From Nitrospirota bacterium (lineage in GTDB: Bacteria; Nitrospirota; UBA9217), in contig CAWIYV010000011.1 of assembly GCA_963840455.1 (NCBI GenBank), forward strand, positions 288,001 through 352,000: a stretch of 64,000 nt of DNA. Direction: 5' to 3'. Below are positions 1 through 64,000 of the stretch, in pieces. The notes below the pieces were generated by a model. It was given only the letters and a program-made list of their open reading frames with translations. It ran no database searches and was not told the origin of the DNA. The position numbers and the translations under genes are program-made. Numbering within the stretch: the stretch's first letter is position 1; each line of letters starts with the position of its first letter.

Positions 1-1022
1 TTCTGGACCTCCGTGCGCTGCGAATTCTTGCGGGAACTGTTGTACCAGCCGGCGGCGATCAGCAGGAGCGCCGCGAGGACGCCGATGGGGAAGTAGATTT
101 CCGAACCTTCGAGCGGAAACAGGCCGGACAGGAGCGCCAGGCCGCCGATGGCGACGCCGGCGAGGAAAAGCTTGTCCATCACGAGGTTCGCCTGCGGGAT
201 TGCGTCGCGCTGCATCGTGAGCGACTCGATGTCCTGCGCCAGCTCCTCGGTCTTCACCATCTTCTCGCCCTGGTCGCGTTCGTGGGCGCTGATCAGGTCG
301 GGAAGGTTCTCGGGAAGCGTTTCGCAGGCCTTGAGGTTCTCGATCTCCGCCGCGAGTTCCTCCATGCGCTTCCATGCGTCCGTCATGCTCTCCAGCTTCT
401 TCGCGATCTCGCCCAGCCTGATCTTCGCGGCGTCAAGTTTGTACTCCGCGTCGGCAGCTTCCTCGGCCTTCCGCATGGTCTCGCGGAGCTCGGCGAGCCG
501 CGCTTCGTGGCCGGACGACCTCCCGGCAGGGGGTGCAGGCCTTCCCTTGGCAGCGGGCGGGTTAGCCGGCAGGTTGTGGGTCGCCTGGCCGGAGCATGCC
601 TCGCGCCGGAACGCGAACAGCCGTCCGTAGTCCTCCTCGGAGATGCCGGGCATGAGGCCCGCCATGAACTGGGAAGTCGTGTCCCAGTCCTTGTGCATGA
701 GCGTGAACTCTTTCGTGCCGGGATTGTACTTGGAAAGATTGACGGCGCGTTTCGAAAAGTCCTGGATCACCCGGTAGTAGGAGCTGTCATCCGAAAAGAC
801 CACCAGCGCGCCGCGGGAGGCGTCGGGTACGATGCGGGAGACCAGCAACTCCATCTTGCCCCGATGGTTGACCGGGTTGAGAAGGCGAATGATCGTGTCG
901 ACGGCCGTCGTCTTGCCGGCCTCGTTGCCGGCGGCGACGAAATTGAAACCGCCCTGGAACCGCACGCGCGCCAGCTCTTGAAAGCCGCGTATTCCCTGCA
1001 ACACCAGTTCCACCAGGAACAT
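1..1022 (-). CDS. SMC/Rad50-like (YhaN/AAA_27-type) ATPase with coiled coil and two TM segments; 3' end runs off the window
   Basis: Not in the ORF track. Manual translation from ATG 1022 gives MFLVELVLQGIRGFQELARVRFQGGFNFVAAGNEAGKTT (Walker A), then a coiled coil and a hydrophobic hairpin. RBS AGGAAAGGAG; promoter TTGCAC-17-TATAGT at 1088-1060. Confidence 0.8.
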   Translation of the reverse strand, partial: MFLVELVLQGIRGFQELARVRFQGGFNFVAAGNEAGKTTAVDTIIRLLNPVNHRGKMELLVSRIVPDASRGALVVFSDDSSYYRVIQDFSKRAVNLSKYNPGTKEFTLMHKDWDTTSQFMAGLMPGISEEDYGRLFAFRREACSGQATHNLPANPPAAKGRPAPPAGRSSGHEARLAELRETMRKAEEAADAEYKLDAAKIRLGEIAKKLESMTDAWKRMEELAAEIENLKACETLPENLPDLISAHERDQGEKMVKTEELAQDIESLTMQRDAIPQANLVMDKLFLAGVAIGGLALLSGLFPLEGSEIYFPIGVLAALLLIAAGWYNSSRKNSQRTEVQ

Positions 1023-1106
1023 ATCTCGTGCTCCTTTCCTGCCGTATACTTGATTGATAACTATAGCGCAAGTGAGAAAAATGTGCAACAGGGGAAATTT
1101 GTTATA

Positions 1107-2627
1107 TCACAATTTTTCAAGTGCATTCGCCAGGGCCTCGGCTTTTTCAAGGGTCTCGGCATACTCCCGCGCCGGATCGGAGTCGGCCACGATCCCTGCG
1201 CCCGTCTGGACGTAGGCGACGCCGTCCTTGATGATGAAAGTCCTGATGATGATGTTCAGGTCCAGGTCGCCGTTGTTCGCGAGATACCCCAGTGATCCGG
1301 TGTAGAGCCCGCGCGCCACAGGCTCCAGCTCGTCGATGATCTCCATACATCGCACCTTGGGCACGCCCGTGATGGTCCCGCCCGGGAACGCGGCGCGGAT
1401 GAGGTCGAAGCCGTCCCTCCCCGGCGCCAGTTCGCCCCGCACGTTCGACACGATATGGATCACGTGGGAATAGTCCTCGACCACCATCAGCTCGTCCACG
1501 GAAACGGTCCCGTAGGCGCACACCTTGCCGAGGTCGTTCCGCTCGAGGTCCAGCAGCATGATGTGCTCGGCCCGTTCCTTTTCGTTCGTCAGGAGCTCGG
1601 CGGTGAGGTCCCGCGTCTCTGAGAAGTCCCGCCCTCGCCGCCGCGTCCCCGCAATGGGCCGGGTATCGGCGATGCGCCCCGTGAGCCGCACCAGCCTCTC
1701 CGGCGAAGAGCTGACGACCGTGAGGCCGTCGAACTCGGCGTAGGCCGCAAAGGGGGAAGGATTGATCGCGCGCAGGACCGCGTAGAGACCAAGCGGATCG
1801 AGGCCGCCGATCACCGCCGAGAACCGCTGGGACAGGTTCGCCTGGTAGATGTCGCCGGCCGCGATGTACTCCTTGCATCGCCGCACCATGGACTCGAAGC
1901 GTTGCTGCGTCAAAGAAGGCTCGAGGCGGACACGGGGGGATGCGCTCTGCTCCGGCAAGGACCGATGACCGGCACGTGCTACAAGCTTTTCGGCGGCTCC
2001 TGTCAGCCGCTCCGCCGCCTCATCGTACAATCTCCCCCACTGGTCCGGCTCGGGTTTCCGGAAGCCCATCTCCTGCTCCCGCGCCCCGGGGTTCACGATC
2101 ACCCATACCCTGCCCGCCAGGTGGTCGAAGGCGACCACCAGGTCCACGAACAGGAAGCACGCCTCGGGGGTCCCGAGGTCGTCCAGTGCCGTCCGCGGAA
2201 GCTTTTCGATCTGGTGGACGAACTCGTATGAGAAGAAGCCCACGGCCCCTCCCGTGAAGGGAGGCAGTCCCTCAACTCGCTCCGTGCGGTAGTTCGCCAT
2301 CAGTTCGCGGAGCTTCGGGAGCGGCTTACGCTTCAGAGAGGCGCGTTTGCCGTATTTGCCCTGCGGGGCTACCGTCCAATTCAGGTCCACCGTATCACCG
2401 TGTGACCGGAAGATGAGGTAGGGGTCCGCGGTCACGAAGGAGTACTGTCCCGTTCTCCCGTTGACCCGGGCGCTCTCCAGGAGCACGGGATGACCGAGCG
2501 GACGCAGGGCGTGCACGGCGGAAAGCGGCGTGACCGCAGCCACGTCAAGCTCTGCATGCAGCGGAATGATCCTGCCGTTACTTACCGCGGTCAGGAACTC
2601 TTCCCGTGATGGCGTGATCTTCTTCAT
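1107..2627 (-). CDS. Anthranilate synthase component I / aminodeoxychorismate synthase (TrpE/PabB family)
   Basis: Motifs LLESA, FTGGAVG, GDIYQANLS, SSSPERL, PIAGT, EHIMLLDLERNDL, FPGGTITGVPK, GAGIVADS. Start uncertain (2627 or 2648). Confidence 0.92.
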   Translation of the reverse strand: MKKITPSREEFLTAVSNGRIIPLHAELDVAAVTPLSAVHALRPLGHPVLLESARVNGRTGQYSFVTADPYLIFRSHGDTVDLNWTVAPQGKYGKRASLKRKPLPKLRELMANYRTERVEGLPPFTGGAVGFFSYEFVHQIEKLPRTALDDLGTPEACFLFVDLVVAFDHLAGRVWVIVNPGAREQEMGFRKPEPDQWGRLYDEAAERLTGAAEKLVARAGHRSLPEQSASPRVRLEPSLTQQRFESMVRRCKEYIAAGDIYQANLSQRFSAVIGGLDPLGLYAVLRAINPSPFAAYAEFDGLTVVSSSPERLVRLTGRIADTRPIAGTRRRGRDFSETRDLTAELLTNEKERAEHIMLLDLERNDLGKVCAYGTVSVDELMVVEDYSHVIHIVSNVRGELAPGRDGFDLIRAAFPGGTITGVPKVRCMEIIDELEPVARGLYTGSLGYLANNGDLDLNIIIRTFIIKDGVAYVQTGAGIVADSDPAREYAETLEKAEALANALEKL

Positions 2628-2689
2628 ACAATCAGCAGTTATCAACATCCTCTGCGAAGAACAGGATATCTGCCCGATAAAGTTAAAAA

Positions 2690-2718
2690 AGTGTAGACAC
2701 AATTCCCGGGGGGGTCAA
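2690..2718 (-). promoter_or_regulatory. sigma70 promoter of the trpE/pabB-family gene
   Basis: TTGACC-17 bp-TACACT on the minus strand. Confidence 0.65.
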
Positions 2719-2761
2719 GGAATATTTATTTAAGAATTATTCTTATGAACTTGACAGGGTG

Positions 2762-2770
2762 TGCTATACT
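2762..2770 (+). promoter_or_regulatory. Extended -10 promoter for the putative ncRNA
   Basis: TGcTATACT; the nearby TTGACA at 2751 is not at canonical spacing. Confidence 0.5.
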
Positions 2771-2808
2771 ATGTTCAGGAAGAGAGCAGAGCAGAATCCC
2801 GGTCTTTG

Positions 2809-3143
2809 AAATAGACAAGTGAAAGAGGCGTTGCCGAACCAACACCCTAGCGTGTATATAGGTAACCCGTTAAAAGGGGAATAAAGCAGCGGAAGAACGG
2901 ATACCGAAGCCGGAAAGCGGACCGCAATTTGAGCGGTAAGACTGCCGGTATGGGTTCCACGGGTCCGCAAAGCCGTATTAGCTGATATCCCCGAAGCCCC
3001 GGCGTGGCGGGAGTTAAGCAGCATGCTTCACCGGTCCTGCAGGGCAGGACCATCGAAGTGGTCGTAGAGTACCCCGAGCCGCCGGGACTCAACGGAATGC
3101 AACCAATCGGTTCGGTGGCAACGCCTTTTTTATTTGTCTATTT
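2809..3143 (+). ncRNA. Putative large structured non-coding RNA of unassigned class
   Basis: 2809-2835 pairs fully with 3117-3143 (27 bp, 3 G-U), extended by GAACC/GGTTC. Several internal hairpins, an upstream promoter, a U-tract in the 3' arm, and no credible ORF. Confidence 0.75.
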
Positions 3144-3173
3144 TCTTCTCACTGTTCCACATCCCTCATGCAT

Positions 3174-3202
3174 TTGACAGCCGCCGCTTCTCCTGCTATC
3201 AT
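3174..3202 (+). promoter_or_regulatory. sigma70 promoter of glgC
   Basis: TTGACA-17 bp-TATCAT. Confidence 0.75.
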
Positions 3203-3247
3203 TTTTTTGTTACTTTCTGATATTCCCTATACGGCTAAGGAAGAACC

Positions 3248-4498
<1,251 letters not shown>

Positions 4499-4536
4499 AG
4501 CTCACCAACCCCTGCATCACCCGCTTCACGTGATCC

Positions 4537-5907
4537 TCACTTCGACAGCCCCAGCTTCTTCCTCAGCGTCAGCCGGTTGATGCCCAGCAGGCGCGCCGCC
4601 TCGGACTGATTCTCCCGCGCATGCGCAAGCGCGTATTCCAGGAGATGTTTGTCGACCTCGGCGTGCACCTTTTCATAAAGGTTCTTCTCCTTCCGCTGCA
4701 GCGCATCCTTCACAAAGGGGACCACCGCAGATGCAAGGGCGCCCGCGTGCCCCTGCTCCGGCCTCGTGAGGGAATGGGCGCCCAGGTCCCTGAGCTCATA
4801 GGTGGTGAGATACTCGGTCTTGCACAGTGCGATGGCGGAGCGGAGCGTATTCTCGAGCTCGCGGATGTTGCCGGGCCAGTCATAGGCAAGCAGGCCGTCG
4901 AGGAACGCCCTGGTCACGCCCTTGATCGCTTTCTGCGCCGTGTGGGCGTGCCGGTAGAACAGGCACTGCACCAGCGGGGCGATGTCCTTCTTCCGCTCCC
5001 GGAGCGGCGGGACATGGATCGACGCAACGCGCAGCCGATGGTACAGGTCCTCCCGGAACTTCCCCTCCCGCACCATGGCGGCCAGGTCCCGGTTCGTCGC
5101 CGAGATCACCCGGACGTTCACCTGCACCTCCTTCGTGCTCCCCACGGGATAGAAGGACTGCGTTTGCAGGAACCGGAGGAGCTTCCCCTGGAGCGGCAGC
5201 GGCAGTTCCCCCACCTCGTCGAAGAACACGCATCCGTTGTCGGCGGTCCTGAGCATGCCCTCCTTCGACGCCACGGCGCCGGTAAAGGCGCCGCGCTCGT
5301 AGCCGAAGAGCTCGGATTCGAGCAGCGCCTCGGGCACGGCCGCAGAGTTGATCACCACGAAGGGCTTGCCGAACCGGGACGACAGCTGGGCGATGGCCTC
5401 GGCCACCAGTTCCTTCCCGGTTCCCGTCTCTCCGGTGACCAGCACGGGCACCTCCACCTGGGCGATGCGCGCCACCTTCTCGCAGAGGCTCATGATCAGC
5501 GTCGAACGGCCGACGATGACACATGTTGCCGCAGGCGCGATGAGGTCCTTATCGATCAGGACCACATGCGCCATTTCCGCCCGCAGGTCATTGAGCTCGG
5601 TCAGGACCCGATCGATCCGCTCCTTGTGGAGCGGGCGCCGCATGATCTCGTAAGCCCCGAAGGTCGCGGCCTCCATGACCGGCCCGGTCCGCTCCTGCTC
5701 CGTAAGCGCGATGACAAAGGTCTTTCCAGCATATTCCCGTACCTGCTCTGCTCCGGCGGTATCGATGTCGACGAACACGAACGGTCCGCCACCCTCCGCC
5801 GCTGCCGGCCCGGGCTTGGCAATGACGACCTTGTAGCCCTTTGGAAGCAGCTGCGGGAACTCCCTGGCGAGAATGTGGTCCGACGTTACGAGCAGCATGG
5901 TCTGCAT
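4537..5907 (-). CDS. sigma54-dependent activator (atypical receiver-like domain, AAA+, Fis HTH)
   Basis: GETGTGKE, ESELFG, GAFTGA, FFDEVGE, FREDLYHRL, WPGNIREL; C-terminal NQSEAARLLGINR. Confidence 0.93.
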   Translation of the reverse strand: MQTMLLVTSDHILAREFPQLLPKGYKVVIAKPGPAAAEGGGPFVFVDIDTAGAEQVREYAGKTFVIALTEQERTGPVMEAATFGAYEIMRRPLHKERIDRVLTELNDLRAEMAHVVLIDKDLIAPAATCVIVGRSTLIMSLCEKVARIAQVEVPVLVTGETGTGKELVAEAIAQLSSRFGKPFVVINSAAVPEALLESELFGYERGAFTGAVASKEGMLRTADNGCVFFDEVGELPLPLQGKLLRFLQTQSFYPVGSTKEVQVNVRVISATNRDLAAMVREGKFREDLYHRLRVASIHVPPLRERKKDIAPLVQCLFYRHAHTAQKAIKGVTRAFLDGLLAYDWPGNIRELENTLRSAIALCKTEYLTTYELRDLGAHSLTRPEQGHAGALASAVVPFVKDALQRKEKNLYEKVHAEVDKHLLEYALAHARENQSEAARLLGINRLTLRKKLGLSK

Positions 5908-6006
5908 AAGAACACCTCTGTATATTTAATAAACAACTTGTATACATATAAACCACAAGGACTGTCCTGTCAATGGGAAACGCCCGATTTCCTGCCCTTT
6001 TCGCCC

Positions 6007-6022
6007 TGGCACGAGGCTTGCT
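6007..6022 (+). promoter_or_regulatory. sigma54 -24/-12 promoter of the sulfur cluster
   Basis: TGGCAC-GAGGC-TTGCT matches consensus. AT-rich TGT-N11-ACA element at 5919-5935 is a candidate activator site. Confidence 0.85.
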
Positions 6023-6130
6023 ATATATCCGGCGAGAACAGCGATAGCGCGTGGCAGGTCTTTTCTCTCCCCTTGGACCTGCCCCGCGCCTTTCGCCTGA
6101 TCCTTATCGCATCCTGCGAGGTGAACAGTC

Positions 6131-7288
6131 ATGAGCGAACTTGCCATCGAAAGAAAAGTGGATCTCGACGAGCTCAAGCGTGTCGGCATTATTGCGCAGA
6201 ACCAGAAGGACACCTACCTTATCCGGCTCAGGACCGTGGGCGGCGATTTGGGCGCTGATGAGCTAAAGACTATTACCCGCGTGGCAGAAAAGTACGGCCG
6301 CGGCGAGGTCCACCTCACGACGCGCCAGGCCGTGGAGATCCCCTTCGTGCATATCGATGATCTCGAAGCGGCGCGCACTGAGCTCGAGGAGAACGGCATC
6401 GTGCTCGGCGTATGCGGCCCACGGGGCCGCGGCATCGTGACCTGCCCTGGCACGGCGGTCTGCACATCGGCCATCATGGAGACCAAGGAGCTGGCCGCGG
6501 AGCTCGACAGCGCCTACTTCCGCCAGCCCGCTCCGCACAAGTTCAAGATCGGCGTCTCGGGCTGCCCGAACAGCTGCTCCAAGCCCATCGAGAACGACAT
6601 CGGCGTCATGGGCGGCGTCCTGCCCGGATGGGACAGGGACGCCTGCATCTCCTGCCGGCTCTGCGTCAGCATCTGCCCGGTCAATGCCATTGAGGAGAAG
6701 GACTCGGCGTTCGTCCTGAACGAGAAGAAGTGCATCTACTGCGGCCTTTGCATCAAGAACTGCTCGACCTCGGCATGGACAGCGAAGCAGACCGGCTACA
6801 CCCTGTTCCTTGGCGGCACCTTGGGCAAGAAGCCCAGGCTCGGCACGCGGGCGAAGGTCCTGATCGAAACAAAAGAAGAGCTCCTCGGGCATATTGAGAG
6901 CGCCTTCAAGTTCTATCTAGCGCACGGGAAGAAGAAGGAGCGCTTTGGCCACACCCTGGACCGCATCGGCGTTGACAAGGCCATAGCCGATATCTTTTCT
7001 AAAAAGGGCGGGGCTAATACCTCGGCTGACGCGCCACAGACCGCCTGCGGGCCGAAGAGCGCATTCCTCGACCTCCTCGGCGTCTGCTGCCCCATGAACT
7101 TCGTGCGAGCAAAGCTCGCCATCGAGAAGATAGATCCCGGCGAACGGCTCGAGATCCTGCTCGACGATGGAGAACCGATCGTCAACGTGAGCAGGAGTCT
7201 GAAGGACGAGGGGCACCGGGTCCTGAAGGTGGAGCCGGAGAACGGCCACTTCCGGCTGCTGGTAGAAAAACGGCAAGCATACGCATGA
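6131..7288 (+). CDS. Sulfite/nitrite reductase-like protein with 2[4Fe-4S] ferredoxin and C-terminal TusA-like domain
   Basis: HLTTRQ, TCPGTAVC, KFKIGVSGCPNSC (siroheme/FeS ligands), two CxxCxxCxxxC motifs; C-terminal LDLLGVCCPMNFVRAKLAIEK...LEILLDD. Confidence 0.85.
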   Translation: MSELAIERKVDLDELKRVGIIAQNQKDTYLIRLRTVGGDLGADELKTITRVAEKYGRGEVHLTTRQAVEIPFVHIDDLEAARTELEENGIVLGVCGPRGRGIVTCPGTAVCTSAIMETKELAAELDSAYFRQPAPHKFKIGVSGCPNSCSKPIENDIGVMGGVLPGWDRDACISCRLCVSICPVNAIEEKDSAFVLNEKKCIYCGLCIKNCSTSAWTAKQTGYTLFLGGTLGKKPRLGTRAKVLIETKEELLGHIESAFKFYLAHGKKKERFGHTLDRIGVDKAIADIFSKKGGANTSADAPQTACGPKSAFLDLLGVCCPMNFVRAKLAIEKIDPGERLEILLDDGEPIVNVSRSLKDEGHRVLKVEPENGHFRLLVEKRQAYA

Positions 7289-7620
7289 TAAAAAGACGAT
7301 GGACAGCGAAGGATGCATTCTTGCCGCGGAAGCAGGAAGAGACTGACGATCCGGAGATACCCATGAAACGCCGGCTGTTCCTGTCCGGGAGCAATGCGGT
7401 CCGCCTGTTGTCAAACCTGCGCGCCGGGACAGGAATCTTCGTGCTGGCCAATGACGTGGACCGGACCCGTCGGTAAGGACCGTAGTGCGTATGTGGGCCG
7501 TGTCCTGAGGCGAGGAGGAGGTGCCGACCATTGTGCTGATACAAGCGGGAGCGCAGATGCCCTTCCTTATATAAATGGGTCTTCTCCTTCGCAAGTGGGT
7601 CGAGTATGCACGGCGATGAC

Positions 7621-7815
7621 TTTTTCTGCACCCCGGCTCACAGGTCCGCGCAGGCATGCACTGCCGGTTCTGATACCAGGTCTATTCAGGCATCGCAGCT
7701 CTTCCCCTCGCCCGGCACAGCCGGGCTCGGCCGTGTCTGCCTGTCTTCGTGGTGGCACTGGCTATTACTGCTTCCGCATGCGTGTGCGTGGACCTGTTCA
7801 CGGGATGCAGGGGCC
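7621..7815. repeat. Palindromic repeat module M1, copy 1
   Basis: Homologous to 44923-45115; ends CTGCACCCC...GGGATGCAG; long imperfect fold-back. Confidence 0.85.
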
Positions 7816-7850
7816 TTGGGAAAGGCAGAAGCTTGAGGCTTTACCCAAAC

Positions 7851-8025
7851 CCCGCACGTCTCTGGAGCGGACCTATGCGTTTCTTGGGCACCCATCTTGG
7901 CCTAAGGCCGCGTCCCGCAGGGCGATGCGCATGTTCGAGGCCGACGGCCGAGTTTGCGCGATCGAGCGGACGTGGCCTTAGATGGGTCAAGAAAGGCATT
8001 AAGGACGCGAAAGAGATGTGCAAAA
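7851..8025. repeat. Palindromic repeat module M2, copy 1
   Basis: Homologous to 48700-48990 and 59937-60115 (CCCGCACGTC...CTTGGCCTA...GAGCGGACGTGGCCTTA). Confidence 0.85.
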
Positions 8026-8227
8026 ACATCCACAAGCAACCAGACACAATTGTCAGACACGTACTGCTCTAACAGACAAAGAGCTGTCATTTCACCCACT
8101 CAATAAGGAGAGGATCCTTATAAATCATCTAAACTCCTATACTCCGCGACGGTCCCTGTCGACCTTCCTCGATCGATCGTGTATTATGGTATATTCAATG
8201 ACAGGCGACCGGGTCGGGGGAGATGCT

Positions 8228-9388
8228 GTGGACGTCTATCTGGACAATAACGCTTCGACGAGGTTGGCTCCGGAGGTACTGGAGGCCATGCTGCCCTATC
8301 TGCGGGATCAGTACGGCAATGCCTCTTCCGCCCACTCACGGGGCCGGGAAGCGAAGAAGGCATTGGACCGCTCCCGGGAGACGCTTGCCCGCGTGCTCGG
8401 CGCATCGCAAGCAGAGTGCATCTGCTTCACCGGTTCGGGCACGGAGGCGATCAACCTGGCCATCAAGGGGGCCGCGTCCGCCCGGCGCGGGAAAGGGAAC
8501 CACATTGTCACGTCTGCCGTCGAGCATCCCGCGGTGCTGAATACCTGCAAAGCGATCCGGCCGCTCGGGTACGAAGTGACCTATGTGAAACCCGATTCGA
8601 CCGGCCGGGTCGCCGCCGGCTCCGTTGCCGAGGCGCTGAGGGCCGACACGATTCTGGTGTCGATCATGCAGGCCAATAACGAGACCGGGACCATTAATCC
8701 CGTCCGGGAGATCGGAACAATAGCGAAGGAGCGGAACGTCCTTTTTCATACCGACGCGGTTCAGAGCTTCTGCAGGCTTCCCGTCACCGTGGACGATCTG
8801 CACGTGGACCTGCTGTCGATATCGGCCCACAAGGTCCACGGCCCCAAGGGCGTGGGCGCGCTCTATATCCGGGAGGGGATCACGATCCATCCCCTGATCC
8901 ATGGCGGACGTCACGAGGGTAACCTTCGCGCCGGCACCGAGAACGTTGCGGGGATCGCCGGCATGGGCGAGGCAGTGCGGCTCAGCTGGCCGGCCCTGGA
9001 GAGGAACGGCCGCCGGATGAAGGCGCTCCGGGACAGGCTGGAGCATGGCCTGCGGGAGCGGGTCTCCGGCGTGACGCTCAACGGCCACCCGGACGAGAGG
9101 CTTCCCAATACGGTGAACCTGTCCTTCGAGAACATCGAGGCCCAGGCCTGCATCCTCGAGCTGGACCGCAGGGGAGTGGCGGTCTCGTCGGGATCGGCGT
9201 GCACCTCAGGCTCGGGTAAACCTTCCCACGTGCTTCTGGCCATGGGTATTCCCTGCGAGGCCTGCCGCGGTTCCCTCCGTTTTTCCCTGGGGACATTGAC
9301 CACCGACGAGGAGATCGATTACGTTCTTGAGATCGTGCCCGACGTCGTTTCGAAGCTGAGGGCCGCTTCGACCGCCGCAACAGCGTAA
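8228..9388 (+). CDS. Cysteine desulfurase, group I (NifS/IscS family)
   Basis: YLDNNAST, YGNASS, ANNETG, FHTDAVQ, SAHKVHGPKG, RAGTENV, SSGSACTS. GTG start at 8228 after GGGGAG. Confidence 0.95.
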   Translation: MDVYLDNNASTRLAPEVLEAMLPYLRDQYGNASSAHSRGREAKKALDRSRETLARVLGASQAECICFTGSGTEAINLAIKGAASARRGKGNHIVTSAVEHPAVLNTCKAIRPLGYEVTYVKPDSTGRVAAGSVAEALRADTILVSIMQANNETGTINPVREIGTIAKERNVLFHTDAVQSFCRLPVTVDDLHVDLLSISAHKVHGPKGVGALYIREGITIHPLIHGGRHEGNLRAGTENVAGIAGMGEAVRLSWPALERNGRRMKALRDRLEHGLRERVSGVTLNGHPDERLPNTVNLSFENIEAQACILELDRRGVAVSSGSACTSGSGKPSHVLLAMGIPCEACRGSLRFSLGTLTTDEEIDYVLEIVPDVVSKLRAASTAATA

Positions 9389-9437
9389 ACGACGTTGATG
9401 AGATTGTCTTTTTCTCCTGGTATCATGCCTTCCACGT

Positions 9438-10367
9438 ATGAAGCCATCGTCACCTGAGAGGCGCAAGGCGCCAGCTGTATCGGCCCTGGACCTGATCGGC
9501 AATACGCCGCTCGTCCGGATCAGTAAGCTCGCCGCCCATCTCAACCCGGAAGTCCGTGTCTTTGCCAAGCTCGAGCGCGGTAACCCCGGCGGCTCAATCA
9601 AGGACCGCGCCGCCTTCCGCATGATCGAGGACGCCGAGGCTTCGGTCCTCCTGACCCATGACAGGGTCATCCTGGACTCCTCATCGGGCAACACCGGCAT
9701 CGCCTACGCCATGATCGGCGCGGTGAAAGGCTACCGCGTCAAGATCGTGATCCCCGAGAACGCCAGCGTCGAACGGAAGAAGATCATAGCCGGGTTCGGA
9801 GCGGAGCTGGTCTTCTCCAGCCCCTTCGAAGGCGCTGACGGCGCCATCAGGCTGGCAAAGGAGATCATCGAGGAGCACCCGGACCGCTACTTCCAGCCCG
9901 ACCAGTACAACAACCCCTCGAACCCGAAGGCCCATGAGCTCACCACCGGCCCCGAGGTCATCAGGCAGACCAACGGCAGCGTCACCCATTTCATCGCCTG
10001 CGTCGGAACCGGCGGCACGATCATGGGAACGGGACGTGCGCTCAGGAAGTTCGACCCCGCCATACGGGTCCTCTCCGTCCATCCCGACGACGCCATGCAC
10101 GGCATCGAAGGCACGAAGTACCTCGAAGAAGGCGCCATCGTGCCGGGTATCTTCGATAAGAACTTTCCCGACGAGCGGCTCATCGTTGGCACCGACGCGG
10201 CCTTCGACATGACGAAACGGCTGGCGTGCGAGGAAGGTCTGTTCGTGGGCACATCATCGGGCGCTGCACTTGCAGCGTCGCTGAGAGTCGCGGAAAAGCT
10301 GAAGCAGGGCGTTATTGTCGTACTGTTCCCCGACGGCGGGGATCGGTATTTGAGCAGGGAGATCTGA
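9438..10367 (+). CDS. cysM: Cysteine synthase (CysM-like, PLP-dependent)
   Basis: IGNTPLV, NPGGSIKDR, SSSGNTG, GTGGT, GTSSGA, FPDGGDRYLS. Confidence 0.88.
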   Translation: MKPSSPERRKAPAVSALDLIGNTPLVRISKLAAHLNPEVRVFAKLERGNPGGSIKDRAAFRMIEDAEASVLLTHDRVILDSSSGNTGIAYAMIGAVKGYRVKIVIPENASVERKKIIAGFGAELVFSSPFEGADGAIRLAKEIIEEHPDRYFQPDQYNNPSNPKAHELTTGPEVIRQTNGSVTHFIACVGTGGTIMGTGRALRKFDPAIRVLSVHPDDAMHGIEGTKYLEEGAIVPGIFDKNFPDERLIVGTDAAFDMTKRLACEEGLFVGTSSGAALAASLRVAEKLKQGVIVVLFPDGGDRYLSREI

Positions 10368-10372
10368 AGACC

Positions 10373-10822
10373 ATGCGCCTATCACAGGAATCCATCGAAG
10401 CGATCTCGAAGCAGGCCGTCGCTGAGTATCCCTCCGAGTGCTGCGGCATCGTGACCGGCACCGCGGCAACGCAACGCGTCCACCCCTGCAAGAACAGGCA
10501 GGACGAGCTCCACGCGAAAGACCCGGAGCACCATCCGCGCACCAGCCGCGAGGCCTACGACATCGACCGGAAGGAGATGGAGCGGGTCTTCGCGGACGCG
10601 GCAGCGGCAGGCGAACAAATCCTCTGCTTCTACCACTCGCACATCGACTGCGGCGCTTATTTTTCCCAGATGGACAAGGACGTATTGACGGTCTTCGGCG
10701 AGCCGGAGCATCCGGAGGCGGTGCATGTGGTGGTCTCGGTGCAGGACCGGCACGTGAAGGAGATCGCAGGATACCGCTGGGACGGCGCGACACAGAACTT
10801 TGTGATCCTGTCGGTCGCCTAA
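10373..10822 (+). CDS. JAMM/MPN+ (Mov34, Mec+-like) metalloprotease
   Basis: YPSECCG ... FYHSHIDCGAYFSQMD matches E...HxHx7Sx2D. Confidence 0.9.
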   Translation: MRLSQESIEAISKQAVAEYPSECCGIVTGTAATQRVHPCKNRQDELHAKDPEHHPRTSREAYDIDRKEMERVFADAAAAGEQILCFYHSHIDCGAYFSQMDKDVLTVFGEPEHPEAVHVVVSVQDRHVKEIAGYRWDGATQNFVILSVA

Positions 10823-10849
10823 GACTAAGGCAGGAATTTCCATAACGTT

Positions 10850-10932
10850 GTCATTGCGAGCGACCGAAGAGGAGTGCGGCAATCTCGCCGCAAAACAAGA
10901 GATTGCTTCGTCGCTGCGCTCCTTGCAATGCC
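10850..10932. repeat. GTCATTGCGAG...GCAATG-type palindromic element (REP/RPE-like)
   Basis: GTCATTGCGAG...GCAATCTC / GAGATTGC...TTGCAATG fold-back. Confidence 0.75.
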
Positions 10933-11052
10933 ATAAGAGTAAGTGTGTTTGTCATCGGATTTCCCCGCACGCCGCCCCCCGTTTCGGTGTCAGCCTTCCG
11001 CCTGCCTCAGTCCTCTTCCCCGGCGACCGCAGCATGATCCGCATCCAAGATG

Positions 11053-11103
11053 TTGAAGATCCCTGCAGCAGGCTGCGGGGAATGCGCTCGCTCCTGGATT
11101 CAA
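11053..11103 (+). mobile_element. Module M4 short copy (IS200/IS605-end-like miniature element)
   Basis: TTGAAGATCCCTGCAGCAGGCTGCGGGGAATGCGCTCGCTCCTGGATTCAA; homologous to 38385, 48774, 49750, 59597/60161. Confidence 0.7.
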
Positions 11104-11210
11104 CGATGATCATGCGGAGCGCGTGCCGCGCCTTGTCCTGCACAGTATGGGCCAAATGCGCTATACTTTGTGCAGAGGAGGTCGATCGACGCTCCGGAAA
11201 TGTGCATGCG

Positions 11211-11819
11211 ATGAAGACATCCATCAACATCGTCCTCGTTGATTTCGGCGGCGTGCTTGCTGAAGAGGGGTTCCGGGAGGGGCTCCGGGAGATCGCGAAG
11301 CAGAACGGCCTCGATCCTGACCGGTTCTACGCCGACGCGGACCGCATCATCGCCGAGACCGGCTACCTGACCGGCCAAGCAAGCGAGGGAGACTTCTGGG
11401 CCGCCGTCAGGGACCAGACCGGGATCAAGGGAGCCGACAGTGACCTGCGGAGCGAGATCGTCCGGCGGTTCGTGCTCCATCCCTTCATGCTCGCATGGGT
11501 GGATCACGTGCGCGACAGCGGCCGCTTCGTTGCCATCCTGAGCGACCAGACGAATTGGCTCGACGAGATCGACGAGAAAACAGACCTGTACAGCCACTTC
11601 GACGCGGTGTTCAACTCCTTCCATGTCCACAAGAGCAAGCGCGACGCGTCGCTGTTCCGCGACGTCTGCTCGGCGCTCGGCGAGGCGCCCGCATGCGTCC
11701 TGTTCATCGACGACAACCGGCAGCACATCGACCGGGCTTCCGGCGCAGGACTCAAGACCCTCCTGTACACGAACCAGGAGGATTTTGAGCGTAAGATCGC
11801 CCAGTCTGTTGTCCCCTAG
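11211..11819 (+). CDS. HAD-family phosphatase
   Basis: LVDFGGVL, ILSDQ, KSK, FIDDN; likely start MKTSINI. Confidence 0.88.
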   Translation: MKTSINIVLVDFGGVLAEEGFREGLREIAKQNGLDPDRFYADADRIIAETGYLTGQASEGDFWAAVRDQTGIKGADSDLRSEIVRRFVLHPFMLAWVDHVRDSGRFVAILSDQTNWLDEIDEKTDLYSHFDAVFNSFHVHKSKRDASLFRDVCSALGEAPACVLFIDDNRQHIDRASGAGLKTLLYTNQEDFERKIAQSVVP

Positions 11820-11836
11820 CCTCAGCCAGGCGCTGG

Positions 11837-11871
11837 AAAAAAAAGACCCGGACGGAATTTCCGCCCGGGTC
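11837..11871 (-). terminator. Intrinsic terminator
   Basis: GACCCGGGCGG/CCGTCCGGGTC hairpin followed by a U-tract on the minus strand. Confidence 0.75.
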
Positions 11872-11897
11872 GCAGCATGAACGCGGTGAACCGCGGG

Positions 11898-12272
11898 CTA
11901 CAGGACCTTCTTCATCTCATTGCCGCAGGCGCACTTGCCCGGGTTCTGGCTGATCGTTCCGCAGTTGCAGTCCCCGCTGCAGGCGCATGCATACTTGCCC
12001 TTGGTCGGAAAAGCCCGTTCCTTGTCCCACCCGGCGGCCTTCAGCATCGCCGCATCACCCTCGACCTTGACCACCGTTGCCTTCACCATCTTGTTGCCGC
12101 AAGTGCAGTTGGTCTCGGTCTTCGACATCGTCTTGCAGGCGCATTTCTCGCCGCAATTGCAGGCATAGACCGAGTCCCCCGCTTTCAGGTCCATCTTGCT
12201 CTTGTCAGCAGCGAAGATCAGACCCGCCGCGGCAAGGGACAACACCACCATGATGATGACCGTTCTTTTCAT
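11898..12272 (-). CDS. Secreted Cys-rich protein with two YACxCxxxCxC...CxCG repeats
   Basis: Signal peptide, 12 Cys in two repeats, RBS GAGGAGG. Confidence 0.8.
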   Translation of the reverse strand: MKRTVIIMVVLSLAAAGLIFAADKSKMDLKAGDSVYACNCGEKCACKTMSKTETNCTCGNKMVKATVVKVEGDAAMLKAAGWDKERAFPTKGKYACACSGDCNCGTISQNPGKCACGNEMKKVL

Positions 12273-12396
12273 ACCTTCCTCCTCGAGTGGATGAATTGTC
12301 GATGCAATGAGGCCGCATCGTTCTCTAAATATAGCAGGCAGTAACTCACCTGTAAAGGTCCGGCAAGGATTTCCGTTGCCACGCTGCGGTCACGAC

Positions 12397-13308
12397 CTAC
12401 CGCAGGATCTCGTACATGTCCTCGAAGGCGGCCTTCATGGCATTATCATAGGTAACGATCGATCCACCATGCTCCTTGATGAACCGTTCAGCGGCCTTCC
12501 GGTCGCCGAAGGCCCACTTGCCCCGGATGGACATGACGCCCATCCGATCCCCTCCCAGCACCCAGAAGGCCGCTTCTGCATCGATCAGGACCCGGGTGTC
12601 ATAATCGCCCACCAGGGAAGCCGACACGCCTTTATGCGGGTTCAGGGCCAGATCGATGCCCGTGCAGTGGATGCTGCAGGTCGGCACTGCCGTGCCGTCG
12701 TCGTAGCGGATCAGCATCCTGCTGAAACCGAACTTCTCCCGATCCATGCCGCAGTACTTGCATTCCCGATGCTCTTTGCGGTCGTCGACGGCCGGGCCCG
12801 CAGGGGTCCGGGCCGCCTCCGGCCTCTGCCGGCGAGAGCGCTCACGGACCATCTTGATGTCAGAATACATATCCTCGAACGTTGCCTTCATGGCTGCATC
12901 GTAGGTCGCCAGGCTGCCGCCGTGGTCCCTGATGAATGACTCAGCATCTGTTTTCTTCTGGAAGGACCATTTGGCACGCTGCGTCATGACGCCGCTGCGG
13001 TCCCCTCCGATCACCCAGACAGCGCTCTTAGCGGGGATCAACTGCCTGCCGGCATGATCAGCGACAAAGACCTCGCGAACGCGCTTGTGCCTGTTCACGG
13101 CAAGGTCCGCGCCGGTGCAGTGGATGCTGCAGGTCCCCACCGGACCCTCTTGATAGTCGATCAGCATCCTGCTGTGGGCATACTGCTGCCGATCCATCCC
13201 GCAGATGGGGCAGGCCGGATGGCTTTGGATGTCCTCGATGACTGCTGCGGGACCGGCCCCGATGAGCAAACAACCAGCAAGAGCTATACATACGACAGCG
13301 GTTCTCAA
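12397..13308 (-). CDS. Tandem NosL-like copper-binding protein
   Basis: Signal peptide, two CxxCGM...CSIHC domains with MxxR and FxxxxxAxxF(x)xxHGG; TTG start after AGGAGG. Confidence 0.82.
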   Translation of the reverse strand: MRTAVVCIALAGCLLIGAGPAAVIEDIQSHPACPICGMDRQQYAHSRMLIDYQEGPVGTCSIHCTGADLAVNRHKRVREVFVADHAGRQLIPAKSAVWVIGGDRSGVMTQRAKWSFQKKTDAESFIRDHGGSLATYDAAMKATFEDMYSDIKMVRERSRRQRPEAARTPAGPAVDDRKEHRECKYCGMDREKFGFSRMLIRYDDGTAVPTCSIHCTGIDLALNPHKGVSASLVGDYDTRVLIDAEAAFWVLGGDRMGVMSIRGKWAFGDRKAAERFIKEHGGSIVTYDNAMKAAFEDMYEILR

Positions 13309-13402
13309 CAGATCCTCCTGTGCCGGTGATCGAGCATCCTTGTGGTTCGTAGGGAGCCTTCCCGTGTTACGCTTCCGCTCGACAACAAGCCTTCCGGTGA
13401 CA

Positions 13403-14035
13403 TCATCCGATCTTCATGATGATCGCATCAAGCGGTTTTCTCGGACGCGCCTGCGGGTGCTCGTCGGGCACGCCAATCGGCAACAGCGCCGCAATGAACT
13501 TCTCCTTGCCATAGCCCAGCAGTTTCTCGAACGCCTCCTGCGCCACGAGCGGGCCGGTCATCCAGCACGAGCCGTAGCCGAGAGCGTGTATGGCAAGCAG
13601 CATGTGCTCGATCGCGGCGGCGACGCTCTGGAGTCCGGGGAGAGGCCGCAGCCGCTTAATGTCCTCGGCCGGATAGCCCATCCTGGCGAGCAGCTTGTCC
13701 GTTCCTGCGTCGTAGCCTTCCATGAACACCGCGATAACGACCGGCGCGTTCTCGAAGAAGGTGTAGTAGGTTCCTTTGTACGCCGCGAGTCGCTGCGCCT
13801 GCTTCTCGTCCTCGGCATAAGGAATCATCCGGTCGACCATCTCCCGCACGGCCGCGGCCATCTTCTTCAAGGTCTCTTTATCTTTGATGACGAGGAAGCT
13901 CCAGGGCTGGGTGTTGTTCGCTGACGGCGCGAGCCTCCCCGCTTCAAGGATCTTCCGGATGTCCTCGTCCGGCACCGGCGCCTGCTTGAACCGGCGGATG
14001 CTTGTGCGTCCGTTGATCGCGTCAAAGAGGTCCAT
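13403..14035 (-). CDS. Nitroreductase family protein
   Basis: RTSIRRF, APSANNTQPW, GYGSCW, RPRKPL. Confidence 0.92.
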   Translation of the reverse strand: MDLFDAINGRTSIRRFKQAPVPDEDIRKILEAGRLAPSANNTQPWSFLVIKDKETLKKMAAAVREMVDRMIPYAEDEKQAQRLAAYKGTYYTFFENAPVVIAVFMEGYDAGTDKLLARMGYPAEDIKRLRPLPGLQSVAAAIEHMLLAIHALGYGSCWMTGPLVAQEAFEKLLGYGKEKFIAALLPIGVPDEHPQARPRKPLDAIIMKIG

Positions 14036-14043
14036 GGCCTTCT

Positions 14044-14445
14044 CTACTTCGCCTCGTCCTTGCCGTTTCCCTTCGCCTTTGCCTTCGATCGTTCGTACAG
14101 GCCGTTCAGGTCCTCAAGGGACTTATCCATGTTCTTCTTCGCCTTTTCCCATGTTTCGTTCGAGGACTTCCTGAGCTCATTCAGGCTGCCCTTGGCCTCC
14201 CCCTGCTGCTTCTTGAACTCCTCGTAGAGCTTGTTCAGCTCGGCCTGCGTCTTTCCCTCGGCCTTCTTGGCCTCCGACGAGAGCTCATTCATCTTCTTGT
14301 CCAGCTCCGTCAGTCTCTTTTCCGCCGCCTTTTCTTCCTCCTGCCGCTGCGTGGCAGCCGCCGGTGTCTCCGCCTTGACCGTCGCGAGGGAAAATACTGC
14401 CAGCACTGCAGTGCAAATAATCGCCATACCGAATTTTCCTAACAT
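14044..14445 (-). CDS. Secreted coiled-coil hypothetical protein
   Basis: Signal peptide; K/E-rich helical body. Confidence 0.75.
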   Translation of the reverse strand: MLGKFGMAIICTAVLAVFSLATVKAETPAAATQRQEEEKAAEKRLTELDKKMNELSSEAKKAEGKTQAELNKLYEEFKKQQGEAKGSLNELRKSSNETWEKAKKNMDKSLEDLNGLYERSKAKAKGNGKDEAK

Positions 14446-14966
14446 TGGTCGTACCTCTCTTTCTTTCCACTCAATACATTATATTAATGCACGCCTATTG
14501 ATTCCAGTGCTCCGTGAAGTTGTGTTCTTCCTGTTCTCGTGTCGTCAAGAATTTTCTATTATACAAATATGCAAAGTTCACCTACTAGAGTGGAATGGAC
14601 GATTCATCAACAGACGTGCATTATTCTGGTTCTAGTTTACACATCAATGTGACAGCTGAGACATGGACCTCAGCCCCTCGATTTAGAACGACAAGTTATT
14701 TCTTCGTAATTATTCCTTATTGAAATTGATGGTGGCGACGGTAATTTAATAGTTTGTCCAACCCCTCCATCTTCCGTGATTCTTTTTTCGAGATATTTCG
14801 ACATACCCCAAATAACTACCCCGAAAATGCTGGATGTTGTAAAACACTATTGCATGGCATAAGACCTAGTTGGACTAATCCGGTCTTCGTAGCACATCGC
14901 ACATCTATCCTCTACGTTTATTAAATATCGTTGGAAAGTCTTTATGATCTTCAGCAATAGGTTACC

Positions 14967-15683
14967 TTATCTGGCAACCTTGAGTTTCTCGGCGAAGTAT
15001 ACGGGCAACCCGCTCATCACAATCGCCTGTGATGCTTTCTCCACATCATAAGGGACACGCAGAAATTCAACCTTTACCGTCTCGGCGGTTATATCCATCA
15101 AGGCAACACAGGCCCTCGGATCGCCGTCTTTCGGCTTGCCAACACTCCCCGCATTGATGAAGATTTTCCCGCCTTGGTCCCTACGGTAGGGCTTATGCGT
15201 ATGGCCGTAGATGAGAATGTCGGCATTGACTTTTTCGGCCATTTCATGGAAGAACTTCTCCGGCCGGTTCTCAAACCAATAGAGGTTGTTCTTTCGCGGC
15301 GTCGCATGAAAGAGCGCTATTTTTTTACCATGAATCGCTAAGAGGATCTCGGGCGGAAGGTTTCCCAAAAACTCCTTTGTTTTCTTCGTAGCATGTGCCT
15401 TTGTCCAGGCGAATGACAGGTTCGCCATCTCTTCCTGCACAGGGTCTTCGGCCTTACACCCGCAATGCTCGCGGTCATGCGCTACAGTCTCGTCGTAGTT
15501 TCCCTGTACGCCTTCAATAGTATGCTCTATCATGAATTCGACGACCTCGTTCACAAAGGGCGAATACCCGCCCAGATCGCCGAGGTGGTAGATTTTCTCC
15601 GAACCCGCAACCTGCGCCGCAGCATAAGCCGCGTTCAGGGCCTCGATATTTCCGTGTATGTCACCGAATACGGCGAACTTCAT
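14967..15683 (-). CDS. Calcineurin-like metallophosphoesterase (CGC-containing subfamily)
   Basis: GDIHGN, LGDL, GNYD, HCGC, GHTH, NAGSVGKPKDGDPRA. Confidence 0.9.
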   Translation of the reverse strand: MKFAVFGDIHGNIEALNAAYAAAQVAGSEKIYHLGDLGGYSPFVNEVVEFMIEHTIEGVQGNYDETVAHDREHCGCKAEDPVQEEMANLSFAWTKAHATKKTKEFLGNLPPEILLAIHGKKIALFHATPRKNNLYWFENRPEKFFHEMAEKVNADILIYGHTHKPYRRDQGGKIFINAGSVGKPKDGDPRACVALMDITAETVKVEFLRVPYDVEKASQAIVMSGLPVYFAEKLKVAR

Positions 15684-15771
15684 CTGATTACCTCAAGAAA
15701 CTTGGTCTGACGAACTGCATCAGAATAGTTGCCCTTGAGCGAGAACATGACGATGGTAGATAATATCGTGT

Positions 15772-16470
15772 TCACTCCTCATCGCTGAAACTGTATCCGA
15801 CGCCGCGGACGGTCCGGATATAATTGACGGCGCCTGCCTGTTCCAGTTCCGCCCTGAGCCTCCGGATATGCACATCCACGGTCCGTGATTCGATGAACGC
15901 ATCTCCCTTCCAGACGGCACCAAGGATCTGGTCGCGGCTGAAGACCTTGCCTTTCCGCTCCATCAGGAAGCGGAGCAAACGGAACTCAGTGGGCGAGAGC
16001 TCCACGACCTGCTCCCCGGCCTTGACGCGGTGGCGCTCTAGGTCAACCTCGATGCCGCCGGCGCGGAGCACCTTCCTGCCGGTCATGGCGCCCTCCACGC
16101 GGCGGAGCACGCTCTTGACCCGGGCCACGAGCTCACGGACGCTGAAGGGCTTCGTGATGTAGTCGTCGGCGCCCGTCTCAAGGCCCATCACCTTGTCCAT
16201 CTCTTCGGACCGCGCGGTCAGCATGATGATGGGGATGTGGGCGGTCTCGGGATCGTTCTTGAAGATGCGGCAGAGCTCCATGCCCGAGAGCCCGGGCAAC
16301 ATGAGGTCCAGCAGAATCAGCTGGTAGGGCCGCTCGCGCACCATGCGGAGCGCCGCATCTCCGGTCTGGGCCTCTTCGACCCAAAAACCTTCCTTCTTGA
16401 GGTTGTAGGTGACGAGCTGCAGGATGTCCTGCTCGTCGTCCACGACCAGGATGCGCTGTTTCGGCTCCAT
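15772..16470 (-). CDS. phoB: PhoB-like OmpR-family response regulator
   Basis: VVDDE, LLDLMLP, GADDYITKPF, SPTEFRLL, SRTVDVHIRRLR; divergent from a Pho-box array. Confidence 0.8.
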   Translation of the reverse strand: MEPKQRILVVDDEQDILQLVTYNLKKEGFWVEEAQTGDAALRMVRERPYQLILLDLMLPGLSGMELCRIFKNDPETAHIPIIMLTARSEEMDKVMGLETGADDYITKPFSVRELVARVKSVLRRVEGAMTGRKVLRAGGIEVDLERHRVKAGEQVVELSPTEFRLLRFLMERKGKVFSRDQILGAVWKGDAFIESRTVDVHIRRLRAELEQAGAVNYIRTVRGVGYSFSDEE

Positions 16471-16530
16471 GGGAGGATAGTACGGGAAATTTTTCACCGG
16501 GGCAAGTGGAAATCCCTCTCACCCTCACAC

Positions 16531-16584
16531 TTCATCAGTCTGTCACATCCCTGTAACGGAACGGCAACAATTGGCTGGTATGGT
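16531..16584 (+). promoter_or_regulatory. Pho-box array plus -10 (psiE promoter)
   Basis: TTCAT/GTCAC/GTAAC/GCAAC at 16531, 16542, 16553, 16564 (11-bp period); TATGGT 15 bp after the start of the last unit. Confidence 0.8.
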
Positions 16585-16615
16585 AACGCTCAATAGCGTG
16601 GGGAACAGCTTTACC

Positions 16616-17038
16616 ATGAACACCTTCAACAAATTTATCGACATCCTGATCAAGTGCATGATCCCCCTGGTCATCATGGCCCTGCTCTTGGGCATTGCCC
16701 GGGTGGTCCTCGACCTGCGCGTGGTCTTTGCCAGCCCCACGGTCGCTGTGGGATTCGACCTCCTGATCACGAACATCCTGTCCCTTTTTGTGGTCATCGA
16801 GCTTCTGAAGAGCGTTCTAGATTACTTCGAGAATCACCGGATCAAGCTGACCTTCATCACCGACGCGGCGCTGGTCTTCGTCCTGCGGGAGATTATGATC
16901 GGCCTCTTCCAGCACGCCATGGAGGCCCGCGAGGTGCTTGCGCTGGCGGCGCTCATCTTGGTGATTGGCGGCGTCCGGACCCTGGCGGTCCTGTTCTCAC
17001 CTGACCGGCACGAGCCGGCGGAACGGAGCGCGCCATGA
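16616..17038 (+). CDS. psiE: Phosphate-starvation-inducible PsiE family membrane protein
   Basis: 4 TM segments; ILSLFVVIELLK, ITDAALVFVLREI. Confidence 0.85.
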   Translation: MNTFNKFIDILIKCMIPLVIMALLLGIARVVLDLRVVFASPTVAVGFDLLITNILSLFVVIELLKSVLDYFENHRIKLTFITDAALVFVLREIMIGLFQHAMEAREVLALAALILVIGGVRTLAVLFSPDRHEPAERSAP

Positions 17039-17127
17039 ACCGGAAGTTGGTCGACACGGTCGAACGGATCGCGCTCACTCTCAGCCTGATAGGTGGCGTC
17101 CTGATCATCGTCTATCACTGGCTGTGA
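17035..17127 (+). CDS. 30-aa single-TM micro-protein
   Basis: MNRKLVDTVERIALTLSLIGGVLIIVYHWL; ATGA overlap with the psiE stop. Confidence 0.6.
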   Translation: MNRKLVDTVERIALTLSLIGGVLIIVYHWL

Positions 17128-17172
17128 TCGCCGCGGTCAGGCGCATTCATTCATACTCCCGGGAGGTATCCC

Positions 17173-17304
17173 ATGCTGCTCCTGATCACGACTGTCTGTG
17201 TTGTGGTGCTCGCCGCGGCGCTGGCCGTTCGCGCACCAAGCACCTTCCTCTTCGACCTCATCAATGACAGCCTCTGCCATGAGATCACGGAATCCCGGCG
17301 CTAA
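17173..17304 (+). CDS. 43-aa single-TM micro-protein
   Basis: MLLLITTVCVVVLAAALAVRAPSTFLFDLINDSLCHEITESRR; GGAGG RBS; overlaps the GH1 start. Confidence 0.55.
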   Translation: MLLLITTVCVVVLAAALAVRAPSTFLFDLINDSLCHEITESRR

Positions 17305-18550
17305 CTGCCCTCGGTTCCCGCCCGGCTTTCAATGGGGCGTGGCTACCTCCGCGTTTCAGCTCGAGGGCTCGCCCCACGCCGACTGGACCGGATGGGATGA
17401 CGCCCTGCGAACCCATCCTGGCGTGACGAACCACTACGAGCTGTACAGAGACGACCTTCGTCTCTTGAAGGACCTGGGCGTGAACGCGTACCGTTTCTCG
17501 ATCGAGTGGAGCAGGATCCAGCCTCGCAAGGACACCTGGGACGAGGCAGCCATCCTCCATTATCAGGAGATCGTGGACATCATCCGCGGCTATGGCATCG
17601 AGCCGATGGTCACGCTCCATCACTTCACCCACCCCCGCTGGTTCCTCGAGCAGCATCCCTGGCATAAGAATTCGAGCAGGGAAAAGTTCTTGCGCTTCGT
17701 TGAGAAGATCGCGTCGTCGATCACTGGCGTCCGGGACTGGATCACTTTTAACGAGCCCTATGTGATCCTGTTGGGCGGCTACCTGGAAGGTTGCACGCCG
17801 CCGGGGATCCGGGACGTCAAGCTCTCCATGATGGCCCTGCGAAACATTTTCATCAGCCATGGCAAGGCCTACGACATCATTCGTGCCCATGTCCCCGGCG
17901 CCCGCGTCAGCATCGCCCACAACATGTCGGTCTTCGCGCCTTGGAAGCGATGGAATCCCCTGGACCGGCTGCTTTCCCGAACAGCAAAATATTTCTACAA
18001 TCACTCCATCATCGACGCGTTCCGGACCGGGACCTTCGTAATCAAGTTCCCTTTTTCCCGTCCCCTGACGATCGAGCTCCCCATCAAGGGAAAGCTGGAC
18101 TTTTTCGGCGTAAACTACTATACCCGGATCCACCTCCGGTTCAATCCCTTCAGGAAGATGGGCGTCGAGCTCAGGAATCGCGATCTCGATGGCAGGGGTC
18201 TGACCAATATGGGATGGGAGATCCATCCGCGGGGGTTGGCCCGCGTCCTGCGGTACGCCGCGCGCCTCAACGTGCCGCTCGTGATCACTGAGAATGGGAT
18301 CGCTACACATGACAGCCAGTTGAAAACCCGCTACCTCCGCGAACACGTGGACGTGATCGAAGAGTGCCTGCGCAACGGCCTCGATATACGGGGCTACTTC
18401 TACTGGACACTGATCGACAACTACGAATGGCTTCACGGCCTCGACGCGCGGTTCGGGCTTTACCGTGTGGACTTCGAGACGCTTCGACGCGCCCCCACTT
18501 CGGCGGCTACCTACTACACCTATCTCATCGAAAGCCGTTCAGAATTGTAA
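17279..18550 (+). CDS. Glycoside hydrolase family 1 (beta-glycosidase)
   Basis: FQWGVATSAFQLEG, YRFSIEWSRI, catalytic TFNEP and ITENG, DNYEW, RFGL. Confidence 0.93.
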   Translation: MRSRNPGANCPRFPPGFQWGVATSAFQLEGSPHADWTGWDDALRTHPGVTNHYELYRDDLRLLKDLGVNAYRFSIEWSRIQPRKDTWDEAAILHYQEIVDIIRGYGIEPMVTLHHFTHPRWFLEQHPWHKNSSREKFLRFVEKIASSITGVRDWITFNEPYVILLGGYLEGCTPPGIRDVKLSMMALRNIFISHGKAYDIIRAHVPGARVSIAHNMSVFAPWKRWNPLDRLLSRTAKYFYNHSIIDAFRTGTFVIKFPFSRPLTIELPIKGKLDFFGVNYYTRIHLRFNPFRKMGVELRNRDLDGRGLTNMGWEIHPRGLARVLRYAARLNVPLVITENGIATHDSQLKTRYLREHVDVIEECLRNGLDIRGYFYWTLIDNYEWLHGLDARFGLYRVDFETLRRAPTSAATYYTYLIESRSEL

Positions 18551-18600
18551 CGTTTTATTTATCTACCTGTTATATTCCTGTAACAAAGCTAAGGTATCAT
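18547..18600 (+). promoter_or_regulatory. Pho-box array plus -10 (glycosyltransferase promoter)
   Basis: GTAAC/TTTAT/GTTAT/GTAAC at 18547, 18558, 18569, 18580; TATCAT at 18595. Confidence 0.78.
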
Positions 18601-18720
18601 GCCGCCCATGAACAACCGTATGACAAACCTTCCGACAGCACCCGAGGACGCTGCGCCGCATGACGGCAATGAGAACGCGGGTGGCATGCTTCTAACCAAT
18701 CAACGCTCAAGGAGGATACT

Positions 18721-19932
18721 ATGGCAAACCTGTTCTGGCTCTGCGCGGGCCTGACGGCCGTCGGCCTCGTGATCCATGCGCTCCAGATTATCGCGGTCAG
18801 GCGGTCTCTGGCGCCAAGCACCGATGCCGACCAACCCTGCCCCCCAGCACCCCTTCCTCCCATCTCGGTCCTGAAGCCCCTCAAGGGTCTGGACGACAAC
18901 CTCTTTGATAACCTCGACAGCTTCTGCCGCCAGTCCTATCAGGCCTATGAGATCATCTTTTCGCTGCAAGACCACAACGATCCGGCCTACAAGATCGCCC
19001 GCATGGTGAAAGACCGGCACCCGGACAAGGATATCCGGATAGTTATCGAATCCTGCAGTCGAGGCATGAATCCCAAGGTGAACAACCTGATCCCTGCTTA
19101 CCGGGCCAGCCGGTTCGATACCGTCCTGATCAGTGACAGCAATGTCTTGGTTGGACCGGATTACCTGCGGTCGATCGGCCGCCATCTAAACGACCCTTCC
19201 GTGGGACTGGTAACGAGCCTCATTCGCGGCACTGGCGGACGGACCTTCGGGTCCCTCTTCGAGAACCTGCACCTCAATTCGTTCATTATCGGCAGCGTCT
19301 GTTTCCTCGACCGGTTCCTCCGGATGCCCTGCGTAATCGGCAAGTCTATGCTCATGCGCAAGAAAGACCTGGAGGCTATCGGCGGGTTCGACGCGGTCAA
19401 GGACGTGCTGGCTGAGGACTTCATCATCGGAAGGAACATGCATGCGGCTGGCCGCCGCGTCGTCGTCGACAACTACCTGATCAATAATGAAAACCAGTAC
19501 TGGGGTGTCCGCCGGTTCCTGAACCGTCACACAAGGTGGGCCAAGCTGAGGTGGAAGATTGGCGGTGCGCGATACCTGGTCGAGCTCCTGGCGAACCCCA
19601 TCTTCATCGCCTGCCTCCCGCTGATCTGGAATGGCTTTACCGGCCCTGCTATCACGCTGGCGCTGTGCGCCGCGGTACTCAAGATCGCCGGCGACCATCA
19701 TCTCGGACTAAGGACAGGCGCCGCCCTATCCTGCGCCGCCTACCTGATCGTGCCGGTCAAAGACCTGCTCATCGGTGTCCTCTGGTTCGTACCGCTCCTG
19801 TCCGACACCGTAATCTGGCGCGGGAACCGGTACCGGATCGTGGAGGATACCCGCCTTGTCCCCGTCGAGGAGACCGGCCTCCTGTCGTGGCGCTATCGCC
19901 TTGCAAGTTCGATTCGGGAGCGCTTCGCATGA
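18721..19932 (+). CDS. Ceramide glucosyltransferase/HpnI-like glycosyltransferase (GT2/GT21)
   Basis: ISVLKPLKG, NPKVNNL, ISDSN, LAEDF, RHTRW, WRGNRY; N- and C-terminal TM segments. Confidence 0.88.
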   Translation: MANLFWLCAGLTAVGLVIHALQIIAVRRSLAPSTDADQPCPPAPLPPISVLKPLKGLDDNLFDNLDSFCRQSYQAYEIIFSLQDHNDPAYKIARMVKDRHPDKDIRIVIESCSRGMNPKVNNLIPAYRASRFDTVLISDSNVLVGPDYLRSIGRHLNDPSVGLVTSLIRGTGGRTFGSLFENLHLNSFIIGSVCFLDRFLRMPCVIGKSMLMRKKDLEAIGGFDAVKDVLAEDFIIGRNMHAAGRRVVVDNYLINNENQYWGVRRFLNRHTRWAKLRWKIGGARYLVELLANPIFIACLPLIWNGFTGPAITLALCAAVLKIAGDHHLGLRTGAALSCAAYLIVPVKDLLIGVLWFVPLLSDTVIWRGNRYRIVEDTRLVPVEETGLLSWRYRLASSIRERFA

Positions 19933-19960
19933 CCGGAATGACCCAGCAGGCTGGCCGTTC

Positions 19961-20014
19961 GTCATGCAATGTTCATCCTCCTGTAATGCTTCTGTAACCG
20001 GCCCGTGATAACGT
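19961..20014 (+). promoter_or_regulatory. Pho-box array plus -10 (PHP gene promoter)
   Basis: GTCAT/TTCAT/GTAAT/GTAAC at 19961, 19972, 19983, 19994; TAACGT at 20009. Confidence 0.78.
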
Positions 20015-20022
20015 ATTGCACA

Positions 20023-20715
20023 ATGCTCCTGTGTGATTTTCATATCCATACGAACTACTCCGACGGCTCCCTGGAGCTGGAGAAGACGGTGGACATATTC
20101 GGGCAGGCCGGCTTCGATGTGATTGCGATCACGGACCATGTTGTGAATGGGGACAATACAATCGGGAAGGTGACCCGCGCACTTGACCTCTCCGTCACCG
20201 GCGCAAACTTCGACGGTTATCTTGCGCACATCCGGAGCGAGGCAGCGCGCGCCTGGGACAAGTACGGCATGTTGGTGATTCCGGGCGTGGAGATCAGCAA
20301 AAACTACTTCTCTTCGGAACGTTCGGCCCACATCCTCCTTCTTGACATCAAAGAATTCGTCCCCGCCTGCTTGGACTACGAGGAGCTGTTCCGGGAGGCG
20401 CGGCGGCAGGACACGATCACAGTGGCATGCCATCCGCACACCACGCCGAAGATAGCCGAGAAGGACACTCTGTACCTCTGGAACAACCGCGAGAAGTACG
20501 CCAAGCACATCGATGCCTGGGAAGTGGCGAACCGTGACGACGTTTTCAACGTGGTGAGCCTGAAGCGGTATCCCTACATCGCGAACAGTGATTTCCACAA
20601 GGCACGCCACCTCTACTCGTGGAAGACGCTGCTGAACTGCGACAAGAACGTCGAGGCAGTGAAGCAGTGCATACGCCACAACCGCGGCGTGGCGATAACG
20701 TTGTTCAGGAACTGA
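20023..20715 (+). CDS. PHP-domain phosphoesterase
   Basis: DFHIHTNYSDG, AITDH, PGVE, CHPH, NSDFH. Confidence 0.9.
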   Translation: MLLCDFHIHTNYSDGSLELEKTVDIFGQAGFDVIAITDHVVNGDNTIGKVTRALDLSVTGANFDGYLAHIRSEAARAWDKYGMLVIPGVEISKNYFSSERSAHILLLDIKEFVPACLDYEELFREARRQDTITVACHPHTTPKIAEKDTLYLWNNREKYAKHIDAWEVANRDDVFNVVSLKRYPYIANSDFHKARHLYSWKTLLNCDKNVEAVKQCIRHNRGVAITLFRN

Positions 20716-20731
20716 TCCCGAGGAAGGAACG

Positions 20732-21820
20732 ATGCACGAACTGGTGTTGATCGTAGAGGACGAAAAGGACATCGCGCAGCTTTTGCGTTACAACCTACAG
20801 AAGGCGGGGTACCGCACCGTCGTCGCCTACGACGGCGACCAGGCGCTCAGCGTCGAGCGGTTCGGCAAGCCCGACCTGGTCCTCCTGGACATCATGCTGC
20901 CCGAACGCGACGGATGGGAGGTCTGCCGGCGCATGCGCGCAAGCGAGCAGTCTGAGACGACGCCCATCATCATGATCACGGCCCTGGACGCAGAAGAGTC
21001 CCGCCTCCGCGGCCTCCAAATCGGTGCTGACGACTACATCACCAAGCCGTTCTCGGTTCGCGAGGTGCTGCTCAAGGTCCGGAAACTGCTCGACCGGTCC
21101 AATGAGCTCCGGGCCCACCGCGTGCGCCGCTGCGAGGCCGAGTCCCAGATCTCCTACCTCGTCCATGAGCTAAAGAATAGCCTGTCGATCATCGGTGGAT
21201 ACACCTTGCTTGCAAGCGAGCGGGATGACGGGTGCGGCTACTGGGAACGCATTTCCATGACAACGGAATATATGGACCAGATTCTCAGCGATGCGTCGAT
21301 CCTTGTCCGCCTGGAAAAGGGTGCCTCCCCTCCTCCCTTGGAGCAGTTCGCCCTCCATGAGGTAATCGAGGACACGCTGGGTGCGCTCCGGCTCACCACA
21401 GGCGACAGAGGAGTTACTTTGCATCTTGCCGGCGGGACTGGTTGCCGGGTCTGGGGCGAACAGCGCGCTGTCCGTCAGATCGCGACAAACTTGCTCTCGA
21501 ACGCGGTCAAGTATAACCGCACGGGAGGCGCAGTCTGGGTCCGGATTGACGAACAGGGCAGCGGGGTCGACCTGTCGGTGACAGATGAGGGGCCCGGGAT
21601 AGCGCCGGATCAACGGCAGCGGATTTTCGAGAAGTACTACCGCTGCCCAGGGTCGGAGCATGTCAAGGGATCGGGGATTGGCCTCTACGTCGTCAAAATG
21701 CTTACCGAGAGTATCGGCGGTACCGTTCGCGTCGCCTCGGACAAGGCGGGCGGCACCACGTTCACGGTCTCCTTCTGCAGGGCGGATGATGCCGTTCCGG
21801 CCATCCGGTCCGCCAGGTGA
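20732..21820 (+). CDS. Sensor-less hybrid protein: receiver + HisKA + HATPase
   Basis: IVEDE, LLDIMLP, ITKPF; LVHELKN; NLLSNAVKY, DEGPG, GSGIGL. Confidence 0.9.
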   Translation: MHELVLIVEDEKDIAQLLRYNLQKAGYRTVVAYDGDQALSVERFGKPDLVLLDIMLPERDGWEVCRRMRASEQSETTPIIMITALDAEESRLRGLQIGADDYITKPFSVREVLLKVRKLLDRSNELRAHRVRRCEAESQISYLVHELKNSLSIIGGYTLLASERDDGCGYWERISMTTEYMDQILSDASILVRLEKGASPPPLEQFALHEVIEDTLGALRLTTGDRGVTLHLAGGTGCRVWGEQRAVRQIATNLLSNAVKYNRTGGAVWVRIDEQGSGVDLSVTDEGPGIAPDQRQRIFEKYYRCPGSEHVKGSGIGLYVVKMLTESIGGTVRVASDKAGGTTFTVSFCRADDAVPAIRSAR

Positions 21821-21867
21821 GCTGGCACACGGGCACCCGGCATTTCAACGACCACAAGGAGGTCCCT

Positions 21868-22290
21868 ATGGGAAACCGCAAGAAACGCATTCTGGTCATC
21901 GACGACGATACCGACCACCTGTTCCTTGCCCGGGAATTCCTTGCCCGGGAGGGATACGAGGTGCTGACGCACCAGAGCCCCTTCGGGGTCACCGGGCTGA
22001 TCCAGGCCGCAGAACCTGACCTGGTGCTGCTGGACGTCAATATGCCGTCGCTTCCCGGCGATGACCTCGCAGCGTTCATCAAGGCCGACGAGCGAACGCG
22101 ACACGTTCCTATTGTCCTTTACTCGTCCACTGACGAGGACCACCTCAGGAGCACGGTCGTGCGGCACCGCCTGGACGGGTACATCGCCAAAGGCGACACC
22201 GCCGATCTTCGTATGAAGGTTGGGTACTTTCTGCAAATGCACGTGTGTGACATCGTCTCGCACCGCAGGTCTCTATACGCCGTCGAGTAG
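21868..22290 (+). CDS. Single-domain response regulator
   Basis: VIDDD, LLDVNMP, YIAK; RBS AAGGAGG before MGNRKK. Confidence 0.88.
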   Translation: MGNRKKRILVIDDDTDHLFLAREFLAREGYEVLTHQSPFGVTGLIQAAEPDLVLLDVNMPSLPGDDLAAFIKADERTRHVPIVLYSSTDEDHLRSTVVRHRLDGYIAKGDTADLRMKVGYFLQMHVCDIVSHRRSLYAVE

Positions 22291-22357
22291 ATCCATTTAG
22301 CAGCTGCCGCCGGCGCGTTCCAACATGATCCGTAGCCGCATGAGATGACCCATGATT

Positions 22358-22400
22358 GTCATATTCTTGTAATCGGATTGTAACAACCACAGCGTATAGT
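22358..22400 (+). promoter_or_regulatory. Pho-box array plus -10 (pstS promoter)
   Basis: GTCAT/GTAAT/GTAAC at 22358, 22369, 22380; TATAGT at 22395. Confidence 0.85.
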
Positions 22401-22435
22401 GGTGAAGTTTAAAATATCATAAGGAGGAATTGAAG

Positions 22436-23446
22436 ATGAAGAAAACAGTAGCAATCATTATGGTGCTGATGCTTGCCGCCGGTATCGGTGTGGTGCAAGC
22501 GGCAGAGACCTTGAACGGCGCCGGGGCAACCTTCCCCTACCCGATCTACTCTGCCTGGGCGTTCGATTACAACAAGGTCAGTGGCGTGCAGCTCAACTAC
22601 CAGTCCATCGGCTCGGGCGGCGGGATCAAGCAGATCACCGAGCGCACCGTGGACTTCGGCGCTTCGGACAAGCCGCTCAAGCCAGAGGAGCTCGCCAAGG
22701 ACAAGCTCCTGCAGTTCCCAGCGGTCGTGGGCGGTGTGGTCTTTGTCGTGAACATCGAGGGAATCAAGGAAGGCCAGCTGAAGCTCGACGGCGACACGGC
22801 ATGCAAAATCTTCCTGGGCGATATCAAGAAGTGGAACGACAAGCAGATTGCGGGCATGAACGCCGGACTGAAGCTGCCGGACGCCGAGATCACGGTCGTG
22901 CGCCGCTCCGATGGTTCGGGCACCACAGCCATCTTCACCGATTATCTGAATGGCGTCTGCCCAGCCTGGAAGGACAAGGTCGGCAGCGGAACCTCGGTCA
23001 ACTGGCCGGTCGGTATCGGCGGCAAGGGGAACGAAGGTGTTTCGAACTACGTCATCAAGACGGCGAACTCCATCGGCTACGTGGAATTCGCCTATGCCAA
23101 GCAGAACAAGATGGTCCACACGAAGCTCAAGAACAAGGCCGGGTCCTTCGTGGAACCGAACTTCGAGAGCTTCGAGGACGCTGCCGAGACCGGGACCTTT
23201 GATCCGCAGCAGGGCTTCTACCTTTGGCTGACCAACGCGCCGGGCAAGAACGCCTGGCCGATCGCCGGCGCTACCTTCATCCTGCTCGCCAAAGAAAAGA
23301 CCGACTCGAACAAAAAGGTCGTGAAGTTCTATGACTGGGCGTTCCAGAACGGCGACGCCAAGGCGAAGGAGCTCGTATACGTGCCCCTGCCGAAGACCCT
23401 AAAAGACAAGATCCGGGGCTATTGGAAGGCGAACGGAATCATGTAA
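22436..23446 (+). CDS. pstS: Phosphate ABC transporter substrate-binding protein
   Basis: GAGATFPYP, YQSIGSGGG, DFGASD, RSDGSGTT, GGKGNEGV, IGYVE. Confidence 0.96.
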   Translation: MKKTVAIIMVLMLAAGIGVVQAAETLNGAGATFPYPIYSAWAFDYNKVSGVQLNYQSIGSGGGIKQITERTVDFGASDKPLKPEELAKDKLLQFPAVVGGVVFVVNIEGIKEGQLKLDGDTACKIFLGDIKKWNDKQIAGMNAGLKLPDAEITVVRRSDGSGTTAIFTDYLNGVCPAWKDKVGSGTSVNWPVGIGGKGNEGVSNYVIKTANSIGYVEFAYAKQNKMVHTKLKNKAGSFVEPNFESFEDAAETGTFDPQQGFYLWLTNAPGKNAWPIAGATFILLAKEKTDSNKKVVKFYDWAFQNGDAKAKELVYVPLPKTLKDKIRGYWKANGIM

Positions 23447-23474
23447 CGACTGTACGGGACGAGAGTAAACAGAC

Positions 23475-23509
23475 GAGCTGGGTACATAAAAGTACCTGGC
23501 TCTTTTTTT
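23475..23509 (+). terminator. Intrinsic terminator after pstS
   Basis: GAGCTGGGTAC-loop-GTACCTGGCTC followed by a T-tract. Confidence 0.8.
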
Positions 23510-23950
23510 ACTAAAACGATTTTCCAGACACCGCTGAAGCGTGTGTTAATTGTGCCCGATGTGTTCAGGCCGAGCGTGGAGGACTCAAGGATCGTCCGTG
23601 CCATGCCCCTGAAACCGTGGCCACTCACCACGTTTGTCGTAGTCAATGCGCCGCAGGGCCGACAGCACGGGATTATTTGACATGGGACGCTGAAGTGAAC
23701 GGGCATAGGGAAACACATAGCGGGCGGCGGCATTGAACCCGCATCCGAATTCCATCAGCATTCGATGATACTCTTCTTCTCGTTGAAAATTACATATTTC
23801 ATCACGATACCAAAAGTGCAGTTAACAGGAAGTAGATCACCCGCCGACTATAACATACTATCAGTTAGCCAAACAGCCCTAGGATCTCACCCCAGACTGA
23901 ACGGGCAGTACTTCCCAAAGTTGATGATCAGCGGCGTATGTACGGCACAC

Positions 23951-24220
23951 CTACTTCGCGGATTTCGCCTTTTCCCGCTCGTTCAGATCGTTCAGGTTCT
24001 TTTTGCCTTTTGTCGTTTCCTTCTTGAACCCGTCAAAAGCCCGGTTGACACCATCCCGGAAATTTCCATCTTTGTTCTTATCCTTTGAGTCCTTATTCTC
24101 CTCCGCAGCCTTCTTGTCCTTCTTCGCGGCAGAATCCTCCGCCAGTCCCCGCTGCGGAACGCCAAGCAAAAGCGTTGCAGCAACGAGACAGAACGCCATG
24201 ACCTTGATTCTGTTCACCAT
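23951..24220 (-). CDS. Small secreted Lys-rich hypothetical protein
   Basis: MVNRIKVM... signal peptide; AGGAGG RBS; the longer ORF-track version overlaps the DAHP synthase. Confidence 0.7.
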   Translation of the reverse strand: MVNRIKVMAFCLVAATLLLGVPQRGLAEDSAAKKDKKAAEENKDSKDKNKDGNFRDGVNRAFDGFKKETTKGKKNLNDLNEREKAKSAK

Positions 24221-24372
24221 GGTCTCCTCCTGATTCTTCGCCTGGCCGTAAACGCTCCCGGCCGTTGAACTATTATGCCTGCCTGCCCCTGTCCCGTCAA
24301 GGGCCAGAGACAGCAAAGGCCCCCCGGTATCCCGGGAGGCCTCAGTATTGATGACAACTTGTTCGGCCGGAC

Positions 24373-25401
24373 CTACACCATCCCCGCCAGGTCGCGGATG
24401 AGCTTCTCCGAATCCTTCCACCCCAGGCAGGGGTCGGTGATGGACTTTCCGTAGACGCTCTCCGTCACCTTCTGGCTGCCCTCCTCGATGAAGCTCTCGA
24501 TCATGAAGCCGCGGACCATGTCCTTGAGCAGGGGCGAGTGCCGGCGGCTCTGCATCACTTCCATGGCGATGCGGGGCTGCTCGGCGTACTTCTTGTTGGA
24601 GTTGGCGTGGTTCGTGTCCACGATGATCGTGGCGTTGGCGAGCCCCCGCTTCTTGTAGGTCTCGGCGAAGAAGATGAGGTCCTCGTAGTGGTAGTTCGGC
24701 ACGGTCACGCCGTGGGGGTCTACGGCGCCGCGCAGCACGGCGTGGGCAAGCGGGTTGCCCAGGGTCTTGACCTCCCATCGGTTGTAGCTGAACACGTGCG
24801 GCGCCTGGGCCGCCTGGATGGAGTTGAGCGTGACATCTATGTCGCCCGACGTGGGGTTCTTCATGCCCACCGGGATGTCGAGGCCGCTGCACGTGAGCCG
24901 GTGCCCCTGGTTCTCCACGGAGCGTGCGCCCACGGCGACATAGGAGAGCACGTCCTCGAGGTAGGGATAGTTGCCGGGATAGAGCATCTCATCGGCCGCC
25001 GGGAGCCGCGATTCCTTGAGCGCCCGGAGGTGCATCTTCCGGATGGCGTTGATGCCCTCGACGATGTTCGGCTCCTCGGAGAGAATTGGCTGGTGGGCCA
25101 TGCCCTTGTACCCGATGCCGGTGGTGCGCGGCTTGTTGGTGTAGATCCGGGGGATGATGATGATCCTGTCCTTCACGTCCTCCTGGACCTTCGCCAGACG
25201 GCCGATGTAGTCGCACACGGCGTCCTCGTCGTGCGCCGAGCAGGGGCCGATGATCAGGACGAACTTCTTGCTCTCCCGCGTAAAAACCTCTTTGATCTCC
25301 TGATCGCGTTTCCGCTTGACGACCGACAGGTCCAGGGAAAGCGGCATGGCCGCCAGGATGTCCTTGGGCTGCGGGATCTCCCGCACGTATTCGAAGCTCA
25401 T
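24373..25401 (-). CDS. DAHP synthase class I-alpha (AroF/G/H family)
   Basis: IIGPCS, KPRTT, GARS, VGMKN, VLRG, DTNHANS, YGKSITDPCLGW. Confidence 0.95.
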   Translation of the reverse strand: MSFEYVREIPQPKDILAAMPLSLDLSVVKRKRDQEIKEVFTRESKKFVLIIGPCSAHDEDAVCDYIGRLAKVQEDVKDRIIIIPRIYTNKPRTTGIGYKGMAHQPILSEEPNIVEGINAIRKMHLRALKESRLPAADEMLYPGNYPYLEDVLSYVAVGARSVENQGHRLTCSGLDIPVGMKNPTSGDIDVTLNSIQAAQAPHVFSYNRWEVKTLGNPLAHAVLRGAVDPHGVTVPNYHYEDLIFFAETYKKRGLANATIIVDTNHANSNKKYAEQPRIAMEVMQSRRHSPLLKDMVRGFMIESFIEEGSQKVTESVYGKSITDPCLGWKDSEKLIRDLAGMV

Positions 25402-25425
25402 GGTCTACCTCTCAACATGGATACG

Positions 25426-25502
25426 TTACCACGAGGACACCAGGACACAAGGAAGACCAACCGGTTCGGATCACCTTCGTGCCTTTATGCCTTCGTGGTA
25501 AA
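25426..25502. repeat. TTACCACGA...TCGTGGTAA palindromic element with internal ~9-bp periodicity
   Basis: Inverted arms with GACAC(C/A)AG repeats; related half-element CACCGCAGAG at 48587-48616. Confidence 0.6.
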
Positions 25503-25625
25503 TAGTCTTTATTCCAGGTGAGGAGCAGTATAAAAGCCGGAGGTCCTCCAAGTCAAGCCCAAATCGCCGTGACTGCCGAAAAAACACTGTTTTTTTCGTC
25601 GCCGATATTGTATATAATGCCTGTC

Positions 25626-26471
25626 ATGGGAAAAAGGAAAAAAGGAAGCCGCTTCGACCGGATCGTCCTCTGGGGGATCGTCGTTTCCGTGGTTGCCATC
25701 GCCCTGTTGCTCTGGGGGCCCTTCCAGAAGATGAGAAAGGCCCCCGAACGCAAGCCGCCGGTTGCCGGAAAGAAGCAGGACCGCGAAGGCCGGGAGCACC
25801 TTATCACCGCGGTCATTGCCGTCGTGATCGACGACCTCGGCCAGGACCTGAAGCCCGCGCAGGAGGTCCTCGGCATGCCTGACCGGATCACCCTGGCGGT
25901 CATGCCCCGCCTGCCGCAGTCAAAGAAGATCGCCGAGCTGGCTCGCCAGGGCAGCAGGGAGGTCCTGGTCCACATCCCCATGGAGGCGAAGGTCCGCGCT
26001 GAAAAACGCGACGCGCCGGGAACGCTGCGGCTGGACATGACGCCCATGGAGTTCATTGCCGCCGTGAACGAGGACCTCGACTCCGTGCCCGGCGCTGCCG
26101 GCATCAACAACCACGAGGGCTCGGCCCTGACCGAGAACAAACAGGCCATGACCTTCCTGATGTCGGAACTGAAGGCGCGGAACCTCTTCTTCCTTGACAG
26201 CTTGACGAACGCAAAGAGCACAGCCTTCTCCGTTGCGAAGGAGTTCGGCCTCAAGGCGGCGAAGCGCGACGTGTTCCTCGACAACGAAAGCGACCGTCCC
26301 GCGAAGATCCGCAAGCAGTTCGACGAACTGACCCGCGTGGCGAAACAGAACGGCAGGGCCATCGGCATCGGCCATCCGCACCCGGCGACGATCGCCGAGC
26401 TCCGGAAGTGGCTCGCGAAGATCGATGACGAAGGCATCGAGATCGTGCCGGTCTCGGCACTGGTAAAATAA
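25626..26471 (+). CDS. Divergent polysaccharide deacetylase (YibQ-like)
   Basis: VIDDLG, HIPME, NNHEGS, FFLDS, RDVFLD, AIGIGHP. TATAAT just upstream suggests a leaderless start. Confidence 0.9.
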   Translation: MGKRKKGSRFDRIVLWGIVVSVVAIALLLWGPFQKMRKAPERKPPVAGKKQDREGREHLITAVIAVVIDDLGQDLKPAQEVLGMPDRITLAVMPRLPQSKKIAELARQGSREVLVHIPMEAKVRAEKRDAPGTLRLDMTPMEFIAAVNEDLDSVPGAAGINNHEGSALTENKQAMTFLMSELKARNLFFLDSLTNAKSTAFSVAKEFGLKAAKRDVFLDNESDRPAKIRKQFDELTRVAKQNGRAIGIGHPHPATIAELRKWLAKIDDEGIEIVPVSALVK

Positions 26472-26563
26472 CAGCGGAAGGGGCAAGGGGTCAGGGGAAC
26501 GCATGACGGCCCTGCCCTCGCTCCTTCCCTTCACCGTTCACCCCTCACCCCTAACCGATCATC

Positions 26564-27568
26564 ATGCTCACCCTCGGCATAGAAACGTCCTGCGATGAGA
26601 CCGCGGCAGCGGTGCTCCGGGAAACGACCGTCCTTGCGAATGTCGTATCGTCCCAGATTGCGCTGCACGAGAAGTACGGCGGCGTGGTGCCCGAGCTCGC
26701 GTCGCGGGAGCACCTCCGGAACCTCATGCCCGTCGTTCGCGAGGCGCTTGACCGGGCGGGCGTGACGATCAAGGACATCAACCTCGTCGCCGTGACCTCA
26801 GCCCCCGGCCTCATCGGCGCGCTGCTCGTTGGCGTCTCCGCTGCCAAGGCCATGGCCTACAGTCTCGGCATCCCCTTCATCGGCGTGCACCACGGCGAGG
26901 CTCACATCCTCGCCGCGCACCTGGAATATCCCGGCCTCGGCTATCCCTACATCGCGCTGCTCGCTTCGGGCGGACACACCGCTCTCTACCACGTACGGGA
27001 ATTCGGTTCCTATCGTTTGCTGGGACAGACGCGGGACGACGCGGTGGGAGAGGCCTTCGACAAGGTGGCCAAGCTGCTCGACCTCCCCTACCCCGGCGGA
27101 CCGGTCATCGACCGGCTGGCGCAGGAGGGAGACCAGCAGGCGGTCCGCTTTCCCCGGGGACAGCGGGAGGGACACGACTTCAGCTTCAGCGGCCTCAAGA
27201 CCGCTGTGCGGAACCACGTGTCGCTTTTCCGGTCCAGGGACGCCGGGCTTGACCGGTCGCTCAAGGTGAAGGACATTGCCGCGAGCTTCCAGGCTGCGGC
27301 AGTGGATATGCTGGTGGAGAAAACGATCAAGGCGGCAACAGAGCACGGTGTCACTACGGTCGTGGTGGCGGGAGGCGTGGCAGCAAACAGCTCGCTCAGA
27401 AAAGAAATGCGGCAGGCTTGCGAAAAGGCCGGCATTACGCTCACGCTGCCGGGCATGGATCTCTGCGTCGACAATGCGGCCATGGTGGCGCTGGCGGGCT
27501 ATCTTCATTACCAACGGGGGGACCGGTCGAACCTTGACCTCAATCCAGCAGCGAGCGCTACCCTGTAG
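26564..27568 (+). CDS. tsaD: tRNA t6A threonylcarbamoyltransferase
   Basis: LGIETSCDET, GGVVPELASREH, HHGEAH, SGGHT, DDAVGEAFDK, FSFSGLKT, DNAAMV. Confidence 0.97.
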   Translation: MLTLGIETSCDETAAAVLRETTVLANVVSSQIALHEKYGGVVPELASREHLRNLMPVVREALDRAGVTIKDINLVAVTSAPGLIGALLVGVSAAKAMAYSLGIPFIGVHHGEAHILAAHLEYPGLGYPYIALLASGGHTALYHVREFGSYRLLGQTRDDAVGEAFDKVAKLLDLPYPGGPVIDRLAQEGDQQAVRFPRGQREGHDFSFSGLKTAVRNHVSLFRSRDAGLDRSLKVKDIAASFQAAAVDMLVEKTIKAATEHGVTTVVVAGGVAANSSLRKEMRQACEKAGITLTLPGMDLCVDNAAMVALAGYLHYQRGDRSNLDLNPAASATL

Positions 27569-27614
27569 TTCGTTCCAGGGTGAGCGAGCGATGAGCATAT
27601 CGCTTCCATGAGGG

Positions 27615-27650
27615 TCGCAGCATCAAGCTGTTAGTACTTGGATGCTGCGA
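27615..27650. terminator. Hairpin between convergent genes
   Basis: TCGCAGCATC...GATGCTGCGA. Confidence 0.55.
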
Positions 27651-27667
27651 TCCCCGGGCCAGCATGG

Positions 27668-28048
27668 CTATTTGACCGCGTAAGGAGAAAAGGGTTGCTT
27701 TCTGAGTAGTTTCAGCAGGATGATGGAATAGACGAAGTTCGGCCCCTCTTCCTTCCGCACGAGCTGGTAGAAATCGCAGGTCTCGCAGTTCTTGTATTTA
27801 TTGGCAAAGGTCCCCTGCACCACGCCCTTGCAGAGCGTTCCGCTGATGACCCAGCAGGCCCTTCCCGCGTTCGTGCCCTCGTGCACGTCATCAAGCGCCG
27901 TCTCCATGCTGGCGGGGCACAGCCCCATGTCCTTGACATGCGGGCCTTGCGGCTGCCGTCCGCATTTCTTATATTCCCAGCAGTTCAGCTTCCTTGTGCT
28001 CGGGGTCGTGCCCGGCTTCGCAGGTGCATCCAAGATGTCGCTTTTCAT
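27668..28048 (-). CDS. Small Cys-rich 'two-CW domain' protein
   Basis: NCWEYKKCGR, CPA, GRACWVISGTLC, CETCDFY. Confidence 0.8.
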   Translation of the reverse strand: MKSDILDAPAKPGTTPSTRKLNCWEYKKCGRQPQGPHVKDMGLCPASMETALDDVHEGTNAGRACWVISGTLCKGVVQGTFANKYKNCETCDFYQLVRKEEGPNFVYSIILLKLLRKQPFSPYAVK

Positions 28049-28171
28049 TTTTTCCTCCCCCGTGTGGGATCATCGTATATTCAATTCCCGATCTTCAGGA
28101 ACGAATGCCGGCCCCGAGGTCCTCGTGCCTCCCCGAGACCGGCCGGCCATCCCCATGGCGCCGATGTTCAT

Positions 28172-29905
28172 CTAGAATTCCTCGAACTCCGCATCCCTGC
28201 TGTCGCCGTTCTTCCCCTTCTTGCCGTTGCCTCCCCCATGCGTTCCCAGGTCAAGGTGCACACCCGCGGTCCTGCTTCCCGCGTGGGCATAGGCCATTTC
28301 GGGCCGCGGCTGACACGGACGGGCGGTCTGCACGTGGTCAAGCGCCTTGACCTTTGTCGGTGATGACGGCAGCTCAGGACCGGTGGTCCCGCCGTTCCCG
28401 TTGATCTTGAAGAAGGAAATGGTCTTGAGCAGCACATCGGCCTGTGAAGAAAGTTCCTGGGACGTGGAGGATATCTCCTCGGCGGCCCCGGCGTTCTGCT
28501 GGATCACGTGGTTCAGCTGCTGGATCGACGAGTTGATCTGGTCCGTGCCTGAGGCCTGCTCCTTGGAGGCAGCGGTGATCTCCTGCACCAGCTCCGCGGT
28601 CTTCTGGATGTCGGGCACCAGCTTCATGAGCATCGTTCCGGCGCGCTCGGCGACGTCCACGCTCGAGCCGGAAAGATGGCCGATCTCCACGGCCGCCGTG
28701 TGGCTCCGCTCAGCGAGCTTCCGCACCTCGGCGGCCACCACGGCGAAGCCCCTGCCGTGCTCGCCTGCCCGGGCCGCTTCGATGGCGGCGTTCAGGGCAA
28801 GCAGGTTCGTCTGGCGCGCGATCTCCTCGATGATCGTGATCTTCTCGGCGATGTTCTTCATGGCGTGGACCGCCTCGGCGACCGCCTTGCCGCTCTCCAA
28901 TGCGTCCGCCGCCGATTTAAGGGCGATCTTCTCGGTCATCATGGCGTTGTCCGCGTTCTGCTTGATCGTTGCGTGCATCTCCTCGACCGACGACGAGGCC
29001 TCCTCGGCCGACGCCGCCTGCTCCGTGGTCCGCTGCGAGACCATTTCGGCGCCATGGGACAGCCGGACGCTGCCTTCCGCCACGGTTCCAGCCGCGGCCT
29101 TCACGCCGGCCACGATGCCCTGCATCCTGCCCACCATGTTCTTCATGGCCAGAAGCACCTGCCCGGTCTCATCGCGGTTCTGCACCTCGATGTTCACCGT
29201 CAGGTCTCCCTCTGCCAGGCTGTTGGACACCCGCACAGCCTCATTCAGCGCGCGGATCGTGTTCTTCGTGATCATCATGCTGACGAGAAGGATCACAGCC
29301 ACAATAGCGGCCGTGACCACGATATACTTTGCCGCCTCCTTCATGAACACGGCATGGACGTCGTCGAGGTAGATGCCGGAGCCGATGATCCAGCCCCAGG
29401 GAGCGAAGCCCTTTACGTAGGAGATCTTCGGAACCGGGTCCTTGAAGTTCGGCTTCGGCCAGAGATAATCTACGAATCCGGCGCCGTTCGCCTTCACCAT
29501 GTCCACGAAGACGATGAAAAGCCGTTTGCCGTTGGCGTCCTTATAATCGGACAGGTCCTTGCCGTCGAGCTCGCTCTTGTAGGGGTCCATGATCATAATG
29601 CGATCCATGTCGTTGATCCAGAAATATTCCTTCTCCCCGTAGCGAAGCTTTTTGACCAGTTCGACGACCGCGTACTGCGCCTCCGCTGTCGTCATTGTGC
29701 CTTGCTTCGCAAGGCCTTCGTAATGCTCGAGAATGCCGTAGACCGACTCGACCACATTCTTGGTCTTCACCTTCCGGTCCTCGAAGAGCTCCCTCTTCAT
29801 CGTGAAGAGTGAGAGCATGATGACCGCAGCGATGCCCACCAGCATCAGCCCGATAATGAAGAGTATCTTTGTTCTGAACTTCCTGCCCTTCTGGATTAGC
29901 TTCAT
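28172..29905 (-). CDS. Methyl-accepting chemotaxis protein (sCache_2 sensor, HAMP)
   Basis: 2 TM segments, [43 protein letters not shown]. Confidence 0.95.
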
Positions 29906-29963
29906 AGCTGCCTCCCGGTAACTTCGGGCAACGCCGGCAAATGCGCGACGGCGCGAGGATCGA

Positions 29964-30479
29964 TCACGTGCTCTGCTGCGGGGCCATCTCGGCGTTCTTG
30001 CGGAGCTCCTGAACCAGGTCGATCTCGTCAGAGGAGAACACGCGGTCAATATCGAGGATGATGTTGAACCGGTCGTTCTGACGGCCCATCCCCTTGATGA
30101 ACCCGGTATCGAGCTTCGTCCCGATGCGGGGTGCCGGCTTGATGCTCTCTTGATCGAGCTCGAGCACTTCCTGCACCGAGTCAGCGAGCAGGCCCAGCAC
30201 CGCCGGTTCATCGTTGACGATCGCCTCAACGATGATGATGCAGGTGCTCACGGTCACGCCCGCAGCAGGCATCCCGAACTTGAGCCGCAGGTCCACGACC
30301 GGGACCACGCTCCCCCGGAGATTGATCACACCCTGCAGGTATTCCGGCATGCGCGGCACCCGGGTGATGACCGTGTAATCCAGCACCTCGCGCACCTTGC
30401 TGATCTCCAGGGAGAATACCTCCTCCCCGAGCAGGAAGGCCAGGTACTGGGTCAATGCATGGACTGTCGGTGCGTTCAT
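29964..30479 (-). CDS. cheW: Chemotaxis coupling protein CheW
   Basis: [31 protein letters not shown]. Confidence 0.93.
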
Positions 30480-30503
30480 CGAGATCTCCCTTTGCTGCGG
30501 CGC

Positions 30504-31292
30504 TCAGCCCACCGCTCTCATGCCCGCCGCAGCGCATCCTGCCGCCAGCCACTGACCGGCTGGCCGTGGACGGCCGAGATAGTATCCCTGGGACATGGGG
30601 ACGCTCAGCGCCTTCATGGTCGCGAACTCCCCTGCCGTTTCGATCCCTTCGGCTATAAGCCGGGCGCCCATGCGCTCGGCCATGCGCGCCATGCTGTCCA
30701 CCAGAAGCTGCTTCCGTGGATTCCGGTCGATGTCCTGCACGAAGATCCGGTCCATCTTCAGGAACTCGGGCTCCAGGCAGAGCAGATGATAGAGATAGGG
30801 GGACCGGACGCCGATGTCATCGAGCGCAACGCGGATGCCGGCCTGCTGCAAGCGACGGATGCACCGTACCAGGTCCTCGGTCATCGCGTAGTTTGTTGTT
30901 TCCGACACCTCGAAGACGATGCGGCCGGGATCGATCCTCAGCATGCCCAGCAAGCCGGTGAACTCGCCGAGCAGTGTGGTCAGCTGGATGAGCGTCGAGC
31001 CCAGGATATTGATGAAGAGCAGGGCGTCGTTCGGAAGGTTCCTGCCGGTCCTGACCGCCGAGTCGATGCAGGCGCGGTCCAGTTTGAGGCGGACGTTCTC
31101 CGGGAGATAACCCACCTCGTTGAAGAGACGGCCGGGATCCGCCAGCGGCGTGTCCTCCGGGCCCCGGAGCAGCGACTCATAGCCGATGGCCTGCCCCGAA
31201 CCCGTATCGACGATGGGCTGGAACGCCGTTGAGTAGAATCCCCGGAGCATGAGGCTGTCGATGCTGCCGATAAGATCGTCAGGCGTTCTCAT
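30504..31292 (-). CDS. Stand-alone EAL-domain protein
   Basis: FQPIV, ESLLR, FIN, EVSE, ALDDIG, LKMD, AEGIE, QGY. Confidence 0.88.
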   Translation of the reverse strand: MRTPDDLIGSIDSLMLRGFYSTAFQPIVDTGSGQAIGYESLLRGPEDTPLADPGRLFNEVGYLPENVRLKLDRACIDSAVRTGRNLPNDALLFINILGSTLIQLTTLLGEFTGLLGMLRIDPGRIVFEVSETTNYAMTEDLVRCIRRLQQAGIRVALDDIGVRSPYLYHLLCLEPEFLKMDRIFVQDIDRNPRKQLLVDSMARMAERMGARLIAEGIETAGEFATMKALSVPMSQGYYLGRPRPAGQWLAAGCAAAGMRAVG

Positions 31293-31665
31293 GGTCCATC
31301 ACTCCCAGCGCGCTCAGGGCCACAGACAGGGTCTTGTACGAAACCGGCTTCTCGAAATAGTAATCCGCCTGAAGGTGATAGGCCTCCTTCATGACATCGG
31401 GGCCGCCGAATCCGGTCATGATGATGACCTTGGTGTTGCCGTCGCGTCCCTTGATGAAATCCAGGATCGCCAGGCCTTCACGGGACAGGATGCCGCCGAG
31501 GCGGATGTCGGCGATCACCGCGTCATAATCGGCGGCCTTCAGGAGTTCGATCGCCTGCTCGTAGGTCTCGGCAGTATCCACCCGGACCCCTGGTCCATGC
31601 AGCATCTTTCTCATGGGAAGCAGAAATGCGACCTCGTCGTCGACAAGCAGGATGTTCCTATTCAT
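31279..31665 (-). CDS. Single-domain response regulator
   Basis: LVDDE, IADIRL, MTG, EKP. Confidence 0.88.
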   Translation of the reverse strand: MNRNILLVDDEVAFLLPMRKMLHGPGVRVDTAETYEQAIELLKAADYDAVIADIRLGGILSREGLAILDFIKGRDGNTKVIIMTGFGGPDVMKEAYHLQADYYFEKPVSYKTLSVALSALGVMDHENA

Positions 31666-31707
31666 GGAAACCCCTCCCTTTGAACACGCACTCATGATCA
31701 TCATAAG

Positions 31708-31723
31708 AGCAAGGTGCGTGCCA
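31708..31723 (-). promoter_or_regulatory. sigma54 promoter of the RR-EAL-cheW-MCP operon
   Basis: TGGCAC-GCACC-TTGCT on the minus strand. Confidence 0.85.
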
Positions 31724-31786
31724 TGTGAAGAGAAGGGCTTGAACCGTTATTATTCAATAAGTTATGGTTGGATGGCTCGGGAGGAA

Positions 31787-31826
31787 GTCTCACCGGTGAA
31801 ACAGGGGGCAGTCTCACGCGTGAGAT
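31787..31826. promoter_or_regulatory. Tandem palindromic enhancer (candidate activator binding sites)
   Basis: GTCTCACCGGTGAAAC and GTCTCACGCGTGAGAT upstream of the sigma54 site. Confidence 0.6.
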
Positions 31827-32036
31827 AGTGTTTGCATGCCAGCGGGAGTGGAGAGTATGGTCATGGAACGGAAGGCCGGCGACGATGAGACAACATGCGA
31901 TCTGAAACAAAAAAAACGTATTTTATCGAGAAGGTGGGAAGCGCTTCAACCATCATCCCCGAACGCTTCTATCGGGGGGCCAAATAGGACCAAGACATCA
32001 CAGCTCCCTCTTGCACCGTTCACTGCCCTCTTTCGC

Positions 32037-33359
32037 CTACCCGCCTTCCCGCAGCTCCTTCAGCTTCCGGTAGAGGGTCGCGCGGGAGACCTCGAGCGCA
32101 TCGGCGACCTTCTTCATGTCGCCGCCCGATTCGCTGATGAGGGTCTGGAGATATTCCTTCTCGAGGTCCTTCAGGCCCTTCGGCCGCTTCTGGCCGCCGG
32201 ACTCGCCGGCGCCGATCCCCGGGAAGTGCTCCAGTGCCAGCGCTCCGCCGCGGGCGAGCAGCACGGCCCGCTCCATCACGTTTTTTAGCTCGCGTACGTT
32301 CCCGGGCCATGCATAGGACCGCAGCAGGTCCATCACCTCGGCAGGGACCTGTTCTGCCGTGTATCCCGAACGCGACAGGAAGTGTTCAACGAGCTCGGCG
32401 ATATCTGCGGGCCGCTCACGGAGCGGCAGCAGAAGGATCGGGAACAGGTTGATGCGGAAGAAAAGGTCGTTCCGGAACCGCCCCTTCTTCACCTCGTCGG
32501 CAAGATCGCGGTTCGTGGCGCATATGAGACGGAAATCGCTCTGCCGGCTGTGGGTCTCGCCAAGCCGCCGGTAGGTCTTCTCCTCGATGACCTTGAGGAG
32601 CTGGGCCTGCACCGGCAGGTCCATGTCGCCGATCTCATCGAGGAACAGGGTCCCTCCGTCGGCGACCTCGATCAGGCCCTGTTTATTCTGGTGCGCTGAC
32701 GTGAAGGCCCCTTTGGTGTGGCCGAAGAGTTCGCTGGCAAGAAGGTCGCCCTGCAGCGTGGAACAGTTGAGATCGAGCAGCGGCCCTGTCTTCCGTGTGC
32801 TGTGCCCGTGGATCCAGCGCGCGCAGACGCCTTTGCCGGTCCCGGTCTCGCCCTGCAGGATCACGGGAGAGTCATTCTCCGCCATGAGGGCCAGGGCCTC
32901 CCTGACCTTGGCCATGGCGGGGCTCCGGCCGAAGCAGGGCTCTTCGTCCTGCTTTTTCAGACGCTGCGTCAGCCGGTCGGACCGTCGGAGCGCAGAGAGC
33001 TCAAGGCTCTTGCGCAGGAACACATGGAGCCCGTCCATGTCCACGGGCTTCACCAGGAAGTTGTCTGCTCCGAGCCGCATGGCCTCCACGGCCGTGGGAA
33101 CGTCGCCCTGGCCGGTGATGACGATGATGGCGATCTCGGGCTGCTCCTCGCGGAGCGACCGGATCCACTCGAGGCCGTTCCCGTCGGGGAGGTTCAGGTC
33201 CAGAAGGATCGCGTCGAACCGGCGGGACATCACCGACCTGCGCGCCTCGGCCAGCGTTCCGGCCTCGGCGGTCTCATACCCGGCCTTCGCGAAGTACCGG
33301 GCATAGCCGAACAGCACTGCCGGTTCGTCATCCACCATCAGGAGGGTCTTTGCAGTCAT
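32037..33359 (-). CDS. NtrC-family sigma54 response regulator
   Basis: VDDE, LLDLNLP, GETGTGK, GAFTSA variant, WPGNVREL, HTH. Confidence 0.94.
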   Translation of the reverse strand: MTAKTLLMVDDEPAVLFGYARYFAKAGYETAEAGTLAEARRSVMSRRFDAILLDLNLPDGNGLEWIRSLREEQPEIAIIVITGQGDVPTAVEAMRLGADNFLVKPVDMDGLHVFLRKSLELSALRRSDRLTQRLKKQDEEPCFGRSPAMAKVREALALMAENDSPVILQGETGTGKGVCARWIHGHSTRKTGPLLDLNCSTLQGDLLASELFGHTKGAFTSAHQNKQGLIEVADGGTLFLDEIGDMDLPVQAQLLKVIEEKTYRRLGETHSRQSDFRLICATNRDLADEVKKGRFRNDLFFRINLFPILLLPLRERPADIAELVEHFLSRSGYTAEQVPAEVMDLLRSYAWPGNVRELKNVMERAVLLARGGALALEHFPGIGAGESGGQKRPKGLKDLEKEYLQTLISESGGDMKKVADALEVSRATLYRKLKELREGG

Positions 33360-36300
33360 CGTATCTCCTCCGGGACCGGCAGCACAACTGAGACCGTGCA
33401 CCCCGGCTGCGGGTCGTTGTTGGCGAGGCTGATGGTCCCGCCGTGCTTCTCGATGATGTGCTTCACGATGCTGAGGCCCAGGCCGGTGCCGCCCCGGCGC
33501 GTGGTGAAAAAGGCGTCGAAGACGCGCGGCAGGATGTCCGCCGCTATGCCGGCGCCCTGGTCAACCACGCGCACCTCGGCCTTCCCGCCTGCGGGCGGCG
33601 GCACTTCGATGCGGACCGGCGAGCCTTCGGGGCTGTGCTGTGCAGCGTTATCCAGCAGGTTGATGAACACCTGCTGGAGCTTCTTGGCATCGGCAAGGAT
33701 GTAGGTCCCTTCCGCGGGCCCGGCCAGGGATGCCACGACCTCCCGGCCCCTCCCGTGCTTCGACTGCTTCCAGGCGTCCACCGAGATCGCCACGATCTCC
33801 GTCAGGGGCTCTGTGCGCAGCTTCGACTGCTCCACGGGCTTGCCGAGCTCCAGAAGGTCGTTCATGAGCGTCGTCAGCCGGTCCACCTGCGTCCGCATGT
33901 GCATCATGAAGGTCTTGTACTCGGGGTTGTCCCCCACCTCCTGGTCCAGCGCGTCAGTGAGCGCCATGATGGCGTTCAGCGGGTTCCGGACCTCGTGGGC
34001 CACACCGCCTGCCAGGCTCCCGATGACCTCCATCTTCTGGGCCTCCCGGAGCCTCGCTTCCAGCTTCGTCCTCTCCTCCTCGGCCTGCTTGCGTTCGGTG
34101 ATGTCCCGCACCACGTGGATCAGGCCCACCATCTTCCCTCCCGGCTCAACGCGAGGGATGGCGCGGATCTCGAGGTGCCTGCCGAGATGGGGTTCATACA
34201 GTTCGTGGACGCTCGGCTCCCCGGAGAACAGGCTCCGGCAGCTCGGGCAGTTCGCAGGCGGACCGTCGGTGCCGTGGTACAGCCGGTAGCATTTCACCTT
34301 CCCCATCTCGAGCCAGGGGAGGCCGAGGATCTGGGCAGCGGACTTGTTCGACCGGATAATGTTGAAGTTTTCGTCGTGGATCGTGATCATATCGGTGATG
34401 GTGTCGAAGGTGTTCTCCCAGTCCTGCTTCCCCTGCGAGATGGCGTTCTCGATCTTCCTGCGTTCGGTGATGTCCTGCACCATGGACAGCGCGCCGGTGA
34501 CCGTACCATCGGCGGATTGGAGCGGCGTATTGTACCAGCTGCAGAAGATCTTCCTGCCGTCACGGGTCACGTTCTCGTTCTCGCTGTGCGCGGTCGTGTC
34601 CCCCGTAAGGAGACGCTTCCACACACCCGCCACATGGTCGCGGGCCTCCGGCGGCACGATCAATTCATCGGCGTGTTTGCCGATTGCCTCGTGCGCAGAA
34701 TAACCGAAGATCGTCTCCGCCGCGGGGTTCCAGAGCTCGACACTGAAATCCGGGTTCCAGAAGATGAATCCCAGCGGCATCCGGTCAATGAGGAGCTGGA
34801 GCCGCTCGCGGCTCCGGCGCACCTCCTCCTCCGTCCGTTTCCGCTCGGTGATGTCCGTGATGATGCCCCGCAGACCTGCGGGTTTGCCGTTCCGGGTGAC
34901 CAGGGACGACGTAATGATGATGGGGAACCGGCTTCCGTCCTTGCATATCGCCTGGTACTCGTTCGAGCCGGTCTGTTCGCCCCGGAAGATCCGCTGGATG
35001 ACGTCGAGTGCCCGCTCACGGTCGTCAGGCGCGATCATATGCAGGGCGTGCAGGCCGCCAGCCAGGTCTTCGTGGCCGTAGCCGAACCGCTCGAAGCCGC
35101 TGCGGTTCACGAACGTCAGGACCCCGTGCACGTTCGCCTCGAAGACCGGCTGGGGAAGGAGGTCGGCCAGCTCGCGGAACCGTACCTCGCTTTCCCGAAG
35201 CTGGTTCATCCACTGGGCCTGCTGTTCATCGGCGTGTTTACGCTGGGATACGTCGCGAAAAATCCCCATGACGAATTTCCGGCCGCCGCTCTCGAAGACA
35301 TTCGAGCTGATATCTACCCAGACGCGCTTCCCGTCCTTCCGGCAAACAACGCTGTCCGTGGACATCTCTGTCCGCTGCTGCTCGCTCACCTCGTTGAACC
35401 GGCGGCGATACTCCGCTTCCTGTTCGGGCGGGTGAAGCCTGGTCTGGTGCATGCCGATGATCTCGTCCCGGGTCGCGCCCAAGAGCTCGCAGGCCTTCAC
35501 ATTGCAGTCCGTCAGAATGCCGGTCCCTCCGTCGGTGACGAAGATGGCGTCGCTGGCGCTCTCGAAGAGACCGCGGTATTTTTGCTCCGATTCCTGCAAG
35601 GCCTCGATCATGTTCCGCCGGTCCGTGATGTCCTCGGACACGCTGACCAGTCCGAGCGGCTCACCCCGCATGTCGCGCACCGGCACGGAGCTGATGGTCA
35701 CCGGGAACAGCGTGCCGTCGCGCCGGACATTCACTGCCTCCCGCGTGAAAGGGCTGCTCCCGATGAGGTTCCGGGCCATAAGCTCCCGGAGGTTCGGCCC
35801 GCTCCGCTGCATCGGCGGCGCGAGCAGGCGCGCGTCCCTGCCGAGCAGTTCGTCCACGGTGTAGCCGTGCATCTTCGCCTCGGCGGCGTTCATGAAGATG
35901 ACCTTGCCGTCCAGGTCGGCAATGGTGATCCCGAGCGGAAGGGACTGCACGGCGGTCCGGAAGAGCCGGAGCCCGTCCTCCATCCGCCTGCGGCTGCCGA
36001 TCTCCTCTATGACCACGGCAAAATGCCGGATACTGCCCGCGGCATGCCGCACCGGAGAAATCGTCAGGCTGATCCAGACAGGAAAACCGTCCTGTCGGAC
36101 CGCCCGGATCTCGAGGGACCTGGCCAGGGCGCCGCCCATGAGGACCTGCTGCAAGCTGGTCTGAACATCCGCGATGTCCTCGGGATGGGTGATGTCCAGG
36201 AGGGACCTTGCGAGCAGCTCCTTCCTGCTGTAACCGACGATCTCGTAGAGCGTCTCGTTGGCCCGGATCCAGCGGCCGGCGGGGGAGAGGTGTCCGACCC

Positions 36301-36481
36301 CGAGCGTAATAAGGTCGAAGGTCTCGTGGAACAGGGCCTCGAGGTCCCGCGGGGAAACGATCCGCTTTGGCCTCGATGCGGACGCTGGTTTTCTCGCGTC
36401 GACCTTTCGCTTCGACGGGGACGGCGATGCGGTCGTGCCACGCTTCCCCGTTGATGGCTTCTTCTTTTGTTTATCTTTCAT
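33356..36481 (-). CDS. Cytoplasmic multi-PAS sensor histidine kinase
   Basis: About six PAS/PAC repeats (DITERK motifs), AHEVRNPL, NLLDNA, DQGAG, GTGLGL. Confidence 0.93.
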   Translation of the reverse strand: MKDKQKKKPSTGKRGTTASPSPSKRKVDARKPASASRPKRIVSPRDLEALFHETFDLITLGVGHLSPAGRWIRANETLYEIVGYSRKELLARSLLDITHPEDIADVQTSLQQVLMGGALARSLEIRAVRQDGFPVWISLTISPVRHAAGSIRHFAVVIEEIGSRRRMEDGLRLFRTAVQSLPLGITIADLDGKVIFMNAAEAKMHGYTVDELLGRDARLLAPPMQRSGPNLRELMARNLIGSSPFTREAVNVRRDGTLFPVTISSVPVRDMRGEPLGLVSVSEDITDRRNMIEALQESEQKYRGLFESASDAIFVTDGGTGILTDCNVKACELLGATRDEIIGMHQTRLHPPEQEAEYRRRFNEVSEQQRTEMSTDSVVCRKDGKRVWVDISSNVFESGGRKFVMGIFRDVSQRKHADEQQAQWMNQLRESEVRFRELADLLPQPVFEANVHGVLTFVNRSGFERFGYGHEDLAGGLHALHMIAPDDRERALDVIQRIFRGEQTGSNEYQAICKDGSRFPIIITSSLVTRNGKPAGLRGIITDITERKRTEEEVRRSRERLQLLIDRMPLGFIFWNPDFSVELWNPAAETIFGYSAHEAIGKHADELIVPPEARDHVAGVWKRLLTGDTTAHSENENVTRDGRKIFCSWYNTPLQSADGTVTGALSMVQDITERRKIENAISQGKQDWENTFDTITDMITIHDENFNIIRSNKSAAQILGLPWLEMGKVKCYRLYHGTDGPPANCPSCRSLFSGEPSVHELYEPHLGRHLEIRAIPRVEPGGKMVGLIHVVRDITERKQAEEERTKLEARLREAQKMEVIGSLAGGVAHEVRNPLNAIMALTDALDQEVGDNPEYKTFMMHMRTQVDRLTTLMNDLLELGKPVEQSKLRTEPLTEIVAISVDAWKQSKHGRGREVVASLAGPAEGTYILADAKKLQQVFINLLDNAAQHSPEGSPVRIEVPPPAGGKAEVRVVDQGAGIAADILPRVFDAFFTTRRGGTGLGLSIVKHIIEKHGGTISLANNDPQPGCTVSVVLPVPEEIR

Positions 36482-36616
36482 AGATCGAGAAAAAGACGAA
36501 AGGCAATTGGACACTGATAAGCGCGGTTTGGTCAGGTCAAGATTACAAGGATGCAGGGAATGCGCCTGCACCAGGACCTATCCGCCTTGATCCGATGCCC
36601 TTTATTTCTGTTAACC

Positions 36617-37858
36617 TTATAGGAACTCCTCGAAATAATCCAGGTCCTTGTGGAACGTTTCCTCCAGCGACGCCAGCGCGACGAACGCGGCGATCGTGCA
36701 GATGGTCCCGACAGTCAGGGCGCTTCCTTCGAGGCCGAGGTCCGGCTTGAAATACTGGAACAGCAGGGTGATGGGCACGACCATGCCGCGCACGAAGTTG
36801 GGCACTGTGGTAGCGACGGTGGCGCGCAGGTTCGTGCCGAACTGTTCGGCGGCAACCGTCACGAAGATGGCCCAGTAGCCGACGCTGAAGCCGAGCGCGC
36901 AGCACACGCCGTAGAAGAATTCCGGGCTGCGGCTGCCCTGCAGGAAGTAGCAGGCCACTGCCCCGATGGTCAGGAGCATGTAGAGGAAGACCACCTTCTT
37001 CCTGCTCCTCAGCACCTGGCTCAGCAGGCCGCTCGACAGGTCGCCGAAGATGAGACCGAGATAGCAGTACATCACCGCGTTCCCTGCCGAGACCGGCCCG
37101 GTCGTGCCGAAGGACTTCGCGAACTCCGGCGAGAAGGTGATCAGGATTCCGACGACGAACCAGATCGGGACGCCGATCAGGATCGAGTTGAGATAGCGGA
37201 AGAAGCGCTTCCGGTCCGTGAAGAGCGCCAGCATCATGCCCCTGCCCACAGCTGTCTTTTCTTCCATGGCGCGGAACATGCCTGATTCTGCCACGCGCAG
37301 TCGCGTGATAAGCAGGAGCAGTCCGAGGATGCCGCCGATGATGAAGGCGACCCGCCAGTCATAGGCCTTGGCGATCATGTTCGCCAGGATGGCGCCGGAC
37401 ACGCCCACGGACGCCACGAGCATGGTGCCGTAGCCCCGAACGCTCTTGTGCAGCACCTCGGACACGAGCGTGATCCCCGCGCCCAGCTCCCCGGCAAGGC
37501 CGATGCCGGCGATGAAACGCAGGGCGTAGTAGGCTTGGATCGACGAGATCATCCCGTTCGCCATGTTCGCGACGGAGTACAGGAAGATCGAGCCGAACAT
37601 GATCTTGAGCCTGCCCTTCCGATCGCCCAGGATGCCCCAGATGATCCCGCCGACCAGCATGCCCGCCATCTGCATGTTCAGGAGGTCAACTCCGTAGTCG
37701 GTCAGTTCCTTGCCCGAAATACCGAGCGACTTGAGGCTCGGCACCCGCACGATGCTGAAGAGCACCAGGTCGTAGATGTCGACGAAGTAGCCGAGCGCGG
37801 CGACGATGACCGGCAGGCTGAAGACGCGGCGGAAGGTGCTGGCGGGACTGTGGTCCAC
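36617..37858 (-). CDS. MFS transporter
   Basis: About 12 TM segments, GILGDRKGR motif A, EQFGTNLRAT. Confidence 0.92.
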   Translation of the reverse strand: MDHSPASTFRRVFSLPVIVAALGYFVDIYDLVLFSIVRVPSLKSLGISGKELTDYGVDLLNMQMAGMLVGGIIWGILGDRKGRLKIMFGSIFLYSVANMANGMISSIQAYYALRFIAGIGLAGELGAGITLVSEVLHKSVRGYGTMLVASVGVSGAILANMIAKAYDWRVAFIIGGILGLLLLITRLRVAESGMFRAMEEKTAVGRGMMLALFTDRKRFFRYLNSILIGVPIWFVVGILITFSPEFAKSFGTTGPVSAGNAVMYCYLGLIFGDLSSGLLSQVLRSRKKVVFLYMLLTIGAVACYFLQGSRSPEFFYGVCCALGFSVGYWAIFVTVAAEQFGTNLRATVATTVPNFVRGMVVPITLLFQYFKPDLGLEGSALTVGTICTIAAFVALASLEETFHKDLDYFEEFL

Positions 37859-37995
37859 AAAATCTCCTAGGGATAGTCAACTTGCGGCAGGTTTTCGATA
37901 ACTACAGATCCAAGTCTGATCCCCTACAATCTGGCTCCTTTTGGTTCTTTCCAATGCTTATTGTCTCTTTGGTCAGACTTGTTTCTCTTCCCCCT

Positions 37996-38325
37996 TTACT
38001 CCATTGAGTTCAGCAGCTTGTAATACTCCATGAGCGTTCGATAGGATTCCATCGATGCCTGGTACAATATCCAGCTCAGCGCAAGAATCACGATCGTGAG
38101 CCCGATCTTCCATTCCCGCGACGTATTCGGTCGCCACCAGATCAGCGGCAACGCCAGCGGTCCCACACAAAGGACCGCGATGATGATAGAGGACTTCCGG
38201 AAATACCATTTGATGGCGTTTTCCTTCTGCCGCGGGCGGGAGGATGCATCGAGAAACTCGCCGCAGTGCTTGCACTTTATTGCCGCTTCCTGGATCTCTT
38301 CGGCGCAATAAGGACACTTCTTCAT
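37996..38325 (-). CDS. Zinc-ribbon membrane protein
   Basis: KKCPYCAEEIQEAAIKCKHCGE followed by 2 TM segments. Confidence 0.85.
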   Translation of the reverse strand: MKKCPYCAEEIQEAAIKCKHCGEFLDASSRPRQKENAIKWYFRKSSIIIAVLCVGPLALPLIWWRPNTSREWKIGLTIVILALSWILYQASMESYRTLMEYYKLLNSME

Positions 38326-38384
38326 GATTATTCCTTCGACCATCGTTGGAGACGTTATTTGTCACAATGAACTGTTGGGCGGTA

Positions 38385-38434
38385 TTGAAGCTCCCCGCAG
38401 CAGGCTGCGGGAAATGCGCCCGTTCCTGGGTTCA
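38385..38434 (+). mobile_element. Module M4 short copy
   Basis: TTGAAGCTCCCCGCAGCAGGCTGCGGGAAATGCGCCCGTTCCTGGGTTCA. Confidence 0.65.
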
Positions 38435-38444
38435 CCCCCGCATT

Positions 38445-39059
38445 TCAATCGAGTGCGAACGTTCCGGTCCTGAGACTCCCGCCGCGACGGTAGACGCTGA
38501 CAACAACCCCCTTGCTGGTGGTGTTCGATCTCACGAGCGTCAGGGTGGCCGGCATTGCGCCGGCGCCGAAGAGCCGCTTACCGGTCCCAAGGACCACCGG
38601 AAAGGTCAAGAGCCGGTATTCATCGATGAGGTCTTTCTCGATCAGCGTTTGGGCAAGGCCGCAGCTACCGTGAACCTGCACCTCACGTGAAAAGCGCTGC
38701 TTGAGGTCGATCACGTCTTTCACGACATCTCGAACATGTGCGGCTCCACTCCAGCTGAACGTGGTCCGTGTGCGCGAAGCCACGAACTTCGGAAGCGAAT
38801 TCAGTTTGCTGGCAATAAGATCGCCGGGGTCAGTGATCCGTGGCCAATAGGCCGAGAATATGTCGTAGGTCGTCCGCCCCAGAAGGAAGGCGTCAGCCTT
38901 CGAGAAGATCTCGACCATGGTCTTCCCCATATCGGCGTCGGCATGGGGCACGAGCCAGCCGCCATGAGGAAAGTTCCCGCTCCGGTCCTCGCCCGGACCG
39001 CCGGGTGCCTGCATGACCCCATCAACTGTCAGGAAGGTCGTCAAAGTCAGCCCAGCCAT
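38445..39059 (-). CDS. Dihydrofolate reductase/RibD C-terminal-like protein
   Basis: TVDGVMQAPG, LLGRTTY, VHGS, LIDEYRL, VVLGTGKRLF. Confidence 0.9.
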   Translation of the reverse strand: MAGLTLTTFLTVDGVMQAPGGPGEDRSGNFPHGGWLVPHADADMGKTMVEIFSKADAFLLGRTTYDIFSAYWPRITDPGDLIASKLNSLPKFVASRTRTTFSWSGAAHVRDVVKDVIDLKQRFSREVQVHGSCGLAQTLIEKDLIDEYRLLTFPVVLGTGKRLFGAGAMPATLTLVRSNTTSKGVVVSVYRRGGSLRTGTFALD

Positions 39060-39184
39060 GAGATCCTCCGATCCTGGGACCGCCTGGGGTCAGAAATGGG
39101 TATCTAAGATTTGATCAGTTGTCCTCTTGCTTTCGTGGCTTCATCTGTTCATTTCATCTGATCCTTGCCGCTCCGCCCTTTTCG

Positions 39185-39589
39185 TCAGATGAACGACACT
39201 TGCTTCGTCGCCGCGGAGACCACGAAACTGCGGTCGTTGTTCGATTTGGGATCGGCGGGAAAAACGAAGAATCCCGGCCTGTCGGGCTGGTAGCCCTGGG
39301 TCGTCCCGATCAGGGTCTCGTTGTCCTTGAAGACCACCTTGATCTTCCGGCCGCCCAGGTTCCTCGTCGGGTCGAACTCCTTTTTTTCGTTGTATTTGGG
39401 GTCGCCTTCGAAGTCCTTCACGAAGAACAGGGCCTTGCAGTCCTTGATATTGACCCTCAAAGGCGGCGATCCCGGCTGCGCATCGCCCGGTGTGAGGTGA
39501 AGCACATCCTTGTTCGGCATGAAATCGGCGGTAAAGCCCTTCATGACGTTCCCGTTTTGGAAGCGCACGACGATCTTATTCTGGACCAT
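39185..39589 (-). CDS. Conserved hypothetical protein
   Basis: Host-like codon use, GGAGGG RBS; KIVVRF...KG.T.DF, KALFFVKDF, GFFVFPADP. Confidence 0.8.
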   Translation of the reverse strand: MVQNKIVVRFQNGNVMKGFTADFMPNKDVLHLTPGDAQPGSPPLRVNIKDCKALFFVKDFEGDPKYNEKKEFDPTRNLGGRKIKVVFKDNETLIGTTQGYQPDRPGFFVFPADPKSNNDRSFVVSAATKQVSFI

Positions 39590-39663
39590 GGTTCCCTCCT
39601 CATGCCCCGGTCAGAGCCTATAAGATTTTATGAGGCATGATCAATGTACAGCTGTCCACGCGA

Positions 39664-40344
39664 TCAGCGCCTATATTTTTCAGCTGCCGCCTCGATTGCC
39701 GATCTGACGCTTGGAGTGATGTTCGTGAACTTGATCCCATACAGAAAAGCATTGGATGTGGCTTCCTTCTGCTCAACCCGTGTGATCTCGCCGTATCCGG
39801 TGACGTGCGTTCCGCTGGGAAGAAAGAACGAGAAAAATATCCCGTCGCCTATAGAGAGAGGCTCCTCCGCTTTGATGAGCATCCCGCTGACGCTGATATT
39901 TTCCGTCCAGAACTGGAGCGGCGTATTCTTGAACTTGCCTTCAATGCCGATAGCGAGCGCGGCCCGGTAGTTCATCCTCGGCGCGATATTGAGAAACCGC
40001 TGCACCTTCAGGTGAAGGAGGGCAGGCTCGATTGGCAGGGTAACGACGGCATTGGGACTGCACAGTTTGCAGTGTTCCCGGTTGGCGAGGGTGTCCTCGC
40101 AGCAGATGATCGTGGACAGACCCTTCAGTTCATCGCTTTTCCTGATGATCCTGAAGAATTCCTCGCTCTTGAGGCCGGGCAGGTCAAGCTGCGTGAAGAT
40201 GAGATCGATCTTTTCCTCTCTGCAGATCTTCAGCATCTCGTCGTTCGTGGCCGCGGCGAGGACCACGATCTCCGCGCGGTCGAACAGGCTGCCCTTCTCC
40301 CGGAACAGGTCTTTCAGGCCTTTTGCGATCAGCACTTTTTTCAT
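39664..40344 (-). CDS. Pseudo-receiver + PilZ domain protein
   Basis: RMNYR (RxxxR) and NISVSG; receiver-like N-terminus with Q at the phospho-Asp position. Confidence 0.82.
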   Translation of the reverse strand: MKKVLIAKGLKDLFREKGSLFDRAEIVVLAAATNDEMLKICREEKIDLIFTQLDLPGLKSEEFFRIIRKSDELKGLSTIICCEDTLANREHCKLCSPNAVVTLPIEPALLHLKVQRFLNIAPRMNYRAALAIGIEGKFKNTPLQFWTENISVSGMLIKAEEPLSIGDGIFFSFFLPSGTHVTGYGEITRVEQKEATSNAFLYGIKFTNITPSVRSAIEAAAEKYRR

Positions 40345-40482
40345 CGTCCGTTCCGCTCCTCTCAACTGACCGCTGCTAGGCCCTTTCATGACGGTAAAAT
40401 GTAGGATGGGCCCATGACACGCGGCTTCACGGGTCCCCTTCGAGGCGATCCCGTTCATTCGTATTAGCACTCACTGCGAACA

Positions 40483-40557
40483 TGCACCCTGAAGGGTGCA
40501 GCTGCCTTGAAACAGATCAAGAGAATAGCCTCTGGTAGCCGCAGGCTTGAGCCTGCG
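40483..40557. repeat. GTAG-type REP doublet
   Basis: TGCACCCTGAAGGGTGCAGCTGCC (inverted, degenerate) and GTAGCCGCAGGCTTGAGCCTGCG. Confidence 0.65.
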
Positions 40558-40611
40558 AATAGGCGTTCATGAACTGCCCTCTGAGTCCCCTGTGGCAGAA
40601 TTGTGCTCTCG

Positions 40612-43600
40612 CTACACCTTCTTCGCCCCCTGGTACGCCCGTGCCTGGTGCATGAAGGCCTCGAGGCGCGTTATGGTCTGGGTGTCCTGCTGGCCCTCGT
40701 AGGCAAGGGAGAGCAGGGGGATGTTGTCGTGGTCCTCGCGCATGCGCTTGAGCAGGGCACCGGCGACGGTGCCAGGCATGCACGAGAAGGGCATGACGTT
40801 CACGATGCCTGCGACGCCGCGCTTTGCGTAGTCCACGGCCTTGCCCACGGACAGTGCGGCCTCGCCCTCGAAGGAGTGGTGCACGTACGGCAGGGCGCGC
40901 TGGAGCGTCGTTCCGATGCTCGGCTCGTGCAGGCTGCGGAGGTTGCCGTTGAAGCCTGACAGGAGCCGGTGCTCGTCGCGGTCCTGGAACCATCTGGTCA
41001 CATAGGCCTTCGTCAGGTCCTTCCATGCCCGGTTCATCTTCGCCGCCACCTTCGCGGTCTCGTTCACGTACAGGAACCATTCGCCGATGGGCGCCACCCA
41101 GGCTTCGCCGTTGAGCCGCTCGATTTGGCGTACCACGTCCTCGTTGCCGAACCGGTTGGCACGGATGTAGATCTCGCCCACCACACCGATGACCGGCTTG
41201 TTCCGCTCGGTGATCCCCATCGCCATGAACGCCTGATACACATCCTTCAAGACCGGCAGCGGGTCCTGCCGCTGTTCGATGGCACGGGTCACGTCCGCGA
41301 GCGCCTGCTGGTAGATCCGGTCGGCCTCGCCCTTCTTCTTCTCATAGGGCCGGTGCTCCCACAACGCCTTCTGCAGCATGTCCACGCTGACCACGCCCTG
41401 CCAGAGCAGTCGCAGGAAGTCCTTCCCCACCATGCCCAGTTCGCGGTACACGCTGTCGTCCTGCATGGGCGCCACGATCGGCACCTCGGGGAGGCCGATG
41501 CTGTCCAGCACGAGCCGGTGGTAGCGGTTGTACTGGCCGAACCTGCAGGGCCCCTTGCCCGAGGGCATGAAGAAGGCGCTCCTCGCAGGATCGAAGCTGG
41601 GCCGCCTCGTCGCCTTGATCATGTCGCCGGTCGTGAGCGCCAGGGGGAAGCATTCCCTGCCCGAGCTGTGCTGCTTGCCGATGCGCACGGTCTCTGCGTC
41701 GGACTCGGGCAGCACCTCGGACTCCACGCCGCAAGCCCGGAAGGCCGCGGCGAGCGCGTGGGCGTGGTCGGCCATGGGCGGCAGGAAGACCTTCCTGCGG
41801 TGATGCGCCGCCTTCTGGCGGGGGGGTACGGTCCTGCTCTGCCTTGTACGACCGGCGTTCTCGAGGCTGTCAAGGAACGCCTCGATGCGGGTGATGGCGC
41901 CGGCATCGGCGCTGTGCTCGTCGATCTCGAGCTGGAGATAGGGCTTGCCGCCCATCTCCTCGCGGAAAAAATGGGAGATGAACGAGTCCGGCCCGCAGCC
42001 GAAGTTCGTGATGTACACCGGGAAGAGGTCCGGTCGGTCCTTGAGGAACCGAGCTGCAGCAAGGATCTTCCTGCCCGAGCGCCAGTACATCTCCTCCATG
42101 CCTGCGTGGTCGACCCCGTGCAGGGGCAGGAGGTCCAGCGGGATTGCCTGCACGCCCAGGTCGCGGACCTTTGCCGGCAGGTTCATGTTCATGCCCGCGT
42201 CGCAGGTATTGTAGGTCCTGCCGAGGAGCACCAGCGCCCGCCTGCCGGGCGCGAGAGCCGCCAGCGTCTCTTGGCCGAGCTCCTTCACCGCTTGGCTGGC
42301 GCGCTCCTGGGCCTCCTGTGCGAGGCGCGCTGCTGCGACGGTCTCCCGGGCGCCCTTGCCAAGGGCCTTGCCGACGGCCTTGACGCTGGCCAAGAACTGC
42401 CGCTCGTCCTGGAGCCGCAGGACGGCCTCGATGACCCTGGTCTCGCCGAACTTCAGAGCTCCCCTGGCCAGATAGGGAAGCGCCTGGGCGTAGGGGCACG
42501 CCTGGGAGTATTTGCCATCCTTGTCCGTTGCAGGGAACCGGACGAAGCTCGGAAGGAACAGGACATCCACCTTCTTATCCAGCAGGTCCTGGATATGGCC
42601 GAGCGCCACCTTGGCGGGGAAGCAGGTCTCTGCCACGGAGGCTTCGATCCCGCGGTGCGCCAGCGAGCGGTTCGTCTTGTCGGAGAGAACAACGCGGAAG
42701 CCCAGCTCCTTGAAGAAGGTCTGCCAGAAGGGCAGCTCATCGTTCAGGTACAGCGACCGCGGGATGCCCACGATCGGCCCGTCCATTGGCTGCTTTGCCG
42801 CGATCGCCGCGGCAATGCGCTGTTCCCGCAGGGCGAAGAGATCGGCCAGCTTCCCCCCTCCCTCCCTCCCCTTCTTCAGGTCATACTTCTCGCACCTGCT
42901 GCCGTAGAAGAGCGGCTGCTCGCCCTCGAAGACCACGCGTCGTATATCGCAGCGGTTCGCGCACTCGGCGCACTGGAAGGTCGAGACGGTGTACGCGCGC
43001 TTTGATAGGTCAAAGCCCTTGAAGCTGCTCGGCCCGCCATGACCGTTGCGCAGGGCAAGGATGGCCGCACCGATGGCGCCGGTAACCTCGTGGTGCGGCG
43101 GCACCGTGACAGGCCTGCCCGTCACCTTCTCGAAGGCGGACACGACCGACTTGTTCGCTGCCACGCCGCCCTGGAAAAAGATGCGGCTGCCGACCTTCTT
43201 GCCGGCCACGACCTTGTTCAGGTAGTTCTGGACGATGGAGTAGGCAAGGCCGGCGGTCAGGTCCGGGAGGCCCGAGCCCCGGTTCATCCAATGCACCAGG
43301 TCGGATTCGATGAAGACCGTGCACCGGTCGCCGAGCCGGCAGGGCGCCGATGAGCAGAGGGCCTTGTCCGCGAACTCCTGCTTGATGCGGATGCCGAGGC
43401 GCTCGGCCTGCTCCTCGAGGAACGAGCCGGTACCGGCGGCGCAGGCCTTGTTCATCTCGAAATCCACCACTGCACCGTCCCGGAGGCTGATGAACTTCGA
43501 GTCCTGGCCGCCGATCTCGAAGATCGTGTCCACGGCCGGGTCGATAGCAGCGGCAGCCGTTGCCTGGGCCGTGATCTCATTCCGCACGAGGTCGGCGCCG

Positions 43601-44781
43601 ATCATGTCGCCCGTGAGGTAGCGGCCCGAACCCGTTGTTGCTGCGCCAAGGATGCGGACGCGATGGCCGATCTCATCGCCCACCTCGGCCAGGCCCTGTT
43701 TCACCGCCTCGATGGGCCTGCCGGCGGTCGGAAGGTAGCGCTTGGACAGCACGCGCATCTCCTTGTCGATCACCACCACGTTCGTTGACACGGACCCCAC
43801 GTCCACACCGAGGTACGCCTCGACCAGCCCATCGCCTGCGGGGACCGCGTCCCGGTCCGGGTTCGGCATGATGCGCAAAGGGTGTGTGAGCGGCTCGCTG
43901 CTGCCACTCTCCTGCACACGATCGGCGATGCGGCTTGCGGCGAGCCCGGCGGCGCCCCGGTAGGGGATGTTCTGTTCAGGATGTTCAAGGGCAATGAGCG
44001 CCGCGCCGATGGCTCCGGATGTATTGAAGTGGTCCGGCACCGACAGGTCGCTCTCGGACAGGCCGACGAGCTCCCGGAAGGACCGCTGCATGCCGGGGTT
44101 CGCTGCCACACCACCGAGGAACAGCATTGGCGCGATGTACTTCCTGCCCTTGCCCACTGTGGCCTTGAAGTTCCTGACCATGGCGTGGCAGAGCCCGGCC
44201 ACGATGTCGTGGTTCGGCGTGGCGATCTGCTGGAGATGGATCATGTCGCTCTTGGCGAAGACGCTGCAGCGTCCGGCCACGGCAGGAGGGTTCTTGGACT
44301 TGAGGGCGATGGAGCCGAACTCTTCGATGGTGAGGTGGAGGCGGTGCGCCTGCTGGTCGAGGAAGGAGCCCGTGCCGGCGGCGCAGGCGGTGTTCATCGA
44401 GAAGTCATCGATGCGGGTCCGGCCGTCGCGCTCGCGGCCCAGGCTGATGAGCTTGGCGTCCTCGCCGCCCATCTCGATGATGGTCCGGGCATGAGGATGG
44501 AAGGCCCCGGCAAAGGCCGCTTGGGCGAGGATCTCGTTCACGAAGACAGCGCCGAGTTGCACGGCGATCGGCTTGCCACCGCTGCCGGTGATGCCGGCAA
44601 CAGCGATGCGGCCCTCGGGAAACTGCTCAACAAGCTTCGCGAGCTCGTCCCGAAGGGTCTGAGCGGGGTCTCCCTTGATACGGGCATAGGAATCAGTGAG
44701 GAGGGTCTTCCGGGAGTCCAGCAGCGCCGTCTTGACGCTGACGGAACCGATATCGATCCCGAGATAGAGGTCCTTGTTCAT
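40612..44781 (-). CDS. Acyl-CoA dehydratase activase fusion (2x BcrAD/BadFG ATPase + DUF2229-like domains)
   Basis: GIDIGSVS / GVDVGSVS, GGEDAK / GGQDSK, CAAGTGSFL twice, NFGCGPD, MPFSCMP. Confidence 0.92.
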   Translation of the reverse strand: MNKDLYLGIDIGSVSVKTALLDSRKTLLTDSYARIKGDPAQTLRDELAKLVEQFPEGRIAVAGITGSGGKPIAVQLGAVFVNEILAQAAFAGAFHPHARTIIEMGGEDAKLISLGRERDGRTRIDDFSMNTACAAGTGSFLDQQAHRLHLTIEEFGSIALKSKNPPAVAGRCSVFAKSDMIHLQQIATPNHDIVAGLCHAMVRNFKATVGKGRKYIAPMLFLGGVAANPGMQRSFRELVGLSESDLSVPDHFNTSGAIGAALIALEHPEQNIPYRGAAGLAASRIADRVQESGSSEPLTHPLRIMPNPDRDAVPAGDGLVEAYLGVDVGSVSTNVVVIDKEMRVLSKRYLPTAGRPIEAVKQGLAEVGDEIGHRVRILGAATTGSGRYLTGDMIGADLVRNEITAQATAAAAIDPAVDTIFEIGGQDSKFISLRDGAVVDFEMNKACAAGTGSFLEEQAERLGIRIKQEFADKALCSSAPCRLGDRCTVFIESDLVHWMNRGSGLPDLTAGLAYSIVQNYLNKVVAGKKVGSRIFFQGGVAANKSVVSAFEKVTGRPVTVPPHHEVTGAIGAAILALRNGHGGPSSFKGFDLSKRAYTVSTFQCAECANRCDIRRVVFEGEQPLFYGSRCEKYDLKKGREGGGKLADLFALREQRIAAAIAAKQPMDGPIVGIPRSLYLNDELPFWQTFFKELGFRVVLSDKTNRSLAHRGIEASVAETCFPAKVALGHIQDLLDKKVDVLFLPSFVRFPATDKDGKYSQACPYAQALPYLARGALKFGETRVIEAVLRLQDERQFLASVKAVGKALGKGARETVAAARLAQEAQERASQAVKELGQETLAALAPGRRALVLLGRTYNTCDAGMNMNLPAKVRDLGVQAIPLDLLPLHGVDHAGMEEMYWRSGRKILAAARFLKDRPDLFPVYITNFGCGPDSFISHFFREEMGGKPYLQLEIDEHSADAGAITRIEAFLDSLENAGRTRQSRTVPPRQKAAHHRRKVFLPPMADHAHALAAAFRACGVESEVLPESDAETVRIGKQHSSGRECFPLALTTGDMIKATRRPSFDPARSAFFMPSGKGPCRFGQYNRYHRLVLDSIGLPEVPIVAPMQDDSVYRELGMVGKDFLRLLWQGVVSVDMLQKALWEHRPYEKKKGEADRIYQQALADVTRAIEQRQDPLPVLKDVYQAFMAMGITERNKPVIGVVGEIYIRANRFGNEDVVRQIERLNGEAWVAPIGEWFLYVNETAKVAAKMNRAWKDLTKAYVTRWFQDRDEHRLLSGFNGNLRSLHEPSIGTTLQRALPYVHHSFEGEAALSVGKAVDYAKRGVAGIVNVMPFSCMPGTVAGALLKRMREDHDNIPLLSLAYEGQQDTQTITRLEAFMHQARAYQGAKKV

Positions 44782-44850
44782 ACGTCCAGTCTCCGTGGTC
44801 CAGCAGTAAGCACAGAAGGATGCGCGACGAGTGTTCAGGACTGGAAATTC

Positions 44851-44879
44851 ATTATAGTAGGATGGGGAGAGAGTGTCAA
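44851..44879 (-). promoter_or_regulatory. Consensus sigma70 promoter
   Basis: TTGACA-17 bp-TATAAT. Confidence 0.85.
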
Positions 44880-44922
44880 TCGGACAGATTGGGACGAAGG
44901 AGCGTGTGTCAAGATCCTGCTT

Positions 44923-45115
44923 TTTTTCTGCACCCCGGTTCGCAGTCCGCGCAGGCATGCATTGTTGGTCAGGGTTACATAGCTATTCGAGCATCGCAGC
45001 ACTTCCCCTCGCCCGGGAAAACGGGCTCGGCCGTGTCTGCCTGGTTTTGTGATCGCACTGGCCATGACTGCTGGCGCATGCTTGTGCGCGGTACTGCTCA
45101 CGGGATGCAGGGGCC
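44923..45115. repeat. Module M1, copy 2
   Basis: Homologous to 7621-7815. Confidence 0.85.
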
Positions 45116-45164
45116 TTTTGAAAAACAGGGATCGAGAGGCTTTTTCTGATGTTCTTAAAGCAGT

Positions 45165-45336
45165 CCCATGCGAAAATCTAGGCAGGCGACCGAGTCCGAG
45201 GGTTAAACATTTCGGATGTCTGAGCCCGCAGGGCGAGTTTCCGAAATGTACTGAGGACGACCAAGCATGCCGTAAAGGATTTTCGCCGGGTGCCCTTCTT
45301 TGGGTCACCTTTCTTTGGGCACGCAAGAAAGGTGAC
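45165..45336. repeat. Module M3, copy 1
   Basis: Reverse-complement homolog at 59725-59900; core TGTCTGAG-hairpin-CGAGTT; terminal CTTTCTTTGGGCACGCAAGAAAG hairpin. Confidence 0.85.
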
Positions 45337-45462
45337 AAGGAGTGAGAACCGAGATGCAAATATAAGATCGGCCACTGCGCAAAAATAACATCAGGATGAA
45401 CTATGGTTGCTGCATATCTTTCGTCCGAGAGCAACCCCTTTATTAGGATTCAGACCCTTTTT

Positions 45463-46668
45463 CTATGCCCGTCCTGACGGGAAGAGGCCCGCACTGACCT
45501 CGAACCCCTTGTCGCGGAGCGCGGCGAACACTTCCGCGAGGTGGTCCTTGCCGCGCACCTCGACGGTGAACACGACCTTCGCCCTGCCGATAGAGACGTC
45601 TGCCGTCGCCCGGTCATGGGCCACGTTCAGGATGTTCGCCCGCATCGCACCAATGATGCCGGTGACGGCGTGGAGGCTGCCGGCGATATCGTCGATGACG
45701 ACGCTGAAGACGCCGATCCGGTTGCTCGTGATGAGCCCCTTCAGGATGATCCGGTCGATGAGGGTGAAGTCGATGTTGCCGCCGCTCACGACCAGCGCCA
45801 CCCGCTGTCCGCGGAACTCCTCCGCGTTCTCCAGGAGCGCGGCCAGGGGCACGGCCCCAGCGCCCTCCACCACCAGCTTCTTGCGCTCAAGGAACAGCAG
45901 GATCGACCGGGCAATGGGGTCCTCGGCGACCGTGAACATCCGGTCCACGTGCTTTCCCATGAGCGCGAGCGTCCGCTCCCCCACCCTTCCCACGGCGATC
46001 CCATCGGCGATGGTGTTCCCCGGCACCCGGTCGCAGACCGCATGCTCCCCGAAGGAGACGCACGCTGACGGTGCGGCACTTGCCTGCACGCCGATGACCT
46101 GGGTGCGCGGCGACAGGGCCTTGATCGCCGCGGCGATGCCCGCGATCAGCCCCCCGCCTCCCACGGGCACGAGCACTGCATCGATGTGCGTGAGGTCCTC
46201 GACGATCTCGAGACCCGCGGTGCCCTGGCCCGCGATGACGGCATCGTCGTCAAAGGGGTGGATGAATACCGCGTCCCTGCGGGAGAGCGCGAAGTCCAGC
46301 GCGTCGTTGAACTTCTCCCCATGGAGGATGACCTCGGCGCCGTAGCCCCGCGTGGCCTCCTGCTTCACGATGGCCGCGGTCTCGGGCATGACGATGGTGG
46401 CCTTCTTCTCCAGCTTCCCGGCGGCATAGGCAACTGCCTGGGCGTGGTTCCCCATGGATGCTGCGATCACCTTCTCGTCCGCGACGGAGAGCAGCTTGTT
46501 GAACGCGCCCCGCACCTTGAAGGACCCGGTCTTTTGAAGATTTTCGAGCTTGAGGTACACTTCGGCGCCCGACATATTGCTGAGGGAGTTGGAGTGGATG
46601 AGCGGCGTCTTGTGGATATGGGCGGCGATGTTCGCGCGTGCCTGGCGGATGTCAGCGATGGTGATCAT
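45463..46668 (-). CDS. ilvA: Threonine ammonia-lyase with ACT domain
   Basis: KLENLQKTGSFKVRG, SMGNHAQ, HPFDD, GQGT, VGGGGLI, SGGNID. Confidence 0.93.
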   Translation of the reverse strand: MITIADIRQARANIAAHIHKTPLIHSNSLSNMSGAEVYLKLENLQKTGSFKVRGAFNKLLSVADEKVIAASMGNHAQAVAYAAGKLEKKATIVMPETAAIVKQEATRGYGAEVILHGEKFNDALDFALSRRDAVFIHPFDDDAVIAGQGTAGLEIVEDLTHIDAVLVPVGGGGLIAGIAAAIKALSPRTQVIGVQASAAPSACVSFGEHAVCDRVPGNTIADGIAVGRVGERTLALMGKHVDRMFTVAEDPIARSILLFLERKKLVVEGAGAVPLAALLENAEEFRGQRVALVVSGGNIDFTLIDRIILKGLITSNRIGVFSVVIDDIAGSLHAVTGIIGAMRANILNVAHDRATADVSIGRAKVVFTVEVRGKDHLAEVFAALRDKGFEVSAGLFPSGRA

Positions 46669-46734
46669 GGTTTTTATTATTTTCAGCGCCCCCTTCGAGG
46701 ACCGGAACATCGTCGCCTATACGTCCCGCGCCGG

Positions 46735-47049
46735 CTACTTGCCGTAGAGATGGACCGTGTACTGACGCCAGATGGTCAGGACGCTCAGGTACTCCAGGTC
46801 GGCATAGTAGAGCTCCTTCAGGCCCTTCTCCCGGGCGACGTCGCCCAGGGCCGTATCGCCCCACATGATGCCGAGGTAGGATAGCTGGATATGCTTTATC
46901 TCGCTCTGCCCTTCGGTCCCCGTGATCGGCGTCTCCCGCTGGTTGATCGTCAGCGGCTGCACAGTATGCGTGTAGAGGATGCCGGCCGTACAGCCCGCGC
47001 CGATCAGGATAAGGGCCAGGACGGCTGTTATCCGCGCGAATGTTCCCAT
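46735..47049 (-). CDS. TRL-like lipoprotein
   Basis: Lipobox (GAGC), YTHTVQP, WGD, terminal YG motif. Confidence 0.7.
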   Translation of the reverse strand: MGTFARITAVLALILIGAGCTAGILYTHTVQPLTINQRETPITGTEGQSEIKHIQLSYLGIMWGDTALGDVAREKGLKELYYADLEYLSVLTIWRQYTVHLYGK

Positions 47050-47060
47050 GGCAGCCTCCC

Positions 47061-47357
47061 TCAATCCCCGTACACGATCGTCGTGGTCTTCGTATAGAGC
47101 CCGAACAGGACGAAAAGTGTTTCACGGTCCATATGGTTCACGGTCATGAGCCCGCCCTGCTTGGCCGCCGCGGATGTGCTGGCATCGCCCCAGGCGATCA
47201 GCCACAGGACGGACTCCATCGAGGCTTTCCCCTGCTTCTGGCCGAGGACCGTCTTGTTCAAATCGGTGTCGTAGGGCGTCAGAACATGGGAATAGACGCA
47301 CCCGCTCAGAACGCACACAACCAGAGTAGCCACTACTACATACACGATCCTTTTCAT
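47061..47357 (-). CDS. TRL-like lipoprotein
   Basis: LSGC lipobox, KQGKAS...AWGDAS...AAKQGG...TIVYGD. Confidence 0.8.
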   Translation of the reverse strand: MKRIVYVVVATLVVCVLSGCVYSHVLTPYDTDLNKTVLGQKQGKASMESVLWLIAWGDASTSAAAKQGGLMTVNHMDRETLFVLFGLYTKTTTIVYGD

Positions 47358-47486
47358 GATGACCTCCTCAGCGAACAGGATGAACCGGCAAGGCAGAAAA
47401 AAAGCCGCGCGGCCGCGCGTATATTCTTAGTATAGCATAGGGATGAGATCCGCCGGGATGAGCCGCGGGAAAAGGAGGGAAAAACG

Positions 47487-48548
47487 TTACAGGCCGGCGG
47501 CCTCCATGCATTCGAGCAGTCGGAACTGCACCCGGCTGCGATGAAGGTTGTGGCCCGGCCGGCTGACCCTGAAGTAGGTGTCGCCGCGAAGGTGGTCCGC
47601 CAGGAAGCGGATGCCGAGTTCGAAGGTGATGACCTTCACCGAAGCGGGCAGCAGCTCGGCCTCGGCAGGGGTCAGGAAGGAGCGCGCCTCGTCGAGATAG
47701 CCGCGACTCAAAGCCGCATAGCGGGAGCGGTCGAAGACGACCTTGTCCAGGTCTGGTGCGTCCTCACCAGCGGGATTCGCGGCAGAGCGCACGCAGTCGC
47801 CGAAGTCGAAGTGCACAATGCCCGGTTTCACCGTGTCAAGGTCGAGCATGCACAGGGCCTTCCCCGTGGCAGCATGGACCATCACGTTGTTCACCTTGGG
47901 ATCGTTGTGCACCACGCGCACCGGGACCCTGCCGCTTGCCATGAGGTCCGTGAGCAGCGGTACCAGCGTTCTTCTCGCCCGCACGAACGCGACCTCGATC
48001 TTTGCCGCCGCGAACCGTCCCTGCGCGTCGAGCCGGATGGCATCGTCGAGCTCGGCGAGATAGCGCGGCGTGTGATGGAACCCAGGCAGTGTGTCGTGCA
48101 GCCGGTCAGGCGCCAGGTCGGACACCAGCGCCTGGAATCTCCCGAGGCCGCGGCCCACTTCATAGGCATGGGCATTGTCCTGCACCATGTCGAAGACGAG
48201 GCCTTCCTCGATGAAGTGGAACATGCGCCAGTACTCGCCGGCACCGTCGACATGGAACGTCCTGCCGTCGCGGGCGCGCACGAGAGCGGGCGTGACAACC
48301 GCGGGGTCGCTGATGCCCTCCCTCCGAAGCCGGGCCTGCAGGTGCTCCGTCACGACCTCCACGTTGGCCATCACCAGGTCCGGCCGTGAGAACACGTTCT
48401 TGTTGATGTGCTGGAGGATGAACTTACGGATGATGCCGCGGTCGGAAAACCCGCACAGGAAGGTCTCGTTGATCAGGCCCGAGCCGAAGCGCCCGGTCTT
48501 GACCAGTGTGCCGGGAACCATGAAATGGGGAAGGACGGATTCAAGCAT
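47487..48548 (-). CDS. Aminoglycoside phosphotransferase-family kinase (N-acetylhexosamine kinase-like)
   Basis: GSGLINET, FHHTP, HNDPKVNN, LDLDT, DFGD, RFLADHLRGD. Confidence 0.88.
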   Translation of the reverse strand: MLESVLPHFMVPGTLVKTGRFGSGLINETFLCGFSDRGIIRKFILQHINKNVFSRPDLVMANVEVVTEHLQARLRREGISDPAVVTPALVRARDGRTFHVDGAGEYWRMFHFIEEGLVFDMVQDNAHAYEVGRGLGRFQALVSDLAPDRLHDTLPGFHHTPRYLAELDDAIRLDAQGRFAAAKIEVAFVRARRTLVPLLTDLMASGRVPVRVVHNDPKVNNVMVHAATGKALCMLDLDTVKPGIVHFDFGDCVRSAANPAGEDAPDLDKVVFDRSRYAALSRGYLDEARSFLTPAEAELLPASVKVITFELGIRFLADHLRGDTYFRVSRPGHNLHRSRVQFRLLECMEAAGL

Positions 48549-48699
48549 AATGGTCGGTCAACTTCACAAGAATATATGATAGCTCTTTCACCGCAGAGGT
48601 CGCAGAGCACGCAGAGAAGAGATTATCTTTGTTCTTAAAGCAGCGGCTGTGCACAGCATGCAGGGCTTCTGAAATAAATGGTTTACGTCTTTCCCCATG

Positions 48700-48990
48700 T
48701 CCCGCACGTCCCCGGAGCGGCCCTATGAAATTCTTGGGCACCCGTCTTGGCCTACGGCATCGTCCCGACAGGCAACTCAAGGAGCGAGCGCATTCCCGGC
48801 AGTTCTTTCCGGGAATTGCGAGCGATTAGGATAAACATACATCCCTGAGGATCGAAGCTCCATGCTTTTAGCTTCAGGGAGCTTAAACGAGCATGTCCGA
48901 GGCCAGAGGCCGAGTTTGCGCGGGCGAGCGGACGTGGCCTTAAACGGGTCAGCAATTTCATTCAGGACGTGAAAGGGATGTGCAGAAAAA
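48700..48990. repeat. Module M2, copy 2, interrupted by M4
   Basis: Aligns with 7851-8025 apart from a ~113-bp insert. Confidence 0.8.
48774..48886 (-). mobile_element. Full-length degenerate M4 inserted in M2
   Basis: Reverse complement TTAAGCTCCCTG...CTTCGATCCTCAGG...TAATCGCTCGC...GGGAATGCGCTCGCTCC; no target duplication seen. Confidence 0.7.
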
Positions 48991-49053
48991 CACCTCAACG
49001 ATAGCGCGATGAACCGCCAATCGTGGAGAGATGGAATCCGAATGAATGATAGA

Positions 49054-49686
49054 TTATTTCCTTCCGATAATAAGAAACACCGGGAACTCCCGCCTGCCCT
49101 TTCCCTCGATCTCCTTCGCAACGACCGCCGCAGTCACATCGCGGACCGCGGAGAGGCCCGCTTGCTCAAAGAGGCCTTTGACCCGCGGCCGGTCGAAGCC
49201 GAGATGGAGGACGCCGGTGTTGTCCCCGTGGAAGGATCCGTCCTCGGTATCCAGGTCGGCAACAGCGAGGGTCCCGCCCGGCAGCAATGCGGCGGCCAGC
49301 TGCGCGATCAGCGCCGCGGGGTCCGGCACATGATGGAGCGTCATGCTGCTCACGATGAGATGGTACCGGCCGTCCACCTTCCCGCCTTGCTCGAGATCCA
49401 CGAACTGCGTCCGCACGTTCCCGAGTTCCCGGTCCCGCACCTTGGACGCAAGGACATCAAGCATGCCCCGGGAGCTGTCCACGCCCGTGATGCTCCTGAC
49501 CAGCGGCTGGAGCTTGAGCGTTACCAGGCCCGTGCCGCAGCCGAAATCGAGGGCGTCCTGGCCCTTCGCGGGCGAGACCTCCCGGATCATCGCGTCGGCA
49601 ACGTCCTGGGCAAGCTTCACCCTGCCGGGGTTCGCGTCCCACTGCGCCGCTTCTTTGTCGAAGTCCTTTCGTTCCTCGTGCTTCAT
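49054..49686 (-). CDS. Class I SAM-dependent methyltransferase
   Basis: LDFGCGTG, GVDSS, MTLHHV, LLPGG. Confidence 0.92.
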   Translation of the reverse strand: MKHEERKDFDKEAAQWDANPGRVKLAQDVADAMIREVSPAKGQDALDFGCGTGLVTLKLQPLVRSITGVDSSRGMLDVLASKVRDRELGNVRTQFVDLEQGGKVDGRYHLIVSSMTLHHVPDPAALIAQLAAALLPGGTLAVADLDTEDGSFHGDNTGVLHLGFDRPRVKGLFEQAGLSAVRDVTAAVVAKEIEGKGRREFPVFLIIGRK

Positions 49687-49749
49687 TTCTTTCCCGCCTC
49701 TCCCGCAAACTGGTGTGCAACGGCCGCAGTATACCATGAAGGCCCACGG

Positions 49750-49903
49750 GAATCCAGGAGCGAGCGCTAACCCCGTAGCTTGCTGTGGGGTCTTGCCCCC
49801 AGCGGTTATGAGTGGAACCGCGAGTGCAGGGGGTTAGCAAGCGATTAGAATAAACGATGACCTTGAGGATCGAAGCTCTCTCCAGCTTGCTGCAGGGATC
49901 ATC
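49750..49903 (-). mobile_element. M4 full-length copy with ~40-bp internal insertion
   Basis: GAATCCAGGAGCGAGCG...GCGATTAGAATAAA...CCTTGAGGATCGAAG...GCTTGCTGCAGGGATC. Confidence 0.7.
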
Positions 49904-49925
49904 AATGCCAAGTCAGGAACAGGTT

Positions 49926-49954
49926 TTGACCCCGCCCGCTGATTCCTCTATAAT
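49926..49954 (+). promoter_or_regulatory. sigma70 promoter of the patatin-GT2-rSAM unit
   Basis: TTGACC-17 bp-TATAAT. Confidence 0.75.
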
Positions 49955-50094
49955 GTGCCCAGGCTGCTGGCTTTCAGACGGCCGCGACTGAGGATCTCGC
50001 GGCAAGACATTTTCCTTCGCATTCCCCCCGAATCCGCGGTATTATTATTTACCGCGGCTGAAACGTGATCTTGCCTGTCCCCTGAAGGAGCGAA

Positions 50095-50892
50095 ATGAAC
50101 GGGTCAGTCCATCCCAGGATCGGACTTGCGTTATCAGGCGGCGCAGCCCGCTGCATCGCCCACATTGCCGTGCTGGATGTGCTGGAACAGGAAGGCGTCC
50201 CTGTGCATGCCGTCGCGGGTACCAGCGGCGGCAGCATCATCGGTGCGCTCTATGCAGCGGACATGCCGCTCCCGCAAATTCAACGGACCCTTCTGGCTAC
50301 CAAGTGGAAGGACGTACTCAAGTTTACCGTCCCCCGGACAGGACTCATAGCGAGCGAAGGGATCTATCGTTTCATGGAGGAGATCCTTCCGGTCAAGAAG
50401 TTCTCCAGCCTCTCCCTGCCCTTCGCTGCGGTCGCGACCGACCTCCATACCGGGGATAAGGTCGCCATCACGACCGGCTCCCTGGCGCGGGCGGTGCAGG
50501 CAAGCTGCAGCCTGCCGATCATCTTCACCCCCACGGAGATCAACAAGCGCCTGCTGGTCGACGGCGGTGTCGCCAGCCAGATCCCGGTCAGTACCGCGCG
50601 AGAAGACCTGGGGGCAAAGAAGGTCATCGCCGTGAATGTGAACCATAAGGCGATGGAAATGGACAGGTTCGATACCATCATCACCATCGCCGCGCACCTG
50701 TCGGCGCTCTGGGCGTCGCGGAACGCGCGGGAAGAGGAAAAGCTGGCCGATGTGGTCGTCCAGGTGAACACCGCCGGGATCCCTCTCTATGACCTGTCCA
50801 AGGCGAAAGAACTGCTGAGGCGGGGCACCGAAGCTGCGGAAGAGAAGTTGCCGGAGATCCGGGCGCTGTTGAAGGAGGCAGGGACGCATTGA
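50095..50892 (+). CDS. Patatin-like phospholipase
   Basis: LSGGAAR, GTSGG nucleophile, DGG. Confidence 0.92.
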   Translation: MNGSVHPRIGLALSGGAARCIAHIAVLDVLEQEGVPVHAVAGTSGGSIIGALYAADMPLPQIQRTLLATKWKDVLKFTVPRTGLIASEGIYRFMEEILPVKKFSSLSLPFAAVATDLHTGDKVAITTGSLARAVQASCSLPIIFTPTEINKRLLVDGGVASQIPVSTAREDLGAKKVIAVNVNHKAMEMDRFDTIITIAAHLSALWASRNAREEEKLADVVVQVNTAGIPLYDLSKAKELLRRGTEAAEEKLPEIRALLKEAGTH

Positions 50893-50902
50893 CCTGGTAT
50901 TC

Positions 50903-51916
50903 ATGCCGATGACCTGGGATCCGGTAATGATATCGCTCATCATCCCCGTGCGGAATGCGGAGGCCACCATCGAAAAGTGCCTTGCTGCTGCCTTTGCTCT
51001 TGACGATGCACGATATGAAATCATCGTTGTCGATGATGCCTCGGAAGACGCCTCTGCCGCACTCATAGGGAAATATCCCTGCACGCTCATACGGCTGGAC
51101 GCCCATTCCGGCGCCGCCAGGGCACGGAACGTCGGCGCACGGCACAGCAAGGGAGACATTCTGTTCTTTACGGATGCGGACTGCCTCGTTGCGAACGATG
51201 TGCTTTCGCGGGTCCGCGCGGCATTGTACGGCCGCGACGCCGAGGTGGTCCTCGGCGGAACCTACACTTCGCTCCCCTATGACCGGGACTTCTTCAGCAC
51301 ATTCCAGTCGCTCTTCATTCATTATTCGGAGACAAAGGACAGCGAGAACCCCGATTATCTTGCAACCCACGCCATGGCTATCAGTGCGGAGACGTTCCGG
51401 AACATCGGCGGCTTTTCCGAAGATCTCGGGCCCATCCTCGAGGACGTCGAGATCAGCCATCGGCTTCGCAGGGCTGGATATCGATTGCGCATGGACCCCG
51501 GCCTTCAGGTACAGCACATCTTCCGGCATTCCCTGTTGAGATCACTCGGCAATGCCGTGCGCAAGGCCACCTACTGGACCCTCTACTCTCTCCGAAACCG
51601 GGACCTCCTTGCCGACTCCGGAGCCGCCTCGCGGGAGCTGAAGGTGAACGGCCTTGTCTGGTTGTTGACGGCGACGGTTACTCTCTTCGTCCTGGTATCG
51701 GGACAGGTACGTCTCCTCTTGATCGTGCCCCTGATCGAGATGCTAAATGTCTGGGTGAACTTGAGACTTTTCACAACGTTCCTCAAATCAAAAGGAGTGC
51801 TCTTTGCATTGGCTGCGATGCTCTATTATACGCTCCTGTATCCCGCTGCGGTCTGGATGGGGGTCCTCAGCGCGCTTGCACGGCATCTCGCACAGCGACG
51901 AACGGTGAACGCATGA
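50903..51916 (+). CDS. Glycosyltransferase family 2 with C-terminal TM segments
   Basis: IIPVRN, VVDDAS, ARNVG, FTDAD, EDVE. Confidence 0.9.
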   Translation: MPMTWDPVMISLIIPVRNAEATIEKCLAAAFALDDARYEIIVVDDASEDASAALIGKYPCTLIRLDAHSGAARARNVGARHSKGDILFFTDADCLVANDVLSRVRAALYGRDAEVVLGGTYTSLPYDRDFFSTFQSLFIHYSETKDSENPDYLATHAMAISAETFRNIGGFSEDLGPILEDVEISHRLRRAGYRLRMDPGLQVQHIFRHSLLRSLGNAVRKATYWTLYSLRNRDLLADSGAASRELKVNGLVWLLTATVTLFVLVSGQVRLLLIVPLIEMLNVWVNLRLFTTFLKSKGVLFALAAMLYYTLLYPAAVWMGVLSALARHLAQRRTVNA

Positions 51917-53046
51917 CGGACATTTCGCAAATGATGGCGGAGGCCGCGCAACGGGCCGTCGGCATGTATTCGCCCTTCCGGCATGTGCAGGACATCGTTT
52001 GGAAGCGACGACCCATCCAGATCACCTTCTTCGTAACCAGACGGTGCAATGCAAAATGCCCGTTCTGCTTTGCGCTCCGGTCGGTGGAGCCTGCCGGGAA
52101 TGGTTCCCCCGAGCTGTCCATCGGGGAGATACGGCGGATCTCAGCTTCGCTCGGCCCGCTGCTGTGGCTCGCATTTTCAGGAGGTGAGGTCTTTCTCCGC
52201 AACGACCTCGCGGAGATCGCGTCGATATTCTACCGCACGAACCGTCCTGCGATCATGCTCTTCCCAACGAACGGCCTCCTTCCCGAGGTGATCCGTGACA
52301 CCGTTGAGAAGGTCCTTCAAACATGCCCCAAGAGCATCATCGTCGTCAAGCTCTCCCTGGACGGGCTGGGCCCCGACCATGATAAACTCCGGAACACGCC
52401 GGGGAGCTTCGAACGGACCATGGAAACCTACCGGCTGCTCGAAGGATTCATCGATGTCTATCCCCAGTTCGAGCTCGGTGTCAACACGGTCTTCTGCTCA
52501 GAGAACCAGGACCGCATGGACGCGATCATTGATTTCGTCGCGGGCCTCGAAAAGGTCACGACGCACACCCTGTCGCTGGTCCGCGGCGATCTCGTGAACG
52601 AGCAGTACAAGAACGTGGATCACGAAAAATATCGCCGTGCCATCGATCGGCTGGCCAAGGACCTGCAGGGCGGGACCGCACGCACCTATCGGTTCCGCGG
52701 CGGCCGCCTAAAGGCCGCGCAGGACATTCTGCAAAGAAGGCTCATCTATCGCACTGTGCAGGAGCAACGAAGGGTCATCCCCTGCTACGCAGGCAGGCTG
52801 AACCTCGTTCTGCGGGAAAACGGGGACGTTTATCCCTGTGAGATCCTGTCGGAGCGTTTCGGCAACGTGCGGGACCATGACCATGACCTGCGAAAGGTGA
52901 TGCGGTCGGAGGAAGCAAGGAAGATCATCGCATCGATAAGCGCCAAGAAGTGCCGCTGCACGCATGAGTGCTATTTCATGACGAACATCCTCTTCAATCC
53001 GCGCCTGTATCCAACCCTGACCAGGGAATACCTCCGGCTCGGATGA
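51913..53046 (+). CDS. Radical SAM protein with SPASM/Twitch domain
   Basis: CNAKCPFC, SGGE, SLDG, CYAG...GDVYPC...CRCTHEC. Confidence 0.92.
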   Translation: MTDISQMMAEAAQRAVGMYSPFRHVQDIVWKRRPIQITFFVTRRCNAKCPFCFALRSVEPAGNGSPELSIGEIRRISASLGPLLWLAFSGGEVFLRNDLAEIASIFYRTNRPAIMLFPTNGLLPEVIRDTVEKVLQTCPKSIIVVKLSLDGLGPDHDKLRNTPGSFERTMETYRLLEGFIDVYPQFELGVNTVFCSENQDRMDAIIDFVAGLEKVTTHTLSLVRGDLVNEQYKNVDHEKYRRAIDRLAKDLQGGTARTYRFRGGRLKAAQDILQRRLIYRTVQEQRRVIPCYAGRLNLVLRENGDVYPCEILSERFGNVRDHDHDLRKVMRSEEARKIIASISAKKCRCTHECYFMTNILFNPRLYPTLTREYLRLG

Positions 53047-53103
53047 GAGCAGCCTTGTCCTTACGATCATTCTCCGTGCTGGCCGGCATCCCCGCACCAA
53101 GGC

Positions 53104-53135
53104 AAAAAAAGGGAGGCGCTCCATGGCGCCTCCCT
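53104..53135 (-). terminator. Intrinsic terminator of the ext-like operon
   Basis: AGGGAGGCGC-CATGGA-GCGCCTCCCT followed by a T-tract on the minus strand. Confidence 0.85.
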
Positions 53136-53164
53136 GGTAAGACCTCAGCAAAGACTGTTGAACA

Positions 53165-54397
53165 TCAGATACGGAACTGAAGCATGGCGGTCCAGGTCGT
53201 GAAATCCTTATTCGCTGCATCCTCCTTCGAATAATCGTTTATGGAGTACTCGAGCGTCAGCCTCAGGTTCTGGCCACTGATATAATAATTGACGCCGAGG
53301 GCGGACCACTTGATCTCCTGGTCATAGATGCCCTGAAGCTGAGCAAAGTTCCATTTTTCATAGCGGCCGAAGATCTGGAGGTCAGCTCCGCCGATCTTCC
53401 CGGGAAGGAGGTAGCCCGCTTTCGCATACCATCCGTTCTTCTCTCCATTGATGCCGATGCTCCTCAGATCGGGGTCCGCACCCTTATAGGCCCCATCAAA
53501 GTCTTCCTTCAAATAGGCCCCGGAGACCGTGAACGTTCCCGCCGGCGTCGGATACTCGAAGAACGCATCATACGTATATGCCTTGTAGTCCTTCGTATCG
53601 CTCAAGCCCGCAACGTTCCCATAGACGGCGGCAGACTCGACCTGGTATCCCGCACCGACGGTCAGGACCTTTTTCTTGCCGAGATAGGTGCCCTTGTAGG
53701 TGAGCGAGTATTCGGGGTCAAGAAGGGAAACGTGGGCCCTGGCCGTGTACCGCAAGTTGCTCTTCGGATCATTGATATCATCATTGCCCTTCATTGCAGA
53801 GAGCCGGTACTGGAACAGCGCGTCTGCAATATTCCCCCAGAGGAGCACGCCGAAATCGCGGTTCAGCCGCGGCAGGTCCGTATAGACAAAATAGGACCGG
53901 TCCACGCTCAACGGTTCGAAACAGCTCTCGTTGTCCTCCCGGACCAGGGGGTCCTTGGTCAGGCCCGCGCGAAGCCGGACTGAATCGGACCAGTCCGCCG
54001 TAAAGAACGTGTCAATGATATCGAAGTTCTTTCCCGGCGTTGCCGAAACCGAGGTAGCATTGATCCGCTGATCGCCTTGATACTGGATGGCGGAGTAAAA
54101 TCCGTAGACATCGTTCAACTGGCCGGAGAGCATGAGCCGGTTTCTCTTGAAGAAGATGTCCGTCGTAGTGTCGGTCCCGTTCGGGCCCGACCCCGTGTCC
54201 CGGGACTGGAAGTACAATTGGAATGCATAGCTGAACTGGATTGAAGAGACGACCTCCGCGACCTTTTGGGCCGTCTCACTTGGTACGTTTGGTAACGCTT
54301 CCGTCTGCTGAGCCTGAACGACAGGTACGCCGCACAGGAGAAGAGCCAGCAGCAGCCACGCAGACAGCGCGTATCGTCTGGATCCTGCTTTAGCCAT
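53165..54397 (-). CDS. extI: Outer-membrane porin, OprO/P-like (ExtI-like)
   Basis: Signal peptide, RNRLMLSG, RDFGVLLWG, beta-barrel C-terminus; recalled similarity and synteny with Geobacter ExtH/ExtI. Confidence 0.72.
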   Translation of the reverse strand: MAKAGSRRYALSAWLLLALLLCGVPVVQAQQTEALPNVPSETAQKVAEVVSSIQFSYAFQLYFQSRDTGSGPNGTDTTTDIFFKRNRLMLSGQLNDVYGFYSAIQYQGDQRINATSVSATPGKNFDIIDTFFTADWSDSVRLRAGLTKDPLVREDNESCFEPLSVDRSYFVYTDLPRLNRDFGVLLWGNIADALFQYRLSAMKGNDDINDPKSNLRYTARAHVSLLDPEYSLTYKGTYLGKKKVLTVGAGYQVESAAVYGNVAGLSDTKDYKAYTYDAFFEYPTPAGTFTVSGAYLKEDFDGAYKGADPDLRSIGINGEKNGWYAKAGYLLPGKIGGADLQIFGRYEKWNFAQLQGIYDQEIKWSALGVNYYISGQNLRLTLEYSINDYSKEDAANKDFTTWTAMLQFRI

Positions 54398-54455
54398 GAA
54401 AGCCTCCTTTACGAGCCGATCACTGTGAACAATGCACAACCATATCCAACGCACC

Positions 54456-54719
54456 CTAACACGAGCACTCGAACTGATCACGGTACTTGAGACGAGGTTT
54501 TTTCTGCGGAGGCGCCTTTTTCTTTTCCGGGGATTCCTTGCCCGTAGGCGAGAGGGCATCTCCCGGCTTCTTGTCTTTCTGGTCCTCCGTACGGGACCCC
54601 TCGTCCGGCTGCTGCGCGGCGCCGTTCTTTGAGCCCATGGCATGGCAGACATGCACCAACGGGCCTGCAGCGAACAACAATACCGCCGCGAGAGTTAGAT
54701 AGGTGATCATGTTCTTCAT
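54456..54719 (-). CDS. Small secreted protein ending in CSC
   Basis: Signal peptide, low-complexity linker, KYRDQFECSC*; starts 4 nt after the rhodanese stop. Confidence 0.75.
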   Translation of the reverse strand: MKNMITYLTLAAVLLFAAGPLVHVCHAMGSKNGAAQQPDEGSRTEDQKDKKPGDALSPTGKESPEKKKAPPQKKPRLKYRDQFECSC

Positions 54720-54722
54720 TAC

Positions 54723-56372
54723 CTAGTATCCCGGTGCGATGGGACCTCCGCCTCCTCCGCCGCCGCCCCCTGAACCACCTCCAACACCGAAATACACCGC
54801 GTCCTCCTCTTCGATCTCATTTGCCGTTGCGGCATAGGAATTGGGCAGCAGCGGGGTGCATCCTGCGGGGCTGTATGTGGTGACACCAGCCACGCTCGTA
54901 CTGCTAGAACAAATACTTCCGTCTAGAGCAAGGCGCTCCACTGCCCTCTTGGTGATGAAGTCCCACCGGTCTCCCACGGTATGGCCCGTAGTTGTGGCAA
55001 AAGAAACGGTCATGCCCTCACCAATCGTGTACGTTCCGGCTGAAATAGGAACACTTTGTTCGTTCCAGACCGTATTGGTCGCACTGCTCGAGAGCCACCA
55101 GCTGAACGTATCAGGCGTGCCTGAGCTGTCGATCTGGACCCTAAAGAACCTGCTCGCTGTTCCGCTGTACGCCCCCCCTGCGGTCATGTCGTTGAGGTTC
55201 AAAACGGTCCCCGTAGCCGACGTATAGAACACCGGACCCGGCGTTGTATCGAACGTGTAGACGACCAACTCACTGCGGGACGGGACATCTGTCCTCCAGG
55301 GAGAATCAGGTTGTAACATTCCACCAGGCCCCGCTGCCATCTGCCCCCACTGGCTCCAGGAACCGTCGTACAAAGAGACAGGCCAATCAAGTATCGCATC
55401 AAGAACAAAGAACGCCGAACTGGCGATCACTCCTGTCCTTCAGTACACGTGGGCAATCTTTGTGCTGTCGATGCCGATGGCATTGAACATCGCTGCAAGG
55501 ACATCGGGTGCTTTGAAACGATAGTTTTTCGTAGAATCGAACAAATCTGTGTAGAGCATTGCCTTGCCGTTCTTGAGACGGCCTTCGAAGGCCACAAAAT
55601 CGCTTCCCGGGTTGAATACCCCGCCAGTGGACCCTCGCTTGCCGGCATAGGAACCGTCGGTCGGCACGCTCCTCATGTCAACCGGAATGGCATTAGCCAC
55701 TCTGCCTTCGGCAACCTTGATCATATCGCTTAGAGAGGCCCTGAGGTCCGTACGCAACTGGACGTTTTTCTTCACGCTGTATGTGGCAGGCGTGGGGGTT
55801 GGCGGGTCGCCCGGAGTCAGACCGTATGTTGCATTCCAGGCAAAGTTGATCCCATCGAGCACCTTCAGCTTTTCCTTGGGAAAGCCCCAGTACCGGAAGA
55901 TCCAGTAGGACCTCGTAGCGGTGAGAACAGTGCCTGCGCTAGGAGAAGCCGCCCCGCTGGTCAACACGATGGTCGTATCCCTATCGATCCCAAACTTCTG
56001 GACAAGAGCGTCTATGTGCGAGCCATCGAGAACCATGGTGACATCCGCCGCCGGCCCCTCCGTACGGGTCTGGGCGATGTCGGCACTATTCACGAATTGC
56101 GCGCCCGGAATGTGGCCTGCAGTGTAGGTCGCCAAGGAGGTGACATCGAGGATGATCACCTTGTCGTACCCCGTACTGTTCACGACGCCACTGTCGATCC
56201 ATGCCTTGAGTGTTTCTGGGGAGATGAGCGTAGCAGATGTTTGAGAGGTTGTCGGTGTGTCGTAGTTGGACGTACTACAGCTGTTGATCAACAGGGGGAC
56301 TGCCAGGAGAGACATCAAGAGCGCCAAGAAAATCAATTTGCTGCCGAGCCATTGCTTTTTGATGAAAGCCAT
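54723..56372 (-). CDS. extH: Selenocysteine-containing tandem rhodanese lipoprotein (ExtH-like), 549 aa
   Basis: ORFs 55440-56372 and 54723-55430 are in frame across a single TGA (55442-55440): HVY-U-RTGVIAS...LYDGSWSQW. GHIPGA in the first domain; lipobox. Confidence 0.88.
55401..55439 (-). promoter_or_regulatory. Bacterial SECIS-like element
   Basis: UGA AGGACAGGAG UGAU CGCC-AGUUC-GGCG UUCUUUGUUCU; apical loop 18 nt from UGA with G at loop position 2. Confidence 0.75.
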
Positions 56373-56571
56373 CCTCTGCCTCCTTTCAGCGTATATGCCC
56401 CGAACGAAAACAAAAAAAACATGAGTCCCTTTTCCTTACTTCACCTCCTTTTCGTGCTGAACCATAGAAATAAATCCGCGAATTGTTCTTGAAAGGTCTG
56501 CGACGTGTAGAGAAGATATTTCATTCACCTGACACAGCACTTCATAGCTCAATGATGTCAACAATGATTAA

Positions 56572-56600
56572 AGTATAGTCTCCGGAAAAATGACTGTCAA
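56572..56600 (-). promoter_or_regulatory. sigma70 promoter of the ext-like operon
   Basis: TTGACA-17 bp-TATACT. Confidence 0.8.
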
Positions 56601-56843
56601 GGAAATTGCTTTTTTCATCATTCGGGTGCAATATTTTGCCTAGCAGATGATATATACCTGCACTTATGATGGTCTTTCGATCTGTTTTCGCGGATCAATA
56701 GGACTCAGGAACAGAACATCCGGGCATTCTGTTGTTGTCGAGAGAAACAGAGAAAGACCGTTCTGATGCAATGGCCGCGAGAGTCTCGGATGGTGTTCAG
56801 CACAGGAAAAGTAGACCGGGTTCGCAGCATAGAGACGAATGCT

Positions 56844-58583
56844 TCACCGCCGGGTATAGACATGCACGATCGTCTTGTACCGGAATGGGTCCGATGCCAA
56901 CGCGAACCGCTTCACGACCGGCAAGGCCGCTGTCCGCTGCTGAAGGAAGGGAGGCAGGTCATTCATCGGCCCGCCGGAAATGACGACGACCGACTCCCCT
57001 CCAATCAGGACCGGGTCCCCTGCGTAATACTCCGGGTTTTGATACTCCCAGGTGAACCGCAATGACGATGTTGTCCGTTCGACACCGGCCGGCAGGGCTC
57101 CCGGACCGTATCGGTACTGAATCTTCCCCTGGGTGAACAGGTCCAAAAGGGGGACTGCCACCGCAGGATTCGCGACCGGATCGAGGAGGGGCAGCGTGAA
57201 CACTTCGACGGTATGAACCCCCGCGGAATTGAGATATTCGCCGGCCCTCTTGATGTTTATGGCGCTTGTGCTTCGCGCAAAGGGAAGATAACCAAAGAAG
57301 AGCGTGATGAGCGACGTAACCATCGTGATGGATACGATGAAGGCCCGCACTTCACGCCGCCTGATCAACTGGAGCCCATAGGCCGCCATGAGCGCAAACA
57401 TGGGAAGCACCGGCAGGAGGTACCGGAACCTCCTGATGTCAGCGAGTACCACGAGCACCAGGAGCCAGCTGACGATGAGAAAGGAAGGGTCTTTCTTTCT
57501 GAATGCTACGAAGAAGGAGCAGGCTGCCGCGAGGGTAACGAAGGGGTGGACCTGGAAAAGAAAGGTCGAGAGATAGCTTTCGCCCCAGCGTTCCAATCCC
57601 GGCAGCTGATAGCTCTTGAGCAGCGCGAACTGCTCCGAGAACACGTCGGCCTTGAAGAAAGCCGTTGCGGCGATAAGTGCGCCGGACAGCGCAAAGACCG
57701 CGAGAGAGCGGCGGACGGCGGCCGGGGCATCCTTCTTCACCGCAAGCGCCGCAATGATGCCGAGCACGGAGAGGAACAGCCAGGCCGAGTATTTACTGAA
57801 AACCGCCAGAAAGACCGCGCACGAGGCGAGCGCGGTCCTTCCGCCCCCTCCCCGGTCAAGCGCGTCCAGGAACGTATAGATCGCCAGCGTGAGGAAGAAC
57901 ATGGTGGGAATGTCCACGAGCATGAGCGGCACCTGTGCAAGCATGCATGGCATCCCGAGCAGAAGCAGTCCCGCGGAGGAGCCGATCTCCTTGCTCCAGA
58001 GCTTCCTGCCGATCAGGAAGGTGAGCAGGACGGTCGATGAGAAAAGCAAAGTCGTGAACGCCTGGATCGCGATCCTGTGTTCGCCGAACAGGGAAAAGAT
58101 CATGCCGAAGAAGAACGGCACCGCAGGCAGGTCGGTCCACGAACCGATCCCCTTCCCCCATTCCCTCACGAAGTATCCGGCACCGTAAACCTCAAGGTGC
58201 TTGGCCTGCGTGAAGTACCGCGATGCATCCATAAGCAGCTCCGGCTCTCCCCAGAGCATAACTGCCGAGACGACGGAGAGGAGAACGGGTGCAACAAGGG
58301 GGCTGCGCTCGAAGAAGGACCACCGGGCGAGCAGATAGGCGGCAAGGATGCCAGGAACGAAACGCATCAGAAGGCCGGCGGATCCTACGCCGGCGTAGAC
58401 CCACTTCCAACTGAACAGGCGGTTGTCGTCAACGGTTCGAAAGAGGTAGAGCGCGAATATCGTCACGAGCGCGGCCGCTGAGATGGCGATGAACGCACCC
58501 GTTGCGGTATCATGTGGAGTCCTGCTGTCACTTGCCATAAGTGTCGTCAGGCGTCGTCTGAAGATGCCCGGTTCCGGTTTCAA
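56844..58583 (-). CDS. GT-C fold membrane glycosyltransferase (ArnT/PMT-like)
   Basis: Multiple TM segments, DASRY, DLPAVP, LMLVD, FSKY, RFRYLLP; start uncertain. Confidence 0.8.
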   Translation of the reverse strand: MKPEPGIFRRRLTTLMASDSRTPHDTATGAFIAISAAALVTIFALYLFRTVDDNRLFSWKWVYAGVGSAGLLMRFVPGILAAYLLARWSFFERSPLVAPVLLSVVSAVMLWGEPELLMDASRYFTQAKHLEVYGAGYFVREWGKGIGSWTDLPAVPFFFGMIFSLFGEHRIAIQAFTTLLFSSTVLLTFLIGRKLWSKEIGSSAGLLLLGMPCMLAQVPLMLVDIPTMFFLTLAIYTFLDALDRGGGGRTALASCAVFLAVFSKYSAWLFLSVLGIIAALAVKKDAPAAVRRSLAVFALSGALIAATAFFKADVFSEQFALLKSYQLPGLERWGESYLSTFLFQVHPFVTLAAACSFFVAFRKKDPSFLIVSWLLVLVVLADIRRFRYLLPVLPMFALMAAYGLQLIRRREVRAFIVSITMVTSLITLFFGYLPFARSTSAINIKRAGEYLNSAGVHTVEVFTLPLLDPVANPAVAVPLLDLFTQGKIQYRYGPGALPAGVERTTSSLRFTWEYQNPEYYAGDPVLIGGESVVVISGGPMNDLPPFLQQRTAALPVVKRFALASDPFRYKTIVHVYTRR

Positions 58584-58831
58584 CCGTCTCTATCACCAGG
58601 TCCGAGCCAGTTTGGGGTCTGACTTGATTCTGTCGTCATTTCAATTGACGCTGCAGGAGGAGGATGAACAGGCTGGACGAGCGGGCAGGGCCTCCCGATG
58701 ACGTGAGAATATAGGAAATACATTGTTGAGTCAAGCGACAGGGAAGGCTGCTCCGCGTTGTTTTGGTTGGGGCGTTGTGATATATTGGCTCCTGGAATAA
58801 ATAACGATGTTCGATAGTCAGCTCCCAGAGG

Positions 58832-59524
58832 ATGAAAATGAAAAAAATTCTCATTGCCGAAGCACTCAAATCCTACATCGCAAAAGAAAAAAGTTTTCTC
58901 AAGCGCGAAGATATCACCGTTTACTCGGCTGCAACGACCGATGACATGCTGAAGATCCACCGGTCCGAAAAGGTAAGCCTGATCATATCGCAGATCGACA
59001 TGCCTGGGATGAGCGCCGAACAGCTTTGTGCGCAGATCCGGAACAACGAGGCGCTCCGGCAGGTCTCCCTCCTCATGATCAGCCCGGACACGTCGTCTGA
59101 CCGCGAGAGGGCTTCCCGCTGCAAGCCCAATGCGATCATGACCCTGCCGATCAACACGGCTCAGCTCCTGGAAAAGGTGCAGCTTCTGCTGGACATTCCC
59201 TGGCGCGGGTCCTTCCGTGTCCTGCTGAGCGTTGCCGTCGAAGGCGACGACAAGGGGAACGCGTTCTTTTGCGGTTCGGAGAACATCAGTTCTTCAGGCC
59301 TGTTGATCGAAACAGACCGGGTGATCTCGAAGAACGACCGGGTGACCTGCAAGTTCTTCCTGTCCGGCTCCGAGCAGATCGTCGTACGCGGCGAGGTCGT
59401 CAGGATCATGAAGCGTGATGCCGGGAAGAACGTCAATCAGTACGGCATCCGCTTCTTAGAGATCGACCAAAAAGCGCAGACGTCGATCGCTTCCTTCGTA
59501 AAAAAGAGGGCGAAACAGGCCTAG
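58832..59524 (+). CDS. Pseudo-receiver + PilZ domain protein (paralog of 39664-40344)
   Basis: RGSFR, NISSSG, YGIRF; Q at the phospho-Asp position. Confidence 0.82.
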   Translation: MKMKKILIAEALKSYIAKEKSFLKREDITVYSAATTDDMLKIHRSEKVSLIISQIDMPGMSAEQLCAQIRNNEALRQVSLLMISPDTSSDRERASRCKPNAIMTLPINTAQLLEKVQLLLDIPWRGSFRVLLSVAVEGDDKGNAFFCGSENISSSGLLIETDRVISKNDRVTCKFFLSGSEQIVVRGEVVRIMKRDAGKNVNQYGIRFLEIDQKAQTSIASFVKKRAKQA

Positions 59525-59640
59525 CGGGCCAGTTCCAAAGGTCCTTCCTTCGTTCATGCAGATCCTTTTCTCCGCCGCGCAGCATGCCCGCGCGCCCTAC
59601 AAACTGCAGGGAATCTTCGATCCTCAAGGAAGTTATTTAT

Positions 59641-60160
59641 TCGGGTCTTCTGACTTTCGTGTGGGTATTACAAAGTGTCTTTAAGATTATTATGCTGAAT
59701 TATCAAGCCTCAGACGGCCTTCCCGCCGCCTTTCTTGCTTGCCCGAAGAAAGGTGGCGCCAAAGAACGGCACCCGGCGACCATTCTGATCCGTCATGCTC
59801 GGTCGTCCTCGGTACATTTCAGAAACTCGGGCTTCGCCCTCAGACAGTCTGAAATGTTTAACCCTCGGACTCGGTCGCATGACGGGAATGTTCGCATGGG
59901 GAGGAGGTCAACGGCTTTAGAAGCTTTTACCCAAATCCCGCATGTCCCCGGAGCGGCCCTACGAAATTTTGGGGCACCGGTCTTGGCCTAAGGAAGCGTC
60001 CCGAAGGGCGGACGCGAACTGTCTGAGGCCGCAGGCCGAGTTTTCGCGGCCGAGCGGACGTGGCCTTAGACCGGTCCAAAATTTCGTTCAGGCTGCGAAG
60101 GGGATATGCAAAAAAGTTTCATGATCCGGGTATTACCCACACAAAACCCGGAAGATCCAA
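59641..60160. mobile_element. MITE-like insertion with ~30-bp terminal IRs, carrying M3 and M2, inserted in an M4 element
   Basis: Left IR TCGGGTCTTCTGACTTTCGTGTGGGTATTA; right IR reverse complement TTGGATCTTCCGGGTTTTGTGTGGGTAATA; TTAT duplicated on both flanks; M4 halves at 59597-59640 and 60161-60223. Confidence 0.7.
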
Positions 60161-60297
60161 TTATTCTAATCGCTCGCTAATCCCTGCAGCAAGCTACTGG
60201 GAATGCGCTCGCTCCTGGATTCACGGTTATTCGAGCGCATCAGGGAAGTCACTGCGTTATCCCGCGGCATGCAGCAGCACCCTCTTCGGGAACAGAA

Positions 60298-61656
60298 CTA
60301 ATAGGGAGATTCGAAGCAGGTATTGAATCCCTTCGTCGCCTGTTCCCGATGCACTGCTTTCTGCAGCTCTTGCCCGCTGGCTTCAAGCAGGCTGGAAGTG
60401 GACAGTTGTGCCCAAGCACTGACATGCAAATGCCTGACTACTTTATTGGCGATCCTTTTTTTCTCATCTCGCGTGATAATCGCGCACGTTATGCTTTTGC
60501 GGCAATATCCGGAATGGCTGCAAGCGATATTGTGACACTTATCATCCGCAGTTATGCTTTTGGACAAATTCCTCGGCTGGTCAACATTGCAGCCTTTGAT
60601 CACTGCGACATGATATGCAAGGAGCTGCAGCGGTACAACGGTGACAAAGGGAACGAGCGCGGGATGGGTCGACGGCACCACGATCATGTCGTCCGCCTTG
60701 TCGCGGAAGGCAGCGGGTGAATCCGTGACCACAATGATCCTTCCCCCCAGCGCTTTCACCTCCGCGATGTTCGACAGGATCTTTCCGTGCATACCGTCGA
60801 TCGTTGCCAGGAATACAACGGGGACTCCATCCTCGATCAGCGCGATGGGGCCATGCTTCATTTCTCCCGCCGGATATCCATCAGCATGAATATTGGCGAG
60901 CTCCTTCATCTTGAGCGCGCCTTCGAGCGCGACGGGGTAGTTAATCCCACGGCCAACGTACAGTATGCTGTCCGCGGCCACCAGGGTCTTTGCGATCTTC
61001 TTGACCGCTTCTTCGGTTTGAAGCGCTTGGCTGATGAGCCTCGGCAGATCCTGCAAGAAGGGCATGAGCGTTTTGAGCTCGGGACCGCTGAGCTCGCCCT
61101 TCTTGGTGCCCAGGGCAATACCCAGGAGGCTCAGTGCGGCAAGCTGAGCGGTAAAGGCCTTGGTGGACACCACCCCGATCTCCAGCCCCGCACGTGTGTA
61201 GAGGACCGAATCCGCCTCACGCGAGGTCGCGCTGCCGACGACATTGCAGATCGTTAAGGTTCTCGCTCCTTTTTCCTTCGCTTCACGTTGTGCTGCGAGG
61301 GTATCGGCTGTTTCTCCGGACTGCGTAATGGTGATGAGTATTGTTCCTTTCGGGATGATCGGACACAAGTCCCCGAACTCCGAAGCGATGTCCACGGCCA
61401 CGGGGATGCGCACGAACTTCTCGATCATATACCGGCCAATGAGACCTGCATGGTACGAAGTACCGCAGGCTGCGATATGGACCCGCGCGAGATCGTTGAT
61501 CGTACCCGCGATGCCCATCTCATCCATGAGCCTGTCCGGGCTGTTGATCCACTCCCGCAAAGCATCCATGACCACCTGGGGTTGCTCGTATATCTCCTTG
61601 AGCATGAAATGATCGTATCCCTGCTTCTCATCCATTGCAGCCGTCCAGTCAACCAT
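60298..61656 (-). CDS. GlmS isomerase (SIS-SIS) portion only, with C-terminal extension; deaminase-like paralog or decaying glmS
   Basis: HFMLKEIYEQP, ACGTSYHAG, TQSGETADT, STKAFT, EGALKMKE, GEMKHGP, DQPRNLSKSIT; no glutaminase domain. Confidence 0.8.
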   Translation of the reverse strand: MVDWTAAMDEKQGYDHFMLKEIYEQPQVVMDALREWINSPDRLMDEMGIAGTINDLARVHIAACGTSYHAGLIGRYMIEKFVRIPVAVDIASEFGDLCPIIPKGTILITITQSGETADTLAAQREAKEKGARTLTICNVVGSATSREADSVLYTRAGLEIGVVSTKAFTAQLAALSLLGIALGTKKGELSGPELKTLMPFLQDLPRLISQALQTEEAVKKIAKTLVAADSILYVGRGINYPVALEGALKMKELANIHADGYPAGEMKHGPIALIEDGVPVVFLATIDGMHGKILSNIAEVKALGGRIIVVTDSPAAFRDKADDMIVVPSTHPALVPFVTVVPLQLLAYHVAVIKGCNVDQPRNLSKSITADDKCHNIACSHSGYCRKSITCAIITRDEKKRIANKVVRHLHVSAWAQLSTSSLLEASGQELQKAVHREQATKGFNTCFESPY

Positions 61657-62009
61657 TATGATTTTCCCTTCAAGCTGGGAGACCCCATCGGGTCAGGTCT
61701 ACTTTCTTGGTGCTGCTGTACCGTAGTAACGCCTGCGGACGGTCTCCCGGTCTTTCCGATCTTATCGTCTTTCCAATTCCACCATTTCAGCAATGCAGGG
61801 TCGTGCTTTTTCCTTGACGCGTAATACACGGAGCACCGGAAAGCATACAGGACGCAGCGGTCTATATGCATGCCGCGCAGGACGCTGAGCTTATGATACA
61901 ACCGTTCCGGATCGCAGCCTTTCAGGTCCCGGACATGACGGATACCCAGATCCAGCAGGTCCCGGGCGATGCTTTTGCCCACTCCCGGGATCGTTTGCAG
62001 CTCGTGCAT
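61656..62009 (-). CDS. Helix-hairpin-helix protein (Cdd1/TfoX-C-like)
   Basis: LQTIPGVGKSIA, DPERLY, DRCVLYAFRC, KWWNWKD. Confidence 0.85.
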   Translation of the reverse strand: MHELQTIPGVGKSIARDLLDLGIRHVRDLKGCDPERLYHKLSVLRGMHIDRCVLYAFRCSVYYASRKKHDPALLKWWNWKDDKIGKTGRPSAGVTTVQQHQESRPDPMGSPSLKGKS

Positions 62010-62052
62010 CGCGACGTGTTCATAAGAACATCCTCGACGAACCGGTTCTGCA

Positions 62053-62535
62053 TTAATTGCAATTCGAAACAACCAATTGCTCCACAAACAATATTTCCTT
62101 GGTGCTTTGCACTTCAATGAACTCAAAAGGGGAGGTAAATGCTTGCGTTACCGCGCACGTACTCCCCGGCTTTGTTACTGTTATAACAATGATGACATGA
62201 TCATTGAATTCCTGAATTTCGCTCGTTGCGATGGAATAACCGCCGGTATTCCGTTGTCCCAGATCCAAGAGAACCGCTCGTTCCGTAGAAAAATCTACCG
62301 TGTGCTCTTGAACAAATTGTACATATTCGGCCAATCGCGTATTGAGCGATGCCTGATCCCTGAAAACCTCCAGTTTTCTGTTTTTATCAACCCCGCTGAC
62401 CGGATTATCTCCCGAGACAATGACCGAAAACGGAACAGTGGGAATAGGGGTCTCTGCACGTGTATCAGACAAGCACCCTGCCAGGCAGGATACGAGCAGA
62501 ACTACGAATGCTGCGTTTTTCAATTTGATCGACAT
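62053..62535 (-). CDS. PrcB C-terminal-like lipoprotein
   Basis: LAGC lipobox, VDF, GQRNTGGYSI, VTQAFTSP. Confidence 0.78.
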   Translation of the reverse strand: MSIKLKNAAFVVLLVSCLAGCLSDTRAETPIPTVPFSVIVSGDNPVSGVDKNRKLEVFRDQASLNTRLAEYVQFVQEHTVDFSTERAVLLDLGQRNTGGYSIATSEIQEFNDHVIIVITVTKPGSTCAVTQAFTSPFEFIEVQSTKEILFVEQLVVSNCN

Positions 62536-62637
62536 ATATGCCTCCTCTGTGACCGGCAAGGATTCAGTTCACATCTCGCACACCAGGTCCTCGATCTCCT
62601 TCGAGAAGACACCGAAGTTCACCTAGTAGCGTCATAT

Positions 62638-64000
62638 CTATTTCCAGTCAATATAGCGGATCCGGGTGATGCCCGGGATCAACCTGCCCAGGTCCCGGCC
62701 GTCCTTGCTCATGAGCCGGGCGTCGGTGTACCCCACGCTCTTGAGATAGACCAGGTACTGCCCGGTGGGATCATGGACTGGCAGCCAGTTGACCCAACCG
62801 TCGGCAAGCAGGGTACGCTCTCCAGTCCCGTCGATGCGGGACTCGATGATGTTCCAGGGAGAATAGATCGCCCAGGGGTCCTGGCTATAGTTCGTGTCCC
62901 TGGTGAACCGTTCAAAAACTGCTACCGTGTTCGTGGTTGTGGGATCATGGTCGGACGTGCCCAGCGAATTGGTCAATTGTGTGACCACTGTTCCATCAGC
63001 ATGCATGACGGCGATGCGCACCTGGTCCGGCAGAAGCGGATTGAACCGGTCGGTCTTGAACACGATGCGGCCGTCAGGCAGCCAGTCGGGATCATTGTCA
63101 TTGACACCCGGGGGCGTCAGGTCCTGTATTTCCAGGCCCGTAGCCGAGGTCATGGTCACGAGGGATGCATCCCAACCGTCGCGGAAAGAAGCATAGACGA
63201 TCTTACTGTCGTCGGGCGACCAGGCCGGGTGGCCATCCAGGATCGTGTTGGTCGTCAAGGTGGTAAGGCTGGCACCACTCACATCGACGGTATATATCTC
63301 CCATGTCGTGTAGTTGGTTGAGCTGGGACCGCCGTAAAATGCGAGCCGCGTGCCGTCGTGGGATAATGAGACGCCGTCCATGTACAGACCCGTAGTATGC
63401 GTTACGCGGGTCACGACCTTTGTGGCCGGATCGAAGGTATACAGTTCTCCCGCCGGATTCTCGTGATCGCTGATGAAAGCGATGAGGCCGGTCAGGTCGC
63501 TCGGAATCTGCGGCTGATCATGGGGCGCGGGAGCGACATAGGGCAACAGTGGCCAACCGCTGCTGTCCATGCCCACAGACATATTGGCAGGGCCACTTAG
63601 GCTGCCAACGTTCCCGGCCAAAGCCACCGGCTGGATGTTGTCCAGGAGATTGATGTTGAAGTGGGTGTTCGCGTTAAGAACGCCGTCCTCAACCTTCGCA
63701 TCCGGCGCCAGCGGGATCAGGAACTCGGCATGGTATTTCCCCGCTGAATAGGTCATTTTGCCGAGGCCGTCCCCGACAGCGTCATTATCATCATTCCCGG
63801 CGCTGACATTATGAATATCGCTGTACCCGGAGCCGTAGATGTGCTTGACAAGCCGGCGGGCGTCCTCGTTCGCATCGAACGTGCCATTTCCGTTGTTGTC
63901 GAACATGATGACGACACCGTCAAAATGCGTGCTTGAATCGAAAGGGACGAAAGGGTCAAATGTGTCCGAGATGGCATCATTCCACTCCATGGCGACGTAG
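62638..64000 (-). CDS. TolB-like (PD40) beta-propeller protein, 5' end beyond the window
   Basis: IAFIS, SHDGTRLAF, PAWSPDDSKIVY, PDWLPDGRIVF. Confidence 0.8.
   Translation of the reverse strand, partial: YVAMEWNDAISDTFDPFVPFDSSTHFDGVVIMFDNNGNGTFDANEDARRLVKHIYGSGYSDIHNVSAGNDDNDAVGDGLGKMTYSAGKYHAEFLIPLAPDAKVEDGVLNANTHFNINLLDNIQPVALAGNVGSLSGPANMSVGMDSSGWPLLPYVAPAPHDQPQIPSDLTGLIAFISDHENPAGELYTFDPATKVVTRVTHTTGLYMDGVSLSHDGTRLAFYGGPSSTNYTTWEIYTVDVSGASLTTLTTNTILDGHPAWSPDDSKIVYASFRDGWDASLVTMTSATGLEIQDLTPPGVNDNDPDWLPDGRIVFKTDRFNPLLPDQVRIAVMHADGTVVTQLTNSLGTSDHDPTTTNTVAVFERFTRDTNYSQDPWAIYSPWNIIESRIDGTGERTLLADGWVNWLPVHDPTGQYLVYLKSVGYTDARLMSKDGRDLGRLIPGITRIRYIDWK

Follow-up and report, generated by a model that had tools for sequence, protein, structure and literature searches.

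A structured non-coding RNA of about 310 nt with a boxA-like leader element, rated as a new RNA class, in a family of uncultured Nitrospirota

Positions ~2760-3143 on the forward (+) strand of a 64,000-nucleotide stretch of a Nitrospirota genome, referred to here as the window, are a self-contained gene for an unassigned structured non-coding RNA of ~310 nt (about 2820-3131). We rate the RNA as a new class that belongs to no described family, and we consider it reasonably probable that it is a stable, very abundant, trans-acting RNA with rRNA-like biogenesis and a ribonucleoprotein role. An earlier note, made from the letters of the window, had proposed an unassigned structured RNA with its own transcription unit at this place. 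Strong covariation, a conserved promoter and the depth of the RNA in RNA libraries bear this out; the estimated length of ~335 nt and several of the interior helices needed correction, and the mature RNA is nearer 310 nt.

The two ends of the element are joined by a long stem. As the earlier note had described, positions 2809-2835 (AAATAGACAAGTGAAAGAGGCGTTGCC) pair without a gap with 3117-3143, forming 24 Watson-Crick and three G-U pairs over 27 positions. The G-U pairs (G2819, G2821 and G2825, each opposite T) are found on the + strand only and become C-A mismatches on the - strand. When folded with RNAfold, the + strand gives a structure closed by this stem with a minimum free energy of -146.9 kcal/mol (z = -6.76), and none of 100 shuffled sequences was as stable. 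The - strand of the element also has a stable fold (z = -6.07). Since both strands fold well, folding energy by itself cannot pick the strand. The conserved core of the stem, P1, is its inner 16-17 bp, formed by GGCGUUGCCGAACC (2827-2840) and GGUUCGGUGGCAACGCC (3109-3125) and kept throughout the family, while the outer 18 bp are restricted to the genus of the window. In six members of this genus the extension forms duplexes of -12 to -23 kcal/mol from sequences that differ. A similar leader-trailer extension was considered for other genera and rejected, given a native median of -7.5 kcal/mol and a median of -6.8 kcal/mol for mismatched controls.

We aligned 49 distinct copies of the RNA from P1 to the U-tract (alignment A2) and obtained a consensus fold by a vote over the base-pair probabilities of each sequence. 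The fold has 87 pairs in 15 helices, of which 55 pairs show changes on both sides. Standard pairs occupy 86.4% of the cells, compared to 33-43% with the 3' partners shifted by 1-3 columns. Covariation scores 0.251, versus 0.05-0.09 in controls, and none of 500 shuffles attains any of the five measures used. Thus, compensatory changes exceed those of the controls, as expected for a structured RNA gene. The copies show no codon periodicity (0.251/0.256/0.265) and have lengths in all three mod-3 classes. Coding potential was rejected on these grounds.

In the consensus architecture (Table 1), P1 includes both ends of the RNA and is followed by the P2 hairpin, and the short helix P3a and helix P3 surround two domains. 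Domain I is composed of P4-P8, and domain II of P9 around hairpin P10 and a variable region. Six of the 11 pairs in the outer part of P1 are invariant in all 49 copies, and compensatory changes are seen in the inner 5 bp (e.g., AU in 33, GC in 12 and UA in 2 copies). P3 is AGGCT with AGCCT/GGCCT in loci L077 and L074. The terminal hairpin of domain I has a conserved 7-nt loop that reads AAGUUGA in most copies and AAUUUGA in the window. A pseudoknot between the conserved loop AAGUUGA and CUCAAC was examined and rejected, given six C-A mismatches and a loop that stays unchanged where P3 changes. In domain II, 14 of the 19 pairs of helices 11, 13 and 14 changed on both sides, and these helices are paired in 77-97% of cells. 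The interior stems listed in the earlier note all exist as complementary words, but the comparative data keep two and replace the others. Supported by the 49 copies are ACCGC/GCGGT and GGTCCTGC/GCAGGACC. The ATACCG/CGGTAT stem with its CCG-GAAAG-CGG hairpin gives way to GCCGG/CCGGU plus AGC/GCU, and the GAGTACCC/GGGACTC stem to a long-range helix (alignment A2 columns 194-201 with 319-326).

Table 1. Features of the RNA gene, in positions of the window.
Feature	Position	Strand	Remarks
Promoter: TTGACA (2751-2756), 3 bases, extended -10 TGTGCTATACT (2760-2770)	2751..2770	+	Predicted start near 2777
5' leader	2777..2819	+	Length and sequence variable between genera; often a small hairpin
boxA-like element GGTCTTTGAAA	2801..2811	+	In the leader; same as an 11-mer of the genome's own 16S leader
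Genus-specific stem extension, 5' strand	2809..2826	+	Pairs with 3126-3143
P1, 5' strand GGCGTTGCCGAACC	2827..2840	+	Family-wide closing stem; GGCGTTGC also kept in the divergent paralogue
P2 hairpin (ACAC...GTGT)	2842..2855	+	Helix 3; 89% of cells paired
P3, 5' strand CCGTT	2867..2871	+	Pairs with AACGG (3091-3095); surrounds both domains; helix 5, 90% paired
Domain I, nested P4-P8	2876..2992	+	Helices 6-10; both-side changes in 30/36 pairs
Domain II, P9 around the P10 hairpin (3025-3059) and variable region	2995..3090	+	Helices 11, 13 and 14
P1, 3' strand GGTTCGGTGGCAACGCC	3109..3125	+	From alignment and consensus fold
U6 tract directly 3' of P1	3126..3131	+	Mature 3' end here or a few bases further
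Genus-specific stem extension, 3' strand	3132..3143	+	Runs on from the U-tract

The gene has predicted transcription signals of its own. The extended -10 pointed out in the earlier note is present and conserved, aligning in nearly all 49 copies. The composite TTGACA-N3-TGTGnTATAnT occurs at two sites in the 4.03-Mb genome, those of the window gene and its paralogue. Primary copies have 45-94 nt between the -10 and P1, secondary copies 22-23 nt. The 5' leader is probably cut off from the mature RNA. Directly after P1, TTTT is invariant in 49/49 copies and TTTTT nearly invariant. Judged by its sequence, the GC-rich P1 (16-17 bp) followed by U6 looks like an intrinsic terminator, with a G+C-rich stem and then a U-tract; what is unusual is the "loop", which comprises the entire RNA body of ~270 nt. 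A consensus terminator scan misses P1/U6 because its loop limit is 8 nt. We infer the start site, the removal of the leader and the transcribed strand from this promoter and terminator logic, together with the adapter-abutted contig ends of relatives described below.

Two protein genes flank the RNA gene: one on the - strand (1107..2630/2702), for a chorismate-binding enzyme of the TrpE/PabB type, and glgC (3248..4498), which is on the + strand and begins 117 nt past the element. Promoter-like sites were found for both neighbors (2718-2690 on the - strand; 3174-3202 on the + strand, the site of glgC and an 11-of-12 match), in agreement with the claim of the earlier note that each has its own promoter. 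The divergent TrpE/PabB-like gene adjoins the RNA in 42 of the 49 copies, and no other conserved protein neighbor was found for the primary copy. On the downstream side, the 49 copies have genes from more than 15 different clusters, on the opposite strand in about 20 copies, and GlgC in only six loci. There is thus no conserved same-strand downstream gene or pathway of the kind that accompanies a riboswitch or cis-acting leader.

The leader contains a candidate boxA (Table 1). An identical 11-mer precedes the 16S gene of this genome by ~125 nt, and the genome has five occurrences of it versus about 1.9 expected. The alignment of sequences upstream of the 49 copies shows a conserved GrTCTTTGAAA between the extended -10 and P1. 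The 16S-leader box (ATGGTCTTTGAAAACTAAATAGGTGC) was found at this place in all 26 family genomes whose 16S leader was read, with one base difference in G005, and sits downstream of a TTGACA-type promoter in these genomes. Among the RNA copies, GnTCTTTGA is present in 36 of 49, starting 23-48 nt before P1 (0.0056 expected per window), and in 31 of these 36 it starts 23-29 nt before P1, with a mode of 25. A looser form of the box is found in 46 of 49 copies, and the three without it are secondary copies. Ten primary copies have deviant boxes (e.g., TCTTTCTAAA and TCTTTATCA), whereas the rrn boxes read in those genomes are invariant. The paralogue has no boxA. Thus, the element in the window matches the boxA of the genome's own rrn leader in sequence and is positioned in the leader of a transcript, which suggests an rRNA-like, Nus-assisted biogenesis.

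The leader box also resembles the published gamma-proteobacterial boxA consensus GYTCTTTAANA, whose authors state that non-coding RNAs were left out of consideration (PMC5725501). According to a review, boxA nucleates the rRNA elongation complex and holds the leader at the RNA exit, where it may meet its distant partner to form an RNase III stem (PMC8632103). As the boxA of the RNA leader is the same as that of the 16S leader, a NusB/NusE-nucleated complex of the rRNA type could assemble on it. As in the rRNA leader/boxA system (NusB-NusE, NusA, NusG, SuhB), the same 11-mer lies 5' of one strand of a long-range closing helix, and the extended leader-trailer stem in the genus of the window resembles the RNase III stem around 16S (PMC8632103). 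In contrast to the rRNA leader, the window gene has a 310-nt RNA as its product, some copies and the paralogue have no box, and binding of Nus factors is putative.

Public sequencing runs indicate that the RNA is abundant in the environment. Sampled words of positions 2650-3250 were detected in 20 runs from 11 studies at a fraction of 0.21-0.41 per run, and 13 of these runs are recorded as RNA. For four RNA libraries, each from a different study (sediment, freshwater, sediment and soil), we mapped the contigs on positions 2400-3600. Bins 2810-3137 are covered in every library, and the summed word depths reach 25,605, 732,598, 13,266 and 19,269; relatives contribute to these summed contig depths, which gauge expression poorly, and strand and true ends are not readable from contigs. 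In run X7, an exact-match contig (2835-2915) has a depth of 2,054, about 270 times that of a near-identical contig (3154-3360; depth 7.65) over the promoter and 5' end of the next gene. Bins 2482-2809 are without cover, as are bins 3138-3342 in three runs; the leaders of relatives differ in sequence. The uncovered flanks give a weak hint that the leader is missing from the abundant RNA.

Several contigs abut sequencing adapters. Illumina adapter sequence is found directly before 2823 (run X6), and adapters are found 3' of 3125, of 3131 plus eight letters (X7) and of 3134 plus four letters (X6). Combined, the ends are near 2816-2826 and 3125-3138. The earlier note had suggested that the closing stem could be an RNase III processing site. 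RNase III is encoded in the genome, and the extended leader-trailer stem is limited to the genus of the window, but the observed RNA ends have no clean 2-nt overhang. In two of the four RNA runs (X1 and X5) we identified head-to-tail joints with starts at 2820-2826 and exits at 3129-3131. In X1, one joint (depth 278.5) links 3130 to 2820 across four intervening letters and another (depth 69.4) links 3131 to 2822; the X5 joint (depth 189) links 3129 to 2826, also across four letters. The depth of the joint contigs is about half that of the end bins in X1 and <1% in X5. These joints could represent circular or concatemeric RNA. Equally, P1 keeps the ends close to each other, and ligation or template switching between them could produce such joints. 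Our preferred model leaves them without explanation.

To describe the distribution of the RNA we used a covariance model, R1 (286 positions, 74 pairs), made from the alignment trimmed to the inner P1 (A3). Within one Nitrospirota family, R1 detects the RNA in 62 of 64 genomes, including 32/32 high-quality genomes and 19/19 genera, and the two genomes without a match are 71% and 68% complete. In 123 genomes of 21 other Nitrospirota families the only match is a 24-nt fragment (15 bits), and with lax filters five genomes of five other Nitrospirota families yield one 57-nt hairpin (16.7 bits). Using blastn, we found a single copy in the 4.03-Mb genome of the window; relatives of the same family had matches in 21 of 24 genomes, and none was found in 16 genomes from other families of the phylum. 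In the blastn set, kinship jumps from "same family" to "same phylum", so the family seems to be alone in its order and class among the genomes compared. The GTDB class UBA9217 is described as uncultured Nitrospirota that are prominent or common in aquifers (PMC11033732). The family of the window probably belongs to this class.

A pattern scan over 185,579 species genomes returned at least 119 loci, 45 of which (48 copies) are confirmed by nhmmer. Among the matches listed, all 45 confirmed loci are in MAGs labelled Nitrospirota, Nitrospirae, Nitrospiria or Nitrospiraceae, and the carriers include MAGs named UBA9217 and GWC2_57_13. None of the 74 non-Nitrospirota pattern loci among the matches listed passes nhmmer, and those of them that were inspected look like chance or coding matches, for example a conserved coding stretch common to several Oscillospiraceae loci. 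The earlier note had suggested a similar element near abrB in Clostridia. This suggestion is not supported, given the failure of these 74 loci and the result of R1, which has no match in 150 genomes of the class of one Clostridia-type MAG; 16 Clostridia loci likewise have no Rfam match where the pattern occurs. Five pattern matches in viral sequences were all left unconfirmed by the follow-up search.

R1 also recovers full-length, low-scoring matches (34-54 bits) in six genomes, which represent a divergent paralogue (type B). In the genome of the window it is found at positions 825448-825728 of contig C11, about 535 kb from the window copy. Type B keeps the fold: seven low-scoring copies (the six paralogues and one secondary copy) are 77.5% paired, compared to 26-44% when slid. 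The ends of type B keep GGCGTTGC...GCAACGCC. Its promoter is close to GGTTGACAAAATGTGGTATACT in five of six aligned copies, the copy of G100 being the one without it. Because P1 begins about 8 nt after the -10, type B has no leader. Five of the six aligned copies have a separate, ordinary terminator hairpin after P1. With blastn, type B is found in 16 of the 63 family genomes searched and in none of 337 other genomes. Each type B locus has different neighbors, with no conserved one among them, and the six paralogue loci have no Rfam match at E<0.1.

Searching the 64-kb window with Rfam 15 (4227 models, including OLE, GOLLD, ROOL, raiA, HEARO, riboswitches and ribozymes) gave no match at the gathering score. 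At E<10, the region 2600-3300 has only three noise matches, outside or beside the element. RNase P, 6S, tmRNA and SRP RNAs are encoded elsewhere in the genome (279.9, 86.5, 200 and 74.3 bits, respectively), thus the window RNA is additional to them. The placement of the RNA outside known families, as proposed in the earlier note, therefore stands. The gene for Ro60 (TROVE), the protein associated with Y RNA/YrlA, was not found in the genome of the window, whereas control genomes were positive. We found no published description of the RNA in a literature search of the main text of openly accessible papers.

Large orphan RNAs (OLE, GOLLD, ROOL, raiA and IMES-type RNAs) provide the closest comparison in general features. 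They are several hundred nt in size, have an intricate fold supported by covariation with many invariant unpaired bases, and combine a narrow phylogenetic range and very high representation in RNA libraries with a gene context that gives no functional clue. The window RNA shares all of these characteristics. Unlike them, it was detected only in Nitrospirota, is chromosomal with fixed synteny and has an rRNA-type boxA in its leader, and it has no Rfam 15 match to any of them. With RNase P RNA, tmRNA and SRP RNA it has in common the size class, a P1 formed from both ends, long-range helices and apparent precursor processing, but these three are encoded elsewhere with strong Rfam scores and no model matches the locus.

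Several other explanations for an RNA of this kind deserve consideration. One is a global regulator that binds and sequesters RNA polymerase, similar to 6S RNA or the mycobacterial Ms1 RNA. Like these, the window RNA appears to be stable and very abundant, with a strong promoter of its own and paired 5' and 3' ends, and it has a paralogue within one genome, as is known for 6S RNA. However, a canonical 6S gene is already present (86.5 bits), the fold is branched with two domains rather than a rod with a central bubble, and there is no Rfam 6S-type match even at E<10; we regard a polymerase-binding role as unlikely. The head-to-tail joints bring up a self-processing or circularized RNA, in which the RNA itself, or a ligase such as RtcB, would cleave and join the P1-held ends to form an exonuclease-resistant circle. 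The genome encodes RtcB, the abundance is extreme, and the joints occur in two of four RNA runs, in X1 at about half of the end-bin depth. Yet the joint positions are several bases apart, the X5 joint has <1% of the local depth, adapter-abutted linear ends are present too, and Rfam 15 shows no match to a known self-cleaving ribozyme. Moreover, ends in one helix favor template switching or ligation during library making, and tandem genes may also be the source of joints that come from RNA runs alone. Such a circle therefore seems doubtful to us. We are similarly skeptical of a composite account of a super-abundant, lineage-specific RNA class that is made by the rRNA machinery (boxA/Nus), processed at its P1 ends, present partly as a closed circle and possibly tied to the ribosome or translation. 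Were it true, the RNA would be a chromosomal, circular ribonucleoprotein RNA of one deep Nitrospirota lineage, processed like rRNA. RNA-only multimers were recently reported for ROOL, GOLLD, OLE and raiA RNAs, and an assembly of this type, formed without protein, would suit the large size, the many invariant unpaired nucleotides, the very high abundance and the scarcity of conserved protein genes near the RNA. We give it a small chance, as the gene has a syntenic chromosomal position, whereas many ROOL and GOLLD genes are carried by phages, and multimerization is conjectural.

Explanations that tie the element to a nearby gene, to CsrA or to mobile DNA are weaker still. With a terminator-like P1 and U6 and with glgC on the same strand 117 nt further on, the element could act in cis on the downstream gene, as a leader or riboswitch. 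This is very improbable, given that GlgC is next in only six loci and the next gene is on the opposite strand in about 20 copies, that glgC has its own 11-of-12 promoter match, that the paralogue has no conserved neighbor, and that in X7 the RNA is about 270 times deeper than the contig over the promoter and 5' end of the next gene. Since the downstream gene varies in family and strand, a leader for one particular gene is excluded, as the earlier note had anticipated. The same note had proposed that GGA motifs might allow CsrA binding, and there are indeed several conserved GGA/GGG words (e.g., CGGAAGAGCC and ACGGAAUG) that might serve as a sponge for CsrA or a similar protein, as in CsrB/RsmZ. 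But no CsrA gene was found in this 100%-complete genome, while control genomes were positive, and the conserved words have their GG within helices that covary; we therefore attach very little weight to this idea, although a partner other than CsrA is conceivable. Finally, the long inverted repeat at the ends and the good folding of the - strand might suggest a DNA-level repeat, such as a MITE with terminal inverted repeats. This can practically be dismissed, in line with the earlier note: the genome has one copy by blastn, and one plus one divergent paralogue by the model, the G-U pairs exist on one strand only, compensatory changes are spread throughout the interior, 42 of 49 copies have the same neighboring gene, and RNA-library depth is high.

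We favor a stable, trans-acting RNA made in an rRNA-like manner, for which we propose the following route. The primary transcript would start near 2777, with a leader bearing a boxA identical to that of the 16S leader, and a NusB/NusE-nucleated elongation complex of the rRNA type would assemble on this leader. Such a complex could resist Rho, and it would hold the leader close to the exit channel while about 290 nt are transcribed and the 3' strand of P1 comes out. Transcription would then stop at P1 and its U6 tract. Trimming would leave about 4-7 nt of the leader in front of P1. In the genus of the window this may proceed via the extended leader-trailer stem, and the 18-bp extension may correspond to the processing stem of rRNA. 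The invariant sequence of P1 and invariant nucleotides at the junctions could be where protein partners bind or where RNA-RNA assembly takes place, and the RNA may be part of a ribonucleoprotein that is specific to the lineage and serves housekeeping or global regulation. The neighborhood indicates no protein partner, as the other neighbors of the primary copy and the neighbors of the paralogue are not conserved.

Large, intricately folded bacterial RNAs without a known job are rare, and each new class (OLE, GOLLD, ROOL, raiA) has started its own line of work. The RNA described here is universal in a lineage of uncultured Nitrospirota, and in environmental RNA libraries its depth is hundreds of times that of contigs over neighboring genes. 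Its boxA raises the question of whether Nus-factor complexes aid the closure of long-range helices in RNAs beyond rRNA, and its P1 the question of whether a whole folded RNA can act as the hairpin of its own terminator. In metatranscriptomes from sediment, soil and groundwater, the RNA is an unannotated sink for reads and a sensitive marker of the lineage. The covariance model could seed an Rfam family.

Two minor observations concern other copies. Of ten proteins flanking type B that were scanned (eight loci), one is an IS110-family transposase. Some genomes carry extra copies of the RNA, for example three in tandem in L059.

The gene for the structured RNA (about 310 nt) and the divergently transcribed TrpE/PabB-like gene upstream have one compact, conserved divergent promoter region in common. 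Upstream of the RNA's -10, at a distance of about 45 nt, lies a GGTCAAG block that is conserved at aligned positions in 40+ copies. Read on the opposite strand, this block is the -35 (TTGACC) of the TrpE/PabB-like gene; the promoter region therefore belongs to both genes.

A divergent paralogue, type B, is encoded in the same genome. It has the same fold as the RNA and the same unusual promoter, TTGACA-N3-extended -10. Type B carries neither the leader nor boxA, and a separate canonical terminator hairpin follows the 3' side of P1, the stem that closes both ends. Its distribution is patchy (16 of 63 family genomes by blastn), and no conserved neighbours of type B were found. On the same strand as one type-B copy, and upstream of it, is an IS110-family transposase (PF02371) whose end lies 521 nt away. 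None of the other proteins in a scan of ten that flank the paralogue at eight loci is a transposase, so this position is probably a coincidence. Elsewhere, the RNA gene is found as three tandem copies, each with its own -10, in a genome with five matches to the RNA's model. Of the three, the first has the leader box; the third resembles the paralogue.

In the 16S leader of the family, boxA and the bases that follow it form a near-invariant ATGGTCTTTGAAAACTAAATAGGTGC, located about 120-130 nt upstream of the 5' end of 16S across 26 genomes of the family; in one of them (G005) a single base is different.

Locations of the promoter block, paralogue, tandem array, transposase and 16S leader (G000, genome of the window; C11, its contig; L, searched loci)
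Feature	Location	Strand	Remark
GGTCAAG block	window 2714-2720
Type B	G000 contig C11:825413-825790		= L181:2966-3345; outside window
Tandem RNA genes	L059:3683-4919	-
IS110-family transposase	L192:3-977
16S leader with ATGGTCTTTGAAAACTAAATAGGTGC	G000 contig C11:1306-1450	-	also loci L204-L246

Contigs from two public RNA libraries, X1 and X5, contain head-to-tail joints linking window positions 2820-2826 to 3129-3131, and in X1 the contig with the joint reaches roughly half the depth seen in the end bins. Such joints are the pattern expected of circular or concatemeric RNA, and equally of a library artefact. A single X5 contig (depth 189; window 2997-3101) skips 103 bases, which would take out most of domain II; this contig could stem from a variant or from a relative, or be an artefact.

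Several Oscillospiraceae/Clostridiales MAGs have in common a conserved protein-coding stretch that fits the closing-stem pattern as well (loci L035, L073, L114, L128, L130, L131, L150 and L069), which may be the origin of the suggestion in the earlier note that the RNA has a relative in Clostridia.

Follow-up and report, generated by a model that had tools for sequence, protein, structure and literature searches.

A probable selenocysteine-containing ExtH, a tandem rhodanese encoded across an in-frame UGA codon in a Nitrospirota bacterium

ExtH of Geobacter is described, in the passages of PMC6148476 and PMC5877670 devoted to it, as a rhodanese-family lipoprotein encoded beside ExtI, and the passages on ExtH that were consulted, including those of PMC5877670, do not term it a selenoprotein. 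Rhodaneses with selenocysteine (Sec) are as such already a known kind. In its section on these proteins, a 2026 review of the selenoproteome distinguishes forms 1-5 of the 'rhodanese-like domain-containing protein', listed under PF00581 or other models, with form 4 being a rhodanese-related sulfurtransferase (COG2897) that carries a UxxG motif (PMC13188914); form 4 was first reported from the Sargasso Sea (PMC1088965). The term 'ExtH' has 0 occurrences in the text of that review. A further relevant protein, MccSep/ExtKL, is presented in the part of PMC13510729 concerned with the enzyme as a periplasmic, pentahaem selenocysteine polysulfide reductase occurring mainly in Desulfobacterota and Nitrospirota. 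It belongs to a protein family (cytochrome) different from that of ExtH and shares the Geobacter gene cluster with ExtH and ExtI, where ExtKL/MccSep is the known selenoprotein of the cluster. Here, we analysed a 64-kb stretch of DNA from a Nitrospirota bacterium (the window), in which one region is very probably one continuous gene whose product, a tandem rhodanese of the ExtH family, is exported, anchored by lipid and uses selenocysteine as catalytic nucleophile. From Geobacter, ExtH is known only as a Cys protein, and we found no description of a selenocysteine-containing form in the literature searched.

On the minus strand, positions 54723-56372 hold one gene with a lone in-frame TGA at 55440-55442 (codon 311), as read from the translation of 54720-56372 with TGA as U. 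Under translation table 11, the same site yields two open reading frames, 55440-56372 (310 aa) and 54723-55430 (235 aa). A sequence-only reading of this DNA had proposed that the two fragments join in frame across the TGA as VY-U-RTG; indeed, translation with TGA as U returns a single frame (IAHVY-U-RTGVIASS around the codon), and the YDGSW motif that this reading had placed after U lies 23 residues past it. That the frame is single across the UGA, and that the UGA occupies the column of the catalytic Cys, is strongly supported. Elsewhere, TGA is an ordinary stop and terminates 19 of the 36 long ORFs of the window. The gene, its parts and the RNA element following the UGA are as follows.

54723..56372, minus strand: extH-like gene of 549 codons, including one UGA (Sec311), followed by the TAG stop at 54723-54725
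56277..56372, minus strand: predicted signal peptide with a lipobox-like site, residues 1-32, the last being Cys32 (sequence, alignments, model)
55818..56231, minus strand: N-terminal rhodanese domain, approximately residues 48-185, without a catalytic residue (Pfam, Foldseek)
55323..55781, minus strand: C-terminal catalytic rhodanese domain, approximately residues 198-350, with the active-site loop U-R-T-G-V-I-A (phmmer, Foldseek)
55440..55442, minus strand: UGA codon 311, very probably read as selenocysteine (translation, homologue column, recurrence)
55401..55440, minus strand: candidate SECIS-like element (fold, synonymous-site invariance, pair counts)
54954..55253, minus strand: beta-rich insert of about 100 aa, residues ~374-473 (alignment, predicted strands)
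54783..54947, minus strand: conserved module at the C-terminus, residues ~476-530, bearing an acidic helix (N-x-I-E-E-x-D) and two conserved Cys (alignments)
54726..54782, minus strand: Gly-rich flexible tail ending in P-I-A-P-G-Y (translation, model)

The read-through protein scores 310.8 bits against the NCBIfam ExtH family NF040901 (cut-off 200) over residues 12-349, the match spanning only positions 4-353 of the 430 in the profile; the likeness to Geobacter ExtH asserted in the earlier reading is thus right at the family level. Besides this family, the protein has in common with Geobacter sulfurreducens ExtH (GSU2940, of the extHIJKL cluster) the immediate operon partner ExtI, a signal peptide with a conserved Cys and the two-domain rhodanese fold, while its C-terminal module and Gly-rich tail are common to ExtH homologues. 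Cys32 is nearly invariant (conserved to at least 90%) in two homologue alignments, the AlphaFold2 model (mean pLDDT 81.2 over the protein) has a hydrophobic helix at residues 4-29, and the putative lipobox reads I-N-S-C, which is near the usual lipobox, albeit non-canonical. As far as can be judged from its sequence, the protein thereby has the lipoprotein signal peptide of an ExtH.

Pfam Rhodanese (PF00581) matches residues 53-181, and Foldseek aligns the model with two-domain thiosulfate sulfurtransferases (8q5z, E 4.6e-16, TM 0.80 of target; also 1e0c and 3aay). A phmmer search against PDB sequences aligned U311 to the Cys opening the C-R-I-A/G-E-R-S-S loop of 1uar and 3p3a, which is established as the catalytic Cys of rhodaneses. 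The protein is a tandem rhodanese (PF00581, COG2897-type) whose catalytic residue opens the active-site loop of the second domain. Two-domain sulfurtransferases such as bovine TST (8q5z/1rhd), Azotobacter RhdA (1e0c) and the Thermus enzyme (1uar) have the same fold (TM 0.79-0.83 of target) and a catalytic residue at the position of U311. At only 20-24% identity to the window's protein, they are soluble, rely on Cys, and lack the lipid anchor as well as the insert, C-terminal module and tail. The catalogued Sec rhodaneses likewise have Sec in place of the catalytic Cys, predicted from the Cys/Sec pair and a SECIS, and the UxxG motif of form 4 is matched by U-R-T-G, a likeness of motif. In contrast to the Sec rhodaneses of surface-ocean plankton, ours is predicted to be exported as a lipoprotein, shares its operon with a porin gene and comes from anaerobic Nitrospirota of sediment and wetland metagenomes.

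Several traits separate the window's protein from Geobacter-type ExtH. First, it has Sec where the latter has Cys, with TGA found in 0 of 40 Desulfuromonadales-type rows. Second, it contains the additional insert, which the sequence-only reading had described as ~100 aa long and beta-rich: alignment finds it missing from homologues of ~430 aa and present in those of ~530 aa, and AlphaFold2 predicts strands, with pLDDT mostly 71-93 across the block. A flagellar junction- or cap-like beta domain was considered for this insert and rejected (FlgL 5ziz, Z 8.0; FlgK 4ut1, Z 7.6; FlgL 7c7z, Z 7.0); because the best structural Z scores fall in the range common for unrelated models, we assign it no fold. 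In the C-terminal module, two alignments show E479, D484, G485, C488, C505, P510, S512, N518, E521, D524 and Y527 to be invariant or nearly so. The tail (pLDDT <50 at residues 532-549) is Gly-rich and ends in PGY, as had been stated from the sequence and as translation confirmed; it thus closes with Tyr, whereas homologues mostly end in G-C, Cys being last in 70 of 98 rows. The protein therefore departs from what we describe as the majority form of ExtH, with a catalytic Cys and a tail ending in Cys.

The case for decoding through the UGA rests in part on the recurrence of this codon in related genes. At the U311 column, on which the earlier reading had made its proposal depend, the homologues have either Cys (49/49 full-length database homologues) or TGA. 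The six full-length orthologues within the phylum are 68-82% identical to the window's protein over residues 13-549 and contain exactly one TGA each. Among 30 phylum loci examined, the motif search found the site in 20, of which 11 have TGA; a search of genome contigs gave TGA at 11 sites, and metagenome contigs supplied 30 real TGA sites versus 48 Cys codons, in 76 of 80 loci. Since these three sets overlap, they add up to 33 distinct Sec-type 48-nt sequences. Sec-type and Cys-type genes intermingle on the family tree, which requires at least four to six switches, all within Nitrospirota.

As the sequence-only reading had anticipated, annotation pipelines split the gene: 71 of the best 120 database hits are ~310 aa long and end just before the codon, and one such shortened entry of 311 aa is named ExtH by NCBI. 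Taken at face value, these ~310-aa proteins, the two ORFs given by table 11 and a GTG start 9 nt past the TGA would agree with a genuine stop, leaving either a pseudogene or a programmed split, in which an N-terminal lipoprotein of 310 aa is followed by a C-terminal piece of 235 aa with a start of its own. Such a break, however, would cut the catalytic domain midway, at the catalytic residue itself, and leave the second piece without a signal peptide, although the downstream frame is conserved as protein in every orthologue and all 49 full-length Cys homologues are continuous. Moreover, retention of TGA in so many distinct sequences is unlike a random nonsense mutation, and synonymous constraint sits just past it. 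We therefore consider a genuine stop extremely unlikely. That the TGA is a misread TGC or TGT, from sequencing or assembly, has a negligible probability. When sequencing runs were searched for sampled words of the sequence, the best run contained at most 0.14 of them, which leaves room for an error, and no RNA run among those searched contains the sequence; nevertheless, six other genomes and 30 metagenome contigs carry this TGA too, and it comes with a clade-specific conserved RNA core downstream.

In bacteria, the apical loop of a SECIS lies 16-37 nt downstream of the UGA and has G in one of its first two positions. The claim that a hairpin obeying this rule directly follows the UGA stands in part. 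The 48 nt from the UGA fold with a minimum free energy of -14.8 kcal/mol into a stem that begins at the A of UGA, and both the position of the apical loop AGUUC (nt 22-26) and its second-place G fit; the folding energy, however, is unremarkable compared with shuffled sequences (z = -1.40, 18/200 shuffles folding as well; z = -0.66 for a 71-nt stretch). It is at the codon level that this region stands out. Codons +4 to +11 after the TGA are identical in 7/7 orthologues, and the best 12-codon window of synonymous constraint in the whole gene starts at +3 (0.905 versus a gene mean of 0.564). Across 21 distinct Sec-type sequences with the peptide R-T-G-V/M-I-A-S, GTG is used in 18, ATC in 21, GCC in 21, AGT in 20, TCG in 21 and GCG in 19, whereas in 13 Cys-type genes with the same peptide start the codons vary, Val being encoded by four codons and Ser by five. 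The invariant core comprises nt 13-35 after the U of UGA (55408-55430). Because TGA is kept in the 33 sequences and the synonymous sites right after it are invariant, the RNA signal is more than chance. That the UGA, the downstream protein and the ~23-nt RNA core are all conserved is strongly supported.

Which structure this core adopts is less clear-cut, and the SECIS-like hairpin is a candidate predicted in two alternative forms. Fold B pairs nt 3-11 with 34-42 and nt 15-21 with 27-33 around the AGUUC loop (55417-55421); fold A pairs nt 5-11 with 20-26 (55417-55438). For fold B, 83.8% of cells are paired, a value reached by 0/500 shuffles, while the percentage for fold A is matched by 143/500 and is no better than that of shuffles. 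Almost no robust covariation was found for either fold in the main clade, and an Rfam scan of 54600-56500 (E <= 10) returned no match. Separately, L041, L093, L085 and L088, which make up a distant Sec clade, form another hairpin in a different register (nt 6-27), and two of its positions look compensatory by eye between L041 and L093.

The Sec machinery presumed by the earlier reading was found in the genome. The adjacent selA (606.9 bits) and selB (383.5 bits) genes are accompanied by selD (359.8 bits), which has an in-frame TGA of its own, and by two tRNA-Sec genes with the anticodon tca; selA, selB, selC and selD all score above curated cut-offs. It is thus strongly supported that the genome is equipped to decode UGA as Sec. 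In the mechanism we propose, SelB carrying Sec-tRNA would bind the hairpin starting at the UGA, Sec would be put in at codon 311, and translation would run on to the TAG at 54723-54725.

Insertion of Cys at Sec codons under selenium limitation occurs in other systems, and the UGA might mostly or partly be read as Cys or another near-cognate amino acid, for instance when selenium is scarce, so that the active form would be a Cys rhodanese. The position clearly accommodates Cys, as the full-length homologues with Cys (49/49) illustrate, and the repeated switches on the family tree imply that Sec and Cys are evolutionarily interchangeable there. Yet the Sec machinery of the genome is complete, the conserved RNA element past the UGA is a signature of SelB-dependent decoding, and if Cys were needed, an ordinary Cys codon would be a simpler way to obtain it. 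Overall, we regard Cys read-through as very unlikely, and Sec insertion remains our preferred reading.

The surroundings of the gene both resemble and differ from the Geobacter arrangement. The following features flank it.

53165..54397, minus strand: gene for an extI-like outer-membrane porin (NCBIfam NF040900)
54456..54719, minus strand: conserved small ORF (87 aa) lying between extH and extI (tblastn)
56572..56600, minus strand: sigma-70-like promoter match, TTGACA-17 nt-TATACT, 11/12 (consensus match only)
53100..53135, minus strand: intrinsic-terminator-like hairpin of 10 pairs (8 G-C), followed by a T run (consensus match only)

The downstream porin gene matches NF040900 (porin_ExtI) with 462.2 bits against a cut-off of 150, so that the adjacent extI of ExtH loci is present here; the 189 related loci searched include 144 in which extI comes after extH, and many of the 189 end early at contig ends. 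The small ORF encodes a protein with a signal peptide, a K/E-rich middle and the C-terminus K-K-P-R-L-K-Y-R-D-x3-C-x-C. It has tblastn matches in 39 loci, each directly downstream of extH, belongs to no NCBIfam or Pfam family, and its best ESM Atlas score (0.79) is uninformative. In Geomonas, by contrast, a different small gene (extJ) is located after extI. The promoter match lies ~200 nt upstream of extH, in a region with three such sites versus 2.1 expected, and the terminator-like hairpin ~30 nt past the extI stop. Unlike the Geobacter ext cluster, the locus is not linked to genes for cytochromes, Rieske proteins or cytochrome b (0 CXXCH motifs in 15 neighbouring ORFs), and it lacks the complete extHIJKL(MNOPQS) cluster, to which ExtJ, ExtKL and cytochromes belong. 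Since clusters of extH and extI alone have been noted in Desulfuromonadales, in the part of PMC6148476 describing them, the full cluster may not define ExtH.

From the family and its neighbours, we infer that ExtH likely transfers sulfane sulfur or selenium at the outer membrane. ExtH would be co-transcribed with the porin ExtI and the small secreted protein that ends in CxC. In the periplasm or at the outer membrane, ExtH would acquire either selenium or sulfane sulfur (as polysulfide or thiosulfate) and hold the chalcogen on Sec311 as a Se-S(n) or Se-Se adduct. The chalcogen might then be passed on, plausibly toward the periplasmic Sec polysulfide reductase MccSep, encoded elsewhere in the genome. 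A precedent of a kind is Sud of Wolinella succinogenes, a periplasmic polysulfide-sulfur transferase and single-domain Cys rhodanese whose catalytic residue binds the sulfur of polysulfide before it is handed to a polysulfide reductase; its likeness to ExtH(Sec) would be one of functional analogy only. The MccSep homologue of the window's genome (55% identity, five CXXCH, one TGA) is on contig C4, and extH on C11, so the Geobacter-type linkage of extH and MccSep is absent here. By our reading of the tables, MccSep occurs in 16/27 ExtH-positive versus 107/374 ExtH-negative genomes. We discarded this co-occurrence as a functional argument, as the enrichment is largely gone within the window's own family (14/17 versus 33/47).

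Whether ExtH deals with sulfur is, in our estimation, about evenly balanced, each of the other options being less likely. The protein could instead be a real selenoprotein for selenite or tellurite handling (uptake, reduction or selenium delivery), with no part in sulfur respiration or disproportionation. Both NF040901 and NF040900 are named as proteins of a 'selenite/tellurite reduction operon', G. sulfurreducens with extI deleted is impaired in reducing selenite and tellurite according to the relevant passages of PMC5877670 and PMC6148476, and PMC5877670 also refers to work in which selenium-substituted rhodanese is treated as a selenium delivery protein. On the other hand, ExtKL, the linked selenoprotein of Geobacter, is a polysulfide reductase essential for S0 respiration, as stated in the pertinent part of PMC13510729, and the window's genome encodes this ExtKL/MccSep enzyme. 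We judge a selenite or tellurite role unlikely, though with appreciable weight, and favour sulfur over it. The window sequence itself offers nothing that separates a sulfur from a selenium role.

A more elaborate and rather doubtful possibility is a chalcogen relay of three parts at the outer membrane, made up of ExtH(Sec), the porin ExtI and the secreted small protein with its CxC end. Polysulfide or selenium would enter via ExtI, be captured as a Se-S adduct on Sec311 and then move to the CxC terminus of the small protein, which in this lineage would replace the built-in C-terminal Cys 'swinging arm' on the Gly-rich tail of most ExtH. The tail ends in Cys and the small gene is absent downstream in 70 rows, the terminal Cys is lacking and the small gene present in 20, neither is present in 8, and the two occur together in 0. 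These raw counts are striking; nevertheless, with only five phylogenetically independent contrasts and a non-significant sign test, we do not accept a link between terminal Cys and small gene. If true, the relay would be the missing route of sulfur delivery to the periplasmic selenoenzyme MccSep.

Our analysis implies that a whole clade of Nitrospirota ExtH genes is shortened in public databases at the Sec codon. Because these entries end there, the catalytic half of ExtH, its extra domain and its tail are missing from catalogues and metabolic reconstructions. Moreover, as Sec and Cys forms interleave with such repeated switching, the family provides natural matched pairs for studying the benefit of selenium to a sulfurtransferase. 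The 2026 work on MccSep leaves open, in the part of PMC13510729 that addresses this question, the route of polysulfide into the periplasm and the sulfur-transfer components. A Sec rhodanese presumably co-transcribed with ExtI, in genomes that also encode a Sec-containing MccSep, is a concrete candidate for such a component and, if this is true, two selenoenzymes would act in one sulfur pathway.

Reading the single in-frame TGA as selenocysteine (Sec) joins two table 11 ORFs on the minus strand into one frame of 549 residues, extH, whose sole TGA is codon 311 (window 55440-55442). The genes and flanking signals under discussion are as follows.

54723-56372, minus strand: extH, comprising the two ORFs that follow
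55440-56372, minus strand: ORF of 310 aa (table 11 translation)
54723-55430, minus strand: ORF of 235 aa (table 11 translation)
54456-54719, minus strand: small ORF of 87 aa between extH and extI
53165-54397, minus strand: extI, a porin gene
Some 200 nt ahead of extH: promoter-like site, 11 of 12 (consensus match only)
About 30 nt past extI: strong terminator-like hairpin (consensus match only)

The residues around codon 311 read ...IAHVY-U-RTGVIASS..., with YDGSW 23 residues further on; the sequence-only reading had given both this motif (VY-U-RTG, then YDGSW) and the gene's coordinates correctly, and the Gly-rich tail ending in PGY that it described is present in the translated protein. Elsewhere in the window TGA acts as a stop, terminating 19 of the 36 long ORFs.

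The split forecast for such a gene shows in the databases. Among the 120 best database matches, 71 measure ~310 aa and stop with ...H-V/A/T-Y, immediately ahead of the TGA, and NCBI annotation gives the name ExtH to a 311-aa truncated copy; this form of ExtH is widely mis-annotated. The remaining 49 matches are longer, and all 49 have a Cys aligned with the TGA, at the column that the proposed alignment of Cys and Sec homologues was to examine. ExtH matches occur in 27 of 401 sampled genomes of the phylum, and six genomes of this sample carry full-length orthologues (68-82% identity) with exactly one TGA each. A motif search located the catalytic site in 20 of the 30 phylum-sample loci (TGA in 11, a Cys codon in 9) and not in the other 10; the genome_contigs set yielded 55 real sites from 52 of 79 loci (11 TGA, 44 Cys codons), the motif being absent from 27, and the metagenome_contigs set 78 real sites from 76 of 80 loci (30 TGA, 48 Cys codons, after removal of one spurious TGA row). 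Together, these three overlapping sets contain 33 distinct Sec-type 48-mers. One locus (L035, G185:C6) has TGC as its catalytic codon, yet the genome search counted '1 TGA' inside the match; in another orthologue (L023, G127:C1) the stop after ...P-G-Y is lost, and six more residues precede a TGA.

The Sec machinery, whose presence the earlier reading had wanted confirmed, was found in the window's genome (G000): selA and selB are adjacent, selD is at G000:C14:252661-253584 (L010), and two separate tRNA-Sec genes score above the gathering score of 47 of Rfam RF01852.

G000:C1:311722-311816 (L014): tRNA-Sec, anticodon tca, 66.5 bits
G000:C9:389439-389529 (L015): tRNA-Sec, anticodon tca, 52.9 bits

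Because selD has an in-frame TGA near its N-terminus with a hairpin behind it, it is itself a selenocysteine form of SelD. We conclude that extH of the window almost certainly encodes a real selenoprotein, a Sec-containing version of this rhodanese.

With 310.8 bits, where the cut-off is 200, the protein translated through the TGA satisfies the NCBIfam equivalog model ExtH ('selenite/tellurite reduction operon rhodanese-like protein'); the match spans residues 12-349 and takes in positions 4-353 of the 430 in the profile. This agrees with the likeness to Geobacter ExtH put forward in the sequence-only reading. Pfam finds a rhodanese domain, and the AlphaFold2 model (mean pLDDT 81.2) resembles two-domain thiosulfate sulfurtransferases of known structure, most closely bovine TST 8q5z (E 4.6e-16, TM 0.80 of target) and RhdA 1e0c. 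In a phmmer search against PDB sequences, residue 311 aligns with the Cys at the start of the active-site loop in 1uar and 3p3a, the residue established as catalytic in rhodaneses. The N-terminus is a signal peptide leading up to a conserved Cys32, in a site of lipoprotein type that departs slightly from the canonical form. An insert of about 100 residues (~374-473), missing in ~430-aa homologues and shared by ~530-aa ones, is predicted to be beta-rich, as had been surmised; no fold could be assigned to it, since its best structural matches (Z up to 8.0) lie inside the range that the tool calls common. C-terminal of the insert stand a conserved module and a disordered Gly-rich tail.

The gene following the small ORF is ExtI (462.2 bits against an NCBIfam cut-off of 150); of the 189 related loci searched, 144 have ExtI downstream of ExtH. 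The small ORF, conserved in 39 related loci, encodes a signal peptide, a K/E-rich low-complexity middle and a nearly invariant C-terminus, K-K-P-R-L-K-Y-R-D-x3-C-x-C; neither Pfam nor NCBIfam has a family for it, and a search of the ESM Atlas was uninformative. None of the 15 neighbouring ORFs contains a CXXCH motif, so this locus lacks a cytochrome cluster of the Geobacter type. Overall, the evidence shows or strongly supports a single gene with Sec at the catalytic site, whose product is an exported tandem rhodanese and whose operon includes a porin gene.

A conserved RNA element directly behind the UGA is likewise well supported by sequence comparison. Codons +4 to +11 after the TGA are identical in all seven close orthologues, and synonymous identity peaks in the 12-codon window starting at +3 (0.905 vs a gene mean of 0.564 over 240 informative columns). 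The 21 distinct Sec-type sequences use almost one codon per position after the site, whereas among 13 Cys-type genes with R-T-G-V-I-A-S four different codons serve for Val and five for Ser, and the variation extends to the residues beyond. The hairpin claimed in the sequence-only reading is present: the 48 nt starting at the UGA form a structure of -14.8 kcal/mol, with a lower stem (nt 3-11/34-42), an upper stem (nt 15-21/27-33) and the apical loop AGUUC (nt 22-26). In the 33 distinct sequences 83.8% of the cells of this fold are paired, a value reached by 0 of 500 shuffles; a second fold (nt 5-11/20-26), the minimum-energy one in some orthologues, has 80.5% of cells paired, reached by 143 of 500. 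The exact architecture is not well supported, because the fold energy is unremarkable (z = -1.40, 18 of 200 shuffles being as stable; z = -0.66 for 71 nt), two folds compete, compensatory changes in the first are few and all from distant rows, and no Rfam family matches the region. Through this hairpin, UGA 311 would be decoded in a SelB-dependent manner.

A quick unrooted maximum-likelihood tree of 114 distinct rows (34 Sec, 80 Cys; each with at least 200 residues ahead of the site and 55 behind it) needs at least six Sec/Cys changes, of which well-supported branches force at least four. Every Sec row falls inside one 67-row, mostly Nitrospirota clade, the window's gene within a 24-row all-Sec clade (SH-aLRT 96), and 0 of the 40 rows in the Desulfuromonadales-type half are Sec. 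The post-UGA nucleotide core is the same in L034, the L153 group and the main clade, Sec rows between which the tree places Cys rows; this suggests that the Sec form may have arisen once and later gone back to Cys repeatedly. Relatives of ~820 aa on Geopsychrobacteraceae-type contigs (L089, L091, L104, L183, L192) have two active-site loops with a Cys in each, and look like doubled tandem rhodaneses.

In most ExtH proteins a Gly-rich linker leads to a terminal G-C; in the window's clade ExtH ends in P-G-Y (window tail 54726-54782), and the small secreted CxC-ended ORF is present instead.

ExtH tail and small gene in the 98 tree rows with both features scorable (C-termini from loci L022-L210)
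Tail ends in Cys, small gene absent: 70 rows
Tail without terminal Cys, small gene present: 20 rows
Tail without terminal Cys, small gene absent: 8 rows
Tail ends in Cys, small gene present: 0 rows

With only five independent contrasts and a non-significant sign test, this apparent exclusion is a lead, not a result. In Geomonas oryzae, extJ downstream of extI (L123 6886-7210, plus strand) ends in ...Q-G-C and Geomonas ExtH in G-G-G-G-C; a terminal Cys thus recurs on several ext-cluster proteins.

The genome also encodes a homologue of MccSep (ExtKL), the pentahaem selenocysteine polysulfide reductase of the Geobacter ext cluster, on a different contig and unlinked to extH/extI.

G000:C4:2266-3576 (L212), plus strand: homologue of the pentahaem selenoprotein MccSep/ExtKL; 5 CXXCH motifs, a single in-frame TGA, 55% identical to a Geomonas copy

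MccSep-like genes occur in 123 of the 401 sampled genomes, with one TGA each in nearly all matches listed. They accompany ExtH in 16 of 27 ExtH-positive genomes vs 107 of 374 ExtH-negative ones, but since the figures within the window's family are 14 of 17 vs 33 of 47, this co-occurrence adds little beyond kinship.

By analogy with other rhodaneses, Sec311 may hold a chalcogen in a Se-S(n) or Se-Se adduct before transferring it onward. In G. sulfurreducens the lipoprotein ExtH, a rhodanese-family member whose gene neighbours extI, is treated as an outer-surface component (PMC6148476), deletion of extI impairs selenite and tellurite reduction (PMC5877670), and S0 respiration requires ExtKL/MccSep, a periplasmic polysulfide reductase (PMC13510729). 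From this literature on ExtH/ExtI and ExtKL/MccSep we favour a role in sulfane-sulfur capture and delivery, to which we give about an even chance, over selenium or tellurium handling, which the extI phenotype brings to mind and which we consider rather unlikely.

Selenocysteine rhodaneses are catalogued as forms 1-5, with UxxG in forms 2 and 4 (PMC13188914); form 4 has its source in the COG2897 family from the Sargasso Sea (PMC1088965). The term 'ExtH' occurs 0 times in the text of that selenoproteome review (PMC13188914), whose supplementary tables may list such genes; a literature search on ExtH, rhodanese and selenocysteine, across the text portions retrieved, did not find ExtH called a selenoprotein, though supplementary tables might list it, and 'Sec-containing rhodanese', in several phrasings, gave no match. 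Besides its Sec, the window's variant of ExtH has an additional domain, a changed tail and a small gene as a new partner. It serves to correct annotation and offers a testable link to selenium-dependent sulfur respiration.
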